From a virus: a DNA stretch of 64,000 nt. Below are positions 1 to 64,000 of the stretch, piece by piece. The notes under the pieces are model-generated. The model saw nothing but the letters and a program-made list of their open reading frames with translations. It ran no database searches and was not told the origin of the DNA. The DNA lies in the IMG/VR virus record IMGVR_UViG_3300027734_002590, positions 37,663-101,662 of that record. One strand, 5' to 3'. The position numbers were made by a program, and so were the translations under genes. Every line of letters begins with the position of its first letter. Within the stretch, counting starts at the first letter, position 1.

Positions 1-173
1 TGCATCATACCAATATTCAACTTCACCGACTGTTTCGATTTCAACATTGTGGATTAACTCGTCGAGTCGTATTCTAAGATTGTCACGCATATCCTTAATT
101 GTAGATATTTTTGCAAGGAATCTTATTACCTGAATCGACCCATAAATTATAAATCCCCAGATGATAATATCAA

Positions 174-953
174 TCATTTCTTACTCCAATGAAAAGGACA
201 CCGTTTCTTTTTTGGCAACCATGTTTTATTTTTGATCCAATCATGCGCCATTTCGTATAACTTATTTAATTTAACATTCTTTACATAGTTCTTTAATACT
301 ACCATTCCGTACATTGTTTTAAGCAATTCGTCATTCTGGTCGACTCGCTCGAGTTCGACTTTACGATCCTTTGGATCTATAAATCGTATATAAAATATAG
401 GGTCTCCTCTTTTAAATACCAATGGTTGGCTAGGATCTAAGACTTCAAAGGTAAAGTCAACAGGTCGAACCCATCGATGAATATTATAAGTTCCCGGAAT
501 AACACGCAGATTTCGTAATGCCGGAGTATCGTGCATCATCGCAGGAAGTGCTTCTAGTATTACATCTTCATCTGCTACAAAAACTAGTTTAGGTCCAAGA
601 GTTACAATAGGTTTGTTTGGGTTGGCAAAGTCGTTGGGCCTTCGTATAACCCATTCTTTATAAAACTTTTGATCATATCCTGCCCCCTCAAGTGTAACAG
701 TTTTGATATCAGTTTTGACTGTTATTGTAATATCGATAGGACTGCGTATAAGAAAAGTATTTTTAAAGTATCCAGTGATACCCGGACATGGTAATATGTC
801 ACTATTTGGCCTATCAGCCGCAATGCTTTTATATGCAGGCTCGGGCGGTTGTACTGCTAAATGTTGCCATTCTGAAAAGTAACCAAAACTTTCGCTAGGA
901 TTACCCTCATTATGGACAAAAGGAGTCCAACCAACTTTTAATATATCGTTCAT
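174..953 (-). CDS. hypothetical phage protein
   Basis: 259-aa ORF coupled to upstream ORF; no motif recognised. Confidence 0.7.
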   Translation of the reverse strand: MNDILKVGWTPFVHNEGNPSESFGYFSEWQHLAVQPPEPAYKSIAADRPNSDILPCPGITGYFKNTFLIRSPIDITITVKTDIKTVTLEGAGYDQKFYKEWVIRRPNDFANPNKPIVTLGPKLVFVADEDVILEALPAMMHDTPALRNLRVIPGTYNIHRWVRPVDFTFEVLDPSQPLVFKRGDPIFYIRFIDPKDRKVELERVDQNDELLKTMYGMVVLKNYVKNVKLNKLYEMAHDWIKNKTWLPKKKRCPFHWSKK

Positions 954-1786
954 GTCCAGAGGCTTCCGCGGATTTTGATAAGACGAATCATCATTTGTTC
1001 TTCTTCTTTTTCGTAGTCTGCCTCCATCTTACGAAGTTTCTTCATAGCAATATCACTAGCCTTTTTAAGTTCAGGAGTCTTATCTCCGCTAAAACTCAAA
1101 CGGCCACCATTAGCTAAACGACTTGCTTCGCAATAAGCAGTCCATCCACTTGCGTCATATGGATCAGGACGATTACGATAGGTAACAGTCCACCAAGTGT
1201 AAAGCTCGATAATTTCCTTAGCGGCCTTTGCTTGATAAGTTGGCTCACCGAATCCTTTGCTACCTGGTTCGGCACCCATGTCTTCACCTACAGTAAGACC
1301 GCTAGCCCATTTTAAGTATTCCATGCCAGCTTCTGGGCAACGCCAAGTACGCCAACGTAGCCAACCGCTACGATACCAAGGCACGTTGAACTTGGTCTTA
1401 GCTTCATCACTCCAAATACAGTGATGCCATGCTTGTTCTATTTCAACGAAGTCCACAAGTTCGTTAAACATACATGGCAAAAACCTATTACCAACGTCAT
1501 TCCAACTGCCAGGAGCGATATCACGAGGGTGAGCGGTAAGACGATGACTGTGACTAACCCAACGATTATTAATATAGTATCTAATATCATTGAGTTTATC
1601 AGGGATATAATACACAACTTTTTGAGCATAATCTAATCCTTCTTCAGCAATCCACCAACGGATAGGATGTGCGACTTTGGCTTTATCTTCCCAGTCGTTC
1701 CACTCTTCGCTAGTGCCGCACTTGAGCTTAGGTGTGCCACGAAGCCAATCTGCAAACTTACTAATGGTCCAATAATGACTACGCAT
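950..1786 (-). CDS. hypothetical Trp-rich phage protein
   Basis: 278-aa ORF with AAGGA RBS. Confidence 0.75.
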   Translation of the reverse strand: MRSHYWTISKFADWLRGTPKLKCGTSEEWNDWEDKAKVAHPIRWWIAEEGLDYAQKVVYYIPDKLNDIRYYINNRWVSHSHRLTAHPRDIAPGSWNDVGNRFLPCMFNELVDFVEIEQAWHHCIWSDEAKTKFNVPWYRSGWLRWRTWRCPEAGMEYLKWASGLTVGEDMGAEPGSKGFGEPTYQAKAAKEIIELYTWWTVTYRNRPDPYDASGWTAYCEASRLANGGRLSFSGDKTPELKKASDIAMKKLRKMEADYEKEEEQMMIRLIKIRGSLWT

Positions 1787-1799
1787 TTGTATTCCTTAA

Positions 1800-2495
1800 T
1801 TATTTTCTATCACCAAATAACTGCAACAAGTTAATGAACAAGTTGATAAAGTCCATGTACAATGTTAGTGCTCCACGAACTTCTGCGGCGGGCGTAGTAT
1901 CTACACTTAGTTCTTCACGGATCTGTTGCGTATCGTATGCTGTTAATCCTAAGAAGATGATAATTGCTAACGCACTGATAACCATAGCCATGACACTTGA
2001 TCCAATAAAGATATTGACAATGCTAGCAATTACAATAGCAACCAAGCCAATAAACATAAACTGCCCAAGGCTGTCTAGACTACGTTTGGTAAAATAGCCA
2101 TAAAAGCTCATAGTACCAAATAGAATTGCCGCGCCCATAAATGCTGATACAATACTCCCCATAGTGAACACAGCAAAGATTGTGGCAAAGCTCAAGCCCA
2201 TAAGTGCCGCAAATCCGTGCAAACATAACTGTGCTACACCTTTACTAGGATTGTTAGCCAATACTGCAGAAATACCAAATATTGCTAATAGCGGTGAAAA
2301 GATTACAATCCATTTTGTTACGCCTGTAAAAAAGAACTGCAATAATTCTGGGCTAGTACCAACAAAGTAACTAACCAACATTGATACGATGACAGCTAGA
2401 CTCATGTGTCCATATACACGACCCATAGCTGAATTAATTTCTCCGGCGGAACGATAGTTCATTACGCCATTATCCATATAATTAGAACCAAACAT
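1800..2495 (-). CDS. Bax inhibitor-1/YccA family membrane protein
   Basis: About 7 hydrophobic helices; C-terminal TAYDTQ and ALTLYMDFINLF motifs. Confidence 0.9.
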   Translation of the reverse strand: MFGSNYMDNGVMNYRSAGEINSAMGRVYGHMSLAVIVSMLVSYFVGTSPELLQFFFTGVTKWIVIFSPLLAIFGISAVLANNPSKGVAQLCLHGFAALMGLSFATIFAVFTMGSIVSAFMGAAILFGTMSFYGYFTKRSLDSLGQFMFIGLVAIVIASIVNIFIGSSVMAMVISALAIIIFLGLTAYDTQQIREELSVDTTPAAEVRGALTLYMDFINLFINLLQLFGDRK

Positions 2496-2496
2496 T

Positions 2497-2868
2497 TTAT
2501 TCTCCTTTAATAAATGGTTTGAGATCGGGCGATACCCAGCCCACGGGTTTTAACACCTTACCATCTTCACGCTTACGCACCTTACCATCTTCACCAATCT
2601 TGGCAAAGTTCGTACTCATTACTTCTTTCCAAGCACCTTCGGCATCACTGCCCATACTATGAATTGCTCCAATGGTAACAACTAAAATGTCAATAAGAGC
2701 ATCGAGTGTTTCTACTTGGTCGTGTGCTCGAATAGCATCGGCAAGTTCATTAGCTTCTTCTTCAATCAATGTAACATACAAATTAAATTGATCTTCGTCA
2801 AACTTGCCACCGACTGTTTGATCGCAGGCTCGCATAAATTTTTCTTGATCACGAAACGGGTTTGTCAT
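2497..2868 (-). CDS. MazG-like all-alpha NTP pyrophosphohydrolase
   Basis: LIEEEANEL, ETLDALID and KREDGKVLKP motifs. Confidence 0.85.
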   Translation of the reverse strand: MTNPFRDQEKFMRACDQTVGGKFDEDQFNLYVTLIEEEANELADAIRAHDQVETLDALIDILVVTIGAIHSMGSDAEGAWKEVMSTNFAKIGEDGKVRKREDGKVLKPVGWVSPDLKPFIKGE

Positions 2869-3405
2869 TTACTTGTTCCTTATTATCAATAACATTTCTT
2901 TATATAGTCTAAAAGTATTTTCAGCATCATCTAATGCATCATGCTTTTTTCCCTGAAACTTCAAATTATACTTAGTCATTACCTTGCTGAGGCCACCTTG
3001 AACGGGAAGCCCTTTAGCAATACATTCACTAACATAAAGTGTTTTTGCATCAATCCATCTGCGACCAAACGGCCAATCCATTCGATCCTCTACGGGTAGC
3101 TGATCAAAAATTTCCTGACTATCGCCGCCACCCCATGTTAATGGATTCATGAATGTTGAATGTCTTAGATGAAATTCTTTAAGTTGTAGATACGCTTCGG
3201 TTAGTGTTACGCCTTCTTTGTCAATAACTGATTGAGTGATTCCAGTAAGGTCAATAATGAATTGGGATAGCGGTTCTTGGGGATTTACATAAACTTTTAA
3301 GCGGTGAGTGATATCACCAGTATTAGTGTCTCCAACAACTGCGCCAATTTGGATTATTTTACCACTGGGTTGATTTAATTCTAAATCGATACAAGTTAGT
3401 TTCAT
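2869..3405 (-). CDS. DEDDh 3'-5' exonuclease
   Basis: IDLE ExoI motif, LTGIT, HDALDDA ExoIII motif. Confidence 0.9.
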   Translation of the reverse strand: MKLTCIDLELNQPSGKIIQIGAVVGDTNTGDITHRLKVYVNPQEPLSQFIIDLTGITQSVIDKEGVTLTEAYLQLKEFHLRHSTFMNPLTWGGGDSQEIFDQLPVEDRMDWPFGRRWIDAKTLYVSECIAKGLPVQGGLSKVMTKYNLKFQGKKHDALDDAENTFRLYKEMLLIIRNK

Positions 3406-3411
3406 GCTGTT

Positions 3412-3440
3412 AGTATAGCATGTAATTTAGGTTTTGTCAA
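3412..3440 (-). promoter_or_regulatory. sigma70-type promoter, probably giving a leaderless mRNA
   Basis: TTGACA-17 nt-TATACT with extended TG; ATG 6 nt after the -10 box. Confidence 0.75.
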
Positions 3441-3724
3441 GTTATTCTTTCAACAGGATTACCAAATTTTAGATAATATTCTGTAATATGCTTTTCTTGG
3501 AATGTAGCAGTTATCAAATACTTGTGACCCCAATTTATAGGGTCAGCCATCCTATGCCACACTGGAGTTTCTATAGCACGTTCCATAACCCATTGTCCAA
3601 TAGGACTTTGTTGCCAATTATACAATGGTTCGGCCGCATACAAATCGGGGTCCTCGACATCTCCCATAATAAAGCTATGTACAACAATTTCTTTAGTAGT
3701 CACGACCACTTCATTAAGAACCAT
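3437..3724 (-). CDS. hypothetical protein
   Basis: ORF-track ORF trimmed to MVLNEV start with GGAG RBS. Confidence 0.65.
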   Translation of the reverse strand: MVLNEVVVTTKEIVVHSFIMGDVEDPDLYAAEPLYNWQQSPIGQWVMERAIETPVWHRMADPINWGHKYLITATFQEKHITEYYLKFGNPVERIT

Positions 3725-3996
3725 ATACTCCCCGGGCTTTCTAGCTCGATGCCTGTGGGATACGATGTTCTGGAAATCCAATCGCCAATCATTCTCCGAT
3801 CTTGCCAGCCTTGACAGGGGCACCCTTGCTTGGAAATCCATTCCGTGAGATCCGATTGCCATGTTTCTAACCTCTCATAATATCCGTCGTAATGCCTAGG
3901 CCAATATCCATGATCAGCGTAAAAGGCCTGCATTAAGTCGTTAAACACTCTAGTGCCGTGCTCCCCATCATGAAAATTTATACGTATTCTGCCCAT
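3700..3996 (-). CDS. hypothetical protein (small family ending F..LxW)
   Basis: 98 aa, ends WFLMKWS. Confidence 0.6.
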   Translation of the reverse strand: MGRIRINFHDGEHGTRVFNDLMQAFYADHGYWPRHYDGYYERLETWQSDLTEWISKQGCPCQGWQDRRMIGDWISRTSYPTGIELESPGSIWFLMKWS

Positions 3997-4181
3997 CTTA
4001 ATGCAAATATTGTTGCGTCTTGTTTGCGCTTGAACTCAAACGTATAAATGGCAAAACCGATATGATCCATCCACAAGTCCCAATGGTCGAGATCGATATG
4101 GTCACGGCACCATTCGCCTGCTTCGTAGCCAGCCCGTGCTCCTTTGATCTTAATCCTGATCGGGTTCTTGTTCACCGTCAT
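3978..4181 (-). CDS. hypothetical protein (small family ending F..LxW)
   Basis: 67 aa, FEFKRKQDATIFALRW. Confidence 0.7.
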   Translation of the reverse strand: MTVNKNPIRIKIKGARAGYEAGEWCRDHIDLDHWDLWMDHIGFAIYTFEFKRKQDATIFALRWAEYV

Positions 4182-4485
4182 TGTCAGGAGTTTCAGTTAG
4201 TCCAATTCCCGCTCTAGCTAAAAACTTTCTAGCCGCGGCGGGATTTTGTAAAGCTTCACGAATAGATCCTACATGCCCGTCTTTAGTCTGACTAATGTTG
4301 TGCCAAGTTCTAACTTCTAACAGCGGTTCTATCTCTGTTGGAACAGCAACAATGTAATGTTCATCTGCAAAGTTTTCAATCATGCAGGTATGAACTACCT
4401 TGCCTTTGACGCTGACATTAAAACGACTGTCGATACCGTATATCCATACTGTATCGCCGATGCTGTATTGTTTTTTTACTTTCAT
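4150..4485 (-). CDS. hypothetical protein
   Basis: MKVKKQ start overlaps upstream stop (ATGA). Confidence 0.7.
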   Translation of the reverse strand: MKVKKQYSIGDTVWIYGIDSRFNVSVKGKVVHTCMIENFADEHYIVAVPTEIEPLLEVRTWHNISQTKDGHVGSIREALQNPAAARKFLARAGIGLTETPDNDGEQEPDQD

Positions 4486-4850
4486 GCAAACACTAACCAA
4501 GCTAAACAAATATACACAATCTGATGTGACATTTGATCTAATCCTAAATGACTCCAAAAAGCAGGAGTTTGGATATCTCTATTACCGTAATTCATTTTTA
4601 GCCAATCAATATGATAATGAGTGGTAAAATCTAAAAATGCAACAACTGCCGCAAATAATACATACGGCCATCCAGTTATGATTAACACAACTATGAAGGT
4701 GCCTAATCCGTGCTTAATGCTGTGCCAGGCACCCAGTTTATCACCGTAAATGCCTTTACTAGCAACTTCTTCAGTTGTTTGATTAACAAAGTCAATGTAC
4801 CAATGCTTAATTTGAATTAGTACAAGGAACCAAAAAAGACTACTCAGCAT
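4482..4850 (-). CDS. DUF3307-family membrane protein
   Basis: KHWYIDF, HSIKHG, HYHIDWLK and LDQMSH His/Asp motifs. Confidence 0.8.
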   Translation of the reverse strand: MLSSLFWFLVLIQIKHWYIDFVNQTTEEVASKGIYGDKLGAWHSIKHGLGTFIVVLIITGWPYVLFAAVVAFLDFTTHYHIDWLKMNYGNRDIQTPAFWSHLGLDQMSHQIVYICLAWLVFA

Positions 4851-5001
4851 TAACCGTACCCTTGGCTTCAAGCATATCTTTAATAAACTTTAAAGCCTTT
4901 CGGTTAGTGTCGAAAATATATTCTTCGTCAAGGTCTGCGGTACGTAGTAATACGATTACACCGTTTTTAACTTTACGTAACTCAATTGCTTCAAAGTCCA
5001 T
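4840..5001 (-). CDS. small hypothetical protein (53 aa)
   Basis: Hand-translated MDFEAIELRKVKNG...NAE*; fills the gap, GGGGA RBS. Confidence 0.7.
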   Translation of the reverse strand: MDFEAIELRKVKNGVIVLLRTADLDEEYIFDTNRKALKFIKDMLEAKGTVNAE

Positions 5002-5010
5002 GGGATCCCC

Positions 5011-5754
5011 TTATTGTGGAACTGAAAGATTATAATTAAAATGGAAGATACCGATATGAGAAATTTCTTTACTCAATTCGTGATCACACCATACATCGAA
5101 ACCTGCTTCTTTTGCTTTGTTGCAGAAGTAGATATCTTCACCAATTTCAAGATTAATTTCTGGAATGTAATCTTGTAGGTAATGTGGTTGCGGAATTTTT
5201 TCGTAAACAGAACGATGAACCATAACGCAACCATGTGGTAGGACATCTACCTTTTGCATTGCTGGACTGTTGTCTTCTGTTACTAATTCAGTGTACTTGC
5301 CAGCAGTACCCATCATACCAGTAAATCCTGGATTTGGAAAACGGCGTCTACGATAGTTAGCACCGACTAGTGCTACTTGACGCTTGAGCAATTTGATAGG
5401 TGCATCGATTGGAAACTTCATGTCTGAGTCAACCCACCATGCATAATCAAAATCACTCTTAAGGAAGATGTCAGTTAGGTTGCGTCGAGCAATAGTAATA
5501 ACACTACCAATGTTAAATGCACAATTAATTTTAATACCATTAGCAACCATATTAGCCGCGGCCATTGCTAGGTGTTGTGCAAATTCTGCATTAACCATTT
5601 CCATTGCTGGAACAAGGATCATAACACTAGGGTTTTTCTTATCGCCCTGTTGGGCAGGTGCTGAAGATTGTTGTGGCGGACTAGCAGGTTTTGCTTGCTG
5701 TGCAGGTTGTTGCGGAACCTGCGGCTTAACATTAATGTTTAGTTTCTTTTTCAT
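5011..5754 (-). CDS. GT-A-fold glycosyltransferase-like protein
   Basis: ARN-like motif, VDSD DxD motif, GEDIYFC. Confidence 0.75.
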   Translation of the reverse strand: MKKKLNINVKPQVPQQPAQQAKPASPPQQSSAPAQQGDKKNPSVMILVPAMEMVNAEFAQHLAMAAANMVANGIKINCAFNIGSVITIARRNLTDIFLKSDFDYAWWVDSDMKFPIDAPIKLLKRQVALVGANYRRRRFPNPGFTGMMGTAGKYTELVTEDNSPAMQKVDVLPHGCVMVHRSVYEKIPQPHYLQDYIPEINLEIGEDIYFCNKAKEAGFDVWCDHELSKEISHIGIFHFNYNLSVPQ

Positions 5755-5882
5755 TCTTTACCTTTTTTTTTAATGATTGTTGGCTTAGTCTTTTTGACTG
5801 TGATTCACTCCACAGCGCAGGACCTGTACTATCTAATTTATCTGAAAAAATTTCCTCAAGAGGCAAGTGTGAGTGTTGTGTG

Positions 5883-6116
5883 CTAGTTGTCACTACTTAA
5901 TCCCATAAAAATTAATTCACGTTCGTGAACATGAGCAATAGGTTTGAGCCACCCGTGATTAATACATTCAGCAATAAGATTTCGATAATTTTCCGGGCAT
6001 CGTTGAGTAATTTCAAAACCAGCTCGTTGGGCGGTGACAAAATCATCCACAATGGTAAATCGTGGATCACCTGGTTTGATAGTGCGGATCTTACTTTGAT
6101 GTATTTTAATACTCAT
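5883..6116 (-). CDS. hypothetical protein
   Basis: 77-aa ORF directly after a TTGACT-17-TATAAT promoter. Confidence 0.7.
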   Translation of the reverse strand: MSIKIHQSKIRTIKPGDPRFTIVDDFVTAQRAGFEITQRCPENYRNLIAECINHGWLKPIAHVHERELIFMGLSSDN

Positions 6117-6151
6117 GCTAATATTATAGCACCAGTATTATTAAAAGTCAA

Positions 6152-6883
6152 TTATCGATGTATCCAATCTTTACATTGGTACGGTTTTGACACTTGAGTT
6201 CTGCTCAAGTAATAGATGGAACGCTTTTTGATACGTTTAATAATTCGATGATTTTGGTCCCAATTGAACGCTTTTAAGTAAGTACGCCACGTATCGTAAT
6301 TGCGTCTTTTACCTTTTTGATCTTCGTTCAAATAGTTCACAATACATCTCATATCTCCGTGGAACTTTTCGTCAAGCTCACAAGCCATATTAAATGCGTA
6401 TGCGTCAATTTCATCGTTGTCGCCCAAGTACTCTTGCTCGTGACGCTGTTTAGTAGATTCAGCAGTTGAGCTATATCCCGGAAGAGCTTTAAAATTGCGC
6501 TTACGTGCCTGTCTCATATGGATTATTTCATGCAGTAGAACGTCTGCAATACGACTACACAAACGGTTAAACCGTCTGCCGGTATATGTTAATTTGGTAT
6601 CTGCTAGGCTATAAGCAAAACAAAGCTCAATAGCCTTTTGCTTATTCATATCGTATTCTGTATGGTAAACGCCCCCTACCCATACAAATGTTGGATCTAC
6701 CTGTAATTCTTGGCTTTTTCTAACTCTAACAGGCATCCATTTTTTAATATGCTTTGTAATGATATTATGGAAATCACTGATGGTTAAAGTTTTGTTCACA
6801 AGATCATCACGCACCATGTAAACCATGTCTACAATAGTGTTTTTATCCCACTCACTCCAGTTATATGAAGAAACTTTGGACAT
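6152..6883 (-). CDS. putative zinc metallopeptidase-like protein
   Basis: HEIIH HExxH motif plus downstream EIDAYA. Confidence 0.65.
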   Translation of the reverse strand: MSKVSSYNWSEWDKNTIVDMVYMVRDDLVNKTLTISDFHNIITKHIKKWMPVRVRKSQELQVDPTFVWVGGVYHTEYDMNKQKAIELCFAYSLADTKLTYTGRRFNRLCSRIADVLLHEIIHMRQARKRNFKALPGYSSTAESTKQRHEQEYLGDNDEIDAYAFNMACELDEKFHGDMRCIVNYLNEDQKGKRRNYDTWRTYLKAFNWDQNHRIIKRIKKRSIYYLSRTQVSKPYQCKDWIHR

Positions 6884-6945
6884 TGTAGTCTCCGATTGCT
6901 TTGTATTTATTCAGCAATAGAAAAACACATTATATACCTACTTAA

Positions 6946-7104
6946 CTACCAATGTCGGATTACTCCCGCTATAATAAACAAATTGGTAATAATGTAAACT
7001 AGAACTATTGCTGTTCTAATTATAGCAACTAAATCGGCCTCTGTGTTAGTCCTTCCGGACTTCTCTCCAAGAGCTTTTGCCCATAACCGCCACTTCTTGC
7101 CCAT
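6946..7104 (-). CDS. small membrane protein (52 aa)
   Basis: Hand-translated MGKKWRLWAKALGEKSG...IIAGVIRHW*. Confidence 0.7.
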   Translation of the reverse strand: MGKKWRLWAKALGEKSGRTNTEADLVAIIRTAIVLVYIITNLFIIAGVIRHW

Positions 7105-7106
7105 GG

Positions 7107-7535
7107 TTAAACCTGATTTACTTCTACTCCGGATTTTTCCAGAAACGAGACACCGCTAGTATCCCGATAAGAGTTGCGATATAAAACGTGCCCAATACCA
7201 CTTTGGTAGATAAGTTTGGCACAGTCCAAACATGGAGCATGGGTAATAAACATAGTAGCACCCATACCAGATTCGTTAGACTTAGCCAGTTTCGCGATGG
7301 CGTTAGTTTCTGCATGTAATACCTCTGGCTTACTTTTAAGTGTTACAGTATCGTCGCTATGTTGAACAACATCTTCGCAGTTGTTATCCCATCCACTTGG
7401 CATACCGTTATAACCAATTGAAATGATGCGATCGTCTTTTACAACAATCGCACCAACGTGCAGTCTACGGGCATGGCTGAGTTGTGCAAATCTCTCAGCC
7501 GTGTCCATATAAGCTTCAATCAGCTTTTGTTTCAA
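7107..7535 (-). CDS. dCMP deaminase
   Basis: GYNG, HAETNA and PCLDC zinc motifs. Confidence 0.92.
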
Positions 7536-9460
7536 GTTGTTTCCTTGAACTCTGCATCAATGGTAGTACTTTCATCTCGATTTTCATCTCGACCGGGTTT
7601 GGCTCCTCGATCCATACTAGTTTCTTGTTTATTAGCTTCTTGAGCTTCAACCATTTTTTGCATGAATGTTTTATGCCATTCTTTTAGTTCGTCTTGAATT
7701 TTTTCGATTGATGCCTTATTGCTACCTTTGCAAACTTCTTTGGCACGTTCAATTGCTGATCTTGCATCGCCTTCTTCGTCGAGAGCAACACCCTTCTCGC
7801 CTAGTTCTTTGATTTGTTTTTCAATCATACCAGACAATACATCAGTTTCGTTACGTAAGTTGATAAGCTCAATTTGTTTCTTATCTTCTTCTGCATTGGC
7901 TTCAGCATCTTGTACCATTTTCTCGATCTCGTCATCGCTAAGACCTGAGCTAGCTTTGATTGTAATCTTTTTCTCTTTGCCTGTTTTCTTATCCTTAGCA
8001 TTTACGTCAAGGATACCGTTGGCATCAATATCAAAAGAAACTTCAATCTGTGCCATACCTCGTGGTGCAGGATCGATACCTTCTAGATTAAATTCACCTA
8101 GTAATTTATTACCAGAAACTAAATCACGTTCACCCTGGTACACCTTAATAGTTACAGCTGGCTGGTTGTCCTCAGCAGTACTAAACGATTGGCTATGCTT
8201 AGTTGGAATAGTTGTATTCTTCTTAATCATTTTAGTCATTACACCGCCTTGGGTTTCGATACCCAATGATAGTGGAGTAACGTCTAGTAGTAAAACGTCT
8301 GTACGTCCACCACTGAGTACTTGTCCCTGGATAGCGGCCCCAACGGCAACTGCCTCGTCTGGGTTAACATCTTTACGTGGTGCTTTACCAAATAGTTTTT
8401 CAACTTCTTCTTGCACCTTTGGCATGCGAGTCTGTCCGCCAACCAAAATTACTTCGTCAATATCTGAAGGACCAACATTTGCATCTTTCATAGCAGTCAT
8501 GCATGGCTTTAGTGAACGCTGGATTAAATCATCTACTAAATTTTCTAACTTGGCACGAGTCAACTTAACGTTCAAGTGTTTAGGACCAGTTGCATCTGCG
8601 GTGATGTATGGCAGGTTAACATCTGTTTGTGCTGAACTTGAAAGTTCGATCTTAGCCTTTTCGGCGGCTTCTTTTAAACGCTGGAGTGCCAAAACATCTT
8701 TCTTAAGATCAACGCCGTTGTCTTTCTTAAATTCATCGACTAGGTAATCCATAATGCGTTGGTCAAAGTCTTCACCACCTAAAAACGTATCGCCATTGGT
8801 GCTGAGAACTTCAATTTGTTTATCACCGTCGACTGAAGCAATTTCAATGATAGACACATCAAAAGTACCACCACCAAGGTCATACACAGCAATCTTACGA
8901 TCTCTTTTATCATTTTTATCTACTCCATAAGCTAACGCGGCCGCAGTTGGCTCGTTAATAATACGTAGTACTTCTAGGCCTGCAATCTTGCCAGCATCTT
9001 TAGTTGCTTGACGCTGACTATCATTAAAGTAAGCTGGTACAGTAATAACTGCCTGTGTTACTTCTTCGCCAAGATAGTCTTCAGCGGTCTTTTTCATCTT
9101 GCGCAGAATTTCAGCTGAAATTTGCGGTGGTGCTAATTTTTGTCCATTAGCCTCAACCCAAGCATCACCGTTCTCTGCTTGAATGATTGTGTAGGGCATC
9201 AGGTCAATATCTTTTTGAACTTCTTTTTCACTGAACTTGCGACCAATAAGGCGCTTAACAGCATAAAGAGTATTTTTCGGATTTGTTACTGCTTGACGTT
9301 TGGCTGTTGCGCCAACTAACACTTCATCGTTAGTGTAAGCAATAATTGAGGGGGTTGTTCTTGCGCCTTCGCTATTTTCTAAAACTTTAGAATTTGCACC
9401 ATCAATAATGGCTACACAAGAGTTGGTTGTACCTAAATCGATACCTATAATTTTTGACAT
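7532..9460 (-). CDS. dnaK: Hsp70 chaperone DnaK
   Basis: [25 protein letters not shown]; full length. Confidence 0.98.
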
Positions 9461-9462
9461 AT

Positions 9463-9483
9463 TTTTCTCCTTTAATAAGCAAG
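9463..9483 (-). promoter_or_regulatory. ROSE-like RNA thermometer over the dnaK RBS
   Basis: CTTGCTTATTAAAGGAGAAAA, identical to the hsp20 leader; UUGCU faces the SD. Confidence 0.6.
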
Positions 9484-9570
9484 TCTATCAACGACCCTTA
9501 CGGCGCCATCGATAATATATTTATATTATACAATCTTGCAGTTTTTAATACAAGTATGTATCATATTTTT

Positions 9571-9645
9571 TGGCGGGCCCTGCAGGAATTGAACCCACAT
9601 CGCATGGTTCGAAGCCACGTATTCTATCCATTGAACTAAGGGCCC
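9571..9645 (-). tRNA. tRNA-Arg(TCG)
   Basis: Cloverleaf GGGCCCT...CT-TCG-AA...GGGCCCGCCA. Confidence 0.9.
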
Positions 9646-10493
9646 GTATAACCGTAAACAGTTATCATTTTTTGCAATTCCCAAATGTCGACATCTGGGT
9701 GAGCTAGCGGAATTCTCCATCGGCATTGATCCCAACATGCATCGGTCCAGCCGTGACTAACTTTGTTGGCCTGTATCATAAATTCTCGCAAACGATCGAG
9801 TTCTCCCCAGGCCCAAAGGTGGTATGGAAATGTGTACATGTTTCGATGATACACACTAAACTCGTTATCTATACTATCCAACCAACGAAGTGTTTCTTCT
9901 TTACTAAGGTATTCGGGGATCATACTATGACCGTGGAATCCAAAACTAGGATGTTTTTTAACTGGTTCAGTTACTGAAAATTGTGCCGCAAGATCCACGG
10001 GCGGGTACTTAATGCCTTGACTTTCTAAATACGCACGACTACTGAGACTAATAACTTGATCTTCCAACATACCTATATCGCCGTCATCGACTTGCGGGCA
10101 GTTAGGAGTAAGGTCTAGTAGTTTTTTACTGCGCAAACTAAATCCGCCATTACCGATAGTCCACACATCATTTTTAAGCCAAGGCGCACCTATATAATCA
10201 TATTGTAAAAATTCATCTGTCCAGTATTCAGAATTAACTGGAAAGCCGTCGTACTGAACAAATAGAGCCCAACTGGTTGTAACATATTTGCCAACTTCTT
10301 GTAAACAGATGCGGGAATGTTCTATTCCATTAAATTTGTTTACCTTTACAAATGTATCACACGGATAAAAATCTTGATCGCTAAAGATTAGAATTTTGGC
10401 TTCGGGGAATATTTTTTTAGTGTAATCTAAGGCTATAGATGTTGCATTGTAGTTAAGACTATCTATTGCAACAATCGTTAAATCTTTTAACAT
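9636..10493 (-). CDS. DUF5672-like glycosyltransferase-associated protein
   Basis: QYDGF, YDYIGAPW, GNGGFSLRS and FGFHG motifs. Confidence 0.8.
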   Translation of the reverse strand: MLKDLTIVAIDSLNYNATSIALDYTKKIFPEAKILIFSDQDFYPCDTFVKVNKFNGIEHSRICLQEVGKYVTTSWALFVQYDGFPVNSEYWTDEFLQYDYIGAPWLKNDVWTIGNGGFSLRSKKLLDLTPNCPQVDDGDIGMLEDQVISLSSRAYLESQGIKYPPVDLAAQFSVTEPVKKHPSFGFHGHSMIPEYLSKEETLRWLDSIDNEFSVYHRNMYTFPYHLWAWGELDRLREFMIQANKVSHGWTDACWDQCRWRIPLAHPDVDIWELQKMITVYGYTGP

Positions 10494-19146: not shown

Positions 19147-19629
19147 TTAAATGTCGCCCTCGTGTGTCTTATTGGGGGTTATTAATCCCCATTCATTCAC
19201 CGTACCGTTAACATCGTATGATTTTTCTTGTTCATCGTAGGTCCATCCTAGCACCCGCATCATTTTATGTTTGACCAACAAGTTAGGTGCTCGGAAACGC
19301 TCGCAATCATTGAAGCCCATCATAACACCGACTTCGCAAACTGCACCACTGCGACAAATACCTGCGTGGCAATGTACAACAACGTTCATGCGATTTTCCT
19401 GGGCATGTTGTAACAGACGAACAAGCTGTTCTGCCTGCGCATCGGTAATGGCAAAATCGCTTTCTTCTTCAATGTCTAAGAATATAAATTGATGAACTTC
19501 TTTGAACTTGTGTTTTGGAGTTGGGAATGCCATGTCGTGATCCGAAATTTGGATCAGCATACTGTTCTCACCACATGCGTGATGCTTTCCTTTTGCTACA
19601 TTTTCCAATGGAATATTTTCAATCCACAT
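19147..19629 (-). CDS. protein-tyrosine/dual-specificity phosphatase-like protein
   Basis: VHCHAGICRS CX5R motif. Confidence 0.8.
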   Translation of the reverse strand: MWIENIPLENVAKGKHHACGENSMLIQISDHDMAFPTPKHKFKEVHQFIFLDIEEESDFAITDAQAEQLVRLLQHAQENRMNVVVHCHAGICRSGAVCEVGVMMGFNDCERFRAPNLLVKHKMMRVLGWTYDEQEKSYDVNGTVNEWGLITPNKTHEGDI

Positions 19630-19648
19630 GATACTCTCCTTAAAAATT

Positions 19649-19724
19649 TGGGGTGTCTTACGAGTATCGATCTCGTACTACCAGTTTCACAGACTAGGGT
19701 GCAGGCCACTACACTAAAGACACC
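19649..19724 (-). tRNA. tRNA-His(GTG)
   Basis: G-1:C73 pair; anticodon GTG; variant T-loop ATCGATA. Confidence 0.9.
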
Positions 19725-19733
19725 ATTGTTGAA

Positions 19734-19872
19734 TTTGCTTACCGTTATTCAATGTCCAAGTCAAACACGGAGCCCGGCATGGAGCCAGGCCTGCTACGGG
19801 CTTCAGGTACATTAACAAGTGTCTTGGGCGACTCGCTAATCACATATGGGTAACCGTACACACGTAAGCAAA
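19734..19872 (-). ncRNA. candidate 139-nt structured RNA
   Basis: Closing helix TTTGCTTAC/GTAAGCAAA; inner CCAAG/CTTGG and AGCCCG/CGGGCT. Confidence 0.6.
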
Positions 19873-19875
19873 ACT

Positions 19876-20049
19876 TTAAAAAGGTCGCCACTCTACACGA
19901 CCGTGTTGGTCTATTTTGGCGACACTTTGTTGTCTCTTAATTTCTACAAAATCTTTTTTCACAGTAATCACTTCTCCGCCACGCTTGACAAGATCGGTGA
20001 TCATTTGCTTTGCCAAAATATTAATAGGCTCAAAACGTTTTAGTTCCAT
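19876..20049 (-). CDS. small hypothetical protein
   Basis: MELKRF start after AAGGAGA RBS. Confidence 0.7.
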   Translation of the reverse strand: MELKRFEPINILAKQMITDLVKRGGEVITVKKDFVEIKRQQSVAKIDQHGRVEWRPF

Positions 20050-20064
20050 GACATTCTCCTTTAA

Positions 20065-20139
20065 TGGTCCGGCCAGCAAGAATCGAACTCACATTCAAGA
20101 GGTAGAAGCTCTTTGTATTATCCATTATACTATGGCCGG
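20065..20139 (-). tRNA. tRNA-Arg(TCT)
   Basis: 75-nt cloverleaf. Confidence 0.9.
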
Positions 20140-20145
20140 ATTGTT

Positions 20146-20225
20146 TGGTACCCCAGGCGGGAGTTGAACCCGCATTAAATTTCTCCTTTTGAGAGAGACG
20201 ACTTTGCCAATTTGTCCACTGGGGC
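20146..20225 (-). tRNA. tRNA-Leu(CAA), short variable region
   Basis: 80 nt; loop CT-CAA-AA. Confidence 0.85.
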
Positions 20226-20227
20226 AT

Positions 20228-20305
20228 TGGCGCGACTTAAGAGATTCGAACTCCTGACCCCCTGCTTCGTAGGCAAGTGCTCTGATCCAGCTGAGCTAAA
20301 GTCGC
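20228..20305 (-). tRNA. tRNA-Arg(ACG)
   Basis: 78-nt cloverleaf. Confidence 0.95.
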
Positions 20306-20311
20306 ATTGTA

Positions 20312-20387
20312 TGGTGGGTCGTGACAGTCTCGAACTGCCGACATTCTGCGTGTAAGGCAGACGCTCTACCAACTGAGCTAACGACCC
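20312..20387 (-). tRNA. tRNA-Val(TAC)
   Basis: 76-nt cloverleaf. Confidence 0.95.
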
Positions 20388-20437
20388 GAAAAGAAAAACT
20401 TCTAGCAGTATCTACGATACACCTAAAAGCCGTAATA

Positions 20438-20516
20438 TGGTCTCGGAAGTGGGATTCGAACTCACGATCTCCTGCTCCCAAAGCAGGCGCTTTAAACCGG
20501 ACTAAGCTACACCGAG
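20438..20516 (-). tRNA. tRNA-Pro(TGG)
   Basis: 79-nt cloverleaf. Confidence 0.92.
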
Positions 20517-20556
20517 AAATATTTTTTGGTAAATCTAGATTATTTTAAATACTAAA

Positions 20557-21441
20557 ATGTATATAAAACTAATATATGATCTTGACCAATTTATAACAAT
20601 AAGATTATTCGATAATACTGCTGTAACCAAATGGTTTACAAAATTCTCTGAGATTGAGTATCGACAGCATTATATAAATTCAAACACGACTAAACTTTTT
20701 GTACGTTTAAAACATCCTAAACTTAAAGTTAACAACTGGAATATCATACTTTCTACAATTAAAGATCTAAAATCTTTAGGCTACGTGTTCCCTTTTGAAC
20801 TTCCAAATAAGTTTACCAACGATCAAGAATTATTGAATAATCTACACAGGTTTTTTACGTATAACATTATGTGGGATCAGTCTAATGAAGTTAATCCGTA
20901 CGATACACAATTTCAAACTGATTTAAGTTTTGAACAATGGCACGATTTGCTTGATAAAATTAATCATGCTGTACACTGGTTAGAAGTTATCACTACTAAT
21001 CCGAATAAAAAAATATTAAACAAACTGCCTATGAAGTTCTTACATATACTACCAAAGCAAGGATCTCCTAAAACAGTATTAGGATTTGATCAAAATGATC
21101 AACTTCAAAACTTTACCTACTTTGACTATGACCAAAAACCACTAGTACTTTTAAGTGGATCGATCACAGGCAAAAGTATACTTGAAAGTTTTTTGACTAA
21201 CGATAATCCCACACTAAAAGATTGCACTGGAAGAACTATATCACACGGAGGATTTGTAATAGATCTAAATAATTCAAGATCCAAAATATATCAAAGCACC
21301 GAGTTTAGATCTTGGTATAATAAATTTAGTTTAACATCTCCTCTACCTTTAGAATTTCCTATAGGTCATGTAATAAATCCGGAGAAACTATCTTTAGTCA
21401 AACTATTACGTTTAAGAAAAGTACTGTTTTTAAATATCTAA
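20557..21441 (+). CDS. AT-rich hypothetical protein inserted antisense within the tRNA array
   Basis: 294-aa ORF, LNNLHRFF motif, TAAATA 5 nt before ATG. Confidence 0.75.
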   Translation: MYIKLIYDLDQFITIRLFDNTAVTKWFTKFSEIEYRQHYINSNTTKLFVRLKHPKLKVNNWNIILSTIKDLKSLGYVFPFELPNKFTNDQELLNNLHRFFTYNIMWDQSNEVNPYDTQFQTDLSFEQWHDLLDKINHAVHWLEVITTNPNKKILNKLPMKFLHILPKQGSPKTVLGFDQNDQLQNFTYFDYDQKPLVLLSGSITGKSILESFLTNDNPTLKDCTGRTISHGGFVIDLNNSRSKIYQSTEFRSWYNKFSLTSPLPLEFPIGHVINPEKLSLVKLLRLRKVLFLNI

Positions 21442-21442
21442 T

Positions 21443-21516
21443 TGGTTGCGGGAGGCGGAATCGAACCACCATCTGAAGCTTATGAGACTTCTGAATTACC
21501 GTTACTCTATCCCGCT
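21443..21516 (-). tRNA. tRNA-Met(CAT), initiator-like
   Basis: A1:A72 mismatch, GCGGG acceptor, CT-CAT-AA loop. Confidence 0.85.
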
Positions 21517-21522
21517 ATTAAA

Positions 21523-21599
21523 TGGTGCCCCAGAGGAGACTCGAACTCCTAAAATTTGGCTTCTAAGACCAACACGTATACCAATTCCGTCACCGGGGC
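21523..21599 (-). tRNA. tRNA-Leu(TAG), short variable loop
   Basis: 77 nt; Leu-type D-loop GGAATTGGTATAC. Confidence 0.9.
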
Positions 21600-21608
21600 A
21601 TAAACTTA

Positions 21609-21775
21609 CTATTAAAAAATAACATTACCCCTTACAGGACGGAGCGGATTTCTGAGTGGAGTTCGATTTTCCTCATCAGCCATTGCCCACGGTTTTATCA
21701 GAGGAGTAAGATGGCCCTATTCCTCATGAGCCTATGCGTCCATAAGCGATACCCGTTAATGCTATTTTTTAATGG
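21609..21775 (-). ncRNA. candidate 167-nt structured RNA
   Basis: Closing helix of about 19 bp CCATTAAAAAATAGCATTA/TAATGTTATTTTTTAATAG; inner GGACG/CGTCC and GAGGA/TCCTC. Confidence 0.65.
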
Positions 21776-21848
21776 TACTCGGTAGGGGAATCGAACCCCT
21801 CTTCCCGCCGTGAAAGGGCGGTGTCCTAGACCGATAGACGAACCGAGC
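21773..21848 (-). tRNA. tRNA-Glu(TTC)
   Basis: 76-nt cloverleaf. Confidence 0.95.
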
Positions 21849-21856
21849 AAAAACTT

Positions 21857-21885
21857 ATTATACAATAAGAATTTAATTTTGTCAA
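21857..21885 (-). promoter_or_regulatory. sigma70-type promoter internal to the tRNA array
   Basis: Perfect TTGACA-17-TATAAT. Confidence 0.85.
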
Positions 21886-21891
21886 CTATTT

Positions 21892-21965
21892 TGGCACGGG
21901 AACTAGGGCTCGAACCTAGAATGACAGAGTCAAAGTCTGTAGTGTTACCATTACACTATTCCCGA
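21892..21965 (-). tRNA. tRNA-Gln(TTG)
   Basis: 74 nt; U1:U72 mismatch, G73. Confidence 0.92.
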
Positions 21966-21975
21966 ACAGATTGAA

Positions 21976-22198
21976 TTTGTAAGCCTACGCCGCTTTTATC
22001 GTAGATTTATTCAGGACTTACCGGCCGCCTAGCCTGACCTCGAGCACGATGGATATCACTTGGGTACCTGTCCAGTTTAGTCGCCTCAATGGACCCCTGC
22101 AGTTCCCCGCAGGGTGGGTGTCGAACCCATCGCCTTCTACTGTTTCGGTCCTTCGAAGAAACCTAGACAGCGTGACTGTACTTGCTGACACTTACAAA
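21976..22198 (-). ncRNA. candidate 223-nt multi-hairpin RNA with a T-loop
   Basis: Closing TTTGTAAG/CTTACAAA; TGGG-TTCGACA-CCCA; CCCTGCGG-GGAA-CTGCAGGG; GTCCA/TGGAC; TCAGG/CCTGA. Confidence 0.7.
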
Positions 22199-22201
22199 AC
22201 T

Positions 22202-22277
22202 TGGTAGTAACGGTCGGACTCGAACCGACGATAAACACCGTATGAAGGTGGTGCATTAGCCACTATGCTACGTTACC
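22202..22277 (-). tRNA. tRNA(CAT), elongator Met or Ile2
   Basis: 76 nt; loop TT-CAT-AC. Confidence 0.85.
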
Positions 22278-22371
22278 ATATGTAAACACACTTCATGAGC
22301 ATGAGCTCACTTGTCTCCTTGCCCTAACTCTTGTGTTAAGGATCCGAAGGATAGAGTGTGTTTACATATGG
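22276..22371 (-). ncRNA. candidate 96-nt multi-branch RNA
   Basis: Perfect 17-bp helix CCATATGTAAACACACT/AGTGTGTTTACATATGG enclosing three hairpins. Confidence 0.65.
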
Positions 22372-22444
22372 TAGGACCGCCCGGACTCGAACCGGGAATT
22401 GGCAGATTAAAAGTCTGCTGTGATAACCATTTCACTACGATCCC
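22369..22444 (-). tRNA. tRNA-Lys(TTT)
   Basis: 76-nt cloverleaf. Confidence 0.95.
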
Positions 22445-22542
22445 ATATACAGTACTAAGTTGATTTAATGTGCCAACCTTAGACCGTACATGGGATCTAA
22501 GGAGACACTAACGTTTACTACGTTTCATGTCATTCTCCTTTG

Positions 22543-22770
22543 TTAAACTACTTTCTTAAGATACTCTGTACCTACCTTACCTTCTTGAATTTCAAGCAAT
22601 GCAGTTACATTTGGATGCAAATGCTCAAACTTCAAACTTTCTTTGTTACGTCGACTAATCTCACGTGAACGAACCGCGGCCATCAATACTAAATCATATC
22701 GATTGCCACCTGCAAGCTCAACACATTTATCGGTGTCGATTTCCGAACTACGACTGATACCTTTTTTCAT
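22543..22770 (-). CDS. rpoZ: RNA polymerase omega subunit homologue
   Basis: NRYDLVLMAAVRSREI and ALLEIQEGKV motifs. Confidence 0.88.
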   Translation of the reverse strand: MKKGISRSSEIDTDKCVELAGGNRYDLVLMAAVRSREISRRNKESLKFEHLHPNVTALLEIQEGKVGTEYLKKVV

Positions 22771-22789
22771 ATATTACCTTTTTAAAACT

Positions 22790-22865
22790 TGGTGCTACCT
22801 CCAGGGATCGAACCTGGTTCCTCGGTTCTTCAGACCGGTGCTATGACCACATCAGCTAAAGTAGC
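22790..22865 (-). tRNA. tRNA-Phe(GAA)
   Basis: 76-nt cloverleaf. Confidence 0.9.
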
Positions 22866-22866
22866 A

Positions 22867-22942
22867 TGGCGTACCCTCAGGGCCTCGAACCCCGAACCTC
22901 TGGTTTTGGAGACCAGCACTCTGCCAATTGAGCTAAGGATAC
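22867..22942 (-). tRNA. tRNA-Trp(CCA)
   Basis: 76-nt cloverleaf. Confidence 0.95.
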
Positions 22943-22948
22943 ATAATT

Positions 22949-23038
22949 TGGTCCCCCAGTGTGGAATCGAACCACATCCTGGACCTTATCTAGATTAATC
23001 GCTTATAAAACGACCTGCTCTCCTTGAGCTACTGGGGG
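22949..23038 (-). tRNA. atypical tRNA(TAT) with long variable arm (Ile by anticodon)
   Basis: CCCCCAG/CTGGGGG-ACCA; GTCGT-TTTATAA-GCGAT; variable region of about 21 nt. Confidence 0.75.
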
Positions 23039-23044
23039 AGCGTT

Positions 23045-23119
23045 TGGTATAGCGTACGGGGATCGAACCCGCCTAGTCACCTTGAAAGGGTGATGACCTC
23101 CCCAGAAGTCGAACGCTAT
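23045..23119 (-). tRNA. tRNA-Glu(TTC), second divergent copy
   Basis: 75 nt; TCACC-CTTTCAA-GGTGA. Confidence 0.9.
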
Positions 23120-23125
23120 ATAATT

Positions 23126-23199
23126 TGGAGCGGGATAGGAGAATCGAACTCCTGACTAAACCTTGGCAAGGTTTCGTTTGACCATTAAACTAATCCCGC
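23126..23199 (-). tRNA. tRNA-Gly(GCC)
   Basis: 74-nt cloverleaf. Confidence 0.95.
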
Positions 23200-23204
23200 A
23201 TACT

Positions 23205-23279
23205 TGGTGGAGGATGGGAGGATCGAACTCCCACTTCATGCTTGCAAAGCACATGTGCTCCCATTATCACTAATCCCCC
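23205..23279 (-). tRNA. tRNA-Ala(TGC)
   Basis: G3:U70 identity pair; anticodon TGC. Confidence 0.95.
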
Positions 23280-23286
23280 AATAAAC

Positions 23287-23363
23287 TGGCTCCCCGTCGT
23301 GGGCTCGAACCACGGACATCGACATTAACAGTGTCGCGCAACTACCAACTGTGCTAACGGGGA
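23287..23363 (-). tRNA. tRNA-Asn(GTT)
   Basis: 77-nt cloverleaf. Confidence 0.95.
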
Positions 23364-23370
23364 ATAAACT

Positions 23371-23445
23371 TGGTGCCCCAGGAAGGAATCGAACCTCCAC
23401 ACCCTGATTACAAAACAGGACCTCTACCACTAAGGATACAAGGGC
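23371..23445 (-). tRNA. tRNA-Thr(TGT), second copy
   Basis: 75-nt cloverleaf. Confidence 0.9.
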
Positions 23446-23453
23446 GTAAAACT

Positions 23454-23528
23454 TGGTAGCCTATCTTGGGAACGATCCAAGGACCCCCGCCTTATCAAGA
23501 CGGTGCTCTACCACTGAGCTAATAGGCT
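23454..23528 (-). tRNA. tRNA-Ile(GAT)
   Basis: 75 nt; variant T-loop ATCGTTC. Confidence 0.9.
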
Positions 23529-23533
23529 ATATA

Positions 23534-23621
23534 TGGCGGAGGATATAGGAATCGAACCTATCCACCCATTACTGAATGACAGTTTAGCAAACTGTTGCCT
23601 TAACCGCTCGGCCAATCCTCC
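23534..23621 (-). tRNA. tRNA-Ser(GCT)
   Basis: 88 nt with long variable arm. Confidence 0.95.
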
Positions 23622-23627
23622 ATAACT

Positions 23628-23702
23628 TGGCGATCCTGCGGGGAATCGAACCCCGATATCCGACTAGACAGGCCGGTATAATAACCACTATATGACAGGA
23701 CC
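23628..23702 (-). tRNA. tRNA-Asp(GTC)
   Basis: 75-nt cloverleaf. Confidence 0.93.
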
Positions 23703-23707
23703 AAATT

Positions 23708-23796
23708 TGGTGGAGATGATAGGATTCGAACCTATTGCGTTTCTTAAGTACCGGATTTACAGTCCGGGGCCACTCCACCATCGTAGCCGCATCTCC
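23708..23796 (-). tRNA. tRNA-Tyr(GTA)
   Basis: 89 nt; CCGGA-CTGTAAA-TCCGG. Confidence 0.92.
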
Positions 23797-23806
23797 AAAT
23801 TTATTA

Positions 23807-23940
23807 ACACTCTCCGGCTATGCCTGTCCAGGGCCCGAATGGACGTCCCTAAGGAGAGTGTGTATTAAAACATACTGATAACGCCTGCTATGCAGTACCA
23901 GACTATGGGTTTGGCCGTCCCTTTCAATATGCTTTAATAC
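23807..23940 (-). ncRNA. two adjacent related small structured RNA candidates
   Basis: Helices ACACTCTCC/GGAGAGTGT and 17-bp GTATTAAAGCATATTGA/TCAGTATGTTTTAATAC; shared AGGGACG...GCATAGC core. Confidence 0.6.
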
Positions 23941-24045
23941 GCTGTAATTTTTCATCTCACAAAAGAGACTTCATCCTACAGGCCGCCCGTTTACTACTGT
24001 TTAGCGTGTGTAGCGAGGACCTCGTTTCCCCTACCACGTTGTACT

Positions 24046-24210
24046 TTAGTTTACACTAAACGTTGGACATTTGTTCAACGATTCACTGTAAATTTTAGCA
24101 CGTTCAAACTTATTTTGAATAAGTTTTTGAAATTGTTCTTTAGTTAGAACACTTTCATAAGCCTGTTCAACAATTCGTTCATTCAATTTTTCGTAATCTA
24201 TCTCTGTCAT
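24046..24210 (-). CDS. small hypothetical protein
   Basis: MTEIDY start after AAGGA RBS, first ORF after the terminator. Confidence 0.6.
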   Translation of the reverse strand: MTEIDYEKLNERIVEQAYESVLTKEQFQKLIQNKFERAKIYSESLNKCPTFSVN

Positions 24211-24229
24211 TTTTTCCTTTTGTAAAAAC

Positions 24230-24259
24230 AAAAAACCCTGGGTTTTTAATCCAGGGTCC
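24230..24259 (-). terminator. intrinsic terminator (attenuator terminator)
   Basis: GGACCCTGG-ATTAAAAAC-CCAGGGTTT followed by TTTGTTTTT. Confidence 0.85.
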
Positions 24260-24286
24260 TTGAAGTTTTGAAATGTAATTAAGTTG

Positions 24287-24436
24287 TTACTTAACCATCC
24301 CAGCCCCCCGGACCCTTGTAATCTCTACTGGTAAACGATCTGAATGTAGACTATTGATCGCTAACCAATAAGAGGGCATTACGCCGCCTTGTTTGGCTAT
24401 CGTATTCAGTTGTCTAAAATTACAGGTTGCTTTCAT
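24287..24436 (-). CDS. putative attenuator leader peptide (49 aa, all 20 amino acids)
   Basis: MKATCNFRQLNTIAKQGGVMPSYWLAINSLHSDRLPVEITRVRGAGMVK*, between promoter and terminator. Confidence 0.7.
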   Translation of the reverse strand: MKATCNFRQLNTIAKQGGVMPSYWLAINSLHSDRLPVEITRVRGAGMVK

Positions 24437-24494
24437 TTCTGTTTCCAGTTCTCTTTCTTTAAAAATTACATCGTTATCTCTAACGTATGTGTAT

Positions 24495-24715
24495 ATTGTA
24501 TGATCTTTTGCACTTGCTGTCAACCCCTACTTGCATCTTTTTTGTTGTATTTTTACAACGGTGATTTGCCTGTAGACAGTTTCTAGCGTATGTCTATATT
24601 ATGTACTTATTTATCTCTCTTGTCAACCCCTATATAATAGGCCGATTTTGAATCGTTGTAAATTTACAACAGTGATGTTATAATTTATATTAGCATCAAG
24701 AACGCGGCCTGTCAA
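24495..24715 (-). promoter_or_regulatory. three tandem sigma70-type promoters heading the tRNA array
   Basis: TTGACA-17-TACAAT (24495-24523), TTGACA-17-CATAAT (24598-24626), TTGACA-17-TAATAT (24687-24715). Confidence 0.75.
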
Positions 24716-24753
24716 TCTGAGCCGCTGTAAATAATAACAACAAAGGAACTTAT

Positions 24754-25299
24754 ATGCAAATCTACAGACTCGAATCAGATGCCTTTGTAGTCACGTTCAA
24801 CCAATTCAAAGACAACCGAGGATGGTTTTCTGAAACATGGTCAGACAAGTGGCTACCAGACCTAGGCATTCCATCTCCCTTCGTCCAACAGAACACAGTT
24901 TGGACAGAAAATAAAAATACCATTAGAGGATTACATGCACAATCTGCACCAGCAGAGGTTGCAAAATTTATCCGAGTGATTAAAGGCAGTATCTTAGATG
25001 TGTTTGTCGATGCTCGTCAACAAAGTCCAACATTTGGTAAATGGTTTAGTTATGAACTGAACGAATCTACTCCACAGATACTTTACATTCCAACTGGTTT
25101 TTATCACGGGTATATGACTTTAACAGATGATGTTATTGTTCACTATCAACAAGATGCATTCTTTGAGCCTGCATATGAGCAAGGTTTGATATGGAATGAC
25201 CCAACACTACAAATTGATTGGCAGTTAAACGGTGCAGTACCCGTTGTTTCAACAAAAGATGCACAACAACAGACTTGGGATCAAGTCCACAAATTTTAA
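24754..25299 (+). CDS. rmlC: dTDP-4-dehydrorhamnose 3,5-epimerase
   Basis: DNRGWFSE, RGLHAQ, SPTFGKW, GFYHG. Confidence 0.92.
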   Translation: MQIYRLESDAFVVTFNQFKDNRGWFSETWSDKWLPDLGIPSPFVQQNTVWTENKNTIRGLHAQSAPAEVAKFIRVIKGSILDVFVDARQQSPTFGKWFSYELNESTPQILYIPTGFYHGYMTLTDDVIVHYQQDAFFEPAYEQGLIWNDPTLQIDWQLNGAVPVVSTKDAQQQTWDQVHKF

Positions 25300-25308
25300 G
25301 AGGCAAAA

Positions 25309-25977
25309 ATGGCAAGCAAAATAGCAATGACAGCAATTCACACTCATCACATTAAGCCGATGAGTGATATGACTTGGGAAGGCAACAAACTTCAATACGC
25401 TGAAAAATGGGGATATGATACGTATGTTCGCACAGAAAGCACAATGGAATGGCATCCAAGTTACGAAAAAATATTCTTTCAACTGCAATTATTAGAAGAG
25501 CATCCAGAACACGAATGGTTGTACTGGAGTGGTGCTGACAGTATCATCACTAACTTTAACATTCCGTTAGAAACGTTTGTTGATGATGACTACCATATTA
25601 TTATGGCTACTGACCGTTTGAATATTAATGCAGACAGTTATTTGATTAAGAATAGTCCAGAAGCTCGTGCATATTGGAAACACATTTGTGATCTAGCACC
25701 TCAATATAATGCTCATCCTAGTGGAACTTGGGAACAGCAGGCTCTTATTGATACTATTGCAGAATATAGACACTTGTGGAAATTTATGCCACAGCGTCAT
25801 ATGAACGCCTATCTATACAGAGAAGTTTATCCACAACACTATATTACAGGCACACATGACTATCTCGGCTATGACGGACAGTGGCAACCGGGCGATTTCC
25901 TATTACATTGGCCCGGTACACCTATGCAATTACGTATGCAGATGATTCCTCATTTTATGCAAATGGTGGTTAGATGA
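25309..25977 (+). CDS. GT34-like glycosyltransferase
   Basis: YAEKWGY, SYEKI, DSIITN, WEQQAL, GDFLLHWPG. Confidence 0.75.
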   Translation: MASKIAMTAIHTHHIKPMSDMTWEGNKLQYAEKWGYDTYVRTESTMEWHPSYEKIFFQLQLLEEHPEHEWLYWSGADSIITNFNIPLETFVDDDYHIIMATDRLNINADSYLIKNSPEARAYWKHICDLAPQYNAHPSGTWEQQALIDTIAEYRHLWKFMPQRHMNAYLYREVYPQHYITGTHDYLGYDGQWQPGDFLLHWPGTPMQLRMQMIPHFMQMVVR

Positions 25978-26777
25978 AGGTATTTGTTACCGGGAGTGCC
26001 GGATTTATTGGTAGCAAACTAGTAACTTACTTTAAGTCTCAAGGACACGAGGTTGTACATCCTATACGTCAAGAACTTGATCTAGCTAACTTTCAACAAG
26101 TAGATAAGTTTTTTAATGAACAGAGTATAGATGCAGTAGTTCATTGTGCTGTTGCAGGCCGTACTAACATGGTCGGACAGGATAATGCCATCTCAGGTGA
26201 GATCGTTAACATGATCAGTAACTTGTATAGAAACAAGGGCAAGTTTAATCGATTGATTAACGTAGCTAGTGGATACGAGTTTGATCACTTTCGTCCAAAT
26301 AATTTAGTTAGCGAAGCAACTATTGAATCGGTGTTGCCCAAAGCCAGCTACGGACTAGGCAAGAACCTTGCTAGCCGTATTGTAAGAAGCACAGACAATT
26401 GGGTAAACTTACGGTTGTTTGGGATGTTTCATGAGGATGAGTCAGACATACGTTTCTTTAAAAAGTTAAAAAGCGGAACAGGTGCTTTTACTATAGACGA
26501 AGATCGGCAGTTTGACTTTGTCTACTTAAATGATACCTTACCGATGTTTGATCTAGCATTAGCAGGAAATTTAAAACACAAAGATATTAATCTAGTCTAC
26601 CCTGAAAAACATTATATGGGTGAATTAGTAAAATACTTCTGTGAAGTTAACAACGTTAACAGGGAAGTAGCAGTCAACAAGCAAGGCACTAATCATTATA
26701 CAGGTGCATGGAATCGTTGGCAAGAATACGAGTATCCTCGTATTGGGCTTAAAGAAGCTCTTAAAAAATACAATTAA
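25974..26777 (+). CDS. NAD-dependent epimerase/dehydratase
   Basis: TGSAGFIGS and YGLGK motifs. Confidence 0.88.
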   Translation: MKVFVTGSAGFIGSKLVTYFKSQGHEVVHPIRQELDLANFQQVDKFFNEQSIDAVVHCAVAGRTNMVGQDNAISGEIVNMISNLYRNKGKFNRLINVASGYEFDHFRPNNLVSEATIESVLPKASYGLGKNLASRIVRSTDNWVNLRLFGMFHEDESDIRFFKKLKSGTGAFTIDEDRQFDFVYLNDTLPMFDLALAGNLKHKDINLVYPEKHYMGELVKYFCEVNNVNREVAVNKQGTNHYTGAWNRWQEYEYPRIGLKEALKKYN

Positions 26778-26834
26778 ACACCAAGTTTAAAAGAATTAAC
26801 TGCCCAGTAAATACTCCATAACAGGGGTGTTTAT

Positions 26835-27116
26835 ATGGGCGAAATTTTTAAGATTATTGGTGATCTTGGTATGCCAGTCGCGGCCGCACTAGCCGGTGGT
26901 TACTTTGTATACCTAACAATCAAACTACTACTACAGGGCGTACTCGGTTCCATTAACGGAATGAAGGGCATTATCATTGCATTAGACAATCGTGTTAAAA
27001 CAATGAATCACGATGTTGTCCGTATTGATACTATTGTAAGTAACGCTCTAGGACTTAGACCGGACGTTGACCGTATTGCGCGAGCAGACGGCAAGAACGA
27101 TGCTAGGAGAGACTAA
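26835..27116 (+). CDS. small membrane protein (TM plus coiled coil)
   Basis: LGMPVAAALAGGYFV TM segment; resembles 28578-28952. Confidence 0.75.
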   Translation: MGEIFKIIGDLGMPVAAALAGGYFVYLTIKLLLQGVLGSINGMKGIIIALDNRVKTMNHDVVRIDTIVSNALGLRPDVDRIARADGKNDARRD

Positions 27117-27244
27117 TGGAACTAAAAGACAAGATTATTCAATTGCATGATATTGCTCGTGCAGTTGAGAAAGAAATTGGAGTGGGGCAATTAAGCGAAG
27201 ATATACGTAAGGCCGCAGATAGATTGAGTGAATTGTTAAAATGA
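27116..27244 (+). CDS. small hypothetical protein (42 aa)
   Basis: Hand-translated MELKDKIIQLHDIAR...; translationally coupled on both sides. Confidence 0.65.
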   Translation: MELKDKIIQLHDIARAVEKEIGVGQLSEDIRKAADRLSELLK

Positions 27245-27435
27245 AATACTACGATTACGATTGGGACTTAGAGCCCAATAGAATCCTATTAGATAAAGAA
27301 TTAAACATAGACAAGTTAGGGTGGAAACACGGAGATTGTTTTAAAGTTACTAACGTTGACGGACAGACTATGTTAGTTAAGTTAGATCCGTTAGAGCAGT
27401 TTATTAGAGGATATAAGGTAAATTCAAATGCATAA
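27241..27435 (+). CDS. small hypothetical protein
   Basis: 64-aa coupled ORF. Confidence 0.7.
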   Translation: MKYYDYDWDLEPNRILLDKELNIDKLGWKHGDCFKVTNVDGQTMLVKLDPLEQFIRGYKVNSNA

Positions 27436-27577
27436 ATGGGACGGATGGTACGATAGTTTACCAGCACATACAAAAGAATCTTTAAAGGATGCCGCCATTT
27501 GGCGCGATAAGGATCTTGCACTTTTTGTTAGCATAGCATTGGTTGTGGGATTCTTCCTTGGATTCATAGTAGGTTAA
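27428..27577 (+). CDS. small membrane protein (49 aa)
   Basis: Hand-translated MHKWDGWYDSLPAHTK...FFLGFIVG*. Confidence 0.65.
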   Translation: MHKWDGWYDSLPAHTKESLKDAAIWRDKDLALFVSIALVVGFFLGFIVG

Positions 27578-27586
27578 GGTTTAAGA

Positions 27587-28567
27587 ATGCCAATATACAT
27601 TTGGAATGGAAAAGAATTTACAGACCAATGGGCGCCAATCCATGATGGCGGACAATGTGTGTTTATGCCGTTGATAGATTATCGTAGCAACGAAGAAGGG
27701 GAAGAACCTGTGTTCAATACAGAAACTATATTAAAATATTATGAAACATTAAGTGATGCTGATCGGTTAGCATTAGTTGCGGCAATGAAAATTGACGAGC
27801 AGGCTATCCTAGCACGTGAACGAGCAGAAAGAACAGCACGTAACAAAGCCCTGGGCGTTCATACTGGCAAAACTATAGATGAATATAGCACCAGTGCTTG
27901 GCAGATCAAACAAGACTATCCAGATAGTGAGGATGGAGTATATTGGATACAGAATGACACAATTAACAACGGTGAGCCATTCCAAGTCTATTGCGACATG
28001 ACTACCTTAGGCGGAGGCTGGACATTGATAGTACAAAATTCAGCTTGCGAATGGCAAACTAATCAAGTGTTTTTACACAATGAAACAACGGCTCCTACAC
28101 AACTAGTAGGTTATGATGTACAGTCAACTGACTATAACTACAGCATCCTAAGTTGGGCTGATAAAATTAAAAGTGCAGAGTCAGGATTTGATTTTATGAT
28201 CACAGCTCGCGAACACGGATCACTAGGTGGTGCGTGGACTGCTAATGAACCATACTCATTTGTACAGACTCTTGAAGATGGTGACTTGGGTGATGCACAG
28301 TTAGGTACACCAGGCTGGCGCAAGAACATTACAGAACTAGCACGTTGGGGGTATAATGGCAACACATGGAACTACGATGACAACGCTATGGAGGCACGTA
28401 TGCCCTGGGTTGGTATTGGTATCAACTACGGTTGGTTAACTACAGACGGTTTCCGCGGTGGTTGGTGGGGTACATTAATCACTGGTGGTGGGTGGAATCC
28501 TGCTCCGTGGTTAAGCACTATCGAAGACGGTGCTCGTCCGGGTGCAATTTGGTATTGGGTAAGATAA
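27587..28567 (+). CDS. fibrinogen-C-like domain protein
   Basis: DGVYWI and FQVYCDMTTLGGGWTLI signature. Confidence 0.8.
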   Translation: MPIYIWNGKEFTDQWAPIHDGGQCVFMPLIDYRSNEEGEEPVFNTETILKYYETLSDADRLALVAAMKIDEQAILARERAERTARNKALGVHTGKTIDEYSTSAWQIKQDYPDSEDGVYWIQNDTINNGEPFQVYCDMTTLGGGWTLIVQNSACEWQTNQVFLHNETTAPTQLVGYDVQSTDYNYSILSWADKIKSAESGFDFMITAREHGSLGGAWTANEPYSFVQTLEDGDLGDAQLGTPGWRKNITELARWGYNGNTWNYDDNAMEARMPWVGIGINYGWLTTDGFRGGWWGTLITGGGWNPAPWLSTIEDGARPGAIWYWVR

Positions 28568-28577
28568 GGAGTAATAT

Positions 28578-28952
28578 ATGGATGTCGTAGAATTAGTAAA
28601 CAAATATGGCTTTCCCATCGTCATGGCAGTGGGAATGGGCTTCATTATCAAATACGTTTGGGAATGGGCAACAAAAGAAGTTAAGCCTGTAATCTCAGAA
28701 GCCAACTCAGTTCTTATTGCTCTTATTGATCGTATCCGTATGTTGGACAACGATTTAATTCGTCTAAATCAGAAAGTTAATACTGTGTTGACCATCCGTG
28801 GCAAGATGATCGAAAGTGATCGTGTTATGGAAACAGCCGTAGTTGAAGCGCAGGCTAACAAGAAGTTCCACGATGCTATGGACGAAGCTGATAGTATCGC
28901 TAAAAAAGTTGATCCTAGCGACAAGAAAGAAGCCGCAGGCGGAAGTAGTTAA
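28578..28952 (+). CDS. small membrane protein (TM plus coiled coil)
   Basis: YGFPIVMAVGMGFII TM segment; AAGGAG RBS. Confidence 0.75.
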   Translation: MDVVELVNKYGFPIVMAVGMGFIIKYVWEWATKEVKPVISEANSVLIALIDRIRMLDNDLIRLNQKVNTVLTIRGKMIESDRVMETAVVEAQANKKFHDAMDEADSIAKKVDPSDKKEAAGGSS

Positions 28953-29656
28953 TACCTAGCCAACAAGTATTCCGCATCAGGAATACGAGTCTTAATTGTT
29001 TTACTGTTTAGAACAATAATAATACGTCGACCTACATCAGTATCAACTAACATAACAAGACACCCTCCGCTGGCCCGTATCCAGCCTGTCTTGCTTACAA
29101 TAATATCATTGCGTTTACGAGTAATGGGATTAGTATTATTAACTGATACTAATCTTTTCTTATTTTGTACAGTAGTTGTTGATTTACTTGCGGCAACAAT
29201 TTCAGGATATTTGCTTGCTTCAAGAACAATATCAATCAGATCAGTTGCGGTGCTTACATTAAACACACTTAACCCTGTCGGTTCATGATACTGTGTATTC
29301 CTTAGGCCTAGCATGTGTGCTTTGTGATTCATTGCTCTAACACAATCTAGTTTGCCACCTGGATATTTTTCACATAGGGTATTAGCGGCCTTGTTATCTG
29401 AATGGGTGATCATTAACTGTACTAGATCTCGTCTAGTGTATATTCCGATCTTTTCATCTAAACTTTGTCCAACATCTAATACAACCATTGCAGTCATTAG
29501 TTTAGTAACACTAGCGATAGGACGAATTTCTTGATAATTTTCGCCATCGATTATTTTACCTTTATAATCAGCCACTAACCAACTTGTTGCTGTTATATCT
29601 TTAGCTGTTGCCGTGTTAACAAATAGGGCAAATATTAATATAATTACTTTGAACAT
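28949..29656 (-). CDS. peptidase S11 D-Ala-D-Ala endo/carboxypeptidase (PBP7-like)
   Basis: Signal peptide; SVTK, SDN and KTG motifs. Confidence 0.9.
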   Translation of the reverse strand: MFKVIILIFALFVNTATAKDITATSWLVADYKGKIIDGENYQEIRPIASVTKLMTAMVVLDVGQSLDEKIGIYTRRDLVQLMITHSDNKAANTLCEKYPGGKLDCVRAMNHKAHMLGLRNTQYHEPTGLSVFNVSTATDLIDIVLEASKYPEIVAASKSTTTVQNKKRLVSVNNTNPITRKRNDIIVSKTGWIRASGGCLVMLVDTDVGRRIIIVLNSKTIKTRIPDAEYLLARY

Positions 29657-29682
29657 GTACTATTTAAGCTAAGTACTAGACT

Positions 29683-30405
29683 ATGTTTACTATCACTTTC
29701 CTACAGGGCCTGGTAATAACCCTTATACTTACACATATTACTATAATCAGTGTAACACTTTACCTACATCGTTGTCAAGCACATAGGGGAATAGAGTTTC
29801 ACCCTATACTAAGTCATTTTATGCGCTTTTGGTTATGGTTAACCACTGGCATGACTACTAAGCAATGGGTAGCAATTCATCGCAAACATCATCAAAACAC
29901 AGATGTAGAAGGTGATCCACATAGCCCGCACGTATTTGGTATTTGGCAATTAGTATTTGGTGGGGTTAAGTTCTATAATCTTGCTGGCAAAGATGCACAC
30001 ATGGTTATGAAATACGGAGCAGGAACTCCTAAAGACTGGATCGAACGCAAACTATATACACCCCACCATCGTCTTGGAATTCTTGTAATGCTAGTTATAG
30101 ACCTATTGTTATTTGGGCCATGGGGATTTATAGTGTGGGGGTTTCAGATGATATGGATACCGTTCTGGGCCGCAGGATTTATTAACGGAATTGGACACTG
30201 GTGGGGTTATCGCAATGGCGAAACTAAAGATCACTCACACAATGTAAGTCCTTGGGGTATCTTAATTGGTGGAGAAGAACTACACAACAACCACCACTTG
30301 GACCCTGCTAATCCTAAACTAAGCCGTCGTTGGTTTGAGTTTGATATTGGTTGGATGTGGTTTAAAGTGTTTGAATTTTTAAGACTGGCAAAACTTAGAA
30401 CTTAA
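29683..30405 (+). CDS. fatty acid (delta-9-type) desaturase
   Basis: His boxes HRCQAH, HRKHH, HNNHH. Confidence 0.92.
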   Translation: MFTITFLQGLVITLILTHITIISVTLYLHRCQAHRGIEFHPILSHFMRFWLWLTTGMTTKQWVAIHRKHHQNTDVEGDPHSPHVFGIWQLVFGGVKFYNLAGKDAHMVMKYGAGTPKDWIERKLYTPHHRLGILVMLVIDLLLFGPWGFIVWGFQMIWIPFWAAGFINGIGHWWGYRNGETKDHSHNVSPWGILIGGEELHNNHHLDPANPKLSRRWFEFDIGWMWFKVFEFLRLAKLRT

Positions 30406-32448
30406 TTATTTCTCATGTGCGACAAACTCGCCGTTCCAATTGTCGCCTAGATCTTGTTGTTTCATAAAGTCGCAACGTTCAATCCACATTTTATAGTACT
30501 TGTCCATTTGTCCGCCAAAGTTGCCTTTTAGTTTTTTACACATTGCCGCGGCTTCGTCAAACTTTTTCTGTTTGTACAAGGCATGCATCGCTTCGTGATG
30601 CTCTTTGTCTTTACTATAATCAACACCGCGTGTGCGTAGTGCTGTGTAGATCAAATCTGCTACTGTCTTACCTTTTGGTTGTAAGTTGTCTAACATTAGA
30701 TAGAAGAAGTCGTCTTTAGTACGATTGTAAGTTTCAGCACCGATGATACATAACACACCATAAGCCTTACAACGTGCTTCTAGTCGTGCCGCAGTACTAA
30801 CCATATCGCCTAAGATGTCATAGCTGTGTCGTTCTGTTGAACCCATTTCACCAATAAAGCCGATACCCGAGTTACAACCCCAACCCATTGCGGCTGGTGG
30901 TAAACCTTGTGCTTCCATTAGCTTAGTGTACTCGTCTACTTTGTCCAACATCTCTAGTCCCACTTTAACGATAGTACAAGCATGATTAGGATCTTCAATA
31001 GGGGCACCGTGTATATGCATACTTGCATCGCCTACATACTTGATAACCATACCTTTGTTGTCTAACATTGGTTGGCTAATAGCATCCATGTAACCGTTCA
31101 TGTACTTGCCAAGTCCAGCAACATCATCACCATAGTGTTCACCAATTGGTGTAAAACCACGCAAGTCACTAAACATAACTGATACGTCTTTACGTACACC
31201 ACGCTTGATTAAGTCTGGATCTTTTTGTAGTAACTCTACAACTTCCTTACTACAGTAGCCAGCAAACTGTTTCTTAATTGCCTGCTTCTGTAAGAACTCG
31301 CTTACAAACTTAACACCGTAAGCATGAAGCAGAATAAGAGTAGTACCCACAGCAATGGCAGTAATGTCAACAAGCCAAAGATCATGCGTGTAAACATACT
31401 GAGATAAAGGATACAAAACACCAAGAGCGATAACGCCACTAGCAAGTCCAACATAAGTCCACCTTGTTAAAAAGAGTAAAGCTATGCCCAATACTGCTAG
31501 GGCTATAATTTCTGCGCCATCTGCCCAATCAGGACGTTGTATAACAACTCCGTTCATCATGGTGCCTATAACAGCGGCTTGTACATCATGAGGCCATATT
31601 GCGCCTTTGCTTGTTGGTAATGGGTTACCGATACCTGCGGCTGTAGGTCCTACTATAACAATAGCACCTTCTAAATCTTTTGGTAAGTTAGTTAAACTAA
31701 AACTGCGATTCTGTTGACTCCAGTCAATCCACACACGACCTAGGTTGTCTGTAGTAACAGGACCAAACTTAGGTATACGCATTTTTTCAACTCCGCCTTC
31801 GAATAGTTTAACTTGGAAGGTTGTGTCGCCTGCGGCAACACGTAGAGTTTCTAAACTCATCGCCGGATATAGTTTGCCATCAACTGATACGATTAAAGGC
31901 ATACGGCGATTAACACCATCAATCTCTGGGAGTGTGTTTACAATGCCAACACCTGCCGCAGTATTTTCTAAACTTGGTATGTTAGCAATAAGTCCCGGAT
32001 ACTGTACTATTTGATCTAACCACTCTGGACCTAGTACAGCACTACCTGGTACACGCGGAGTATTTTTTGTTTTGTTACTAGGTACTGATCCTAGTACGAC
32101 TGGATAATGTTTAAGAGCGGTGGCCAGATCGCGATCCCCACCAGTACGATCGCGCTCAGCCATAAGCACATTGAGCACAACAAGGCCAGCATTGCGATGA
32201 TAAAGGTCTTCAATAATTTCAGCATAGTTAACCCTCGGTAGTGGCCATTGGCCGTATTTGTCTAAACTAGCTTCGTCAATGTTAACTGTGACAATGTTGT
32301 TAAATGTTGGAGCTTTGTTAATGATCAGTGTGTCAAAGTAGCGTAGTCTTACGCTTTCAACAAATGTAGGGTCTGCAATGCGTATGCCCAGTACTAACGC
32401 AAGGGTTAGTAGTGCAGTCCATGGGCTTAATAGAAGTTTTTTAAGCAT
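30406..32448 (-). CDS. CHASE2-domain class III adenylyl cyclase
   Basis: IDEASL..GQWP CHASE2 motif, TM helices, FSDLRGFT, KYVGDA, YDILGD..STAARLE. Confidence 0.92.
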   Translation of the reverse strand: MLKKLLLSPWTALLTLALVLGIRIADPTFVESVRLRYFDTLIINKAPTFNNIVTVNIDEASLDKYGQWPLPRVNYAEIIEDLYHRNAGLVVLNVLMAERDRTGGDRDLATALKHYPVVLGSVPSNKTKNTPRVPGSAVLGPEWLDQIVQYPGLIANIPSLENTAAGVGIVNTLPEIDGVNRRMPLIVSVDGKLYPAMSLETLRVAAGDTTFQVKLFEGGVEKMRIPKFGPVTTDNLGRVWIDWSQQNRSFSLTNLPKDLEGAIVIVGPTAAGIGNPLPTSKGAIWPHDVQAAVIGTMMNGVVIQRPDWADGAEIIALAVLGIALLFLTRWTYVGLASGVIALGVLYPLSQYVYTHDLWLVDITAIAVGTTLILLHAYGVKFVSEFLQKQAIKKQFAGYCSKEVVELLQKDPDLIKRGVRKDVSVMFSDLRGFTPIGEHYGDDVAGLGKYMNGYMDAISQPMLDNKGMVIKYVGDASMHIHGAPIEDPNHACTIVKVGLEMLDKVDEYTKLMEAQGLPPAAMGWGCNSGIGFIGEMGSTERHSYDILGDMVSTAARLEARCKAYGVLCIIGAETYNRTKDDFFYLMLDNLQPKGKTVADLIYTALRTRGVDYSKDKEHHEAMHALYKQKKFDEAAAMCKKLKGNFGGQMDKYYKMWIERCDFMKQQDLGDNWNGEFVAHEK

Positions 32449-32454
32449 GAAATA

Positions 32455-32561
32455 TTTAGCTGGCTTATGTAGTAGGCCGCACCTATACTAGACCCAGCAT
32501 CTCCAGGATATTTTGGTATACTAAATGCCTTAAATGTTTTTGCGAGTAATTGTAGTCGGTT
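32455..32561 (-). pseudogene. remnant of a carbamoyltransferase-like gene
   Basis: Start-less frame ...LAKTFKAFSIPKYPGDAGSSIGAA. Confidence 0.5.
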
Positions 32562-33558
32562 TCATTTCTATTAAATTATCTCTAAATATTTTCCAAGCCC
32601 GGGTCCAAGACCAACGTTGACTACCTTCTAGTACCCGATCTCTGTTTAGTCCAATACACCGATGCACAGCCGTTGCAAGATCTTCTTCTAAGAATCCTGT
32701 TACACCCGGCTCTACTACATCTTCCGGCCCCTGGCATGGGTAAGCCGCAACAGGTGTACCGCAGGCCATAGCTTCGATCATCACAATGCCAAATGTTTCC
32801 CAACGTGACGGAAATACAAATACATCGGCGTTGGCATAATATTCTGCTAGTTCTACCCCAGTTTTAAATCCCACAAATTCTACATCAGGATAGTCTTTTT
32901 CGTATTGTTCACGCATAGGGCCATCACCTACCATAATCTTACGACTCTTAGGATATTCAAGTTTAAAGAAATCTTCTAAGTTTTTCTCTTTACTTACACG
33001 ACTAACACATACAAGTACTTTCATATCGTTGTCTCTGTCTCTTAAGGCAGGAGAAAATATGCTACGATCCACTCCCCTAGTCCAGGGTATAACATCGCCA
33101 TCAAATCCATGATCACGTAACTCCTTTACCATAGTATCAGTAGTGGTCAATACCTTGCCACTGTGCTTATGGAACCAACGTACTAAAGGCCAAGTAAGAG
33201 CTTCAGGGATACCAAATAAGGCTCTAAGTCCTTCAGGGAACTTAGTATGATAAGCAGTATTGTACCGAAGATTATGTTTTGAAAGATATTTTCTAGCAGA
33301 CAGACCAATAGGACCCTCTGTGGCGATATGGATATAATCCGGACTGATCTCCTCAATCTTCTTGCCCATCGCCCTCGGATAGGCAATCTTGACTTCGTTG
33401 TAGCCAGGACAATCAAAGTAGCGGAAGTCCCCGGGAGTAATGTAAACAACGCGATAACCATCCAGAATCGCACAAGCCTCGATATTTTTGTAAGTTGTGA
33501 CAACGCCATTGATCTGCTCCGGTAAGTTATCTGTAATAATTAAAATCGTTTTTGTCAT
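32530..33558 (-). CDS. GT4 glycosyltransferase
   Basis: NGVVTT, HIATEGP, RVSKEKN, ETFGIVMIEAMACG. Confidence 0.92.
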   Translation of the reverse strand: MTKTILIITDNLPEQINGVVTTYKNIEACAILDGYRVVYITPGDFRYFDCPGYNEVKIAYPRAMGKKIEEISPDYIHIATEGPIGLSARKYLSKHNLRYNTAYHTKFPEGLRALFGIPEALTWPLVRWFHKHSGKVLTTTDTMVKELRDHGFDGDVIPWTRGVDRSIFSPALRDRDNDMKVLVCVSRVSKEKNLEDFFKLEYPKSRKIMVGDGPMREQYEKDYPDVEFVGFKTGVELAEYYANADVFVFPSRWETFGIVMIEAMACGTPVAAYPCQGPEDVVEPGVTGFLEEDLATAVHRCIGLNRDRVLEGSQRWSWTRAWKIFRDNLIEMKPTTITRKNI

Positions 33559-34445
33559 TGAGTCTTTAGTTTTATAAAATCTACAATACGCTGAGCCATG
33601 TCCTGACCGCAGTACTGATCCATGCCTTCAAAGCCCGGGCTTGAATTGGCTTCACAGATCTTGTAGCCGTCCTTGTCAAATAGTAGATCTACACCTGCTA
33701 TTTGCAGGCCCAGCACACGGGCAGTTTCACGTGCCAAATAATCCACTTCGTCTGTAACTTCAAATAGTTCAGCAGTGCCGCCTTGACTGATGTTGGCACG
33801 AAAGTCGCCTTCAGTACCAATACGTTTCATAGCCACTACTGTCTTGCCTCCAATAACCCATACACGGAGATCCGTACCAGGTTGCGCATCCACAAACTCC
33901 TGTATGATCATGGTTTTCTTTAAACTGATACTAGATAACAAACTCATTAGGCTGATAAAGTCTTTTTTGGTTTGACACAAATGCACAGTTTTGCCCTTGC
34001 TACCGCTAGTGGCCTTGACCACACAAGGAAACCCAATTTCTTTTTCAATCAGCTCAACATCGACATCTCCGTTAACCAATATGGTTTTTGGAATGGGCAA
34101 ATTTTCTTTAACTAATAATTGACTAGTCAATAACTTGTCGGACACACGACTTATACTGTCGGCGTCGTTGTATACAGGAATACCAAATTTTTCAATTTGT
34201 CGCATTACTGAACGTGTGAAATAGTTAGTACCAGCACCTGTCCTACTTAGCACTAGATCTGGTAGTTCAATCTTTTCACCTTTGTAACGTATGCTTTTAG
34301 AACTGCTACGACTCACAATAATATCAAAATATTTAGGTTCAAGAACACGACCTTGCATGCCATTCTTTTCTAAACATTTCAATAGCTGTTGATTTTCGTA
34401 TGCATCAATACCTGAAGCATAATGCAAGATCCATACTTGTTTCAT
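33555..34445 (-). CDS. rimK: RimK-family ATP-grasp glutamate ligase
   Basis: DKL, PKT, IIQEF, DLRV, FRANISQGG, GVDLL, EANSSPGF. Confidence 0.88.
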   Translation of the reverse strand: MKQVWILHYASGIDAYENQQLLKCLEKNGMQGRVLEPKYFDIIVSRSSSKSIRYKGEKIELPDLVLSRTGAGTNYFTRSVMRQIEKFGIPVYNDADSISRVSDKLLTSQLLVKENLPIPKTILVNGDVDVELIEKEIGFPCVVKATSGSKGKTVHLCQTKKDFISLMSLLSSISLKKTMIIQEFVDAQPGTDLRVWVIGGKTVVAMKRIGTEGDFRANISQGGTAELFEVTDEVDYLARETARVLGLQIAGVDLLFDKDGYKICEANSSPGFEGMDQYCGQDMAQRIVDFIKLKTQ

Positions 34446-34452
34446 TATAGAT

Positions 34453-34602
34453 TTACTCAGTTGTATCTTCTTCGTCTTCAACTAAGTCGTCAAAGTCTTC
34501 GGGTAGATCTTCTTCGTCTACGGGTGCTACTACACCAGGCTGAGCAGGTGGGGTAAACATACTGAACCAAGCAAACGGATTAAAAATATTAAACCACATC
34601 AT
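34453..34602 (-). CDS. small acidic peptide ending in Glu (49 aa)
   Basis: AAGGAG RBS; MMWFNIFNPFAWFSMF...EDFDDLVEDEEDTTE*. Confidence 0.65.
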   Translation of the reverse strand: MMWFNIFNPFAWFSMFTPPAQPGVVAPVDEEDLPEDFDDLVEDEEDTTE

Positions 34603-35350
34603 CTTTCTCCTTTGTCCATGTAATTATCTCCCAGCGGCCGTCATGGTGCTCAACTAAGGCTGTGCATGATTCGACCCAGTCCCCGTCATTCATGTATGTG
34701 ATGCCATTGATATCTTTGATCTCTGCGTGATGTATGTGTCCACATATAACACCATCGTATCCACGCTTCTTGCAATAGCCTGCTAGATTCTTTTCAAATT
34801 GAAACATAAAGTCACTGGCCTTCTTGACTCTATGCTTGAGATATTTACTAAGGCTCCAGTATCCAAAGCCTAATTTATGACGCACCCAATTGAACTTGCT
34901 GTTCCAGTCTAATACTAGGTCATATAACTTATCACCAAGAAATGCAAGCCAAGGAGCAAGACGAGTAATACCGTCAAATAGATCACCATGTGTAACCAAA
35001 TAGTGTTTGCCATCTGCACCTATATGTTCTGTTTGATTTTGTATTTCAATAAGGCCAAATGAGAAACCATATGGTATCATTGGTCTTAAAAACTCATCGT
35101 GATTACCTGCTATGAATACCACACGAGTTCCACGTTTGGCATGACCAAGTACACGTCGAACTACATTGGTATGACTTTGTTTCCAACGCCATTTGTTTTG
35201 TTGTATCTTCCATGCGTCAATGATATCACCAACAAGATAAAGTGTATCGCATGTGTTGTGTTTGAGGAAGTTGTTGAGCTTGTCTGCTTGACAATCTCGT
35301 GTGCCTAAGTGTACATCAGAAATAAAAATGCTACGATAAGTTTTCTGCAT
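34589..35350 (-). CDS. LpxH-like UDP-2,3-diacylglucosamine diphosphatase family metallophosphoesterase
   Basis: SDVHLG, GDIID, GNHD, HGD, GHIH, NDGDW. Confidence 0.88.
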   Translation of the reverse strand: MQKTYRSIFISDVHLGTRDCQADKLNNFLKHNTCDTLYLVGDIIDAWKIQQNKWRWKQSHTNVVRRVLGHAKRGTRVVFIAGNHDEFLRPMIPYGFSFGLIEIQNQTEHIGADGKHYLVTHGDLFDGITRLAPWLAFLGDKLYDLVLDWNSKFNWVRHKLGFGYWSLSKYLKHRVKKASDFMFQFEKNLAGYCKKRGYDGVICGHIHHAEIKDINGITYMNDGDWVESCTALVEHHDGRWEIITWTKEKDDVV

Positions 35351-35394
35351 AGCAGTATTTATCGTAGCATGGTGTGTGTAATGTTACAGTTGTA

Positions 35395-35553
35395 TTAAAT
35401 CTGTACCAAGGTCCATTTACGTGTAAATGGTTTGCCTTCGGCCTTGTGTTTCAGTATCTTAGCGAACTCTTTTTTACGCAGTTCGGAAACCGTTTCTGTA
35501 TCATGGTCGACGCAAGCCCTGTACAGTTTAGCTAATAGCTTTTGCTGTTTCAT
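35395..35553 (-). CDS. small basic hypothetical protein (52 aa)
   Basis: Hand-translated [14 protein letters not shown]...; AGGAGG RBS. Confidence 0.7.
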
Positions 35554-35584
35554 GGTTGTGTCCTCCTGACAAATATTTAGTCAT

Positions 35585-35606
35585 AAAAAATGGAACTTGC
35601 GTTCCA
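35585..35606 (-). terminator. intrinsic terminator
   Basis: TGGAAC-GCAA-GTTCCA-TTTTTT. Confidence 0.8.
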
Positions 35607-35655
35607 CTGTGGATTACGGATTCCCACGACACCTTATCTTGTGCCCGTACTTTAT

Positions 35656-35814
35656 TTATCTCAAAAATTTAGATAAAACCCATAATATCGGAAACCACCC
35701 CAACATCAGTACAGGTGCCAGGATCATTCCTTGTATAAGTTTGGCTCGTTGTTCTGCTTCACGTTCTTTAGTTCTTTGGCGTTCATATTCTATTTGTTGT
35801 TGGGTTGAATACAT
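35656..35814 (-). CDS. small membrane protein (52 aa)
   Basis: Hand-translated MYSTQQQIEYERQ...LWVLSKFLR*. Confidence 0.6.
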   Translation of the reverse strand: MYSTQQQIEYERQRTKEREAEQRAKLIQGMILAPVLMLGWFPILWVLSKFLR

Positions 35815-35815
35815 A

Positions 35816-37177
35816 TTAATATCCTTGTCTTATTGTGATAGGGGCACACCCGCCTGCTGTGGCACATGATGTAGTAACACTTACATTTTGTCCACCGTTT
35901 TGTTGTAGAATAACACTTGCTGGCCCTCCAGCATTTGTTAAGTCTAACGTAGCTCGGTTAGCTAACGAGCCTTCCTGTACAGCACTAATGCTATTGCTAT
36001 TGCCAGTTAATTTGTTTTCTAAGTAATGTTGACCTGTACCTTTTTGTATGGCTTCGACAGTATTGTTGTTGCCTGCAATACTATTAAACATTATTTTATT
36101 ACCGTTATCTGTCTGTCGGGCTGTAACACTATTTTGATTACCATTTATAGTGGTTTCTATGTAGTGTCCACCAACTCCGCCTGTGTTGCTTTGCTGTGTA
36201 GTTAATGTATTATTAGATCCGTTGATATCTACATTTTGATAGTGTCCGTTCCCGCCTGAAGCAGAGCCCTGTGTTGTCCGTGCTTGGTTAATATTAAGTG
36301 TATTACTATCCCCAACTACATTAAAATTAACTTCATTTTGACCTATTCCGCTTACACCTTGATTTAACGTAATGCTGTTAGAGCTACCTTGTATTGTAGC
36401 GTACTGAGTTCCGTTACCACCAATAAGGTTTTTACCTCCGGTCTGATTTATGGTCACAGTATTGTTATTACCACTAACTTGATCAATGTAAATTTTATTG
36501 CCATCTGCAACTGTTTTATTTGCCCAAGCAGTTACTTTATTTTGTTGAGAGGTAGTTATTGTAGTTGTTTCGGTAAATGTCATAGTACCGGCTGTACCGC
36601 CACCGATAGTAACATAAGTCGGATATTGAGGAGGCGGTGGCGTTGCAGGTTGTGCTGTTTGGCCTGCGGCTAATGGAGTTGTGCTTCCGTTGGTTGCGTA
36701 TGCGTTGACTTGTGCCACTGTTGGGTTCAATGTGCCAGTCCACGATACACCGTTGGTGTTAGAAAACCCCTGAGTCATACTAAACAACTGTCCAGTGTCG
36801 TTATCATTTCCAACGAAGAAGAAATAGTCTGCACCCATATTGATAATATGTCCAGTACCCATAACTGCCTTTTGTGTTCCGTTAGCAGTATATTGAATTG
36901 CGTTCCACGGATTAGTAGAATCCCCAGTTGCTACAAATTTAACATAGTCTCCAGCACCCCAGGTTAGCTGTCCGTTATACCAAGGAATCATATATGCGGT
37001 TCCAGGATTTTTACTATAGATTTGGCAAGTTGCTGTTTGTGTACACGCCTGCACATTCCATTGGCTATCTGCTATTTGTGCTTGTCCAAACTTTAAATCA
37101 GCCAAGCCAGATGCTTGACTGTATGCAGTAATGCATAACATACACAGTATGAAGAAAAGCAGGATAGAACGTTTCAT
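35816..37177 (-). CDS. secreted protein with curlin-like N/Q/G repeats plus an N-terminal domain
   Basis: Signal peptide; repeated I.G..N...i.Q.G units (IYIDQVSGNNN, TINQTG). Confidence 0.8.
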   Translation of the reverse strand: MKRSILLFFILCMLCITAYSQASGLADLKFGQAQIADSQWNVQACTQTATCQIYSKNPGTAYMIPWYNGQLTWGAGDYVKFVATGDSTNPWNAIQYTANGTQKAVMGTGHIINMGADYFFFVGNDNDTGQLFSMTQGFSNTNGVSWTGTLNPTVAQVNAYATNGSTTPLAAGQTAQPATPPPPQYPTYVTIGGGTAGTMTFTETTTITTSQQNKVTAWANKTVADGNKIYIDQVSGNNNTVTINQTGGKNLIGGNGTQYATIQGSSNSITLNQGVSGIGQNEVNFNVVGDSNTLNINQARTTQGSASGGNGHYQNVDINGSNNTLTTQQSNTGGVGGHYIETTINGNQNSVTARQTDNGNKIMFNSIAGNNNTVEAIQKGTGQHYLENKLTGNSNSISAVQEGSLANRATLDLTNAGGPASVILQQNGGQNVSVTTSCATAGGCAPITIRQGY

Positions 37178-38286
37178 TATTTTTGTGTTAATGATATTAT
37201 GGTATTGTTACCTTGATTAACACGGTTCTTAAATTCAATATTATTTTGTGTCATATATAATGTTGAATTTTGAGTTTGAGGTGTTGTTATACACATACGA
37301 TCAGCACCGTTATCACGACATAGTGTAACTGTCGGATCGTCCTTGGTAACAATGATGCCACTGGCTTTTTTATAGTCAGGCAACATACTGTCAACTTCTT
37401 CTAGCAATTTTTCATTAAGGGCATTACCAACCATGTCAAACATATTGGCTAGAAAATTATTATCTAAAAAATTACGACTAAGTTTGTCTTGGAAGAATTG
37501 ACGAGCACTATCATCTAGCGCATTAGTAAGTCCTTGCTCTTTTAGGAAATCAACATCCAACGGACCACGCATATCTCTACGTTGGTCTTTGTTATTGTCT
37601 TTTTTCATTTCATCAGGAGTTGATATTAATAAACTTTCAATAGCATTTTCGCTAAGGTTTAATGTTACAGGTTTACTAGGAGGAGAGCTACGACTGTTTA
37701 CTTTAGTTGCTTGAAATGGTTGATTTAGGATAACCATTCCAGCATCTGTTTCTACGCTGATCTCTCCTGTATGACAACTTGACTCAATGTCTTTAATTGA
37801 TCGTGTAGTTCTATTTGTGGGACAGCTGGGCAACAATATAACTGTTGACTGTCCGAGTTCGTCTACTGAGGCTGTGAAGTCTGTGCCACGTACAGAGATA
37901 GTTGCTGTTGGGGTATTAAGTGCTACGTTCTGTGGGCTGTTCTTGGCAATCTGTCCACTAGCATAACGAACAGTACCTAATGCCATCTTAGCACTTAGTT
38001 TACCGCTTTTACTTTTTGGATCGTAGACAAAATCGTCAATTACAAGTTTACTATTTTCGTTAACTTGAACTTTTGTATCATCTTGGAAAGTTATTCCTAA
38101 TTTTCCCGACTGCGTTCTGATCGAGTCGTTCATCTCCACTCCTGTGCCCTTGGCGCCCGTTAGTGTTTGTTTGTCCCGCTGGATGCTGGCCGGTGTGTTG
38201 ACCTGCTCGGTTACTGTTCCGACTGCGGCGCGACTCAACGAGGTACTTAGCAACAGCGAGCATAGTACGACTATCCATGTTTTCAT
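37177..38286 (-). CDS. FecR-domain protein
   Basis: Signal peptide; ITFQDDT.V, TPTATISVRGTDF. Confidence 0.88.
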   Translation of the reverse strand: MKTWIVVLCSLLLSTSLSRAAVGTVTEQVNTPASIQRDKQTLTGAKGTGVEMNDSIRTQSGKLGITFQDDTKVQVNENSKLVIDDFVYDPKSKSGKLSAKMALGTVRYASGQIAKNSPQNVALNTPTATISVRGTDFTASVDELGQSTVILLPSCPTNRTTRSIKDIESSCHTGEISVETDAGMVILNQPFQATKVNSRSSPPSKPVTLNLSENAIESLLISTPDEMKKDNNKDQRRDMRGPLDVDFLKEQGLTNALDDSARQFFQDKLSRNFLDNNFLANMFDMVGNALNEKLLEEVDSMLPDYKKASGIIVTKDDPTVTLCRDNGADRMCITTPQTQNSTLYMTQNNIEFKNRVNQGNNTIISLTQK

Positions 38287-38459
38287 TCTTCACCTTTTTC
38301 GAACCAGGTATATTTTTGCAATTCTCTCATGATATTGTCGCCCGTTGTACCATACTGTTTGGCCGCAAATTCTACAAACGAGCACCAGTCACGGAGGTAG
38401 TCTGGATTGCCCTGCATCCATGCCTGGTACATGTGCTGTAGTGTACGCAAGTCTATCAT
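38283..38459 (-). CDS. small hypothetical protein (58 aa)
   Basis: Hand-translated MIDLRTLQHMYQAW...; stop overlaps the fecR start. Confidence 0.65.
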   Translation of the reverse strand: MIDLRTLQHMYQAWMQGNPDYLRDWCSFVEFAAKQYGTTGDNIMRELQKYTWFEKGEE

Positions 38460-38460
38460 G

Positions 38461-39312
38461 TTACTGTTTTTGTGTTATACTATATGTGTTAGTATTAGAC
38501 GCATTACCCGAACTACCTAATTTCAAATTAAACACGTTAGCATTTGCAGAACCTGTTTGACTTAGTGTAATAGTGTTTCCAGTACCATTAACATCCATCC
38601 ATGCTTGATGGCCTGTTGATCCGCCTGAACCACTCTGAGCAATGTCAACAGTATTTGTTGCACCTTCTAATTTTACATAAACATTTCCGTTGTCACCTGT
38701 TAAGTTAGTAGTTACGCTGTTAGCTGTACCACCGGATGTCGTAATATCTTGTCTTGTTCCAGTAGCATCAACTGTTGAAATTAATGTAGCGCCGCCACCA
38801 CTTTGTGTAGCAGTTAATTGATTATCACTGCCTACCATACTAACATTAGCAGTATTGCTACCGTTCAACTGCGTAACACTAACAATAGTATCACTAGCTC
38901 TTGAATTACTAGTACCTAATTGGAATGTTGCCAAGTTATTGCTTCCACTTATGTTACCACTATTAACGGTACTATAAGTTAAATCAACACTCTTGCTAGT
39001 ACCCATAGTAGCATCAATTCCTAACCCCATTTTGTTGTTACTACCAGTTTGATTGATATTAACATTAACACCATCACCTCTAATAAGAGCAGGGTCCGTT
39101 GGACTGTTAATTGAAACAGACGAAGATAACCCTTTAACTTGGTTACCGGCCCCGTCCTGATTAATTGTAACGTTTGTAAAATCACCTGCCTGATCAATGT
39201 AAATGCTATTGTCAGCCGCTAACAGTGAGCCCGATGATAGCATCCCAGCCATCATTAGAATTGTAAGTAATTTTCTCGACAACTTACCAGCGCCTTTGAT
39301 TCTTTGTTCCAT
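38461..39312 (-). CDS. curlin-like (CsgA/CsgB-type) repeat protein
   Basis: Signal peptide; ADNSIYIDQAG, INQDG, INQTGSNN, IAQSG, LSQTG repeats. Confidence 0.82.
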   Translation of the reverse strand: MEQRIKGAGKLSRKLLTILMMAGMLSSGSLLAADNSIYIDQAGDFTNVTINQDGAGNQVKGLSSSVSINSPTDPALIRGDGVNVNINQTGSNNKMGLGIDATMGTSKSVDLTYSTVNSGNISGSNNLATFQLGTSNSRASDTIVSVTQLNGSNTANVSMVGSDNQLTATQSGGGATLISTVDATGTRQDITTSGGTANSVTTNLTGDNGNVYVKLEGATNTVDIAQSGSGGSTGHQAWMDVNGTGNTITLSQTGSANANVFNLKLGSSGNASNTNTYSITQKQ

Positions 39313-39504
39313 CTTATTACAGAATTAGGTTGCAACACCTTGTTTGTAATTGTTTACAAACGCTTAGTTCTACCCTAACTCAGCTCCTTGGTCAATGACC
39401 ATATATTGTACTGCTATTTTATTTAAACACCTTTGCCTCTCAATAATACTATGCTGTTATTTTTACAACATGTAAAAAAATTAACATGTAAAAATTACAA
39501 CACC

Positions 39505-40731
39505 TTACTCTAACTTATCAGCTCGAATCCAACCACCACGGTCAGTTCCGTCTGCTATGTTTACTCTCCACCAACCTTCTGTTCCTGGTTGTCTTACACT
39601 TACTATACTACCTTTGGGAAACCACCATTTCTTCGTACCCGCTTCGTTTTCACTTGCGTACAAATACGATCCCTCTTTTAGTTTCTTCTCACCAAATAAC
39701 GGCCTTGCAGTATCTTGTGCCATTTTGCTTTCATTTGGCTTAATGTCTTTTTCTACTTTCTTTTCTATCTTTACTTCTGAGGAGGTACTGGGTACGGCCT
39801 CGGGCTTGGTTTCGGTGACGGCTTGCGGTTGAACCACGACATCTTTCTTCTCCTCCTGTTTCTTTATTTCAGAACTTATAACAGGAGCAACTGGTTGTGT
39901 TGGGATAAACGACATTGCTGGAGGTTCTTTGACTTCTGGTTTGTAATCCCATACTCCTTTGCGCTGTCCCTCTTTAATCAATTCAACTACTGCCATTTCT
40001 GTTGCGGCTTTGACTGCGTATGTGCCGGGCTCGTTAATAGTTAAGCCGGCTTCTGCTTCAAATGATTGTGTAGCATTATCAAAGAATTTTAATGCTGTTA
40101 CGCTATCGCCAGTACTTAAAATTGTTTTTTGTACTGTAACGGTTATTAGCACCTTACCTGTGTTTACACTAACTGCTCGTAAACTTACTGTTACGGTGTC
40201 TGAACTCCACTGTGTCTGTTTACCAATACCAAATATACGCATACCAGCACCACCGCTGGTTGTACTTGTGTCATAACCTACAATACCGCCTTCAATAATC
40301 ATTCCGGCGAACTGCATTGGCATTAGTGGTTTGGCATTGTTGCCCTCATAGGCTTCACGCATCTGACGAATAATTAATCTTTCTTTAGTTAAGTTATCAA
40401 TACCTACACGTTCAACAACTTCAAACCAGCGTCCTTGCCCTACATCGCTTAGAGCTTTGATTAAGAATGTTTCAGCACCTTGCGTAACGGCAGTACTTAA
40501 ACTTGCTACGTTGGCTTGTGGACGGCGCTGTCCAGTCTTGTCTTGGAAACTATATACTGCCACGCTAATAGGTTTACCTGCGGCAGGTGCAGGCATACTA
40601 TCAAATTCTTTCTTAATATTTTCACGTTGCCCGGTTACAGTAGGGTCGGTCTCATTTAGGCCAGTGCTTTGTATTACAGCACAGCCACTGATCATTGTTG
40701 CTATCAATAATGCAATTAAATTCTTTTTCAT
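39505..40731 (-). CDS. csgG: CsgG-family curli secretion lipoprotein with C-terminal SH3-like domain
   Basis: Lipobox ISGC; AVYSFQDKTGQ, STAVTQG, VERVGIDNLTKER. Confidence 0.92.
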   Translation of the reverse strand: MKKNLIALLIATMISGCAVIQSTGLNETDPTVTGQRENIKKEFDSMPAPAAGKPISVAVYSFQDKTGQRRPQANVASLSTAVTQGAETFLIKALSDVGQGRWFEVVERVGIDNLTKERLIIRQMREAYEGNNAKPLMPMQFAGMIIEGGIVGYDTSTTSGGAGMRIFGIGKQTQWSSDTVTVSLRAVSVNTGKVLITVTVQKTILSTGDSVTALKFFDNATQSFEAEAGLTINEPGTYAVKAATEMAVVELIKEGQRKGVWDYKPEVKEPPAMSFIPTQPVAPVISSEIKKQEEKKDVVVQPQAVTETKPEAVPSTSSEVKIEKKVEKDIKPNESKMAQDTARPLFGEKKLKEGSYLYASENEAGTKKWWFPKGSIVSVRQPGTEGWWRVNIADGTDRGGWIRADKLE

Positions 40732-40740
40732 GCCCTAGCC

Positions 40741-41220
40741 TTAAAATGTCCATTGATACATCGGAACAGTAATAGACGTTGGCGGTTGCCCGGGTTGATA
40801 AACAGTTATAGTAATGTTATCACCTGATGTTGCTTTTGACCATTCCATCCAAGTCATAGGAGTTCCGTCTGCATTTTTTGACATAACAAAACTACCTGAA
40901 GTAGGTGTAGTTCCATCTGCATTTGTTTTAAACATTGCAGATGCTAAATTTTGACTTATCTGTGCATACACACGAGATTCTAAGTTACTTAAAAACTTAG
41001 ACATATTGGTGTTTGCTTTATCTGCGGCGGCTTTATCTACTGCGGCCTGTATTTGATCACGAACTGCTTTTTGCCTTGTGTACTCTTGATTTTCTATAGT
41101 TAAGACGTGAGAACTATAACCAGACCCAGTAAAGGCTGGACTTTTAAATGAATAGTCGGCTAGAGGTGCCGCATTTAATAATAGTGGAAATACCCCGAGT
41201 GTTAGGGCAAGTATACGCAT
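40741..41220 (-). CDS. csgF: CsgF-family curli assembly protein
   Basis: Signal peptide then F-K-S-P-A-F-x-G; FLSNLESRVYAQIS; directly upstream of csgG. Confidence 0.8.
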   Translation of the reverse strand: MRILALTLGVFPLLLNAAPLADYSFKSPAFTGSGYSSHVLTIENQEYTRQKAVRDQIQAAVDKAAADKANTNMSKFLSNLESRVYAQISQNLASAMFKTNADGTTPTSGSFVMSKNADGTPMTWMEWSKATSGDNITITVYQPGQPPTSITVPMYQWTF

Positions 41221-41281
41221 GATCGCTCCTCCGGTAATACAAATGTATTTACGGAGGTATTAGATCTGATTTAGTACGTGT

Positions 41282-42991
41282 TTATTGATTGGTGTAACTA
41301 GGCGTTTGCCCAGTTAATGGTGCGCCTGCTGGGTTCCTGCCCATCGGCTTGCCTACATTAGGAAGAGGTTTAGTAGCAGATTTTGTTTGTACTACTGGTG
41401 CTTTTTGCACTGATGGGTTAGTACCGGCCGGAGTAACACCTTGTGCTGGCGCGGGAGTTTTTGCCGCAGGTTGTTTTTGTTGCTGAGACTGATCTTCAAT
41501 CTTTTCAATGTAGTTTGCAATATCAGAAATATCTTTTAGTAATCCGCCCATTGCAGTCATATTTCTAACTGTGCCATCTTTAAATTGAGACTTTAAATCT
41601 ACTAACTTGTTAGTGGCGTCTTTTCTACCTGCCGGAACAAACTTTTTAGCAATACTTCCTATAGGATATCCGTAAATGGAAATAATATGGGCCTTACCTT
41701 CCATATTTTCAACAACAACTAATTGTAGTTGTCGCATTGCTTTTTCAAATTCTGAACCAAAACTTAATTCTCTAAAAGCCTTCTTATCATCTGGATCGAG
41801 GATAACCATTTCAACACCTTCTTCTTTTCTAGTAAGATGTTGGAGTAATCCCTGATAAACGTCTTCGACTAATCCAGCCTGGTCAGTTCTTGCTTTTGCT
41901 TTTAACTTCTTGCCCGCATCTTCGTAGGCCGCAAGCATTCCGTTATCAAAATTGTGCTTTTTTTCTTCAGCTGATCCTCGAGCTCCTTTTGCAATCTCAT
42001 AAAAGTATTTTTTAACAGACGGGGATAATGGAACATTAAATGAGCTAAAAAATTCAGTAACGTGTTCAAAGCTAGAACCAACAACTTGTCCAAACTGCGC
42101 TACATCTCCCGCTTTAACGCTTAATAAACGTTTGGCTGTAGGTTGTCCGTCAACTAAAATCCTAAGATCGACCTTAGTCGTACTTTGATTTTCTTTTTCG
42201 CCACCGTCACTGATAACATCTACTTTGTTGTTTCTTGGATCATCTTGTGCGGCCTGTATAGCACCTGCTACACGTTCAGACGTATTAGCATACTCAACAG
42301 CAATTCTCGATCTTCTTTCTATTAGGTCGATCGATTCTTGAGGAACTTTATAATCTTGTAGAGTTTTACGACCTTCGCCTAGCCAAGCATAAAATGCTTT
42401 CTTATCCATAAACGGTATAGATACTTTAAATTCTAGGGTGTCTTTACCTGCTTTTGCTTGTATCACTCCGCCGTTTTGAGCTATTTGTCTACCCATATCT
42501 GCAAGATCTTTTTCAGTAACAGTTCCGCCACCTTTAACAAACTTAGCGGCTACAGCACAACCTAATAAGGCTTCTGTTACATTACCCATATTAGGTTTTA
42601 TTTCGCCTTTAATTTTTTCATCTTTATAGATATTAGTTAATCTTACATTATGGACTACTTCGCCAGTTGGTTCGCTTGTGTCTTCGTCTACAACATTAAC
42701 TGAGAATACAATTCCGGACAAGTTTCCGGTTTTCATTGCACTTTTAATATTTGCTTTTACTGTGAGTGGGTCAACTATTGTTCCTTCGAAGTTTTTTCCT
42801 GCGTGAGAAACTATTCCTTTCTTTTTATTTGCAGGTCTAAAGCCTGTATTAAAAGCGTATATCTGCCCCTCTATATTGTCTAAGAATGGATTTATGTATT
42901 TGGCAGATCTTGGCCCCGACCAATCTGGTAATTTCATAAGTCCTTCAAGTAAGGCTAATTTTGATTCAATAATAAATTCACGTGCTCGCAT
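41282..42991 (-). CDS. large hypothetical protein, possibly virion-associated
   Basis: 569 aa, late-type TAAATA motif upstream, Pro/Ala/Gln tail. Confidence 0.7.
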   Translation of the reverse strand: MRAREFIIESKLALLEGLMKLPDWSGPRSAKYINPFLDNIEGQIYAFNTGFRPANKKKGIVSHAGKNFEGTIVDPLTVKANIKSAMKTGNLSGIVFSVNVVDEDTSEPTGEVVHNVRLTNIYKDEKIKGEIKPNMGNVTEALLGCAVAAKFVKGGGTVTEKDLADMGRQIAQNGGVIQAKAGKDTLEFKVSIPFMDKKAFYAWLGEGRKTLQDYKVPQESIDLIERRSRIAVEYANTSERVAGAIQAAQDDPRNNKVDVISDGGEKENQSTTKVDLRILVDGQPTAKRLLSVKAGDVAQFGQVVGSSFEHVTEFFSSFNVPLSPSVKKYFYEIAKGARGSAEEKKHNFDNGMLAAYEDAGKKLKAKARTDQAGLVEDVYQGLLQHLTRKEEGVEMVILDPDDKKAFRELSFGSEFEKAMRQLQLVVVENMEGKAHIISIYGYPIGSIAKKFVPAGRKDATNKLVDLKSQFKDGTVRNMTAMGGLLKDISDIANYIEKIEDQSQQQKQPAAKTPAPAQGVTPAGTNPSVQKAPVVQTKSATKPLPNVGKPMGRNPAGAPLTGQTPSYTNQ

Positions 42992-43001
42992 AATCTAATA
43001 T

Positions 43002-43688
43002 TTAACCAATTTCCGGGAATAGAACTTCCTGCACAAAACGCTTAATTTTACCCTCTTCTATACCCATAGCAACCATACTGCGAACTACTTGGGGGTTCTG
43101 CTTTTGATAATGGCAATAGCGATTCTGTGCTTGATGGAAGTCAAAACCGCTATGTTGTGCTATACCTACGTTCTTTATGTAAAAATCTAGAGTTGTTTTG
43201 GCAAGATCACATAGTTGCTGTATTTCTAGTTCGCTACGTAAATTGCCGGCCGCTACCATTGCAGGGCTGAATATTTGTCGAGCCCATTCTGGTAGCTCTC
43301 GTGGTTTATTCCACTCCAAATCATTAACCTGGGCTTTAAACCACAAGTACATAGGACTCAATGGATCTCCGCTAATACTATAGTCGTGGAATGCTCCTGT
43401 TATTTTATTGCGGCCGCAGACAGCGTCAAACCCGAATATAGGACTAGAGTCATTAGTGTGCGGAAACACAGTGGTGTGCAGGATATACATCCCGTGACTT
43501 TCACGTTTGTCTACAATTTCAACGTGTGCTCTACGGTATCGTGAGCTAGACCAAAGAGAATTGTGCCATTCATAATCGCTAACATCCTGGCTGATCAACT
43601 CACCTGTGTTGTTAAACACGTTAGTAAAGTGTTCAGATAGTTCTTCTATCTGCGTCCAAGCTTCAATCGATGTTAGGGAGTCTGTCAT
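43002..43688 (-). CDS. ferredoxin-dependent bilin reductase (PcyX/PcyA-like)
   Basis: RRAHVE, LH..VFP, PIFGFD, RELPEWA..IFS, YCHYQKQN; adjacent to heme oxygenase. Confidence 0.85.
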   Translation of the reverse strand: MTDSLTSIEAWTQIEELSEHFTNVFNNTGELISQDVSDYEWHNSLWSSSRYRRAHVEIVDKRESHGMYILHTTVFPHTNDSSPIFGFDAVCGRNKITGAFHDYSISGDPLSPMYLWFKAQVNDLEWNKPRELPEWARQIFSPAMVAAGNLRSELEIQQLCDLAKTTLDFYIKNVGIAQHSGFDFHQAQNRYCHYQKQNPQVVRSMVAMGIEEGKIKRFVQEVLFPEIG

Positions 43689-44202
43689 TGAATTCATTCA
43701 TTATTCTAATTGCCCAGTTGAACGATTTTAATGCTTCTTCGCCCAAGCTGTCATCTAATTTTGCACGGATCTTTTCTTTAAGTCCGTCACCATCTTTAAA
43801 TTCTAAATTGCGATGGGGTGGAGGCAAAATTTTCTTAATCATTTGACCACCAAATAAGTCGCCCATATGCCAAGTGTATAAGTGAGCCAGTACTTGTCCT
43901 TTTGGGAGATCTAAAATGTAACGATGGTATTCAATTGCGCCGGGAGTAAACTTGCCGTCAAATCTATTTTCGCAAAGATCTTTGTAGTCTTGGTATAGTT
44001 TGTATGCACGATCGATATCTGGTAGATCGTCTAGTAGCCCTTCGGAGCGGGCTTTAGTTTCGATAGCACCATACCATAACATTTTGTTGTAGGTAAAGTC
44101 TTTCCATACATCAACTGGCATCTGCTTTTTAAAAACAGAACGCATGAATTTAGTATCCTCTGCGGCCTGATGTACTTCTTTGGTAATTTCTTTTAAGCTC
44201 AT
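43663..44202 (-). CDS. heme oxygenase
   Basis: LKEITKEVHQAAE proximal His; HLYTWHMGDLFGGQMI. Confidence 0.9.
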   Translation of the reverse strand: MSLKEITKEVHQAAEDTKFMRSVFKKQMPVDVWKDFTYNKMLWYGAIETKARSEGLLDDLPDIDRAYKLYQDYKDLCENRFDGKFTPGAIEYHRYILDLPKGQVLAHLYTWHMGDLFGGQMIKKILPPPHRNLEFKDGDGLKEKIRAKLDDSLGEEALKSFNWAIRIMNEFNDRLPNID

Positions 44203-44236
44203 TATATTCTCCTGTACGGATATTTATAGTGGGCTT

Positions 44237-44539
44237 TTACTCTGGTTCGACTTTAATGACTAAAGGGAATCCGTGTTCACGGGATAGTTCTGTTGCTTCT
44301 ACGGTCTTCTGCTCGGCAATTTCATAGCTGTAAATTCCTGCTACGGCCGCACCTTCATGGTGTATTTTCATAGTCAACGCTTCGGCAGAACTGTGATTGT
44401 GTTTGAACACACGAATCAACATAGCTATAACAAAATCCATAGGAGTTCTGTCATCATTAAGAACGATGCATTTATATTTGCTTGGACGTACTACTTCAAG
44501 ATCTTGTTTAGTAGTTTCTTTAGTTAGAGTTTCTGCCAT
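44237..44539 (-). CDS. clpS: Clp protease adaptor ClpS
   Basis: LNDDRTPMDFV, IHHEG, YEIAEQK, GFPL. Confidence 0.92.
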   Translation of the reverse strand: MAETLTKETTKQDLEVVRPSKYKCIVLNDDRTPMDFVIAMLIRVFKHNHSSAEALTMKIHHEGAAVAGIYSYEIAEQKTVEATELSREHGFPLVIKVEPE

Positions 44540-44566
44540 TGTGTAGCCCGTTTTATAGTTGATAAT

Positions 44567-44590
44567 AAAGGGAGGGTCACCCCTCCCTTA
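44567..44590 (-). terminator. intrinsic terminator after hsp20
   Basis: AAGGGAGGG-GTGA-CCCTCCCTT hairpin followed by T-rich tail. Confidence 0.7.
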
Positions 44591-44592
44591 CT

Positions 44593-45075
44593 TTATGCGG
44601 CCTTTGACAGCCTCGGTTTTTGTGTAGTTTCGAAAGTATTAGCAATTTCAATCTTACGTGGCTTCAGTGATTCTGGAAGTACACGCTCGAGTTTAATTGT
44701 TAAGATACCATCGTTGATTTCGGCTCCACGTACTTCAACATACTGTTCAAGAGTCCACGCACGATAGAAATCACGTGCGGCAAGACCGCGGTAGTGATAT
44801 ACCTGTCCTTCTGGTGGTTCTTTTTCAGCTTTCTTACCTTCTACAGTAAGTTGATGTTGATCGATAGTGATCTCAATCTCGTCCTTTTTAAAACCTGCTA
44901 CAGCGACTTCAATTTGATATTCGCTTTCACTAGTTTGAAGGATGTTGAATGGGGGATAGTTGTTGCCTGCGGAATTGGCCAATCTGCCGTCTAAACTGTC
45001 GAACAGTTGATCAAATCCAATGAGTGCTCTGTTGATATTCGCTAGAGCGTTTGTGTCGATACGATATGCTTTCAT
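44593..45075 (-). CDS. small heat-shock protein Hsp20 (IbpA-like)
   Basis: IGFD, NYPPFNI, AVAGF, DGIL.I.L, KPRKIEI. Confidence 0.95.
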   Translation of the reverse strand: MKAYRIDTNALANINRALIGFDQLFDSLDGRLANSAGNNYPPFNILQTSESEYQIEVAVAGFKKDEIEITIDQHQLTVEGKKAEKEPPEGQVYHYRGLAARDFYRAWTLEQYVEVRGAEINDGILTIKLERVLPESLKPRKIEIANTFETTQKPRLSKAA

Positions 45076-45077
45076 AA

Positions 45078-45098
45078 TTTTCTCCTTTAATAAGCAAG
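45078..45098 (-). promoter_or_regulatory. ROSE-like RNA thermometer over the hsp20 RBS
   Basis: Same 21-mer as the dnaK leader, preceded by two hairpins and a TTGACA-17-TATAAT promoter (45159-45187). Confidence 0.65.
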
Positions 45099-45175
45099 AT
45101 ATTTTGGGCTACTTGCCCAATGTAGGAAACCCAATTGGCATCTCCTACATGTTTATTTATTATACACGATATCAG

Positions 45176-46216
45176 TTACTCTGTCAAATCCGACAGCTCG
45201 CGGGCATGATCTTGATAGAATTCAAAAATCTTATCTAGTGCGTCTACTAGTGTTACTGTAGGAGTCCAGCCCAATTCTTCTCTGGTGTTAGTGATCTTTG
45301 GAACACGGCTTTGTACGTCTTGATAACCCTTACCGTAGAAGTCACTACTCAATGTGCCAATAATATTAACCTTGTGTGCATTTGAGTACGCAGGGTACTT
45401 TCTAGCCAAGTCTAACATCATTCCTGCAAGGGCGGAAATTGAGTGGTCTTCTACTGGATTACCAATGTTGTAGATCTTGCCCGTAGCAATGCCATTCTTG
45501 TTTTCTATAATTTTCATTAGCGCACTAATGCCATCATCGATGTAGGTAAAGCAACGTCTCTGCTCTCCGCCATCTACAAGTTCTAAATTTTTACCGTATA
45601 CAATATTAGAAAGGAACTGTGTAATAACACGGGGACTACCTTCCTTCTGTGTACTGATCTTATCTAGTCCAGGTCCGACCCAATTGAACGGACGGAATAG
45701 CGTATAGTTAAATCCTTGCTCTTGCCCATAGGCCGCAATGACGCGATCCATCATTTGTTTTGCACAAGCATAGATCCAACGTTGCTTGTTGATAGGTCCG
45801 TAGGTCAATTCTGACTCGTAAGGGTCAAACGGAGTATCTTTACTCATACCATATACTTCGCTTGTACTTGGCCAAATCAAATGCTTCTTATACTTGACCG
45901 CATCTTTAATGATCGGCAAGTTTGCTTCAAAGTCTAGTTCAAAAACTCGAAGAGGATTTTGTACATAGGTCGCAGGAGTGGCCACAGCAACTAAGGGTAG
46001 AATTACATCACACTTTTTAACATGATAGGTAACCCACTCTTTGTTAATAGTAATGTCGCCTTCAACAAAGTGAACACGTTTGTCATTTACCATATCGCCT
46101 AGTTTGTCACTAGACATATCCATACCATAGACTTCCCAGTCTGTGGTCTCTAAAATTCGTTTAGTCAAATGATGACCAATAAAACCGTTAACACCTAAAA
46201 TTAAAACTTTTTTCAT
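45176..46216 (-). CDS. UDP-glucuronate dehydrogenase/decarboxylase (stand-alone ArnA C-terminal domain)
   Basis: LGVNGFIGHHL, ELDFEANL, STSEVYG, RWIYACAK, FRPFNW. Confidence 0.92.
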   Translation of the reverse strand: MKKVLILGVNGFIGHHLTKRILETTDWEVYGMDMSSDKLGDMVNDKRVHFVEGDITINKEWVTYHVKKCDVILPLVAVATPATYVQNPLRVFELDFEANLPIIKDAVKYKKHLIWPSTSEVYGMSKDTPFDPYESELTYGPINKQRWIYACAKQMMDRVIAAYGQEQGFNYTLFRPFNWVGPGLDKISTQKEGSPRVITQFLSNIVYGKNLELVDGGEQRRCFTYIDDGISALMKIIENKNGIATGKIYNIGNPVEDHSISALAGMMLDLARKYPAYSNAHKVNIIGTLSSDFYGKGYQDVQSRVPKITNTREELGWTPTVTLVDALDKIFEFYQDHARELSDLTE

Positions 46217-46283
46217 AAGCACCTCTGCAATTATTTAAAAAAATAAGGACCCGTAGGTCCCTATTCTTGAAAGTATTCTAAAA

Positions 46284-46994
46284 TTAGAATGCTTTGCTTA
46301 CAGAAACAACAAATGTGTCTTTGTATAACTTTTGACCGTTTACGGTATTTGTAGCGTTGAATGAGCTACCTTGATTGCTGTTTGTGTAATACTTACCAGC
46401 AATATCCCAACCTTGTAAATTGTAAACAGCACCGACGTTCCAGTCAGTGTAGTTTAAGCCACTGTTGTTGTTAACATCAGTACGGCCGGCGTGAGCAACG
46501 GCGCTCAATTTACCAACGATTGGCTGAACTAAATCAACTTGATAGTATTGTGAGTTTTTACTGTTAGTAGTACCGAAGTAGTTGCTCAAAGAATTACTTG
46601 CTTTGAATGTAACTGGACCTTTGCCAACTGCAACATAAAGTTCGTTAGTGTCAAAGTTAGTACTAGTACCATTAGTAGCACGTGGATAAAAGTAGTTCAT
46701 TGAACCAACGTCTAAATCAAATCCCAAGAACTTGCTTTTGTAGCCAGCATATAGATCTGATTCAACGCCAGCACCATTACCGTAGAGTTCTGAACTTACG
46801 GAACTGTTCCAGTTACCGACGTATAAACCGCTTGAGTGAGCGTAGTCGATTCCACCTTGTACTGCTGGTGCGTTTTGAGTTTGGCTAACCCCACGGAATC
46901 TGTAGTCAGAGGTAAGAGACATATTGCCTGATACTTGAGCTTGTGCTGTGGCAAATCCTACTGCCAACATAAATGCTAAAAATAGCTTTTTCAT
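46284..46994 (-). CDS. TorF-family putative porin (TIGR02001-like)
   Basis: Signal peptide; SDYRFRGVSQT..PAVQGG.D; terminal Phe. Confidence 0.9.
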   Translation of the reverse strand: MKKLFLAFMLAVGFATAQAQVSGNMSLTSDYRFRGVSQTQNAPAVQGGIDYAHSSGLYVGNWNSSVSSELYGNGAGVESDLYAGYKSKFLGFDLDVGSMNYFYPRATNGTSTNFDTNELYVAVGKGPVTFKASNSLSNYFGTTNSKNSQYYQVDLVQPIVGKLSAVAHAGRTDVNNNSGLNYTDWNVGAVYNLQGWDIAGKYYTNSNQGSSFNATNTVNGQKLYKDTFVVSVSKAF

Positions 46995-47106
46995 ATTTTA
47001 TATTTCCTTTTAAAAATGACATATGAGTCATGTCTATATTATATAGTATTATTACTGATTAGTCAACCGTAAAAATGGCTACCGAAGTAGCCATCGTTTT
47101 TACCAG

Positions 47107-48147
47107 TTAGATTAAGAATGTTATTGTGCCTGCTGTAGCAAGTAATAACGCTCCCCATCCGCCCAATGCTTTGTAATATGTGCTGATAGGTGTGCCGAAA
47201 TAACGGTTACCAATCATAACACACTTATGCGTAGGGCTAATGAGATAGCCAGCAAAGTCTAATGCAAAGAACCATAAGAAGTACTCTTGTCCAAAGACTT
47301 GAGACATAATTACAGCGATTGCAATAAACTTGCCGCTACTTCCCATTAGGAAGCTGGCAATAAAGCCGATAGCCGAAATAGCTACCATGCCAACGAAAGT
47401 ATGCGGATCAAGCACACTTGCCTTTAACATAGTTTGCCATGCGGCATCATAAGTTTTCATGTAGTTGCCTAAGGCGATAACTGCACCAACCCATGCTAAT
47501 ACATCCCAGCGAACATAGCCCAATAATTTCTTAATGTTCCATTGTTGGCTGATGATGATATAGTATAGGGTTAGGAAACCAAAACATCCAATCATCCATT
47601 TGCTTTCGTAGATGTACAAGCCAATGGCTACGAACATCGGTAAAACATTGCGAAGGACTGACGATAGTTTAAAGTTTCCTGGTGTAATTGTAATTTCTTC
47701 ATCATGCACTTGTGACCAAATGTACCAAGCGATGAATACAAAACTAACAACCAACAGTGGTGCGATTAGGCCAAGCCATGCACCATAAGTTAGACCAAAT
47801 GCCGCGATGGGTAGGATTACTGTTTTCTCGAGTGGCGACCACAAATAATAGTGGTGCGTACTCAAATAATCAACAATGCCTAACTTCTCACGGCCTGGTC
47901 CGTCTTTTGGTGCAACTGTGTCAAGCAGACCTGCTGACACAGTGACTCGACCTTCAATTGGCAGAACTCCACCAATTGCGCTTAAGAGTACTACAACGAA
48001 CCTGTTGCTACGGAATGTGTTTCTTACATAGGCAAATGCTGGGGCAAATAGAGCGTACTCTTTTGCTAATCCAGCAGTGATCATAATGAAGAATATCATC
48101 CATAGATACGATATGTCCTTTAACAGGACGTTTGTGATGAAGTCCAT
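47107..48147 (-). CDS. multi-pass membrane transporter-like protein
   Basis: About 10 TM segments; GYLISPTHKC motif. Confidence 0.75.
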   Translation of the reverse strand: MDFITNVLLKDISYLWMIFFIMITAGLAKEYALFAPAFAYVRNTFRSNRFVVVLLSAIGGVLPIEGRVTVSAGLLDTVAPKDGPGREKLGIVDYLSTHHYYLWSPLEKTVILPIAAFGLTYGAWLGLIAPLLVVSFVFIAWYIWSQVHDEEITITPGNFKLSSVLRNVLPMFVAIGLYIYESKWMIGCFGFLTLYYIIISQQWNIKKLLGYVRWDVLAWVGAVIALGNYMKTYDAAWQTMLKASVLDPHTFVGMVAISAIGFIASFLMGSSGKFIAIAVIMSQVFGQEYFLWFFALDFAGYLISPTHKCVMIGNRYFGTPISTYYKALGGWGALLLATAGTITFLI

Positions 48148-48202
48148 CGTTTCTCCTTAAAAAAGCGACACAACCTAGTGCCGCTTTCTTACTTATGCAT
48201 CA

Positions 48203-48460
48203 CTACATCCATCGTAAAATGAAATTGACAGCATCCTTTTTATCTTCAAAAATAAAATCTCTGCCATTGCGTTCAAATGGATTTTTAATGTTTTCTTCTA
48301 ACCAATATGTAATATCAATAGCGTGGTTATTATCTTGTAGACGATTAAGCATAACACGGGTCCATCCTATCCCTTGTAACATACCCCATAGAATTTCTCG
48401 GTCAATTTCGCGGGCCATTTCGTTGCCTGCTTTGTTGAGAATTTCTTCTTCTATACTCAT
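48203..48460 (-). CDS. hypothetical protein (small family ending F..LxW)
   Basis: Ends FIFEDKKDAVNFILRWM. Confidence 0.7.
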   Translation of the reverse strand: MSIEEEILNKAGNEMAREIDREILWGMLQGIGWTRVMLNRLQDNNHAIDITYWLEENIKNPFERNGRDFIFEDKKDAVNFILRWM

Positions 48461-48633
48461 GCCCATCTCAAGGTACACATCAAATGATCTTTGCTATCTC
48501 TAAAGTATATTTTATAATAACTAATCCACCATCGAGGTCCAGGAGGACCGAATTGTTTATTCAACCAAGAGATTAACTCGGGTGTGAGTCTTTCCAATTC
48601 TATGATAGAATATTCGTGGTCAACTTCTATCAT
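48457..48633 (-). CDS. hypothetical protein (small family ending F..LxW, 58 aa)
   Basis: Hand-translated; ends IYFRDSKDHLMCTLRWA. Confidence 0.7.
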   Translation of the reverse strand: MIEVDHEYSIIELERLTPELISWLNKQFGPPGPRWWISYYKIYFRDSKDHLMCTLRWA

Positions 48634-49120
48634 GTAGGATTGTTCCTAGCCATTCTTTACAGGGTTGCCATGTTTTATAAATGTGTGACAGTCCGCCTGC
48701 ACGAGTCCATTCGTCACAGTTGCTAGTACGATCATCGATTAAAATATCGCCTGGCTTACAATGCTTCCATTTGTCGTAACTGTATGGGCCGAGGAACACT
48801 GGAATTCCTTCAAAGTGTTCGTGCGCCCACCATACTTTATCCTGTGCCGTAAACTGCATATCATTATTGCGTGGAAGTGCAGATAAGAACGCAAGTCCGT
48901 CAGCTTGTCCATTACTAACAGCATCACGACAATATTGTACAAGATCGTGTGCATTTTCTTTTAATGGTAGGTGCCTATAGAACCTAGCGTTCATTTTAAT
49001 CTTATCCCAATCCTCTTGGGGTATGCGTTCGTTGTCTTTGTTCCAACGCATACGCAAAAACTCTTGTGCGGCAGTATGCCAATCGGCTACTACATCATCC
49101 ATATCTAAATATATAATCAA
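48620..49120 (-). CDS. HAD-family 5'(3')-deoxyribonucleotidase-like protein
   Basis: YLDMDDV and ILIDDR motifs. Confidence 0.85.
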   Translation of the reverse strand: MIIYLDMDDVVADWHTAAQEFLRMRWNKDNERIPQEDWDKIKMNARFYRHLPLKENAHDLVQYCRDAVSNGQADGLAFLSALPRNNDMQFTAQDKVWWAHEHFEGIPVFLGPYSYDKWKHCKPGDILIDDRTSNCDEWTRAGGLSHIYKTWQPCKEWLGTILHDRS

Positions 49121-49121
49121 T

Positions 49122-49445
49122 TTAACTCCATTTCATTATAAACATCGTACGGTCTTTTTCTTCACGAAACCAAAACTTGCGATTGTTAGCATACCAACGT
49201 TCTCCGGGCTGGGGTGCTTTTTTATCTACTTGCTCTGCCCAAATGCTACCTGTAGTTTCCCCACAGGTCTGAATACACCAATCTTCTAGCACTCGCCAGT
49301 TACCGCCGACTGGCTCTATACAATAATATCTATTACCGTAAACTTTACCTTCGCTAAGAACCAAATCAGTAATTGGTTGACTAAGCAAATCATCCATTAA
49401 TCGATCGATAGCTTGAGCACTCCACTGACTCATTTTGCTAGACAT
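49122..49445 (-). CDS. hypothetical protein (small family ending F..LxW)
   Basis: Ends FWFREEKDRTMFIMKWS. Confidence 0.7.
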   Translation of the reverse strand: MSSKMSQWSAQAIDRLMDDLLSQPITDLVLSEGKVYGNRYYCIEPVGGNWRVLEDWCIQTCGETTGSIWAEQVDKKAPQPGERWYANNRKFWFREEKDRTMFIMKWS

Positions 49446-49448
49446 ATA

Positions 49449-49658
49449 TTATGAAACAGCCATCATAAACATAAGAGCATCTTTCTCATCTACGAATTGA
49501 AAGTCCATCCATTCTTCGTTTGAGTGGCACTCAAACTTATCTCCGGGGAGCCCAAAGGTCTCAACAGCATACATACATGCTTTATCCCATGTGCGGTTGT
49601 CGTCTTTAGACTCCCAAGAAAGTCGAACAGTTTTTGAATCGTATGAACGTACCCTCAT
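49449..49658 (-). CDS. hypothetical protein (related small family)
   Basis: FGLPG...FQFVDEKDALMF. Confidence 0.7.
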   Translation of the reverse strand: MRVRSYDSKTVRLSWESKDDNRTWDKACMYAVETFGLPGDKFECHSNEEWMDFQFVDEKDALMFMMAVS

Positions 49659-49660
49659 CC

Positions 49661-49837
49661 CTATACCATCTCGTCAATGTTGTTACCCTTGTTTAGATCC
49701 TGAGGCTTGATACGTGCTAGCTCTTGTTGTCTATCTTTGATCACTTTGATCTGTTGCTGTTTAATAGTTTCTTGTTGGGCAAGTTTCTGCAACTCAATCT
49801 TGTGAGCTATTGCTGGATTGATGCCGCCTACTTTCAT
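49661..49837 (-). CDS. small Gln/Lys-rich protein (58 aa)
   Basis: Hand-translated MKVGGINPAIAHK...KGNNIDEMV*. Confidence 0.65.
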   Translation of the reverse strand: MKVGGINPAIAHKIELQKLAQQETIKQQQIKVIKDRQQELARIKPQDLNKGNNIDEMV

Positions 49838-50664
49838 ACTTCGAAACTAAAACCTGGATCAAACGTATTGGCGATAGTTTCGTATCCCATATAACCACGT
49901 GGGTTAGTAACAACACGAGTATCACCGATCATATAATCACTTTGATTATGCATATGGCCATGTACCCAAGTTTTAATCTGAGGATTATCCAAGATCAATT
50001 CACTTAGGTCACTGTAGTAAGCACCATTCATATGATGGTCGTCTTTATACATAGGGTCAATGCTCAATGATGTCGGAGCATGATGGCTAACCACAACTAC
50101 TTTATCGTCTTTGTGTTCATCTAAAAATACCCGGAGTTTGCCCACAGTATCTTTAAACACACTAGCCGCATAAGCAGGAGTGAAACTATTAGTATAGTAG
50201 CTGTCACCATATAGCGAATCCATCTTGATGCCATGACCAAATTTAATAACTTTAAAATCACTCATGCTTTGCTTGATAACTTGCATACTAGTAGGATTGC
50301 CTTTGTTCATGTCCGTCCAGAATGTGGCTCCAAAGAACCATACGTCATCAATTTGCACCGATTCTTGTTCAAGGAAGTGAACGTTGTCTGGCAGTTCTCT
50401 ACGCAGGCGATCTGGGGTATCATCATAACTGTTATTATAGTGTTCGTGATTGCCCATAATGTAAATCACCTTACGATACTTAGGCATTTCTTCTGCAAGA
50501 AATCTACGATACCTATCTGCTAGGAAAGTATCTTTCTTTGCGTTATCTGCACGACGAAAATGACCTGCTTCCATAATATCGCCAGCCATAATCAGAACAT
50601 CACCACCGGGCAATTCAATGTCCGCAAAGTTAAGATGCATGTCGCTGACTAAATTAATTTTCAT
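49834..50664 (-). CDS. metallophosphoesterase
   Basis: SDMH, AGD, GNHE, HHAP, HGHMH, NPRGY. Confidence 0.92.
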   Translation of the reverse strand: MKINLVSDMHLNFADIELPGGDVLIMAGDIMEAGHFRRADNAKKDTFLADRYRRFLAEEMPKYRKVIYIMGNHEHYNNSYDDTPDRLRRELPDNVHFLEQESVQIDDVWFFGATFWTDMNKGNPTSMQVIKQSMSDFKVIKFGHGIKMDSLYGDSYYTNSFTPAYAASVFKDTVGKLRVFLDEHKDDKVVVVSHHAPTSLSIDPMYKDDHHMNGAYYSDLSELILDNPQIKTWVHGHMHNQSDYMIGDTRVVTNPRGYMGYETIANTFDPGFSFEV

Positions 50665-51092
50665 TGATAATCCTTATCTAAATTTACATTGGTTAACCCG
50701 GCAATAACTTGGAAGTTATCCCACGCTTTCTTAGCGGCCGGATTACTTTCCAGTTCGCTACTAGGCAACACAGCTTCTAACCAAATTTCTGGACGTCGAA
50801 TAGGATGTGCGCCAAACTTGCGTGGCTGATGCATCTTACCACTATCATACAATTCGATGCTGATGTCGCGGAACTTGGACTCATCCTCCGGGGGATAGTT
50901 TGCCCATTCTGGATTACTCCACAGTCCTCCAAGATTTTGGCCGCCGCCGTACCCTTCCCAAATACCTGCCCATTGTTCATCATTGTTGGGATCAAAATCT
51001 GTGCGAGTAATGAGAACGAGTACTTCATTGATATCTACTTCCCCGTCTACGATATCTCTAATACAACGGCTGTAACTTAATCCGATTTTCAT
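50661..51092 (-). CDS. hypothetical protein
   Basis: MKIGLSYSRC start; downstream of TTGACA-17-TATAAT (51123-51151). Confidence 0.75.
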   Translation of the reverse strand: MKIGLSYSRCIRDIVDGEVDINEVLVLITRTDFDPNNDEQWAGIWEGYGGGQNLGGLWSNPEWANYPPEDESKFRDISIELYDSGKMHQPRKFGAHPIRRPEIWLEAVLPSSELESNPAAKKAWDNFQVIAGLTNVNLDKDYQ

Positions 51093-51175
51093 AGTAGTAG
51101 CTTTCTGAATAATATAACAACTATTATACACTCAAATGGTAAACCTGTCAATTAAATTAGCACATAAATATTGCT

Positions 51176-52390
51176 ATGATTAAGCCAAAAACACAAGATG
51201 CAATCGCCAAAAGTTTAGAAAAACTCAAAACTGAAGGCAATTACAGAGTATTTACAGACATCCTGCGACAGCGGGGAGACTTTCCAAAAGCTATTTGGTA
51301 CGGAAAATACAACATCAAACATATTACAAATTGGTGTTCAAATGATTACTTAGGTATGGGTCAACATAAAGTAGTAGTTGATGCCATGCATACCGCATTA
51401 GATACTGCCGGTGCCGGCGCCGGTGGCACTCGCAACATTAGCGGTACAACTCACTATCACGTTGCACTTGAACACGAACTTGCCAAGTTACACGACAAGA
51501 CCAGTGCGCTTACGTTTACGTCAGGTTACGTTGCTAATCAGGCTACTCTTAGTGTTTTAGGTCGTATGATACCAAATGTACATTACATTAGCGACAAGCA
51601 TAATCATAACTCAATGATTGTTGGCATCAAGAGCACTAAAGTAGATCGTACTGTTTGGCGACACAATGATTTAGATCACCTACGTGAAATACTACAAGGA
51701 TTGCCGGTTGACTGTCAGCCTATTATTGCCTTAGAAGGAGTCTACTCCATGGACGGTGATCGAGGATTAGTCAGCGATGTATGTGAAATTGCTCGTATGC
51801 ATGGTGCTATGGTTTATGTTGACGAAGTACATGCTGTTGGCCTGTACGGAGCTCGTGGTGCAGGAGTTGCTGAAGAACAATTCTGCGTAGATGGTGTTGA
51901 TATCATACAAGGTACACTGGCCAAAGCGTTTGGCGTACAAGGTGGATACATTGCTGGAAGCCGAGACTTAGTTGATATGGTTCGCAGTTACGCAGACGGC
52001 TTTATCTTTTCAACTAGTATGAGTCCTGTGCTGTGTGCAGGCGCTTTAGCGTCAGTTAAGTACGTTCAAGATCATCCCGAGCTTCGAAATAGAATATTTG
52101 AAGTAGCGCATAATACAAGAGAGCACCTACGTGCTACAGGATTAGAAATCAACCCATTATCAGAGAACGGACATATTGTCCCTGTTATGGTACGTGATGC
52201 TAAGAAAACTAAGGCAATCTCAGATTGGCTATTAGAAGAAAAAGCATTGTACGTACAACCTATCAACTACCCGACTGTTCCGTGGGGTAGTGAAAGATTG
52301 CGCTTTACACCAACGCCCAATCACACTGAGGCAGATATTGATTATCTTGCCCGAAGCCTAAAGGAGGCATTTGATGTTTACAAAAATTAA
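51176..52390 (+). CDS. hemA: 5-aminolevulinate synthase (PLP-dependent, C4/Shemin pathway)
   Basis: WCSNDYLGM, GAGGTRNISGT, NHNSMI, DEVHAVGLYG, GTLAKAFG, INYPTV. Confidence 0.95.
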   Translation: MIKPKTQDAIAKSLEKLKTEGNYRVFTDILRQRGDFPKAIWYGKYNIKHITNWCSNDYLGMGQHKVVVDAMHTALDTAGAGAGGTRNISGTTHYHVALEHELAKLHDKTSALTFTSGYVANQATLSVLGRMIPNVHYISDKHNHNSMIVGIKSTKVDRTVWRHNDLDHLREILQGLPVDCQPIIALEGVYSMDGDRGLVSDVCEIARMHGAMVYVDEVHAVGLYGARGAGVAEEQFCVDGVDIIQGTLAKAFGVQGGYIAGSRDLVDMVRSYADGFIFSTSMSPVLCAGALASVKYVQDHPELRNRIFEVAHNTREHLRATGLEINPLSENGHIVPVMVRDAKKTKAISDWLLEEKALYVQPINYPTVPWGSERLRFTPTPNHTEADIDYLARSLKEAFDVYKN

Positions 52391-52796
52391 AAAGTATTTG
52401 TGGTTTACGGCAGGTATACTATTCTTAGGAGTAGCATACATCGGAGTTATCGTTCCGGGCATTCCTTGGTCAACGCCTAGTTTAATTGCGGCATATTGTT
52501 TTGCTCGTAGTTCGAAACGATTCCATGACTATATGCTTAATCATAAACTATTTGGTCCGTTTATTAAGAACTGGGCCGATGGCCGTGTTTATCCTAGCAA
52601 AGTAAAATGGATCATGTTCTTGTGTATGGATGCTAGTTTAATAATTATGTGGTTTGCTACACAGAACTGGAAAGCAGTTGCAGGTATGAGCGTGTTCTTT
52701 GCCCTAGTATTAATTTGGGCAAGCCGTTATCCTAGCACAAAAGAAGAAAGCGACCGTAGAAAGGCCGCTGGCGAAAAAATTGGGTGGTTAAAATGA
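52374..52796 (+). CDS. YbaN/DUF454 membrane protein
   Basis: IG..VPG.P.ST...AAYCFARSS.RF..HKLFGP. Confidence 0.85.
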   Translation: MFTKIKKYLWFTAGILFLGVAYIGVIVPGIPWSTPSLIAAYCFARSSKRFHDYMLNHKLFGPFIKNWADGRVYPSKVKWIMFLCMDASLIIMWFATQNWKAVAGMSVFFALVLIWASRYPSTKEESDRRKAAGEKIGWLK

Positions 52797-52885
52797 TTTT
52801 AGATATTATTCTTTATGGCTTTATCGCAGGCATTGCTTACGGCGTTTACAAATTTGTAAAGTTAGCCGTAAGCGATTGTGACTAA
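52793..52885 (+). CDS. small membrane peptide (30 aa)
   Basis: ATGA overlap; MILDIILYGFIAGIAYGVYK... Confidence 0.5.
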   Translation: MILDIILYGFIAGIAYGVYKFVKLAVSDCD

Positions 52886-53409
52886 GCAGTTTTGCCTAGT
52901 TTGCGATAAACGGTCTGTACACCTTTAGCTTGACGAATTGCGTCGAACAGCGCATTATGTTGTTCGGCGCTTTTTTCCATCTCAGGATCAGCCAGATCAA
53001 ACAATGTGCGTGTATCGCGACAGCGCCAGAATTCCCAAGGCGGAGTTCTATTAACTTGACGATACATATCTTCAAGAATCATTAAGTCAAATACTGCACC
53101 GTGACTCCAGAATTTATCGCAACCCCAAGCAAATTTGTGAAATGCACTTATAGCATCTTCAAAACTAATACGGCCGTCTGAACTAAATGCTTCTTCCATT
53201 ACTTCTGGATTTTGTTTAGCCCACCAATCTAATGTATTAGGGTCAATATCTCGACCCAACTTATCTTGATCATCTAAATCAATTTTCAAATAGAGCTCGT
53301 CATAAATCTCATTAGTAAATGGATTGAAGGTTACCGCTCCGAGTGTAAGAACTGTAGTGCGAGGTGTAACTGCCATTGTTTCCAAATCTACCATTAGATG
53401 CTTTGCCAT
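52882..53409 (-). CDS. DEDDh 3'-5' exo(ribo)nuclease
   Basis: MVDLET, FDL.IL, RDTRT, HNALFDA. Confidence 0.88.
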   Translation of the reverse strand: MAKHLMVDLETMAVTPRTTVLTLGAVTFNPFTNEIYDELYLKIDLDDQDKLGRDIDPNTLDWWAKQNPEVMEEAFSSDGRISFEDAISAFHKFAWGCDKFWSHGAVFDLMILEDMYRQVNRTPPWEFWRCRDTRTLFDLADPEMEKSAEQHNALFDAIRQAKGVQTVYRKLGKTA

Positions 53410-53461
53410 AATATGCCTTTGTATATGATTATACAAACATTATAGCATCAAATTTGAAAAA

Positions 53462-53698
53462 TTAATAGAGTTTTGGCGGTAATTGTTGATCACGTAAATG
53501 TTTTAACCAGCGAGCTCTTGCGGCTCCTTTTTTACGTTTTCTTACGGTGGTGGGTTTTTCGTAGCTTTGACGTTTTAGCACATCCATTAATAGATTGCTG
53601 TCATCTACTTTCTTTTTAAATTTTCTAAGTGAGGAGTTAAAATTATCCCCTACTTCTACCCGTAATCCTTTTACAGGTCTATTTGGCTGTCTCTGCAT
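53462..53698 (-). CDS. rpsU: 30S ribosomal protein bS21
   Basis: LRKFKKKV...YEKPT..RKRKK.AA. Confidence 0.9.
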   Translation of the reverse strand: MQRQPNRPVKGLRVEVGDNFNSSLRKFKKKVDDSNLLMDVLKRQSYEKPTTVRKRKKGAARARWLKHLRDQQLPPKLY

Positions 53699-54911
53699 TC
53701 TTTTCTTCAAAAATCATTTTAGGTGTTCCACCTAAAACTGTATTTTTACTTATCCTAATCCCAGTTAAACCGCGCTCGACTAAATCCATACTTTGGAATT
53801 GATAGGGAACTAGCAGTTTTTCTAATGCAGTTTTAAGTCCCCGTGCATTGGTTTTAAGATCTTTGGCTTGTTTAGCAATGGATTCGATCGCATTATCTTC
53901 AAATGTTAATTTAACACCGTCTAGTTCAAAGATATATTGATATTGTTTAATTAAACTATTTTTTGGTTCTTTAAGAATTTGTATTAGATCAGTAATATCT
54001 AATTCATTTACGTGTGTAAGAATACCAAATCTTCCAACAAACTCGGGTATCAGGCCGAATGTAATAAGATCCTTAGTAGTTACATCTTTGTAAAAGACTG
54101 CTGTCTCGTTGGTACTGGAAATTTTCGAGTTAAATCCAATCGAATTGGCATTAACACGACGGTCAATAATTTTATCCAATCCCACAAATGCACCACCACA
54201 GATAAACAATATTTCACTAGTATCAATCTCGGTCATATCGCTCTTTGGGTTCTTGCGCTTGTCTCCCGGCACCCGCATAATTGTGCCTTCGATCATCTTT
54301 AGCAAGCCCTGTTGAACTCCTTCTCCCGATACGTCTCGGGTAATTGACATATTCTCGCCTTTACGAGCAATTTTATCAATTTCATCAATATAGACAATAC
54401 CACGTTGCGCTTTCTTAATGTCACCATCTGCGACAGCAATTAATCGAGTAAGAATACTTTCAACGTCATCTCCAACATATCCTGCTTCAGTTAGACCAGT
54501 AGCATCTGCAATAGCAAACGGCAAGTCTAGAAATTCTGCAATCTTCTTGGCCATCATAGTTTTGCCGCAACCAGTTGGACCTAACATAAGCACATTAGAT
54601 TTTTCTAATTTAATATTATCGTTTGGATTATTAATACGTTTATAATGTTGACAAACTGCAACACTTAATGCAATCTTAGCATCGTCTTGTCCAATAACAT
54701 ATTGATCCAAATAATCCTTAATTCTTACAGGATTGAAATGACTAATTTTTTCTTCACCATCAGGGAACGCTTTTATTTTTTCGTCAATAAGGATTCGTTG
54801 ACAAAGATCTACACACTCGTTGCAAATTCCTACATCGTTTCCGACAATAAGTTTTTCAACGTCTTCTTTAGGTTTGCCGCAGAAATTACAGCTATGTTTC
54901 TCTTTACTCAT
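53679..54911 (-). CDS. clpX: ATP-dependent Clp protease ATP-binding subunit ClpX
   Basis: C4 zinc finger, GPTGCGKT, IDEIDK, RDVSGEGVQQ, IGF loop. Confidence 0.96.
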   Translation of the reverse strand: MSKEKHSCNFCGKPKEDVEKLIVGNDVGICNECVDLCQRILIDEKIKAFPDGEEKISHFNPVRIKDYLDQYVIGQDDAKIALSVAVCQHYKRINNPNDNIKLEKSNVLMLGPTGCGKTMMAKKIAEFLDLPFAIADATGLTEAGYVGDDVESILTRLIAVADGDIKKAQRGIVYIDEIDKIARKGENMSITRDVSGEGVQQGLLKMIEGTIMRVPGDKRKNPKSDMTEIDTSEILFICGGAFVGLDKIIDRRVNANSIGFNSKISSTNETAVFYKDVTTKDLITFGLIPEFVGRFGILTHVNELDITDLIQILKEPKNSLIKQYQYIFELDGVKLTFEDNAIESIAKQAKDLKTNARGLKTALEKLLVPYQFQSMDLVERGLTGIRISKNTVLGGTPKMIFEEKNAETAK

Positions 54912-55290
54912 CTACTAGCCCTTTAAAAAAGTCTTCAATAGTATTTACATAGTGTCCGTTTATATAGCTATATAGCTTCTTGATATCTTCGTCTGTTGTA
55001 GTCCAATAAACATTAGGTCTACTTAAAATGTAACTTAATAGATTCCGTACTGTAAAGTTTTCGCAATCTCCGTTAACAAAGGTTGCTCCAGATCGAGCTA
55101 ATGCATAAAACAACCATTCTAAGTTATCTTCGTCTTGATAATAATATACATTTAGTTGCGGAGCAACGTCATTGTCTCGCAGACATATGGTTATTTGATC
55201 TTGCTGTTCTTCGTCAAGGCCGATTAGTAATATGCCAGGGTTTGAGTTTTCAAAAAAATCCGGTGGAGTTATAAGAGTAATTTTATTCAC
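54904..55290 (-). CDS. hypothetical protein
   Basis: 128-aa coupled ORF. Confidence 0.7.
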   Translation of the reverse strand: MNKITLITPPDFFENSNPGILLIGLDEEQQDQITICLRDNDVAPQLNVYYYQDEDNLEWLFYALARSGATFVNGDCENFTVRNLLSYILSRPNVYWTTTDEDIKKLYSYINGHYVNTIEDFFKGLVDE

Positions 55291-55292
55291 GC

Positions 55293-56708
55293 TTAGTCTT
55301 TCTTTTCTTTAGCTTGTTTGCTTTTTTCAATATATTCTTCTTCAGTAATATTATTTTTAATTTTTTGCCAAAGTGTTTCGCCTTCTTTTTGTTCTTCATT
55401 TTGAACATAAGTAGGGGCTGTTTCAACAGATACTGTAGTAGTTATACCTTTGTCATCGCTTAGTATTACACTATCGGCTGTGTGGGTTATCATGTAGTAC
55501 TTGCCAGTTGCTAACAATTTATTAGCCAAGTCTGTAGCATTCTTAATTGTAGGATCGCCGCCACCCATCGAATTATAAAATACCATCTGTCCGTCAATAC
55601 TAATATACTCATGATTCATTATTATAATTTCTTTTTTGGGTTCGTCATCAGGGACCACCTCTTTAACTGTTACAGGCTCTTCTGGCTTGTAAACTTGCGG
55701 AGGAACATCAACCCACCCTTCGGGTTTTTCCCAAAAAGATTTTTCTGTGTTAAGGTACGCAGGCTCGACTGCATTTTTAACAATTATTGTATCGTTATCA
55801 GCATCTTCATTATCTATGTTTTCTGGATGCATAGAAAAAGGCATCACAGGTTCTGGAATTTTTTCTTGTTTTTTAACTACAACCTCTTGAGGTGTTAACT
55901 CTTTAAAAAAGTCTGATGTTAATTGGCCGTCTTCGTCTGTTAGCCTAGGTTTAGGTTTACTTTGTTCGAGACTAAATTGTGCGGCCATTAGTAATGATAC
56001 TGCAAGAGGATCAAATACGATAACAATTAATATAATAACCCAAGTTACTGCTTTATCTAAAATATTTTGATCTGGATTGTCTCCGTATAGTAAAGCCGCA
56101 ATATATTTTATAGGCCCAACTTCCGCTTCGACTTTGCGGACTTCAGCCGCAATTGGCGCACGTTCTTCGTTAAGGCTCGCGATTCTTTTCTGAGAGTCTG
56201 CAATGTCCTGAGCGATGCGACTACGTTCTTTCTGCTGGGCTCTTCGAATGGCAACGGCTTTTTCTGCGCCCTTTTCGTCCTGACTGCGACCCATAATTTG
56301 GTCCACTGATTCATCAAGCTGTTTGAGGATTTTGCGATTAGCATCTATATTCTCTCTTTCTGTTTTGATTTTTTCGTCGTAGATGGCAATCTTGCTTTGA
56401 ACATCGCCTGACGTAATATTTTGATCTAAGTGTGCTTTTGAAAGATAACCAAAAATACCCATCGATGTGATCAACATCAAAACGGCAACTGCTACTACCA
56501 AATATGTTTTTAGCGCAATAGGCGCAATCTTCCAATTTTGTTTTAACCAGCTAGCCGCTACAAGTTTAGCAACTTCTAGGGCGGTACCCATGATCATGAT
56601 CGGAATAACGGCGGCCGCAAACACGCTGGCAAGACCTACAATACTGTAGTAGATAGCTACTGCCGAAATAAAAAGGCCCGATACAAGGGCCAAGTACGCC
56701 ATGATCAT
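55293..56708 (-). CDS. membrane coiled-coil protein
   Basis: 3 N-terminal TMs, ITSMGIFGYLSKAH, coiled coil, VGPIKYIA, VFDPLAV. Confidence 0.8.
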   Translation of the reverse strand: MIMAYLALVSGLFISAVAIYYSIVGLASVFAAAVIPIMIMGTALEVAKLVAASWLKQNWKIAPIALKTYLVVAVAVLMLITSMGIFGYLSKAHLDQNITSGDVQSKIAIYDEKIKTERENIDANRKILKQLDESVDQIMGRSQDEKGAEKAVAIRRAQQKERSRIAQDIADSQKRIASLNEERAPIAAEVRKVEAEVGPIKYIAALLYGDNPDQNILDKAVTWVIILIVIVFDPLAVSLLMAAQFSLEQSKPKPRLTDEDGQLTSDFFKELTPQEVVVKKQEKIPEPVMPFSMHPENIDNEDADNDTIIVKNAVEPAYLNTEKSFWEKPEGWVDVPPQVYKPEEPVTVKEVVPDDEPKKEIIIMNHEYISIDGQMVFYNSMGGGDPTIKNATDLANKLLATGKYYMITHTADSVILSDDKGITTTVSVETAPTYVQNEEQKEGETLWQKIKNNITEEEYIEKSKQAKEKKD

Positions 56709-56726
56709 AAAATTGTTCTCCCTGTC

Positions 56727-57128
56727 CTATTTATTGTAAAATGACCAGCTTTTTTGTCCCTGTTGAAGACACGCCGTTTCTTGATACTGTCTTACATCCC
56801 CATCATTGTTTACTAGGCTCTGAAACACTCTACAATATCCAGCACCTGCATCATACGTATAAACAATTCGAATCTTACCGTATGATGGTGATGTACGGCT
56901 ATACCAGACTGCTTCTTCGCCGTTGTCGGCGTTGTTTAATGCCATTAGTATTGTACGTACATGTAAATTTCGATCTCCGGAAGAAAGTTTTCCAGACCAA
57001 AATCTAATCAATCCACCTAAAGGATCACCACCTGCGTCATATACTGCGGCAGTAGAGCCAGTTGCCGAATGCGGAAGGTAATCTGCTTTAACGGCCTGCG
57101 TACTCAGGAATAAGCTCCCACTTACCAT
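56727..57128 (-). CDS. RT0821/Lpp0805-like surface antigen protein
   Basis: AL..ADNGE...W, YCRVF, ETAC...W; start uncertain. Confidence 0.7.
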   Translation of the reverse strand: MVSGSLFLSTQAVKADYLPHSATGSTAAVYDAGGDPLGGLIRFWSGKLSSGDRNLHVRTILMALNNADNGEEAVWYSRTSPSYGKIRIVYTYDAGAGYCRVFQSLVNNDGDVRQYQETACLQQGQKSWSFYNK

Positions 57129-57450
57129 CAAACCTTTGACAAACCAAGTTACGATTTTGAATTTCTCTACCATTTGGCAACCTTATCCAATCTGTTGATT
57201 CACCGCAGTTCTGTGCAATACCTGCTTTCTTAATAACGATCTGTTCAATTGGATCGTCATTACATTTAACAAGGGTTTCACTAGAAACATTGGTCCCATT
57301 TTTAACACGAACTTCTTGACTAGTATGACAATACTGTCGAGCTGTCTGCTTCGGAGCAGAACTACAGCCAGTTAGCGCCATTACACATGCCAAAGCAAGG
57401 GTAGGTACTACGGCGATAGCCATACTCCGAAGTTCTAGTTTGATGTTCAT
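57088..57450 (-). CDS. putative lipoprotein
   Basis: Lipobox LTGC; Cys-rich mature part. Confidence 0.75.
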   Translation of the reverse strand: MNIKLELRSMAIAVVPTLALACVMALTGCSSAPKQTARQYCHTSQEVRVKNGTNVSSETLVKCNDDPIEQIVIKKAGIAQNCGESTDWIRLPNGREIQNRNLVCQRFDGKWELIPEYAGR

Positions 57451-57917
57451 TGCTTGCTCTTAGCTTCTGCAATTAACGCATCAAAAGTTGCCTTAGGCAT
57501 TTTCAAACGTACAAAGGTGTAATGTTTCCCACCCATTGTAAATTGGCCTACTTCGTGTTGAAGGTGTTCACGAATTGCGGTGTCAGAAACTTTATACGAA
57601 ATTACTGTACGAGTTGACTTTTTGTCATCTACAAATTTAATTTCAGTTTCTGAGTTTACTTTGCCGTTAATACGCTTGGCAAAGTTGTTCATTGCAATAG
57701 CATACATCTGTTCTTCAGCGGCCTGTGCATATACGCTTTCACCTGCACCGCAAGCATACGCATATTCCTTAGACCACCAGAACCAGCCTTCAGTTCCTGC
57801 CTGAGCACAATCCGAATACCAAGTAGGCGACGCATAAGTCTTGCGGTCCTCAACAGCCTTCATTGAGCCACAAGCCGTTAATACAGCAACTAGTGGGATT
57901 ACTAAAAACTTTTTCAT
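57447..57917 (-). CDS. putative lipoprotein (LPP20-like)
   Basis: Lipobox LTAC; PTWY motif. Confidence 0.75.
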   Translation of the reverse strand: MKKFLVIPLVAVLTACGSMKAVEDRKTYASPTWYSDCAQAGTEGWFWWSKEYAYACGAGESVYAQAAEEQMYAIAMNNFAKRINGKVNSETEIKFVDDKKSTRTVISYKVSDTAIREHLQHEVGQFTMGGKHYTFVRLKMPKATFDALIAEAKSKQ

Positions 57918-57980
57918 ATCAAACCTCTCTGTGTGTTAATGTGTATATAGTATAACATAGGTAATACCTAATGTCAACCA

Positions 57981-58382
57981 TTATCGACGCATTTTGGAAA
58001 TATCAACTGCTTGTTCGTCCGAAAAAACCGGAACAGCATTTGACTTGTGCATAGTAGCAATACCCAAAACCTTAGTTCCTGTATAGACTTTTGGAGGAGG
58101 AAGTGTTGCATTTCCACCACCTGAATCTCTACTAGGAATATGGGCTGTAGTATTACGACCTTCCGGAATAGACAAGCTATAACCAGTAGAACTTAAATTA
58201 CCAGCACTCATGGCCCGTTTTCGTTTCTTTTCCTCAAGTTCGAGTCCTTGCCGTTTGAGCAATTCTTTCCAACTCTCGTCCAATTCACGAGCTTTCTTAG
58301 CATGATCAGCAGAAGCAAACTTTCGTTTGGATTTCTTCTTGCCAGTTGTACTAAGCCAAGGGCCTTCCAAATGCATTGACAT
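57981..58382 (-). CDS. conserved phage hypothetical protein
   Basis: YTG...GIATMHKSNAVPVF motif. Confidence 0.8.
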   Translation of the reverse strand: MSMHLEGPWLSTTGKKKSKRKFASADHAKKARELDESWKELLKRQGLELEEKKRKRAMSAGNLSSTGYSLSIPEGRNTTAHIPSRDSGGGNATLPPPKVYTGTKVLGIATMHKSNAVPVFSDEQAVDISKMRR

Positions 58383-58384
58383 AA

Positions 58385-58714
58385 TTATACTGTAACAGTA
58401 TTAGTTTGTGGTTGGACTTCTAATACAGGAACTTCAACTGCGTTGAGGGTTACCTGTGTCTTTTTGGGCATTCCTGTAAAGCGGATAATTTCGCCTTGAG
58501 GAGTAATTTTGAATGAGCCAGCAACGACCCAAATTTGTTTACCGCTAGCATCAATACCTGCCAATTTGCGGACAACACCATTAACTATACCAGTGGAGGA
58601 GTCGCGACCGCGATTCCAATGATATGTCGTTCCTTTGTTTACCCAAATTTGGGGATCTCCGGAACTGGTTTTGCAAAAGTTACTTAGATTTTCGATCACT
58701 GTGTGTGTAGACAT
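58385..58714 (-). CDS. hypothetical protein
   Basis: 109 aa, AAGGAGG RBS. Confidence 0.75.
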   Translation of the reverse strand: MSTHTVIENLSNFCKTSSGDPQIWVNKGTTYHWNRGRDSSTGIVNGVVRKLAGIDASGKQIWVVAGSFKITPQGEIIRFTGMPKKTQVTLNAVEVPVLEVQPQTNTVTV

Positions 58715-58793
58715 AATGTCCTCCTTTGTTTAACAGTATATTAATTATATGGTATTATCTGGTTTTATGCAACCACTATTTTTACCAAAATGT

Positions 58794-59435
58794 CTATCTG
58801 TTTACCAAATTGTTAACAAAATCCAAAAGTAATCGATGATGTTGCCCGTTATGGTATTTTCCACGCATCCAACTATAGCCATCATACCAAAATTTTTCAC
58901 TTTCTGGATGGCATCCTATAAGTCCTATGTTTTTCTGAATGATTGCCATCGAGTCGCCATTTGCGTATGTAGCGAGTATATCGTGCTGACCGTTACCAAC
59001 CAAAGCACAACCATCGTAAAAAAACATCGTTGTATTGTGCCCGTTCCAATTGACGTTAATATCCTTAGCATGTGGCCTCCTTGTATCCGTATTTGGTTGT
59101 GTGATATATTGTACAGCATCTACGTTATCAAGCATATTAAGATAGTGTTTTCCTGCCCAATATGCTCCCATACAAATGCCTAAATATTTGCCGCCTTCTT
59201 TGACAAATTCTTTCACTCGTTTGCCGTTGTGTTTAAATGCTCGATCAAAACTGCTAGCATCTCCGAAACCACCGGGAACTGCTATTATGTCCACATCGTC
59301 AAAGAAGTTATCTTCTAAGGGATTGATGCTGAATATTTTAAAATTGTAATCTGATTGTAACGCTTTAATGACACCGTTGCCCGACTGTACTGAACATTTA
59401 GGATCGTACAGGAAAAGAGCGATTGTTGGTTTCAT
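58794..59435 (-). CDS. BPL-N / class I glutamine amidotransferase-like protein
   Basis: VPGG, YLGICMGAY, GCHPE. Confidence 0.85.
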   Translation of the reverse strand: MKPTIALFLYDPKCSVQSGNGVIKALQSDYNFKIFSINPLEDNFFDDVDIIAVPGGFGDASSFDRAFKHNGKRVKEFVKEGGKYLGICMGAYWAGKHYLNMLDNVDAVQYITQPNTDTRRPHAKDINVNWNGHNTTMFFYDGCALVGNGQHDILATYANGDSMAIIQKNIGLIGCHPESEKFWYDGYSWMRGKYHNGQHHRLLLDFVNNLVNR

Positions 59436-59680
59436 ACTACATTAGATTTTTTTCTAATTTTCATTCCGACGAGGGTGCCAAAAAATGCTCCGAAACATGC
59501 AGGAATCAGCAACCAGTGGTTAGTTGTATAATTTACAACCGCTATAGCCGCTATAACAAACACAATAACAGCCCACATGCTAGCTTTCAAAGTTTCATCG
59601 TTTTGAACTGATCTTAGGTAGTAGGTGTAAAATACATCTGTAAAGAAAAGTGCAAAAAATGTTGTGATATAATCTATCAT
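59432..59680 (-). CDS. small membrane protein
   Basis: 82 aa, 3 hydrophobic segments. Confidence 0.7.
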   Translation of the reverse strand: MIDYITTFFALFFTDVFYTYYLRSVQNDETLKASMWAVIVFVIAAIAVVNYTTNHWLLIPACFGAFFGTLVGMKIRKKSNVV

Positions 59681-59823
59681 TTTTTGTCTTCTTTCTTTTC
59701 TTTCTTTTCTTCTACTTTACGTTCCATCGGAGGAGGGAAGTACGGCTCGATTACATAGTGATTAGCACCCCACCAGCCAAATGCTGTGAAGAACCCGTAT
59801 ACTACAACTTCTAATATACCCAT
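59677..59823 (-). CDS. small membrane protein (48 aa)
   Basis: Hand-translated MGILEVVVYGFFTAFGWWGANHYV...; AAGGA RBS. Confidence 0.65.
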   Translation of the reverse strand: MGILEVVVYGFFTAFGWWGANHYVIEPYFPPPMERKVEEKKEKKEDKK

Positions 59824-59868
59824 AATGTGTGTCCTTTAATTAACTGCTACTATTATTTAGCAAGCCCG

Positions 59869-59896
59869 TAAAAAAAGGATCCTGAGATCCTTTTTT
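59869..59896. terminator. bidirectional intrinsic terminator
   Basis: AAAAAAAGGATC-CTGA-GATCCTTTTTT. Confidence 0.75.
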
Positions 59897-59915
59897 GGTA
59901 TATTAGTGCAACGTG

Positions 59916-60170
59916 CTAGTCAAAAGATACTAATTTTTTAATATCTTTATGCCTCACTACGATAACATTGCGAATTTGTTTATCGTAGATAATTGGCAAA
60001 TCTAAATGAATAGTGATATCAGGAGTCACACCGTCGATCATACGATCGTTACCGACACTTCCAACGAATGGAATTTTATTCCAATAACCGAATACACGAT
60101 CTCCCAAAAAGTATTTTGGTTTATACCCTATCCGATCGAAATAATCAGTTTGGTTGCCCATCAGTTTCAC
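59916..60170 (-). CDS. hypothetical protein
   Basis: 84-aa coupled ORF. Confidence 0.7.
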   Translation of the reverse strand: MKLMGNQTDYFDRIGYKPKYFLGDRVFGYWNKIPFVGSVGNDRMIDGVTPDITIHLDLPIIYDKQIRNVIVVRHKDIKKLVSFD

Positions 60171-60940
60171 TCCATGTCATTCTGATAAGGTTCTGTGCCC
60201 CAAGCCATTTCTTGCACAGGTGCTGTGAACGCTTCTTCAGGATTAACACCTAACTCGCCGATAACTTCATAACGGCAAGTACGGCCTTTGCTGTTGTTGT
60301 AGTCAGTTGGAATGCTCACAACATCTGCTGGGTTAATCTTAAGGATCATTATACGGCTTTCGCTATCACCAAATGAACTCAAGTATTCTTGCGAGCAAAA
60401 ATGCAAGCCGGAACTGCAAGTATTGTTTTGGTTATCGTCCACCATGTTACGTTCCATTTCGCAGATGCAACCAACTGAGTTGTTAAACGTACCACTATGG
60501 ATATCCATGTAGTCGTTGCGAACTTTCTTGTACGCAAGGAAGCAACCATCTGGAGTAATCGGCAAACTGTTCTTTTCCAAGAAGCCGTACAGTTCGTTTA
60601 CTGCACGGAAACTTGGATTTGTGTGCAAGTTTTCCATAAATGCAATAAGCGGATCAACGGGGAAGCCGTCTTGCAACATTTGGATCATGCGCTTAGAAAG
60701 CGCATTGTGCATCTCTGCACCTTTCCAAAATAGAGTTTCACCTTGTACAGACACATGACCTTGTCCGTAGTTTAGCACAACCTTTTTAGGTTCAATTACG
60801 TCTTTGACAGTTTCCCAATCGCCAGCTTTGATGGCATCCAATACCTTGTTATAGGTAATATGGGTTGAACTGATTGTATGGCTCTTGTTGCCAATTACGA
60901 CAACAACGTTTTTACCTTGGATGATATATGGATAGCTCAT
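60167..60940 (-). CDS. rIIB: RIIB-like protein
   Basis: NPS..A..ELYGFL, ITPDG.FLAYK, CSSGLH, DVVSIP.DY. Confidence 0.9.
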   Translation of the reverse strand: MSYPYIIQGKNVVVVIGNKSHTISSTHITYNKVLDAIKAGDWETVKDVIEPKKVVLNYGQGHVSVQGETLFWKGAEMHNALSKRMIQMLQDGFPVDPLIAFMENLHTNPSFRAVNELYGFLEKNSLPITPDGCFLAYKKVRNDYMDIHSGTFNNSVGCICEMERNMVDDNQNNTCSSGLHFCSQEYLSSFGDSESRIMILKINPADVVSIPTDYNNSKGRTCRYEVIGELGVNPEEAFTAPVQEMAWGTEPYQNDME

Positions 60941-60941
60941 T

Positions 60942-63113
60942 TCAAACACCTTTCTGTGTGTCAATTAAATTAATATACTCTGCCACTTTTTCGTTCGGAG
61001 CACTACGCAAATAGGCTAACAACGGATAATGTTGATAAACTACTTTACATTGTTCTTCAAACTTCTCAACTGTGTCTTGCGGGTTGAACGTAACGTTCTT
61101 AGCATACATACGGCACAGATTCTTCAAACTTTGTTCGCTGTAACGAATCTTATCAAATCCCTTAAACTGGTTAACTAATTTAACGTAAGGGCTTGCAGGA
61201 TTGGTTACGGCTTCGACAATGTTACTATTATACTGGCAAAGATTGAAATTGTCAACTGCTTGCAACACCAAACTCATAGTTAATTTGTTGTCAATGGCGC
61301 TCAATTCTTTAGCGATATGGTTTTCGAGGTTAATCCAGTTCTTTTGGGTTTGGATAAACTCAATGTCACTCTTACGGACACCGTAAACTGTAATATTGGT
61401 TAGACTAGATACACCACAGTCTTTTAAGTCTGCGTAGAAACGCTTAACATCAAAGCTATGGCCAATTACGCTGTTAACGATAAAACCACTCAACGGCAAA
61501 TAGTAATAAGTTTTATTTGCATCAAAGCTGTCTGCCTTACCTGCATCACGCCATACCATTTCTTTTTGGGTGTAGTAACCGCCGTACCCTTTTTGTTCGA
61601 GAGCCAAGATTGTTACATTCTTACCTAACGAATTATCCTTACGAGGTTTTTCTTTCAAAGAACTAGCAAGGAATCTGCGGGTAGTAGGAGGCTCAGCAAT
61701 TTCTGCAAAGAAGCCATCAACATTCATCTTGCGACTTTTGTCAACAGGATCTAAAACATAAACACTACGGCTGTATACATCCTTTTCGCTTTCGCGATAA
61801 TGGTACTTGGCACGTTCGCCTGCACCAGTCTTTAGATCGTTAATGATAAAATGACTATCAGCATCAACGGAAATACGCCAAACAGTTTTAATTTGTGTAC
61901 TGCCGTCGGCACCGCGAATATGCTCATTGTTAGACTTAAGACTATGAACGTTTTTAGCACTACGAGTCACTGCCAAACCACGCAAGGCAATATTGTACTT
62001 GCTAGCCAAATTGCTTACTTCTAAATTCCAACTGATTAGTTTAGTCCAACTTTTAGGATCTGCATCATAAGTGGGCAATTTAGCCTTGGCCGCATATTCT
62101 GCAACTGCCGCACCCCACAAAGAATTATCTCGCTTCTTATGAAGGAAGATAGCACGGTCCCACAAGTTAGGAATAGCATCTGCTTCTTTTGCCAAATGAA
62201 CCATCAATTGGTCGTTAACTGCGACCAGTTTACGTTTGATGCTGTCGATTGTACTAGGAATGTAGGACAACCCTTCACGTGAAGCTTGGAAGTCTAACTC
62301 GCCAATTGCAAAGTGCATTTCCAAACCACAACTCAACAGTGGTCGTAATTCACCTAAGCTCTTATCAGCTTCTGGAATTTGGATAGGGTATGCAATATTA
62401 CCCATAACTGCAAGACTGCTAGTTCGACTAGAATTTGTACCATGCACCCCGGGAATGATATCTTTAGTATCGTATTCAACATCAAAGAATTTAAACTCTG
62501 CACTACCGCTAACTACCGGACGCAATTTAAAATAAGTGTAGACCCCGCGAGCTTCATCGCGGAACTTGCTAAAGTCATAACGATCGTTTACAGAGAACTT
62601 AACTTCGACGCCGGCTGGCTCACTAGTTTCCTCAGTCATCATTAACGCAATGCTCGGGACTCCTTCTCCGTTAATGAACGCAGAGTATATGCCTTTCTTA
62701 CCACTTTGAATTGCAGTAACCGTAAAGTTATCAGTGTAACTAAAGGGAGACTTGCTACCTAAACCAAGAGCACCGATAAATTCATTAGAGGCTGTCTTGG
62801 TACTTTCAAAGTAAGTTGTGTAAATTTGAGTAACTTGCTCGTGGCTCAAGCCAGTACCGTAGTCGCGAATAGCGAACCAAGGTTCTAAAGTGTTAGGGAG
62901 ATGTACGTCGAATGGAGTTTCTTGTTTGCCAGCCGCAACATGACTGTCGACAGCATTACAACTCAATTCGCGGATGATAGCACGTATCTTGTTAGCATAT
63001 AAGCCTGAGCTCAAAATAGAGAATGCTTTAGCAGACGCTTTAATTTTAAAGTCGCCAATTTCCCCAACGTTACTCAAAACTGCTTCGTTTTGTGGAGCAT
63101 TGCTAAGAATCAT
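60942..63113 (-). CDS. rIIA: RIIA-like protein (GHKL ATPase domain)
   Basis: IRELSCNAVDSH, IRDYGTGL, GALGLGSKSPFSY, SREGLSY; adjacent to rIIB. Confidence 0.92.
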   Translation of the reverse strand: MILSNAPQNEAVLSNVGEIGDFKIKASAKAFSILSSGLYANKIRAIIRELSCNAVDSHVAAGKQETPFDVHLPNTLEPWFAIRDYGTGLSHEQVTQIYTTYFESTKTASNEFIGALGLGSKSPFSYTDNFTVTAIQSGKKGIYSAFINGEGVPSIALMMTEETSEPAGVEVKFSVNDRYDFSKFRDEARGVYTYFKLRPVVSGSAEFKFFDVEYDTKDIIPGVHGTNSSRTSSLAVMGNIAYPIQIPEADKSLGELRPLLSCGLEMHFAIGELDFQASREGLSYIPSTIDSIKRKLVAVNDQLMVHLAKEADAIPNLWDRAIFLHKKRDNSLWGAAVAEYAAKAKLPTYDADPKSWTKLISWNLEVSNLASKYNIALRGLAVTRSAKNVHSLKSNNEHIRGADGSTQIKTVWRISVDADSHFIINDLKTGAGERAKYHYRESEKDVYSRSVYVLDPVDKSRKMNVDGFFAEIAEPPTTRRFLASSLKEKPRKDNSLGKNVTILALEQKGYGGYYTQKEMVWRDAGKADSFDANKTYYYLPLSGFIVNSVIGHSFDVKRFYADLKDCGVSSLTNITVYGVRKSDIEFIQTQKNWINLENHIAKELSAIDNKLTMSLVLQAVDNFNLCQYNSNIVEAVTNPASPYVKLVNQFKGFDKIRYSEQSLKNLCRMYAKNVTFNPQDTVEKFEEQCKVVYQHYPLLAYLRSAPNEKVAEYINLIDTQKGV

Positions 63114-63208
63114 TTGATACCTTTCTGTGTCTGTTATCTAACTGTATGTATATATTATACAGTCAGAGTGGTAAAAGGTCAACCTATTTTGGTAAAAAAT
63201 TTACCAAA

Positions 63209-63790
63209 TTATTCGGGTTTTTTGGGAGGATGGTATAAACCCAACATTGGACGGCCATCCATTACGTTTGATGCATGGGGGCCTGCTTGGTTTACATAAT
63301 GTAGGAAAACTTGATATTGCTCATTACCGTTAAATTGCTCACGCCAGTGTTCTACTTCACACCCTTTATAGACTACTGCATCACCTGTCTCTAAAAGTAA
63401 CGGCTCGCCTTCGAAATAAATGGGCCAAGGACTAGGGTCGTTTGAAATATTTAGGCTAATTGAATATTCGCAACTTGGACGATCTGTGTGTTTTTTCATA
63501 TCCGCACCATTAAAGTAGATGCGACAAAAACTATAAGTCGGGTGTACTTTTATTTGAAACACCTCCTCAACAAGTGGTAAACATTGTAAAAGGAGGGCTT
63601 CGGTTACTGGAGTGCCGTAGTTGCCCCAGCAATCATGATCTACTGGTTGCCCGTCTGCAAATGCATTATGATCAGTTTGTGGTATACGATGCACAAAGTA
63701 CTGAGAGTTTTTCATGATCAACATAGTCTTTTTAACTAAGTCAATCGTTTGCGGATCTATTACATTTCGGACAACATGGTAGTTTTTCAT
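63209..63790 (-). CDS. 2OG-Fe(II) oxygenase-like phage protein
   Basis: HTDRPSCEYS, HWRE, QVFLHY. Confidence 0.8.
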   Translation of the reverse strand: MKNYHVVRNVIDPQTIDLVKKTMLIMKNSQYFVHRIPQTDHNAFADGQPVDHDCWGNYGTPVTEALLLQCLPLVEEVFQIKVHPTYSFCRIYFNGADMKKHTDRPSCEYSISLNISNDPSPWPIYFEGEPLLLETGDAVVYKGCEVEHWREQFNGNEQYQVFLHYVNQAGPHASNVMDGRPMLGLYHPPKKPE

Positions 63791-63798
63791 ACAGATAT

Positions 63799-63999
63799 TT
63801 AACTATTCAATACCTTGGCAACTGAATTCATGACACTGGCAATACGACCAATGTCACGAAGCTGTTCTACTGAGTAGCCTTCTTGTTTCAAAGTCTCATA
63901 ATGAGCTTTCACACAAAAATGGCATTTGCCAACAATACTAGCGGCCAAACTAAATGCTTCAAAGTTTGATTTGGTAGTACCACCGTGACTTGCAATAGC
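63799..63999 (-). CDS. ahpD: alkyl hydroperoxide reductase AhpD, 3' part (truncated by window edge)
   Basis: Hand-translated FEAFSLAASIVGKCHFCVKAH, CxxC-x3-H motif. Confidence 0.85.
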   Translation of the reverse strand, partial: AIASHGGTTKSNFEAFSLAASIVGKCHFCVKAHYETLKQEGYSVEQLRDIGRIASVMNSVAKVLNS

Positions 64000-64000
64000 G

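Follow-up and report, generated by a model that had tools for sequence, protein, structure and literature searches.

Leader-peptide attenuators of enterobacterial amino-acid operons, such as trpL, hisL, leuL, thrL, pheL and ilvL, control the biosynthesis genes of one to three amino acids, whose codons form runs of 2-7 in the leader; without translation, a 1:2 pause or anti-antiterminator hairpin leads to termination in these systems. T-box riboswitches, which are located in Gram-positive leaders of aminoacyl-tRNA synthetase and amino-acid genes, sense tRNA charging by direct contact between a specifier codon and one specific uncharged tRNA, with no need for a ribosome, while the TnaC peptide stalls at its own stop codon upon the binding of free tryptophan and blocks Rho. 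A broader range of signals is integrated by the whiB7/wblC uORF attenuator of Actinobacteria, in which stalling within the uORF results in read-through by means of an antiterminator/terminator choice (Poulton et al., bioRxiv 10.1101/2023.06.02.543512, PMC10274678). Shortages of many amino acids, tRNAs and synthetases are sensed by this attenuator, with hits relating to 18 of the 20 amino acids; its sensing is dictated by the composition of the uORF, and a single Trp codon is enough for the response to Trp starvation (bioRxiv 10.1101/2023.06.02.543512). The uORF, which in M. smegmatis contains 19 of the 20 amino acids and in M. tuberculosis a smaller number, displays strong sequence variation among species, several of which lack several amino acids; it is specifically enriched in Ala, and the transcription factor under its control deals with antibiotic and alanine stress (bioRxiv 10.1101/2023.06.02.543512).

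The locus described in this work, found in a 64,000-nucleotide stretch of phage DNA (the window), is probably a ribosome-mediated (leader-peptide) transcription attenuator, in whose test ORF every amino acid has one codon or more. The phage is an uncultured T4-like giant from a lake, with an RIIA protein 35-38% identical to those of Aeromonas phages. Among known systems the whiB7 attenuator is the closest, as both display a uORF with an antiterminator and a terminator, a broad amino-acid set and a variable uORF sequence. Nevertheless, the phage leader precedes a small gene (P0002) and tRNA genes in a T4-like phage, and not a whiB7/wblC gene; it is not enriched in Ala (5.3% of the pooled leader composition, Ser being the commonest residue with 12.6%); complete coverage is itself conserved (71/80 homologous leaders); and transcription relies on sigma-70 promoters, with some leaders being leaderless. 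No sequence relationship between the two is expected. The classical attenuators have in common with the phage leader a short leader ORF, an intrinsic terminator, a shared 5' arm and a logic based on ribosome position. In contrast to them, the phage leader offers one codon per amino acid for all 20, with no cluster of cognate codons, the regulated genes are tRNAs, and the naked RNA is predicted to read through. The earlier note on this DNA knew of no described example of such a switch; this holds for phages and for tRNA genes, for which no published attenuator of this kind was found in the literature, whereas the whiB7 uORF is a published many-amino-acid stalling sensor.

The leader ORF (P0001; 24287..24436, minus strand) extends from an ATG at 24436 to a TAA at 24289-24287, and comprises 49 codons plus the stop. 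Its reported features were reproduced: 39 distinct codons are used, including 4 for Ala, 4 for Arg, 3 for Ile, and 3 each for Thr, Leu, Ser and Val, and the first 38 residues of the peptide already include all 20 amino acids. The window contains 141 ATG ORFs with lengths of 30-55 codons, and the leader was the only one displaying the complete set. When 49-residue segments were taken from the phage's own genes, 2.9% contained all 20 amino acids and 0.04% reached 39 or more distinct codons. This arrangement is far beyond chance. The leader peptide matched no Pfam or PHROG family, and a scan of positions 15000-26000 against Rfam at E<=1 recovered tRNAs and chance matches only, with no family in the leader. 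The Shine-Dalgarno match of the leader is weak (AGAG/GGAA), which counts against the attenuator reading.

Two near-consensus sigma-70-type promoters precede the leader on the minus strand, as anticipated, each matching 11/12 consensus positions: a distal one (24598..24626, TTGACA-17-CATAAT, with GGGG just before it) and a proximal one (24495..24523, GGGGTTGACA-17-TACAAT), the latter located 58 nt before the leader ATG. A promoter with 10-12/12 matches was identified in 32/32 homologous loci analysed, either 44-67 or 6-10 nt before the ATG. Consequently, the start context is variable among homologues, being either leadered, or leaderless with the ATG 6-10 nt past the -10 element, and the ATG and the frame are retained in every homologue despite these shifts. 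In metatranscriptomic data, one contig spans 24426-24576, which may represent DNA carry-over, and four RNA runs contain pieces of the leader, P0002, the non-coding stretch and the tRNAs, some of them from relatives; these pieces are short assembled contigs, from which RNA ends, strand and level are not readable. The assembled depth was apparently higher over the leader than over P0002, an observation that is not usable as evidence.

The look-up in related phages suggested by the earlier note yielded 80 distinct homologous leaders of 34-53 codons, derived from viral and metagenome contigs of related uncultured freshwater T4-like giant phages. In 80/80 of them the frame is kept as an ATG ORF ending 45-62 nt ahead of the terminator T-run, inside an antiterminator that overlaps the terminator, and this position of the stop within the hairpin is conserved through many indels. 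All 20 amino acids were present in 71/80 leaders, as compared to 1.85 expected from length-matched segments of the phages' own genes, while a uniform amino-acid composition would produce a complete set in 1-18% of the cases per peptide. The other 9/80 leaders lack 1-3 amino acids, which counts against the attenuator reading. Cys occurs exactly once in 70/80 leaders, yet in 19 different alignment columns, which indicates that composition, and not sequence, has been selected; likewise, His occupies 15 columns, Tyr 16, Phe 17 and Lys 19. Shuffling by alignment column produced a mean of 5.9 all-20 peptides out of 27 (maximum 12), versus 27/27 observed. In 28/32 leaders the full set is already contained in the prefix ending 0-7 codons before the antiterminator 5' arm, with 6.8 singleton amino acids per leader on average, and no codon runs for any amino acid are present in the leader. 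Full coverage is thus under selection, the selected property being one codon per amino acid.

A "pan-codon" reading of the leader was also considered, and was downgraded to a "pan-amino-acid" one. Given the peptides, distinct codons exceeded the expectation by ~8% (1136 vs 1053 summed), an excess significant individually in few leaders, and no enrichment was observed for codons read by the phage's own tRNAs (86% of leader codons vs 84% of genome codons). The earlier proposal of pan-tRNA sensing therefore stands at the amino-acid level (71/80 leaders) and not at the codon level.

Conservation of an ORF that always starts with ATG in 80/80 homologues is also what would be expected of an ordinary small protein with its own job, followed by a normal terminator and overlapping a hairpin incidentally. 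However, dN/dS was 0.66 for the N-terminal portion of the leader and 1.08 for the portion forming the hairpin, and hence the leader is not an ordinary protein. Furthermore, the peptide belongs to no recognized family, and its identity drops below 40-50% between lineages, compared to 55-83% for the neighbouring P0002; nor does a small protein provide a rationale for complete amino-acid coverage, or for an antiterminator/terminator overlap that covaries, so that we consider this explanation very improbable.

The mutually exclusive structures underlying the attenuator reading were reproduced with RNAfold. The antiterminator hairpin (24253..24316, minus strand; -28.0 kcal/mol in the window) pairs a 5' arm, AGGGTCC (24316-24310), with a 3' arm, GGACCCT (24259-24253), and its stem includes AGGGUCC/GGACCCU, GGGG/CUUC, UGGGAUG/CAUUUCA and GUUAAGU/ACUUAAU. 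As described in the earlier note, the leader stop codon is located at the apex, where it extends from the final base of the stem into the apical loop. The intrinsic terminator (24224..24261, minus strand; -14.8 kcal/mol) consists of AAGGACCCUGG, a 9-nt loop, CCAGGGUUUUU and a T-run, with a stem formed by 24261-24251 and 24241-24231 and a T6-G-T5 tract; it was missed in the terminator scan because of its 9-nt loop, the limit of the scan being 8. Since GGACCCT is common to both structures, the antiterminator sequesters the terminator 5' arm, in agreement with the initial claim.

Both structures are conserved among homologues. A terminator with a G+C-rich stem and a T-run was present in 32/32 (-14.8 to -21.3 kcal/mol), as was a more stable antiterminator (-20.6 to -34.6 kcal/mol) sequestering 7-14 nt of the terminator 5' arm. 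Covariation, the check proposed for this locus, was evident in the outer helix of the antiterminator, which was 96.4% paired across the 32 sequences, with compensatory changes in 3 pairs (15 cells); this pairing and compensation was reached in 0/500 shuffles, slide controls remained at <=65%, and the comparison of cognate with non-cognate duplexes gave p<5e-5. Together with the look-up in relatives and the comparison of codon diversity with gene segments, the three comparative checks suggested in the earlier note thus all favoured its interpretation. Antiterminator pairs were counted on fixed columns of alignment A1 and on per-sequence folds, and per-sequence folds were used for the terminator because the A1 counts were blurred by register shifts; RNAalifold on a plain MAFFT alignment of the 3' segments, in which divergent members were misaligned, gave no structure. 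A candidate pause hairpin (CGAUYA...UGAUCG) was 88.5% paired in the alignment, with one compensatory cell, and was absent from divergent leaders. No covarying anti-antiterminator or pause hairpin, equivalent to the 1:2 hairpin of classical attenuators, was found in the leaders, which counts against the attenuator reading.

Conserved nucleotide blocks, the strong alternative structure and the weak Shine-Dalgarno match could also belong to an untranslated structured RNA switch (i.e., a riboswitch, a T-box-like element or a protein-binding leader), with the frame as a by-product. The T-box and, as proposed, the phage leader have in common the sensing of tRNA charging and a terminator/antiterminator choice upstream of translation-related genes. 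However, no Rfam family, the T-box included, matched the phage leader at E<=1, and a conserved ORF is found instead, whose frame, ATG and stop position are kept through many indels and through the leadered/leaderless shifts. Moreover, an all-20 composition with positional turnover is selectable only through translation, which makes an untranslated switch hardly credible.

The effect of translation on the choice between structures was simulated in 32 leaders by masking 27 nt in the folding as a ribosome. The terminator appeared in the MFE structure of 7/32 free RNAs, of 8/32 with a mid-ORF ribosome, and of 27/32 with a ribosome at the stop. For the window leader, termination is predicted with the ribosome P site on codons 37-48, codon 49 being borderline. 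Once the stop codon has entered its A site, the ribosome leaves the antiterminator 5' arm unmasked, and naive energies in the window still favour the antiterminator, which counts against the attenuator reading; thus, termination would need a ribosome on codons 37-48 at the time of decision, a trailing ribosome, or steric effects. Accordingly, the claim that a finishing ribosome melts the antiterminator agrees with the prediction for codons 37-48 and not, in the window, exactly at the stop. The position of Glu (codon 38) at the edge of the sensing zone of the window leader also counts against the reading.

In the mechanism that we propose, host sigma-70 RNA polymerase would initiate at the upstream promoters, and a ribosome would load on the 49-codon leader. 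On naked leader RNA, or with the ribosome held in the first ~36-37 codons, the antiterminator hairpin would fold and tie up the terminator 5' arm, allowing the polymerase to continue into P0002, the non-coding stretch and the tRNA genes; conversely, a ribosome keeping pace would cover or unzip the 5' arm of the hairpin (codons 37-48), whereupon the terminator would form and transcription would end. As all 20 amino acids are represented, usually once, a shortage of any single aminoacyl-tRNA would increase transcription of the tRNA operon, whether it arises from tRNA cleavage or loss, lack of charging, or a general slowdown of translation. We infer that the leader is translated, that the switch operates in this direction, and that such a shortage is its natural signal.

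Trp is invariant in one alignment column of the 32 aligned leaders and, within a D-R-x-P-E segment, D-R and P-E hardly vary in the main clade, where synonymous variation is low and codons are fixed (GAT in 27/27, GAG in 26/26; ATT, AAT, AGT and CTA almost fixed); this hints at a further constraint that the attenuator reading does not account for, and counts against it. Regulation through an arrest peptide like TnaC, SecM or the Erm leaders would explain these traits by a Trp ... Asp-Arg-x-Pro-Glu stall caused by a small molecule or factor, the all-20 composition being secondary, and the end of the motif indeed just precedes the antiterminator 5' arm. TnaC and the phage leader are both short peptides with conserved Trp, Asp and Pro before a termination decision; in the phage, nevertheless, the terminator is of the intrinsic type, W, D and P are spaced differently, and the divergent members L036, L039, L082 and L086 lack the motif or have a different one, while keeping the switch and all 20 amino acids. 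An arrest peptide is also at odds with the overall dN/dS of 0.66, and gives no account of the mostly single Cys, His, Tyr, Phe and Lys at shifting positions; we therefore give it a slim chance.

Under the attenuator reading, the first gene met by read-through would be P0002 (24046..24210, minus strand), a conserved ORF of 54 aa that lies past the terminator and ahead of the non-coding stretch and the tRNAs, with an RBS directly after the terminator T-run. P0002 displays 21 invariant columns among 18 homologues, and showed no Pfam or PHROG family, no usable Atlas match, and no match in cultured phages by tblastn. It is followed, on the same strand, by a non-coding spacer of ~250 nt up to the first tRNA (23797..24045), with candidate small RNAs, no ORF of note and no Rfam match at E<=1, and by a proximal block of 16 tRNAs (Tyr ... 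Gln; 21892..23796; ARAGORN), which includes a 75-aa RNA polymerase omega-like (rpoZ-like) ORF at 22770-22543 (Pfam RNA_pol_Rpb6, 2e-8). A distal region (9571..21848, minus strand; ARAGORN) contains 14 more tRNAs interleaved with ORFs, and the complete set of 30 tRNAs spans all 20 amino acids. The earlier description of promoters, ORF, terminator and an ncRNA/tRNA/rpoZ array was thus correct as to the minus-strand order, and missed the conserved P0002 gene and two internal consensus promoter-like sites of the array (21885-21857 and 18483-18455, minus strand). Because of these internal promoters, some of the 30 tRNAs may be independent of the switch, which counts against the attenuator reading; it is only the proximal block (P0002, the non-coding stretch, the first 16 tRNAs and the rpoZ-like gene) that the attenuator surely gates. 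The array does cover all 20 amino acids, as claimed, while only the proximal 16 tRNAs would surely be served by read-through.

A tRNA array lies downstream of the leader in 22/22 loci scanned. In cultured phages, blastn of the region matched tRNA-Tyr only, and the tRNA region of Aeromonas phage vB_AdhaM_G2 (5.1 kb) holds no all-20 small ORF; in these searches, which are not proof of absence, the leader element was not found outside the uncultured clade.

The composition of the leader is partially related to the tRNA repertoire. In the two residue-lacking leaders with long contigs, the missing residue also has no tRNA in the array: the L040 leader is without K, and neither tRNA-Lys nor tRNA-Phe occurs in its array; the leader of L162, a near relative of L040, is without F and K; and the sister phage L038 harbors an all-20 leader together with both tRNA-Lys and tRNA-Phe. 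Conversely, the contigs of three phages whose leaders are complete are missing 1-2 tRNA species, which counts against the attenuator reading, and in L045 six tRNA species are absent although the leader is short of a single residue.

These findings bear on the purpose of the switch. Counter-defence against tRNA-depleting immunity may be one use, and a general sensor of aminoacyl-tRNA supply fits equally well. Assuming that the mechanism holds, we see an even chance that the same switch is a homeostat or timer of the phage tRNA supply, or a sensor of translation capacity, rather than an inducible counter-defence; it would terminate early or when aminoacyl-tRNAs suffice, and open as host tRNAs decay or demand rises. 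This role shares the attenuator mechanism and disputes only its counter-defence purpose. It is in line with the two residue-lacking leaders and with sister phages differing in residue and tRNA together, with promoters that resemble constitutive early sigma-70 promoters, and with the whiB7 precedent, which reacts alike to starvation and to tRNA and synthetase knock-downs. On the other hand, leader and tRNA repertoire match only in part, phage tRNAs read leader codons no better than genome codons, and sequence does not separate a defence-triggered tRNA shortage from a physiological one. More tentatively, and with some doubt, the leader may be a dedicated all-20 test gene, whose sole function would be to report on aminoacyl-tRNAs and switch on the tRNA operon; its residue set would co-evolve with the tRNA repertoire, a residue being dropped upon loss of the tRNA gene, and it would constitute an inducible answer to tRNA-cleaving defences or to phage-induced decay of host tRNAs.

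The large tRNA sets of phages and their control are an open question, with explanations that invoke codon usage, the decay of host tRNAs or the evasion of anticodon nucleases. The attenuator proposed here predicts that, without the single codon for an amino acid, the response to the shortage of that amino acid should vanish, and that leader composition should track the tRNA repertoire across phages. The all-20 leader element represents a compact design for synthetic translation-stress sensors. If our reading is true, the regulation of phage tRNA genes would have its first described logic, full amino-acid coverage would for the first time be known as the selected trait of an attenuator, and a single natural transcript would report whether aminoacyl-tRNAs suffice.

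The window derives from an IMG/VR virus record of 101.7 kb with a completeness estimate of 28%, and its sequence was found in sequencing runs from lake, river and freshwater metagenomes. The RIIA homologue of this phage displays 35-38% identity to RIIA of Aeromonas T4-like phages and related contigs reach 300-356 kb, therefore pointing to an uncultured freshwater T4-like giant phage. All elements of the locus lie on the minus strand: two near-consensus sigma-70 promoters (GGGGTTGACA-17-CATAAT, 24626-24598; GGGGTTGACA-17-TACAAT, 24523-24495), a 49-codon leader ORF (24436-24287), a terminator (24261-24224), a 54-codon ORF (24210-24046) whose ribosome-binding site immediately follows the terminator T-run, an ORF-free stretch of ~250 nt, and 30 tRNA genes with ORFs in between (23796 down to 9571), which cover every one of the 20 amino acids. 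Diverging from the leader promoters, a sugar-nucleotide gene set (24754-26777, plus strand) opens with a dTDP-4-dehydrorhamnose 3,5-epimerase (Pfam, 1e-55), behind which lie two ORFs (222 and 267 aa). Two palindromes, GTTGTAAATTTACAAC and GTTGTAAAAATACAAC, perfect or nearly so, are located at 24655-24670 and 24544-24559 (minus strand), ~20-30 nt upstream of the -35 element of each leader promoter. In many relatives (e.g., L010, L012, L016 and L018), the leader promoter is likewise preceded by the same motif, GTTGTA-N4-TACAAC, a possible operator site for a DNA-binding regulator.

Among the 141 small ATG ORFs of the window, the leader ORF alone encodes all 20 amino acids. The earlier note had counted 49 codons, 39 of them distinct, with the complete amino acid set reached by residue 38 and a codon variety of four for Ala and Arg, three for Ile, and three each for Thr, Leu, Ser and Val; our recount gave the same values, and every countable statement was borne out. 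All 20 amino acids occur in 2.9% of 49-residue windows from the phages' own proteins. The codon diversity highlighted in the same note stands out against gene windows, 0.04% of which reach at least 39 distinct codons, but synonymous-codon diversity given each peptide is only ~8% above expectation. By themselves, these chance statistics of a single leader are suggestive.

Homologous loci were searched using the 54-aa protein as anchor, yielding 36 and then 54 viral contigs plus 68 metagenome contigs, with three additional loci recovered by the leader peptide as query; duplicate removal left 80 distinct leaders, 32 of which were analysed in depth. All 80 begin with ATG, span 34-53 codons and stop 45-62 nt upstream of the terminator T-run. 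A sigma-70 promoter (10-12/12 match) is present at 32/32 loci analysed in depth, and tRNA arrays lie downstream at 22/22 loci scanned. The promoter-to-ATG distance is 44-61 nt in the main clade, and only 6-10 nt separate the end of the -10 element from the ATG in several divergent lineages, as expected for leaderless mRNAs; retention of ATG and frame despite such promoter rearrangements argues that translation matters.

The full set of 20 amino acids is encoded by 71/80 leaders, including ones only 35 and 38 residues long, versus 1.85 expected from length-matched gene windows; the probability per peptide is 0.2-4.9% from the leaders' pooled composition and 1-18% from a perfectly uniform one. 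Cys occurs exactly once in 70/80 leaders, spread over 19 alignment columns, and His, Tyr, Phe and Lys use 15, 16, 17 and 19 columns, respectively (Trp essentially one); the property was therefore not inherited from one lucky sequence. Within the main clade, 27/27 peptides are complete, versus 5.9/27 after within-column residue permutation (maximum 12, 2000 trials), and in 28/32 leaders the set is already complete in the prefix ending 0-7 codons before the antiterminator 5' arm. With these comparative data added, the case becomes compelling, and the alignments indicate that the all-20 property is under selection. The peptide sequence is weakly constrained: dN/dS is 0.66 ahead of the hairpin and 1.08 within it, and identity between lineages drops under 40-50% (55-83% for the neighbouring 54-aa protein). 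Codons readable by the phage's tRNAs are no commoner among leader codons (86%) than among genome codons (84%), and the all-20 property is one of amino acids.

RNAfold reproduced the three-tier hairpin proposed for the window (-28.0 kcal/mol), the stop codon UAA spanning the last stem base and apical loop, and the outer helix AGGGUCC/GGACCCU sequestering the 5' arm of the terminator (-14.8 kcal/mol), as had been claimed. In 32/32 leaders the antiterminator (-20.6 to -34.6 kcal/mol) is stabler than the terminator (-14.8 to -21.3), ties up 7-14 nt of its 5' arm and holds the stop codon. Pairing of the outer helix across the alignment amounts to 96.4%, with both-sided change at three pairs (15 cells), as in the variants GGGTCC/GGACCC, GGGTTC/GAACCC and GGGGTTTCATA/TATGAAACCCC; 0/500 shuffles were as good, and a one-column partner slide reduced pairing to <=65%. 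Duplex energy was -15.3 kcal/mol for cognate arms versus -12.5 for non-cognate ones (p<5e-5). With a ribosome mimicked as a 27-nt stretch forced single-stranded, the minimum-energy fold contained the terminator in 27/32 leaders for a ribosome at the stop, versus 8/32 for a mid-ORF ribosome and 7/32 for free RNA. The RNA switch is real.

The stalling attenuator put forward in the earlier note is supported by the selection on composition, the covarying switch and tRNA synteny in relatives; classical ribosome-mediated attenuation without a protector hairpin is the most likely mechanism, and we regard it as probable. A covarying pause or anti-antiterminator hairpin was looked for in the leader alignment and not found, the conserved CGAUYA...UGAUCG stem displaying almost no compensatory change. 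In naked leader RNA the antiterminator would fold and transcription would go on, as it would with a ribosome held back within the first 36-37 codons; a ribosome keeping pace with the polymerase would sit on the 5' arm, allowing the terminator to fold and transcription to end. In a P-site scan of the window leader, codons 1-36 favour the antiterminator and 37-48 the terminator, with Glu (codon 38) at the edge of the sensing zone; once the stop codon occupies the A site, the 5' arm is already free of the ribosome and naive energies swing back to the antiterminator. For a finishing ribosome to melt the antiterminator in this leader, as the earlier note proposed, the right timing, steric effects or a trailing ribosome would therefore be required. 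In most relatives this arm lies nearer the stop codon. The leaders also share an invariant Trp and a D-R-x-P-E block with few synonymous changes, as might be expected of an arrest peptide, a minor alternative that leaves the compositional selection unexplained and whose motif is missing from divergent members.

The tRNA repertoires provide a hint, not proof, that leader composition co-evolves with the array, the contigs being incomplete. Four phages (the window, L003, L037 and L038) combine an all-20 leader with tRNAs for all 20 amino acids, and three further all-20-leader phages have one or two tRNA species absent from their contigs. L040 lacks only Lys in its leader, and tRNA-Lys and tRNA-Phe in its array; the leader of L162, closely related to L040, is without Lys and Phe alike, and in the sister phage L038 the leader is complete and both tRNAs are present. 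In L045, Phe is the only residue missing from the leader, and six tRNA species, that for Phe included, are absent from the contig. The probability of both missing residues falling among missing tRNAs by chance is ~0.03, on incomplete contigs.

Other features of these arrays include a clade-wide conserved tRNA of 90-95 nt for the Ile codon AUA (anticodon UAU), which has a long variable arm (window 22949-23038, minus strand; also L007, L008, L010, L019, L024-L026, L030, L039 and L040), and a tRNA-Ser call with the unusual anticodon ACT (L167:1483-1575). Within one related array, ARAGORN called a tRNA-like gene whose anticodon has four bases (ttga; L013:4105-4173), perhaps a tRNA of the frameshift-suppressor type or else a degenerate copy. 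It also called tmRNA genes in two related giant phages, ~2-3 kb ahead of the leader (L012:902-1318 and L025:49-447; tags ending ...FAMAA and ...FALAA); these phages seem to carry their own ribosome-rescue RNA.

Read-through would first yield the 54-aa protein and then extend across the non-coding stretch into the 16 proximal tRNAs, amid which lies an RNA-polymerase-omega-like gene (75 aa, 22770-22543, minus strand; Pfam Rpb6, 2e-8) that would be co-transcribed with them. The 54-aa protein (IDYxKLNERIVEQAYE...QKLIQDKFERA...PTFSVN; 21 invariant columns) always lies between terminator and tRNAs, had no match in Pfam, PHROG or Atlas and no homologue among 50,697 cultured phage records; as the first read-through product, it may act in regulation or in connection with tRNAs. 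Exact-consensus TTGACA-17-TATAAT promoters (six matches in the window versus 0.26 expected by chance) lie directly before tRNA-Glu (21885-21857) and ~50 nt before tRNA-Cys (18483-18455), both on the minus strand, so expression of the distal tRNAs may be independent of the switch.

The phage leader has the structural features of leader-peptide attenuators but lacks their defining run of cognate codons, and full-text literature searches found no description of an all-20 leader ahead of phage or cellular tRNA genes. Among published systems, the whiB7 uORF attenuator comes closest; it is activated by knock-down of biosynthesis, tRNA or synthetase genes for 18/20 amino acids; the M. smegmatis uORF encodes 19/20, and removal of its one Trp codon abolishes the Trp response (bioRxiv 10.1101/2023.06.02.543512). 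Single-codon sensing of many amino acids thus works. Host and regulated gene differ, and the whiB7 uORF, unlike the phage leader, is Ala-enriched and does not conserve complete coverage. For these phages, the switch may possibly serve as a counter-defence against tRNA-depleting immunity.
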